DNA of 4,508 nt from a virus (Duplodnaviria > Heunggongvirae > Uroviricota > Caudoviricetes), in IMG/VR virus record IMGVR_UViG_2706794663_000007. One strand, given 5' to 3'. How positions within the stretch are numbered: the first letter of the stretch is position 1; each line of letters opens with the position of its first letter. Of the stretch, positions 1 to 4,508 are shown one piece after another. The notes beneath the pieces are model-generated. The model ran no database searches, had not been told where the DNA came from, and was given only the letters and a program-made list of their open reading frames with translations. Both the position numbers and the translations under genes were made by a program.

Positions 1-69
1 CTTTAGAGTAACGTTGGGTTTTTCTGCTCATTATTAGCTCCTTCTGATGCCATTCTATTTCAGGAAGGA

Positions 70-333
70 GTGTCCGTTAAACTCAGGCTACCTCAGGTTA
101 TTCGCTTCTGGGCATGGGCGGATCAACAAATGATAGACGGTAATGCAGATTGTAACGCTCGCGGCGTTACAAAAAGTGCAATAGATCGCATCACTTTTAT
201 GTCTGGTTTTGCTGATGCGTTAATTCAGGTTGGATGGCTGGTCGAAAATGACGGAGGGCTTTCTCTACCTAACTTTGAACGTCATAACGGAAAAAGCTCT
301 AAAAAAAACGGGCGGTTACAAACGAGCGAGTAA
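70..333 (+). CDS. Phage replication-initiation protein, N-terminal segment (frame 1); probably one gene with the 431-754 segment, interrupted by apparent -1 frameshifts
   Basis: ORF from GTG 70 (AGGAAGGA at 62-69) to TAA 331-333. Frame 1 is closed upstream by TAG 4-6, so the gene starts inside the window. The frame ends just after an A8 run (301-308); frame 3 is open 303-632 and frame 2 from 431, and the three pieces read as one continuous sequence (..NGKSSKK / KRAVTNERVTKIRELKRKGNAAS..EEEEDL..AKNERLK / KFEPEAIELPDW..). Confidence 0.45.
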   Translation: MSVKLRLPQVIRFWAWADQQMIDGNADCNARGVTKSAIDRITFMSGFADALIQVGWLVENDGGLSLPNFERHNGKSSKKNGRLQTSE

Positions 334-430
334 CAAAAATACGCGAACTGAAACGAAAAGGTAACGCTGCCAGCGTTACACAAACGGATCAAAAAGCGTT
401 ACCAGAGGAAGAGGAAGATCTAAATACTGA

Positions 431-754
431 TCTCCCCCTCGCCAAAAACGAGCGTCTAAAAAATTCGAGCCGGAGGCTATTGAGCTGCCCGATTGGTTGC
501 CGGAAACACTCTGGCATGAGTGGGTCCGGTTCAGACAGGCATTGCGAAAACCGATTCGAACGGAGCAGGGCGCTAACGGGGCGATACGGGAACTGGAAAA
601 ATTCCGTCAGCAGGGTTTTACACCTGAGCAGGTGATTCGACACAGCATCGCCAATGAATACCAGGGCCTGTTCGCGCCGAAAGGTGTTCGGCCTGAGACG
701 TTGCTCCGACAGGTTAACACCGTCTCGTTGCCGGACAGTGCGATCCCGCCAGGC
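431..754 (+). CDS. DnaT-like (primosomal protein I-like) C-terminal domain segment of the same replication gene; 3' end lost in the N run
   Basis: Translation ..ELPDWLPETLWHEWVRFRQAL..GFTPEQVIRHSIANEYQGLFAPKGVRPETLLRQVNTVSLPDSAIPPG resembles, from memory, the C-terminal region of E. coli DnaT (..[20 protein letters not shown].. ending ..VNTVSEPDSQIPPGFRG). No ATG or GTG lies in frame between 431 and 496 (only TTG 497), consistent with an internal part of a longer protein. The last resolved codon is 752-754. Confidence 0.6.
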
Positions 755-943
755 NNNNNNNNNNNNNNNNNNNNNNNNNNNNNNNNNNNNNNNNNNNNNN
801 NNNNNNNNNNNNNNNNNNNNNNNNNNNNNNNNNNNNNNNNNNNNNNNNNNNNNNNNNNNNNNNNNNNNNNNNNNNNNNNNNNNNNNNNNNNNNNNNNNNN
901 NNNNNNNNNNNNNNNNNNNNNNNNNNNNNNNNNNNNNNNNNNN
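755..943. other. Run of 189 N (unresolved or masked sequence)
   Basis: Directly visible. Length is a multiple of 3, so the flanking frames fuse in a six-frame translation. Confidence 0.99.
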
Positions 944-1471
944 GCGAATTACCAGGTGCAGAACGACGGCCAGCGATACGCGTTAAGCCAGGCGAAATCC
1001 ATCGCCGATGAACTGATGACCGGGTGTACAAATTTTGCGTTCAGCGGAAAACCTGGTACCGGGAAGAATCACTTAGCGGCAGCTATCGGGAATCGCCTGC
1101 TGAAAGACGGTCAGACAGTGATTGTGGTTACCGTGGCTGATGTTATGAGCGCCCTGCACGCCAGCTATGACGACGGGCAGTCAGGCGAAAAATTTTTGCG
1201 GGAGCTGTGCGAAGTGGATCTGCTGGTTCTTGATGAAATTGGCATTCAGCGCGAGACGAAAAACGAGCAGGTGGTGCTGCACCAGATTGTTGATCGCCGG
1301 ACAGCGTCGATGCGCAGCGTGGGGATGCTGACAAACCTGAACTATGAGGTGATGAAAACATTGCTCGGCGAGCGGGTGATGGATCGCATGGTCATGAACG
1401 GCGGGCGCTGGGTGAATTTTAACTGGGAGAGCTGGCGTCCGAATGTTAGCCATTCGAGGGTTGTTAAGTAG
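944..1471 (+). CDS. DnaC-like AAA+ helicase loader (phage replication protein), 5'-partial
   Basis: Walker A FSGKPGTGKNHLAAAIG, Walker B DLLVLDEIG, and ..IVDRR..MLTNLNYEVMKTLLGERVMDRM..NFNWESW are colinear with E. coli DnaC from about residue 70 onward (recalled, not searched). Stop TAG 1469-1471. About 70 N-terminal codons and the start codon are not in resolved sequence. Confidence 0.85.
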   Translation, partial: ANYQVQNDGQRYALSQAKSIADELMTGCTNFAFSGKPGTGKNHLAAAIGNRLLKDGQTVIVVTVADVMSALHASYDDGQSGEKFLRELCEVDLLVLDEIGIQRETKNEQVVLHQIVDRRTASMRSVGMLTNLNYEVMKTLLGERVMDRMVMNGGRWVNFNWESWRPNVSHSRVVK

Positions 1472-1485
1472 TTTCAGGAGGATTT

Positions 1486-1908
1486 ATGGCGAAACCTTTT
1501 ACTCCCGAACAGCGGGAAGAACTGAAGACGCGAATTGTGGAACTCGTGCATCAGGACGGTCGGGTCACGATTCGGCAGTTGTCAGATGAAACAGGTATCA
1601 GTCGTGCGTCTGTCGGTCGCTTATGCATAGAACTGGTCGCAAGTGGTGATGTATATAATTCTGGCTACGGCTTATTCCCGTCTGAACAGGCTCGCAAGGA
1701 CTGGCAAAGCGCCCGCAAAAAACTCTCGAGAGTAAAGGTGAGGAAACCGGTTGTTGTTGATCCGGACCTTATCTGGTCATTACCTGACGGAGAAATACGC
1801 CGCTACGACAGGCGCCTGAATATAATCTGTCGCGAGTGCCGGAAGAGCGAAGCTATGCAGCGTGTACTGGCTTTCTATCAGGGTAATTTTCAGGAGGCGA
1901 TACTGTGA
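1486..1908 (+). CDS. Helix-turn-helix DNA-binding protein, phage-associated, function unknown
   Basis: ATG 1486 preceded by AGGAGG (1476-1481); 140 aa. The N-terminal stretch ..RVTIRQLSDETGISRASVGRLCIELVASGDV.. has the pattern of an HTH; basic C-terminal region. Stop TGA 1906-1908, only 14 nt after the DnaC-like stop (operon-like packing). Confidence 0.7.
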   Translation: MAKPFTPEQREELKTRIVELVHQDGRVTIRQLSDETGISRASVGRLCIELVASGDVYNSGYGLFPSEQARKDWQSARKKLSRVKVRKPVVVDPDLIWSLPDGEIRRYDRRLNIICRECRKSEAMQRVLAFYQGNFQEAIL

Positions 1909-2322
1909 ATGAAATTAGCTATCAGGCTTCAATTACCGCTGGCATTCGCATCAAAGGAGAGGAGCATGGAAATAAAACCAGAAGATGAGTTAAGCAATAT
2001 CGTTTTATTTCCGGTAAAAGAGGATGACCCTCGTAATCAGGTTAATTTTCTTTATGAGCCATCGGAAAGACCATATTGCCATCACGCCTCTGTACGGGTT
2101 GACGAAAAAGAGCGTCAGGTCCGCTGTAAAATCTGCGGTGCGGTTGTGGAGCCGTTTGACTGGATGCTCTCTGTGGCAAAAAGAGAAACCAGACTGGCAG
2201 ATGATGTAAGGCTATTGCGCCAGGAGGAACAGGAAAGGCGGAGAAATATAGAAAAGCTGATACAGATTGAGCGTAACGCGAAAGCGCGGATACGCAGGGC
2301 GACAAAATCCAGAACTGAATAA
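1909..2322 (+). CDS. Small zinc-ribbon/coiled-coil protein, function unknown (alternative start ATG 1966)
   Basis: ATG 1909 abuts the upstream TGA (TGAATG), with AGGAGG at 1892-1897. ATG 1966 has a better-spaced AAGGAG (1954-1959). Cys/His cluster ..PYCHHASVRVDEKERQVRCKICG.. followed by a charged segment LRQEEQERRRNIEKLIQIERNAKARIRR typical of a coiled coil. Stop TAA 2320-2322. Confidence 0.6.
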   Translation: MKLAIRLQLPLAFASKERSMEIKPEDELSNIVLFPVKEDDPRNQVNFLYEPSERPYCHHASVRVDEKERQVRCKICGAVVEPFDWMLSVAKRETRLADDVRLLRQEEQERRRNIEKLIQIERNAKARIRRATKSRTE

Positions 2323-2350
2323 TTAAATTTAGCACTGTTAAAAATTTAAT
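2322..2350. repeat. Perfect 9-bp AT-rich inverted repeat ATTAAATTT-N11-AAATTTAAT overlapping the stop codon of the zinc-ribbon gene
   Basis: 2322-2330 attaaattt is the exact reverse complement of 2342-2350 aaatttaat, with an 11-nt spacer. It sits at the 5' end of the 147-nt intergenic region before the QueH-like gene. Function unknown (operator-like site or weak hairpin). Confidence 0.5.
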
Positions 2351-2469
2351 CCTTAACCGGAGGGATTTCTGCACCCTCAAATCATCAGGAGACCACCCGA
2401 AAGGGCGGGGAGCAGTCACACATCTGTTTCCGATAGCCCCGTTCTAATGCTACACTCTTTGATATTTTT

Positions 2470-3156
2470 ATGACCCCAATAAACATATTTATGACAGTTG
2501 CTGATTTCAAACGGCCCAAATTGGAGCTCCCAAACGGGGCAAACAAACTACTACTGCACTCTTGCTGTGCTCCATGTTCCGGTGAGGTGATGGAGGCGCT
2601 TCAGGCCTCGGGAATCGACTACACCATCTTTTTCTACAACCCGAACATTCATCCTCAGAAAGAGTATTTAATTCGTAAGGATGAGAATATTCGCTTTGCT
2701 GAACAACACGGCGTGCCGTTTATTGATGCTGATTACGACACAGACAACTGGTTTGAACGAGCCAAAGGAATGGAATGGGAGCCCGAACGAGGGATCCGTT
2801 GCACCATGTGTTTTGACATGCGTTTTGAGCGGACAGCGCTGTACGCCGCTGAAAATGGTTTCAGTGTGATCAGCAGTTCACTGGGCATTTCACGCTGGAA
2901 AAATATGCAGCAGGTTAACGACTGTGGGCGGCGAGCCGTCGCGCATTATCCGGGCATGGTGTACTGGGATTATAACTGGCGCAAGCAGGGCGGCTCGTCC
3001 CGTATGATTGAAATCAGCAAGCGCGAAAAATTCTATCAGCAGGAATATTGTGGCTGTGTGTATTCTCTGCGCGATACCAATCTACACCGCAAATCTCAGG
3101 GACGCCCTCTTATCAAAATTGGTCAACTCCACTACGGTAAAGAAGAGAAGGAGTGA
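2470..3156 (+). CDS. queH: QueH-type epoxyqueuosine reductase homologue (DUF208 family)
   Basis: 228-aa ORF (ATG 2470; alternative ATG 2491; no clear Shine-Dalgarno for either). N-terminal motif [11 protein letters not shown] (2548-2580) and C-terminal [11 protein letters not shown] match the conserved cysteine motifs I associate with the QueH/DUF208 family; size is also consistent. Stop TGA 3154-3156. Family assignment is by recalled motifs, not by search. Confidence 0.7.
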
Positions 3157-3177
3157 TTTTATGGGGCACCTTTCTGA

Positions 3178-3207
3178 TTGATTTCATATTGGCGAGGTAA
3201 GTAGAAT
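3178..3207 (+). promoter_or_regulatory. Putative sigma70 promoter of the hok/mok mRNA
   Basis: -35 TTGATT (3178-3183), 18-bp spacer, -10 TAGAAT (3202-3207). The predicted start near G3214-3216 gives a 5' end GGGUGCUUGAGGCUAUCUGCUUCAGG, which resembles the conserved 5' end of hok-family mRNAs (recalled). Confidence 0.4.
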
Positions 3208-3264
3208 GACTGCGGGTGCTTGAGGCTATCTGCTTCAGGCATGAACACCAAAAGGCAGATAGAG

Positions 3265-3335
3265 AAAAGCCCCAGTTAACATTACGCGTCCGGCAAGACG
3301 CTTAACATTAATCTGAGGCCAATTTCATGCTTTGC
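3265..3335 (-). ncRNA. sok: Putative sok-like antisense RNA (approximate boundaries)
   Basis: Expected by analogy with hok/sok loci, where the antitoxin RNA is antisense to the mok translation-initiation region. On the minus strand there is a candidate promoter: -35 TTGCCT (complement of 3365-3370), 17-bp spacer, -10 TAACCT (complement of 3342-3347). This predicts a start near 3335 reading toward lower coordinates across the mok start region. No clean terminator was identified, so the 3' end is a guess. Confidence 0.3.
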
Positions 3336-3539
3336 ACATGTAGGTTAGCCTCTTACATGCCGAAAGGCAAGGAGAAGCAGGCTATGAAGCAGCAAAAGGC
3401 GATGTTAATCGCCCTGATCGTCATCTGTTTAACCGTCATAGTGACGGCACTGGTAACGAGGAAAGACCTCTGTGAGGTACGAATCCGAACCGGCCAGACG
3501 GAGGTCGCTGTCTTCGTAGACTACGAATCCAGGAAGTAA
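3327..3539 (+). CDS. mok: mok-like (modulator of killing) reading frame, an in-frame N-terminal extension of hok
   Basis: ATG 3327 with GAGG at 3315-3318; 70 codons ending at the hok stop. This in-frame extension arrangement matches my recollection of chromosomal mok/hok pairs in E. coli K-12. Confidence 0.5.
   Translation: MLCTCRLASYMPKGKEKQAMKQQKAMLIALIVICLTVIVTALVTRKDLCEVRIRTGQTEVAVFVDYESRK
3384..3539 (+). CDS. hok: Hok/Gef-family type I toxin (small membrane-damaging peptide)
   Basis: 51-aa product MKQQKAMLIALIVICLTVIVTALVTRKDLCEVRIRTGQTEVAVFVDYESRK is near-identical over about 45 residues to E. coli HokD/RelF and Gef/HokC as I recall them. AAGGAG at 3369-3374, 9 nt before ATG 3384. Hydrophobic transmembrane segment followed by the conserved RKDLCE..R..G..EVA.F..YE tail. 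Confidence 0.9.
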   Translation: MKQQKAMLIALIVICLTVIVTALVTRKDLCEVRIRTGQTEVAVFVDYESRK

Positions 3540-3547
3540 GAGTGACC

Positions 3548-3608
3548 GGGCGGGGAGCTGATCCCATCCCCGCCCACCTCTGATGTGTCAGGCATCCTCA
3601 ACGCACCC
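3548..3608 (+). promoter_or_regulatory. hok mRNA 3' structured region: perfect GC hairpin plus fbi-like element complementary to the mRNA 5' end
   Basis: 9-bp perfect stem GGGCGGGGA (3548-3556) / TCCCCGCCC (3567-3575) with a 10-nt loop, starting 9 nt after the hok stop. CCTCAACGCACCC (3596-3608) is complementary, with a 1-nt bulge, to the predicted 5' end GGGTGCTTGAGG (3214-3225). Confidence 0.45.
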
Positions 3609-3616
3609 GCACTTAA

Positions 3617-3659
3617 CCCGCCCATCGCTGTGATCTCTCAGCGTTTCGGCGGGTTTTTT
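3617..3659 (+). terminator. Rho-independent terminator of the hok transcript
   Basis: Stem CCCGCC (3617-3622) / GGCGGG (3648-3653) enclosing an inner stem CGCTG (3626-3630) / CAGCG (3639-3643), followed by T6 (3654-3659). Confidence 0.7.
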
Positions 3660-3679
3660 GTTGTTTATTTCCGGTGAAT

Positions 3680-3707
3680 TTGATTCGCGCACCTTCGCAG
3701 ATAGAAT
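3680..3707 (+). promoter_or_regulatory. Putative sigma70 promoter for the downstream two-ORF unit
   Basis: -35 TTGATT (3680-3685), 16-bp spacer, -10 TAGAAT (3702-3707), immediately after the hok terminator. The hexamers and the flanking TAGAAT-N-GACT are the same as in the hok promoter (3178-3207). Confidence 0.35.
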
Positions 3708-3788
3708 CGACTCACTTAAGTAGCGCGCAGGGAGAAGAGGGATGGACCCCGAACAGGGGAGAGCTATTTATCTGGAAGGATTCTGAAG

Positions 3789-4076
3789 ATGAAAATCGAA
3801 GAATTGCGTGAAATTTTTAGTGAAAATGGCCTCTATGCTGTGCGCGTTGAGAATGGAGCGATTGTCAGCCATTGCCGCATTAGATGTTTGCAATCTCAAC
3901 AAAGGAAGAGCGGTGCTGTGTTATTTTATTTTTGTAATGGACTTCTGACGGACGGTTTTATTTTGCGTGAGGACGAATTTGTCACATCATTACGGGTTTT
4001 GAAAGAGATTGGTTTTAAGGCTGGTTTTCTGCTTTTGCTGAAGAATAAACTCATCTACAATCTTGAGCAGGATTGA
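3789..4076 (+). CDS. Hypothetical small protein (95 aa), phage-associated
   Basis: ATG 3789 with GGAAGGA (3774-3780) 8 nt upstream; stop TGA 4074-4076. AT-richer than the replication genes by eye. No family recognised. Confidence 0.55.
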   Translation: MKIEELREIFSENGLYAVRVENGAIVSHCRIRCLQSQQRKSGAVLFYFCNGLLTDGFILREDEFVTSLRVLKEIGFKAGFLLLLKNKLIYNLEQD

Positions 4077-4114
4077 ACTCCTGCTGTGTAACACCGTGCC
4101 ACCGGAGAAAGCCG

Positions 4115-4468
4115 ATGGCACATATACAACTGGTCAAACAAACCTCTTCCGGATTACTTCTCCCGGCGACGCCGGAGAGTTGCGATTTTCTGCATCAAAT
4201 CAAAATAGGTGAGTGGATACACGCAGACTTTAAGCGTGTGTGTAACTACGCATTCCACAAGCGTTTTTTCAAACTCCTGCAACTGGGTTTCGATTACTGG
4301 ACTCCGGTCGGTGGGGCGATCACGCCTCGCGAACGAAAACTGGTGTCCGGTTTCGTTGATTACCTGTGTGAATCAGTAGGCCGGGAACATACGCCAGCTC
4401 TGAGCGAAGCCGCAGAGCAATTGAGGTGTACTGGCAATAGCGGACACTACCATTTGTTCTTTTTTTAA
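4115..4468 (+). CDS. Hypothetical protein (117 aa from ATG 4115), phage-associated
   Basis: ATG 4115 with GGAGA (4104-4108) 6 nt upstream. The ORF track starts at an upstream TTG 4073 that overlaps the preceding stop and is probably not the real start. Stop TAA 4466-4468 falls at the end of a T7 run (4460-4466). No family recognised. Confidence 0.55.
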   Translation: MAHIQLVKQTSSGLLLPATPESCDFLHQIKIGEWIHADFKRVCNYAFHKRFFKLLQLGFDYWTPVGGAITPRERKLVSGFVDYLCESVGREHTPALSEAAEQLRCTGNSGHYHLFFF

Positions 4469-4508
4469 GCAGCCATCTGATGATATTTTTCCCTGAAGGC
4501 TGCCGGGG

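Follow-up and report, generated by a model that had tools for sequence, protein, structure and literature searches.

The 4,508-nucleotide stretch of viral DNA analysed here (the window) carries an open reading frame (ORF) that is a genuine, intact member of the QueH family. QueH enzymes are [4Fe-4S]-dependent and cobalamin-independent, and convert epoxyqueuosine (oQ34) to queuosine (Q34) in tRNA-Asn, tRNA-Asp, tRNA-His and tRNA-Tyr. The gene occupies the cargo slot of a lambdoid prophage next to a hok/sok locus, and we consider it reasonably likely that, as a whole, the following statement holds: the ORF encodes a functional QueH and has a B12-independent oQ-to-Q role in lysogens. This reading draws on family conservation, on comparison of prophage and chromosomal copies, and on rates of substitution among prophage alleles.

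The ORF and its membership of the QueH family

Two forms of the coding sequence were considered.

2470..3156, plus strand: QueH ORF, longest form, 228 aa from the first ATG
2491..3156, plus strand: QueH coding sequence from the conserved start, 221 aa; the start used by PGAP

The ATG at 2491 lies seven codons 3′ of the ATG at 2470 and lines up with the starts of all chromosomal orthologues, among which ATG 2470 shows no conservation; the 221-aa protein is therefore the most likely product, and the true start of queH is probably ATG 2491. No recognisable Shine-Dalgarno sequence precedes either candidate start. The ORF coincides exactly with the interval picked out in the first-pass annotation, which had been made from the letters of the sequence, and the two Cys motifs to which that annotation had pointed are present, the N-terminal 11-residue motif at residues 27-37 and YCGC at residues 193-196. 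The gene had also been described as AT-richer than the replication genes, which holds only marginally: the GC content is 0.486 for queH, 0.54-0.58 for the replication genes and 0.49 for the window. Foreign base composition was discarded as a sign of recent acquisition, as the GC content of queH equals the window mean and is uninformative in this respect.

The protein matched the Pfam family PF02677 (QueH/DUF208) with 220.6 bits (E=1.9e-65) over profile positions 1-174 of 175, against a gathering cut-off of 23.5 bits, which bears out the identity first proposed for it. QueH of T. maritima (PDB 7LC5) was matched with E=5e-22 over query residues 27-203, at approximately 30% identity. When 1.84 billion cluster representatives were searched exhaustively, 4755 relatives emerged, and the family alignment was built from the best 150 of these, which are 37-81% identical to the query. 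All 34 near-invariant columns of the 150-representative alignment are kept in the query, including seven Cys residues (C32, C33, C36, C111, C114, C194 and C196). The first-pass annotation had proposed alignment with a characterised QueH as a check, and all six Cys of the T. maritima enzyme fall on Cys of the query: C9, C10, C87, C90, C169 and C171 correspond to C32, C33, C111, C114, C194 and C196, each of which is conserved in at least 96% of the 150 diverse representatives. The Cys set as a whole (H-x-CCAP-C/D ... RCxxC ... CGC) we take to be the holder of the [4Fe-4S] cluster and an adjacent metal; individual metal ligands in QueH were reportedly assigned by Li et al. 2021, and the family itself is said to have been defined by Zallot et al. 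2017.

The remaining residue of the seven, Cys36, occupies the position of T. maritima Asp13, which is mutated in PDB 9DCO (D13N). Cys36 was ruled out as the mark of a divergent or inactive enzyme, because Cys prevails here, in 116 of 120 representatives, and only 4 of the 120, T. maritima among them, have Asp. CCAPC is thus the family norm; the query follows the family consensus, and T. maritima is the unusual one.

An AlphaFold2 model of the query, of moderate confidence (pLDDT 72.5, pTM 0.73), had T. maritima QueH structures as its five best PDB matches (7lc5, 7lc7, 9d86, 9dco and 9deu), with target-normalised TM scores of 0.77-0.79 and E values of 2.5e-9 to 2.8e-8. The next structural matches were the PP-loop/[4Fe-4S] tRNA enzymes TtuA, NcsA, TilS and LarE. 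No HMM of NCBIfam matched the query at E<=0.01, although PGAP names the protein QueH; the NCBIfam library apparently contains no QueH HMM. Judged by its sequence, the ORF almost certainly encodes a functional QueH.

The cargo slot and its neighbours

A locus in E. coli FDAARGOS_944 is 99.9% identical to the window and lies inside a lambdoid prophage adjoining ybhA, in agreement with the earlier description of the gene as prophage cargo. The left part of this prophage runs from the integrase through cI/Cro-like genes, YdaT, replication genes, ydaV, DUF977 and a small Zn-ribbon protein to QueH and hokD, and is followed by a hypothetical gene, NinB-like, DUF1364 and DUF1133 genes, tRNA-Ile/Arg/Thr/Gly, and holin, lysozyme, terminase, head and tail genes. 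The following features of the window surround queH.

1486..1908, plus strand: DUF977/Ren-like protein (Pfam DUF977, E=1e-33; phrog_142, 'Ren-like exclusion protein')
1909..2322, plus strand: zinc-ribbon-like hypothetical phage protein (weak, sub-cut-off match to Zn_Ribbon_TF; phrog_1621, function unknown)
3214..3389, plus strand: sok-family match within the hok/sok regulatory region (Rfam RF01794, 117 bits against a gathering cut-off of 59)
3327..3539, plus strand: mok/hok frames (Pfam Hok/gef PF01848, E=1e-22)
3384-3539, plus strand: hokD coding sequence according to the PGAP annotation of the matching genome
4073..4508, plus strand: NinB/DUF1367-family gene, truncated by the window end (Pfam DUF1367, E=1.5e-46; phrog_319, NinB/Orf)

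In most prophages, no conserved phage gene stands between the DUF977 gene and the cargo slot, and DUF977 precedes QueH in EC958, O157 Z1831, E. coli B and E. albertii. The zinc-ribbon-like gene between DUF977 and QueH belongs to this prophage variant only and is missing from the EC958 and B arrangements. Downstream, a Hok/Gef ORF, an overlapping mok frame and a sok match together make up a hok/sok type I toxin-antitoxin locus, so that queH does lie directly upstream of hok, as had been claimed. The NinB/DUF1367-family gene, which is full length in L001, marks the return of the conserved nin region past the cargo slot.

QueH is found in the same slot, after DUF977 and before hok, in ST131 EC958, in E. 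coli B derivatives including REL606 (within Qin) and in E. albertii. In O157:H7 Z1831, a C5-methyltransferase and an NgoMIV-type endonuclease come after QueH, and in E. coli B the slot region contains a methyltransferase fragment. The slot of K-12 Qin is filled by relB-relE immediately upstream of hokD, the arrangement that the first-pass annotation had given. BL21(DE3) had been expected to carry queH like E. coli B, but the gene is absent: a clean 1361-bp deletion removes QueH and leaves the slot empty.

A discrete cassette with a fixed left junction

To map the boundaries of the cargo, the window was compared with 84 QueH-bearing prophage or viral loci. The left boundary of homology was exactly 2420 in 68 of the 84. 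The right boundary varied, falling at 3162, just past the queH stop codon, in 2 loci, at 3319 in 14, at approximately 3620, past hok, in 47, and at 4421 in 13; hok/sok usually travels with the QueH cassette, the homology block extending through hok in those 47 loci. On these alignments, QueH is a discrete cassette of approximately 740 bp (window positions ~2420-3162) with one fixed left junction, and the single fixed junction argues for one capture event. Two features lie between the junction and the conserved start codon.

2420..2490, plus strand: cassette leader, with the left junction at 2420 and an extended -10-like element within it
2448-2456, plus strand: extended -10-like element TGCTACACT (TG-C-TACACT), approximately 35-43 nt before the conserved ATG

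The element TGCTACAcT reads the same in the prophage copies and in the nearest chromosomal queH genes (Scandinavium, Kluyvera, Enterobacter, Erwinia and Symbiopectobacterium), in upstream DNA that is otherwise unalignable between prophage and chromosome. It occurs in 20 of 84 orthologue loci, against a background of approximately 1%. The occurrence of this element upstream of chromosomal queH genes whose proteins are 86-92% identical to the query suggests that a host gene was captured along with its promoter, and we infer from its conservation that TGCTACACT acts as a promoter, the native one, captured with the gene. A generic sigma-70 scan of the plus strand upstream of queH returned no promoter and did not flag TGCTACACT, and a plus-strand scan downstream of queH detected no intrinsic terminator; transcription could thus come solely from phage early read-through. 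The element emerged from the orthologue comparison alone and not from the promoter scan.

Chromosomal orthologues and a possible origin

Outside Escherichia and Shigella, the closest copies of the gene are chromosomal and stand among non-phage genes. Protein identity to the query is 92% in Scandinavium, 91% in Kluyvera, 89-90% in Enterobacter, 86% in Erwinia, 83% in Providencia and 80% in Photorhabdus. The neighbours of queH in Scandinavium, Kluyvera and Enterobacter are genes for an MBL-fold hydrolase, DUF1543, a DHDPS-family protein, GH28, GNAT and an EAL-LuxR regulator; in Erwinia the gene lies between purL and glrK, and in Providencia near tmcA. The statement in the first-pass annotation that enterobacteria use the unrelated QueG for this step is correct for E. 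coli, in which queG is present in all 5426 complete genomes, but fails as a generalisation, since many Enterobacterales have a chromosomal queH: copies 79-92% identical to the query were found in Erwinia, Providencia, Photorhabdus, Serratia, Pantoea, Dickeya, Enterobacter, Kluyvera and others.

We suggest that queH was captured once from an Enterobacteriaceae chromosome, together with a short leader and a promoter element of the extended -10 type. The cassette now occupies a hot spot for cargo in lambdoid (Rac/Qin-like) prophages, with the replication/DUF977 genes on one side and the hok/sok-nin region on the other. Synonymous divergence (dS) between prophage and chromosomal orthologues is saturated and gives neither a date for the capture nor a donor genus.

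Prevalence and existing annotation

In the FDAARGOS_944 locus, PGAP annotates the protein as WP_012421537.1, 'epoxyqueuosine reductase QueH', with its start at window position 2491. A queH coding sequence is present in 995 of 5426 complete E. coli genomes (18%), almost always as one chromosomal copy, and its carriers include ST131 EC958, APEC O1, 042 and REL606, the last from the B/REL606 lineage of the long-term evolution experiment. All of the E. coli copies listed are annotated as intact QueH. RefSeq lists the identical protein under 'MULTISPECIES ... [Enterobacteriaceae]' and places it on at least 1000 contigs; a relative is encoded by at least 189 IMG/VR contigs, the best 80 of these being 99-100% identical. 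A QueH-type gene had at first been regarded as unexpected here; with PGAP already applying the QueH label in approximately 1000 complete E. coli genomes, it is less of a surprise than had been supposed.

Phage resources have not followed. PHROGs places the protein in phrog_3217 (460 bits), described as 'unknown function', and HannyBb, the only cultured-phage record with a close copy among 50,697 phage records, labels it 'hypothetical protein'; the QueH annotation can be transferred to both. No publication describing a QueH carried by a prophage turned up in our literature search, which combined QueH/DUF208 with phage, prophage or E. coli. The identity of the protein is already known at the level of annotation and is largely an ordinary finding; its use is practical and comparative, and the identification itself adds little.

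Selection and alternative explanations

Functionless genes in cryptic prophages normally decay. Comparison of the prophage alleles from the window, EC958/O157, E. coli B and HannyBb gave dS of 0.15-0.29 and dN of 0.004-0.016, with dN/dS of 0.025-0.076, and because these alleles share the capture junction, their divergence arose within the prophage context. By this measure, prophage queH is under strong purifying selection and is not decaying. A dN/dS of 0.03-0.08 at dS up to 0.29 among same-junction alleles is hard to reconcile with a neutral hitch-hiker, that is, a QueH, active or inactive, that rides beside hok/sok in successful lambdoid prophages and brings no benefit. All catalytic and near-invariant residues are intact, and coverage of the gene is 80% or more in 985 of the 995 E. 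coli copies, which also speaks against a mere passenger. Such a passenger would nevertheless agree with the usual movement of the cassette with hok/sok and with the presence of queG in every E. coli host, which makes QueH a strictly additional enzyme there. It would agree as well with the laboratory strains: queH was lost in BL21(DE3) and was never present in K-12, so it is dispensable in the laboratory. With both sides considered, neutral carriage seems unlikely to us.

QueH might instead serve the phage, if its expression from the early transcript of the lytic cycle raised Q over oQ and thereby favoured phage translation or altered the host response. The position of queH would allow this, as the gene lies in the delayed-early (nin) region on the same strand as the upstream replication genes, with no terminator detected between them. 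During phage infection of Shewanella, queG is induced, oQ falls and Q rises (bioRxiv 10.64898/2026.03.05.709803), and the oQ-to-Q step can therefore be a regulated node during infection. Codon usage, however, gives no support to the role in translation tuning that the first-pass annotation had listed: the prophage genes show no excess of Q-decoded NAU codons, with an NAU fraction of 0.54 where host genes have 0.57-0.65. The prophage's own tRNAs (Ile, Arg, Thr and Gly) are not Q substrates, the promoter element that has been kept is of host type and common to the chromosomal orthologues, and close copies are common in prophages but confined to the single HannyBb record among cultured phages. 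We regard a phage-serving function as quite improbable.

A role outside tRNA, with 7-deazaguanine in the DNA of phage or host as the substrate or else a different epoxide or nucleotide, for instance in anti-restriction or counter-defence, would suit a slot rich in conflict cargo, in which relBE, hok/sok, the methyltransferase and endonuclease of O157 Z1831 and the methyltransferase fragment of E. coli B are found. Phage-host conflicts do involve 7-deazaguanine DNA modifications and QueC-family defence proteins (PMC6884629, PMC13639016). Against such a role, neither the window nor the annotated matching prophage, from integrase to baseplate, contains a DpdA/TGT-like, FolE, QueD, QueE or QueC gene. 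That no other queuosine or 7-deazaguanine gene is visible in the window had already been noted, and the observation now extends to the annotated prophage; it also leaves the 7-deazaguanine role suggested at the same time without the partner genes of transglycosylation or preQ0 synthesis alongside queH. A DpdA-type 7-deazaguanine DNA-modification system was accordingly rejected, its transglycosylase and preQ0-synthesis genes missing from both window and annotated prophage. With 86-92% identity to ordinary chromosomal QueH and all invariant residues kept, the protein gives no sign of neofunctionalisation. Epoxyqueuosine is absent from the DNA modifications treated in the literature examined. PADLOC returned no match for QueH or the neighbouring genes, and a defence or anti-defence role was set aside on that ground. 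A substrate outside tRNA strikes us as very improbable.

A proposed B12-independent isozyme in lysogens

E. coli does not synthesise cobalamin de novo, and we know of no established functional difference between oQ-tRNA and Q-tRNA. The E. coli host has a complete Q pathway, which supplies oQ-tRNA as substrate. In E. coli, Q synthesis requires cobalamin for its final step (PMC4646009), and oQ34 is described in the tRNA of bacteria on B12-free glucose-salts medium and Q34 in rich media (PMC6850298, citing Frey 1988). QueH substitutes for QueG in some bacteria as a non-orthologous replacement (PMC5372724), and S. aureus has both QueG and QueH, with differing expression profiles (PMC13443448).

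The role that we favour is that of an isozyme: in a lysogen, prophage QueH would stand beside QueG as a B12-independent enzyme and would finish queuosine when cobalamin is unavailable. The QueH cassette would then be a lysogenic-conversion ('moron') function, expressed from its own promoter in the lysogen. A cobalamin-independent backup is the best supported of the three roles that the first-pass annotation had suggested. We infer that the enzyme would be active in E. coli, that the cassette would be transcribed from its own promoter in lysogens and that carriers would gain fitness when B12 is limiting. We lean, by a narrow measure, towards the view that about one in six E. coli strains, among them ST131, APEC O1, 042 and B/REL606, may owe the B12-free completion of queuosine to a prophage.

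Through prophages, E. coli lineages differ in their set of oQ reductases: K-12 has QueG only, REL606 has QueG and QueH, and in BL21(DE3) QueH has been lost. Work on queuosine or oQ in B12-free minimal media may thus yield results that depend on the strain. If the proposed role is correct, the oQ/Q state of tRNA in the absence of B12 would be set by the prophage and vary between strains, as an instance of lysogenic conversion of the tRNA epitranscriptome, for which K-12, which never had queH, and BL21(DE3), from which it was deleted, would be natural negative controls. The strains would also provide natural genetic material for a small question, whether tRNA with oQ works differently from tRNA with Q. 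The cassette would, in addition, be a clean case in which a phage took up a host gene for tRNA modification along with the promoter element of that gene, and in which purifying selection has since maintained the gene.

Comparison with known systems

The prophage protein shares with T. maritima QueH the full-length domain, the six Cys, a predicted fold resembling the PP-loop/adenine nucleotide alpha-hydrolases and a length of approximately 220 aa. It differs in a C-terminal tail of approximately 25 residues (201-228) beyond the Pfam domain and in being prophage-borne, outside a chromosomal housekeeping context. The chromosomal QueH proteins of Enterobacterales have the same length and the same N-terminus, and the genes of the nearest relatives also have TGCTACAcT upstream; whereas those genes sit among metabolic and regulatory neighbours, the copies of E. 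coli, E. albertii and Shigella lie in lambdoid prophages beside hok/sok. QueG catalyses the same reaction (EC 1.17.99.6) in the same cells, but it is unrelated to QueH in sequence and fold, needs cobalamin and is encoded by a core chromosomal gene, while QueH is accessory (18% of genomes).

Among the morons of the lambdoid nin region, such as relBE-hokD of K-12 Qin, the QueH cassette is alike in its slot, in being a discrete cassette and in belonging to a position whose contents vary between related prophages. Its cargo is a tRNA-modification enzyme and not a toxin-antitoxin, restriction-modification or virulence gene. It also differs in that its promoter is putative and no intrinsic terminator was detected.

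Annotation of QueH in phage resources

The QueH gene of the window (2491-3156) matches PHROGs phrog_3217 at 460 bits, a family labelled 'unknown function', whose profile begins at residue 34 and thus lacks the CCAPC motif. The QueH gene of phage HannyBb (PP925841 33011-33697) is likewise annotated as hypothetical. For this family, annotation in phage resources lags behind that in bacterial ones. A 78% identical QueH, named 'putative prophage protein', was also found in CAKLQH020000001.1 and CAKLQF020000001.1, both titled 'Acinetobacter phage MD-2021a'; the very large size of these records (328-379 kb) suggests that they are bacterial contigs and not phage genomes.

Neighbouring genes

Three further features of the window or of related prophages are as follows:

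L010 (prophage of O157:H7, Z1831) 5851-7861: DNA cytosine methyltransferase and NgoMIV-family restriction endonuclease, annotated immediately downstream of QueH
Window 3789-4076: ORF of 95 aa with no assigned function (phrog_340), flanked by hok and the NinB-like gene
L001 (matching prophage in E. coli FDAARGOS_944) 23423-23733: tRNA-Ile, tRNA-Arg, tRNA-Thr and tRNA-Gly genes, downstream of the window and ahead of the lysis cassette

In the O157:H7 prophage no hok gene is annotated between QueH and the methyltransferase/endonuclease pair, and the presence of this pair after QueH again marks the slot as a likely hot spot for cargo genes. The 95-aa ORF, a hypothetical protein in the PGAP annotation, had no Pfam match and has the lowest GC of the window (0.396). 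None of the four prophage tRNAs belongs to the queuosine substrates (Asn, Asp, His and Tyr).

Within the replication genes, the window carries 189 N of masked sequence at 755-943. Because this run falls inside it, the 324-aa ORF at 497..1471 is an artefactual fusion of two genes. In the matching genome, one of them encodes a hypothetical protein of 262 aa and the other YdaV, a DnaC-like ATP-binding protein.

Distribution and loss of QueH

Among the 1017 QueH places in the complete E. coli genomes, three are on plasmids rather than chromosomes, and these could be phage-plasmids. The chromosomal queH of Providencia is a near neighbour of tmcA, which encodes tRNA-Met cytidine acetyltransferase: about 700 bp and one small gene separate these two anticodon-loop modification genes (L003/L004 3265-6645). 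Two further loci have titles at odds with their DNA upstream of QueH, which closely resembles Stenotrophomonas loci in L088 (titled Bacillus subtilis SK7B5) and is like Serratia loci in L042 (titled Pseudomonas lundensis I31); judged by these similarities, both assemblies are probably contaminated or mislabelled.

Comparison of the Qin prophage of BL21(DE3) (L013, NC_012971.2, about 31225-31485) with two other loci (L011 4592-5952 and L175 20377-21042) revealed a clean 1361-bp deletion that takes out the 3′ end of the DUF977 gene, a methyltransferase fragment and QueH, and extends about 290 bp beyond the latter. QueH is retained in REL606 and in an 'original E. coli B' derivative. The complement of epoxyqueuosine reductases, of which QueH is the predicted B12-independent member, thus differs among the three classic laboratory lineages.

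Follow-up and report, generated by a model that had tools for sequence, protein, structure and literature searches.

A complete, apparently intact hok/mok/sok-type locus of the hokW/hokD subgroup predicted in a lambdoid prophage

The window analyzed here, the whole stretch of 4,508 nt, carries replication, DnaC-like, DUF977, QueH, Rem-like and DUF1367 genes. Its sequence indicates that the segment 3178-3660, with queH upstream and the rem-like gene downstream, very probably holds a hok/mok/sok locus with all the parts of a type I toxin-antitoxin module, one of the hokW/hokD subgroup that a lambdoid prophage carries in its early/nin region in a Shigella/E. coli chromosome. An earlier note on this DNA had proposed a complete locus of this type within the prophage, and every part that it listed is present, either where it had been placed or within a few bases. 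This kind of locus is already known and very common, and the present one is an ordinary, apparently intact copy. Its features are the following.

3178-3207, plus strand: promoter-like site for the hok/mok mRNA (-35 TTGATT at 3178-3183, 18-nt spacer, -10 TAGAAT at 3202-3207), from a consensus scan
3214-3659, plus strand: predicted full-length hok mRNA of ~446 nt, with the +1 taken from Rfam and conservation and the 3' end from the hairpin and T-run
3214-3225, plus strand: tac, the 5' end GGGUGCUUGAGG, paired with fbi in the MFE structure and alternatively with ucb in the Rfam consensus structure
3263-3335, minus strand: predicted Sok antisense RNA of ~71-73 nt, with a 5' tail, a long hairpin and a GGGGCUUUUCUCU tail; maps onto the annotated sokW of 933W
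3267-3273, plus strand: ucb, the anti-Shine-Dalgarno (anti-SD) sequence of mok, AAGCCCC, paired with the mok SD in the full-length MFE structure and with tac in the Rfam structure; invariant in 46 relatives
3315-3318, plus strand: mok SD GAGG, 8 nt upstream of the ATG at 3327; invariant in relatives
3319-3341, plus strand: hypervariable patch by column entropy, which forms the hairpin loop with the mok AUG and is complementary to the 5' tail of Sok
3327-3539, plus strand: mok frame, 70 codons, in frame with hok; from the ORF list
3342-3370, minus strand: Sok promoter-like site (-35 TTGCCT at 3370-3365, 17-nt spacer, -10 TAACCT at 3347-3342), read from the sequence
3348-3352, plus strand: dcb, GCCUC, paired with GAGGC at 3315-3319 in the Rfam structure; 5/5 pairs intact, invariant in 46 relatives
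3384-3539, plus strand: hok toxin gene, 51 aa, with SD AAGGAG at 3369-3374; from Pfam, PHROG and RefSeq
3548-3575, plus strand: 3'-UTR hairpin, GGGCGGGGA / UCCCCGCCC, from the MFE structure; 5-7 nt longer than in relatives
3596-3608, plus strand: fbi, CCUCAAcGCACCC, forming 12 pairs with tac with one bulged C (MFE); conserved
3615-3659, plus strand: terminal hairpin and T-run, intrinsic-terminator-like (stem 3615-3622/3648-3655, six T at 3654-3659), from folding

The assignment of 3384-3539 to the Hok/Gef toxin family, made in the earlier note, held up well. The 51-codon product covers the full 42-position profile of Pfam HOK_GEF (PF01848) with 79.9 bits against a cut-off of 22, matches PHROG 251 'MokW-like host killing' (E=1e-32) and is exactly the RefSeq peptide WP_014532198.1 'HokD', which is encoded in an identical genome stretch. 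The NCBIfam models of the Hok family gave matches below their cut-offs only (55 vs 73 bits). The near-identity to HokD/Gef that had been suggested stands for K-12 HokD, with 46/51 residues identical, but the closest relative is HokW of the Stx2 phages 933W and Sp5 (VT2-Sakai), at 50/51, and not Gef. Likewise, the C-terminal tail VFVDYESRK does differ from that of HokD (VDYESRK in the window, TAYEPEE in K-12) but is not unusual: it is the HokW-type tail VFVDYES-K with one E-to-R change, the 933W peptide ending VFVDYESEK (E50, where the window has R50). In an alignment of 46 distinct hokD/W-type mRNAs from IMG/VR, E. coli, a phage and a plasmid, referred to here as the 46 relatives, the column entropy over hok codons 1-44 is 0.063 bits; in this comparison the Hok sequence is evidently constrained.

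The mok frame, which had been read from 3327 as an in-frame extension of hok, is present in the ORF list at 3327-3539 with its 70 codons. Its ATG is conserved in 45/46 relatives, and both its SD and its start codon lie inside the predicted Sok RNA (3263-3335). The framing varies among the 46 relatives, with mok in frame with hok in 36, in the +1 frame in 6 and short in 3. Such variation fits the published view that it is the translation of mok, and not its product, that matters (PMC9841398).

A promoter had been proposed at 3178-3207, and the same segment was recovered as a sigma-70-like site, TTGATT-18-TAGAAT, with 9/12 consensus matches; the consensus scan gave 2 such sites in 700 nt vs 0.5 expected, and the site is promoter-like by sequence. 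The -10 hexamer TAGAAT is conserved in the aligned relatives. Compared with queH-linked relatives, the window is without 10 nt that these carry after 3198; they read TTGGCG-17-TAGAAT, whereas the window has TTGATT at 18 nt instead. The 10 nt missing from the hok promoter region have therefore put a different -35 hexamer in register. The -35 hexamers of both the hok and the Sok promoter-like sites, as well as the Sok -10, are weak matches to consensus. The predicted +1, G3214, lies 6 nt past the promoter-like site and coincides with position 1 of the Rfam model and with the start of the conserved block. From G3214 it is 170 nt to the hok ATG and 113 nt to the mok ATG, in agreement with the long leader of about 110 nt described earlier. 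The covariance-model search that the earlier note had proposed as a check, run with Rfam over the whole window, returned a single match, RF01794 'sok', at 3214-3389 (117 bits against a gathering score of 59, E=4e-27), which covers model positions 1-157 of 157. This match, which is on the plus (hok-sense) strand, runs up to the hok AUG; what the model describes is therefore the hok leader, to which Sok is antisense.

Sok is predicted to start near 3335 and to cover the mok SD and AUG. An antisense RNA had been placed at 3265-3335 on the minus strand, which is exactly where the 71-nt antisense sokW of 933W maps (GenBank AF125520, in which mokW and hokW are annotated as well). The Sok hairpin has a predicted fold of -31.7 kcal/mol (z = -5.3) and is followed by the GGGGCUUUUCUCU U-run. 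The Sok promoter was not called by the consensus scanner, for which it falls below threshold with a -10 that matches only 3/6 positions. Both of its hexamers are conserved in 37-46 of the 46 relatives, and the promoter-like stretch is that of 933W but for one spacer base.

The most variable part of the locus is the 23 nt around the mok AUG, where the mean entropy is 0.757 bits vs 0.203 for the whole mRNA. At least 8 variants of this patch occur among otherwise near-identical loci, and 7 of the first 16 Sok nucleotides differ between the window (3320-3334) and sokW. S. flexneri SFBU1023 has three hok copies with three different patch variants, the Sok variants of co-resident copies being of the CTCAATCC... 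and CCCAATCT... types.

The predicted full-length mRNA (3214-3659) has an MFE of -189.6 kcal/mol (z = -8.4 vs shuffles). This closed fold sequesters the start sites of both frames: ucb binds the mok SD, 3583-3595 is base-paired with the region of the mok AUG, and the SD and AUG of hok are buried as well. Across the 46 relatives, tac/fbi is paired in 99.8% of cells and the closed structure of the window in 93.5%, a figure that falls to 33-40% once the 3' partners are shifted by 1-3 columns. The 5' hairpin carries compensatory changes (AU-to-GC in 16 sequences, CG-to-UA in 5). The tac/fbi, tac/ucb and SD/dcb helices are intact and almost invariant in the hokD/W subgroup and so find no covariation support there; covariation within the subgroup is weak because its sequences are 93% alike. 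Across genera, tac and fbi do covary: GGGUGCUUGAGG / CCUCAAcGCACCC in Escherichia vs GGGCGCUUGAGA / UCUCAAGCGCCC in Photorhabdus differ by two compensatory changes, U:A to C:G and G:C to A:U. The second conformation described in the literature, in which tac is paired to ucb and the mok SD to dcb, is the one seen in the Rfam consensus structure, and its open-form helices can be formed in the window (tac/ucb 7 pairs, SD/dcb 5 pairs). For the 5' 176 nt, the Rfam open structure comes to -30.2 vs -58.2 kcal/mol for the MFE structure. Since the MFE folds of 3'-truncated RNAs had no textbook tac/ucb stem and a different local 5' hairpin instead, we do not claim the refolding pathway as shown.

The MFE fold has a hairpin at 3548-3575 in the 3' region, which the earlier note had called structured. 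The final hairpin of truncated R1 mRNA guards it against 3' exonucleases (PMC9841398), and the hairpin at 3548-3575 may be its equivalent. The intrinsic terminator claimed at 3617-3659 agrees with the stem at 3615-3622/3648-3655 and the T-run at 3654-3659. These were obtained by folding because the long hairpin loop is outside the limits of the terminator scanner, which found nothing in a consensus scan of 3100-3800. The stem AACCCGC/GCGGGTT is kept, and 23 nt (3622-3644) are inserted before the TTCG loop, making an inner 5-bp stem; the predicted fold of the terminal hairpin is -24.2 kcal/mol vs -12.3 kcal/mol for the common AACCCGC-TTCG-GCGGGTT form. The insertion is visible in the alignment with K-12 and O18. 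That alignment also led us to reject a different 3' end as the cause of the loss of megablast homology at ~3621, as the terminator stem is the same and carries a 23-nt loop insertion. The exact 23-mer occurs in 27 IMG/VR contigs, always at the same place, with an intact leader in 24/27; a mobile or repeated element was rejected, all 27 exact matches being in one context. The reinforced terminal hairpin could, from the predicted folds, delay or prevent the trimming of the 3' end on which activation depends.

The locus might thus be a structurally complete but silent relic, like the K-12 chromosomal hok loci, with the re-spaced promoter inactive or the terminal hairpin locking the mRNA in its closed form. 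The 10-nt deletion relative to queH-linked relatives and the 23-nt insertion, with its deepening of the predicted hairpin, are what such a reading would build on, along with the IS-ridden state of the host prophage in the identical genome, the loss of the leader in some contigs of the same lineage, and the earlier tests of chromosomal hokA, hokB and hokC, in which no post-segregational killing was seen (bioRxiv 10.1101/2025.08.07.668861). However, the reading frames are open, none of the pairings of tac, ucb, SD, dcb and fbi is broken, a 9/12 promoter match remains after the deletion, Hok is constrained over codons 1-44, and the insertion allele is found with the same flanks in all 27 contigs, 24 of which keep the leader. 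We consider a silent relic distinctly unlikely, and prefer to view the locus as an intact module whose lineage-specific features appear minor, of modest interest, and disruptive of no known element. Conversely, the hypervariable patch and the 23-nt terminator insertion could, taken jointly, represent functional tuning and not drift, a proposal that we regard as possible but doubtful. If it were true, the 17-nt Sok 5' tail and the mok-AUG loop would form an orthogonality code, at least three near-identical prophage hok/sok modules would coexist per Shigella/E. coli chromosome without cross-neutralization, and the insertion would slow 3' exonucleolytic maturation, lengthening the delay before Hok is made.

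Among known systems, the hokW/mokW/sokW locus of 933W and Sp5 is 92% identical in nucleotide sequence over window ~3194-3618; other Stx phages also match along with 933W and VT2-Sakai at 92%. The 933W locus resembles that of the window in its in-frame mok of 70 codons, in its tac, ucb, dcb and fbi, which are the same, and in its location in a lambdoid phage. The two differ in their neighbors (L0139/L0136 in 933W, queH and the rem-like gene in the window) and at the 3' end, where the window has its reinforced hairpin and 933W-type loci have neither hairpin nor T-run past fbi. The hokD (relF) locus of the cryptic prophage Qin of K-12 has the same 3' UTR, fbi and terminator stem, although its terminator has a plain TTCG loop where the window has the 23-nt insertion, and its downstream neighbor Rem is also found in the window (68% identical). 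Its homology to the window runs from the hok SD onward only, the promoter, tac, ucb, sok and mok being replaced by relBE. The window locus, in which the full leader, mok and sok are present, is not a K-12-type hokD.

More distant systems share the general plan. The R1 plasmid hok/sok (parB) locus is like the window in its tac/fbi closed form, its ucb and dcb, its coupling of hok to mok and a Sok antisense to the mok start (PMC9841398). It resides on a plasmid and not in a prophage, and R1-type plasmid loci have mok (DUF5431) out of frame with hok, whereas it is in frame in the window. Only a 47-nt core around the Sok promoter and the hok SD (~3342-3388) is recognizable in plasmid hok loci, at ~89% DNA identity, and HokW-type peptides are ~44% identical to R1 Hok (PMC8621323). 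Loci of the hokD type on P1-like phage-plasmids of E. coli/E. fergusonii (~97 kb) are closer, with 85-86% nucleotide identity over ~80% of the locus and the same leader and fbi, but have mok in the +1 frame (68 codons), a stronger Sok promoter (TTGACC/TAATCT) and a different terminator.

Experiments published in 2021 established hokW-sokW as a functional type I toxin-antitoxin system: Hok is toxic and is neutralized by sokW RNA, which was detected and is expressed from its own promoter, with partial dependence on RNase III and Hfq, and HokW is found in the inner membrane (PMC8621323). During RecA-dependent induction sokW is lost and HokW is produced, and the locus brought faster lysis and two-fold more release of Sp5 (PMC8621323). 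In the R1 scheme, the full-length mRNA is closed and is trimmed slowly at its 3' end to an open form, which is translatable and binds Sok, and the duplex decays through RNase III (PMC9841398). We infer by analogy that the window copy shares the mechanism of hokW-sokW. The constitutive-type promoter-like site would give rise to a closed mRNA of ~446 nt, in which tac and fbi are predicted to be paired and the mok SD to be held by ucb. Slow 3' trimming would then remove the terminal hairpin and fbi, allowing tac to pair with ucb and the mok SD with dcb, and so render the mRNA translatable and able to bind Sok. As long as the unstable Sok is made, the duplex would be destroyed, partly via RNase III. 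Once Sok is no longer made, because the prophage is induced, transcription is shut off or the element is lost, translation of mok would drive that of hok, and the 51-aa Hok would insert in the inner membrane and collapse it.

The most likely role of the module, by analogy with what has been measured for hokW-sokW, would be to hasten lysis on induction. In a decayed prophage, the locus would persist as a selfish addiction module. In E. coli FDAARGOS_943, where the stretch is identical, the surrounding lambdoid prophage is broken by IS600, IS1 and IS2 and is defective, so that help with lysis may no longer matter there. The module could also stabilize the prophage, killing post-segregationally any cell from which the prophage has been excised or lost. 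Plasmid hok/sok classically acts in this way, GenBank's 933W record has the note 'prophage maintenance', and the combination of a stable mRNA and an unstable antisense RNA also fits the architecture. Against this, deletion of hokW-sokW had no effect on lysogen growth and no curing phenotype was reported (PMC8621323), tests of chromosomal loci for post-segregational killing failed (bioRxiv 10.1101/2025.08.07.668861), and a defective prophage cannot excise. We hold stabilization to be rather unlikely as the main role, and the hastening of lysis remains our preferred one.

Alternatively, shut-off of host transcription by a lytic phage such as T4 could deplete Sok and free Hok, excluding the phage by a form of abortive infection. 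On a high-copy plasmid, R1 hok/sok reduced the plating efficiency of T4 by 42% and its plaque size by ~85% (quoted in PMC8621323), and hok is enriched in prophages, which are frequent carriers of defence cargo (bioRxiv 10.1101/2025.08.07.668861). The R1 effect, however, is modest and needs high copy number, and hokW-sokW benefited its own phage, with no defence phenotype reported (PMC8621323). PADLOC models gave no match for Hok or Mok at E<=0.01, a result with which an exclusion phenotype would still be compatible, and no enrichment of hok around defence systems is seen (bioRxiv 10.1101/2025.08.07.668861). The abortive-infection reading remains speculative because there is no PADLOC model for Hok and no such enrichment, and we judge it quite improbable next to the lysis role measured for hokW-sokW.

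The earlier note had regarded an intact copy as notable, a view that the distribution of the locus does not bear out. DNA like 3150-3700 is present in 4713 of 5426 complete E. coli genomes, where the gene is annotated hokD and lies downstream of queH as in the window. An intact copy is not notable because at least 2130 of the 5426 genomes match at least 80% of the query, leader included. The stretch is 100% identical in FDAARGOS_943 and FDAARGOS_944, IMG/VR holds more than 575 relatives, and the 5' leader is missing from some contigs of this lineage. In one scan of species-representative genomes, the identical peptide was found in Shigella flexneri SFBU1023 and E. coli ECMA0423, and more distant loci in E. 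albertii, Kluyvera, Citrobacter, Pantoea, Erwinia and Photorhabdus. A hokW/hokD-type locus is carried very commonly by the lambda-like prophages of E. coli and Shigella.

Beyond correct annotation, the locus matters little, and nothing in it will surprise a specialist. RefSeq labels only the 51-aa ORF ('HokD') and leaves the mok frame, the Sok RNA and the mRNA elements unannotated. The name reflects peptide similarity only, and it is misleading because the K-12 hokD is truncated and because mok, Sok and the mRNA elements go unannotated. The window shows cleanly what the Qin hokD locus looks like in its complete, ancestral form. Variation in the family is concentrated in the Sok recognition patch, the Hok C-terminal tail and the 3' terminal hairpin, and could be put to use in the design of experiments on cross-talk and timing.

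The terminator hairpin of hok is standard except for its loop, which carries a 23-nt insertion, CCATCGCTGTGATCTCTCAGCGT (window 3622-3644), that folds into an inner stem of 5 bp and makes the hairpin, by prediction, twice as stable. The insertion is present in 27 IMG/VR contigs, each time at this place, and a one-base variant of it (CGCCG) occurs in Shigella flexneri SFBU1023 and E. coli ECMA0423. A few IMG/VR contigs (L011, L137) share both this hok gene and the terminator with the insertion but have unrelated sequence where tac (the 5' end of the mRNA) and the leader would lie, and thus decayed or recombined derivatives of the hok allele of the window exist. The hokW locus of 933W/Sp5, which has been studied by experiment, differs in that neither a hairpin nor a T-run is found 3' of fbi, the pairing partner of tac, and its similarity to other hok loci stops after this element (L001, the phage 933W locus, 1907-1965). 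Additional hokW RNA bands have been described (PMC8621323), and the hairpin-less 3' end may be linked to them.

The promoter-like site of hok is also altered. Relative to queH-linked relatives (e.g. L003, 2520-2560), 10 nt between GGCGAGGT and TAAGTAGAAT are missing in the window (3191-3207); the usual -35 hexamer, TTGGCG (17 nt), is gone, and TTGATT lies in register at 18 nt. The features surrounding the locus are as follows.

755-943: 189 N (masked), inside the region of a replication-protein/DnaC-like (ydaV-type) gene
2470-3156: queH, epoxyqueuosine reductase (Pfam PF02677, 220 bits), prophage cargo
3680-3707: second promoter-like site, TTGATT-16-TAGAAT, its two hexamers identical to those of the hok promoter
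3789-4076: 95-aa ORF, 68% identity to K-12 Rem of the Qin prophage; PHROG 340 (function unknown)

Directly upstream of hok lies queH, and this linkage is also seen in the top-ranked of 2130 E. coli genomes (match covering at least 80% of the query). The second promoter-like site is located upstream of the 95-aa ORF. Because the masked run falls within it, the long ORF at 497-1471 is unreliable.

Within hok, the Tyr47 codon UAC and the G that follows it (UACG, inside CUACGAA) are invariant among the 46 relatives, while the adjacent codons vary; the motif is retained in the window at 3522-3525. According to a 2026 preprint, A-to-I editing by TadA recodes this C-terminal position to Cys in the hokC, hokD and hokE mRNAs.

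The Rfam RF01794 "sok" match (window 3214-3389) lies on the hok-sense strand, reaching to the hok AUG, and its strand is therefore opposite to that of the Sok gene. This reversal is a pitfall for automatic annotation. The frame of mok relative to hok is not conserved in the alignment of 46 distinct hokD/W-type mRNAs: mok is in frame in 36 and in the +1 frame, with 68 codons, in 6, stops after 19 codons in 3 others, and has ACG instead of its ATG in one. The patch comprising the mok AUG and the Sok 5' tail (window 3319-3341) is hypervariable, with at least eight variants across near-identical loci, and three hokD/W-type copies on one Shigella flexneri chromosome carry three different variants. 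Such differences among co-resident hokD/W copies suggest selection against cross-talk.
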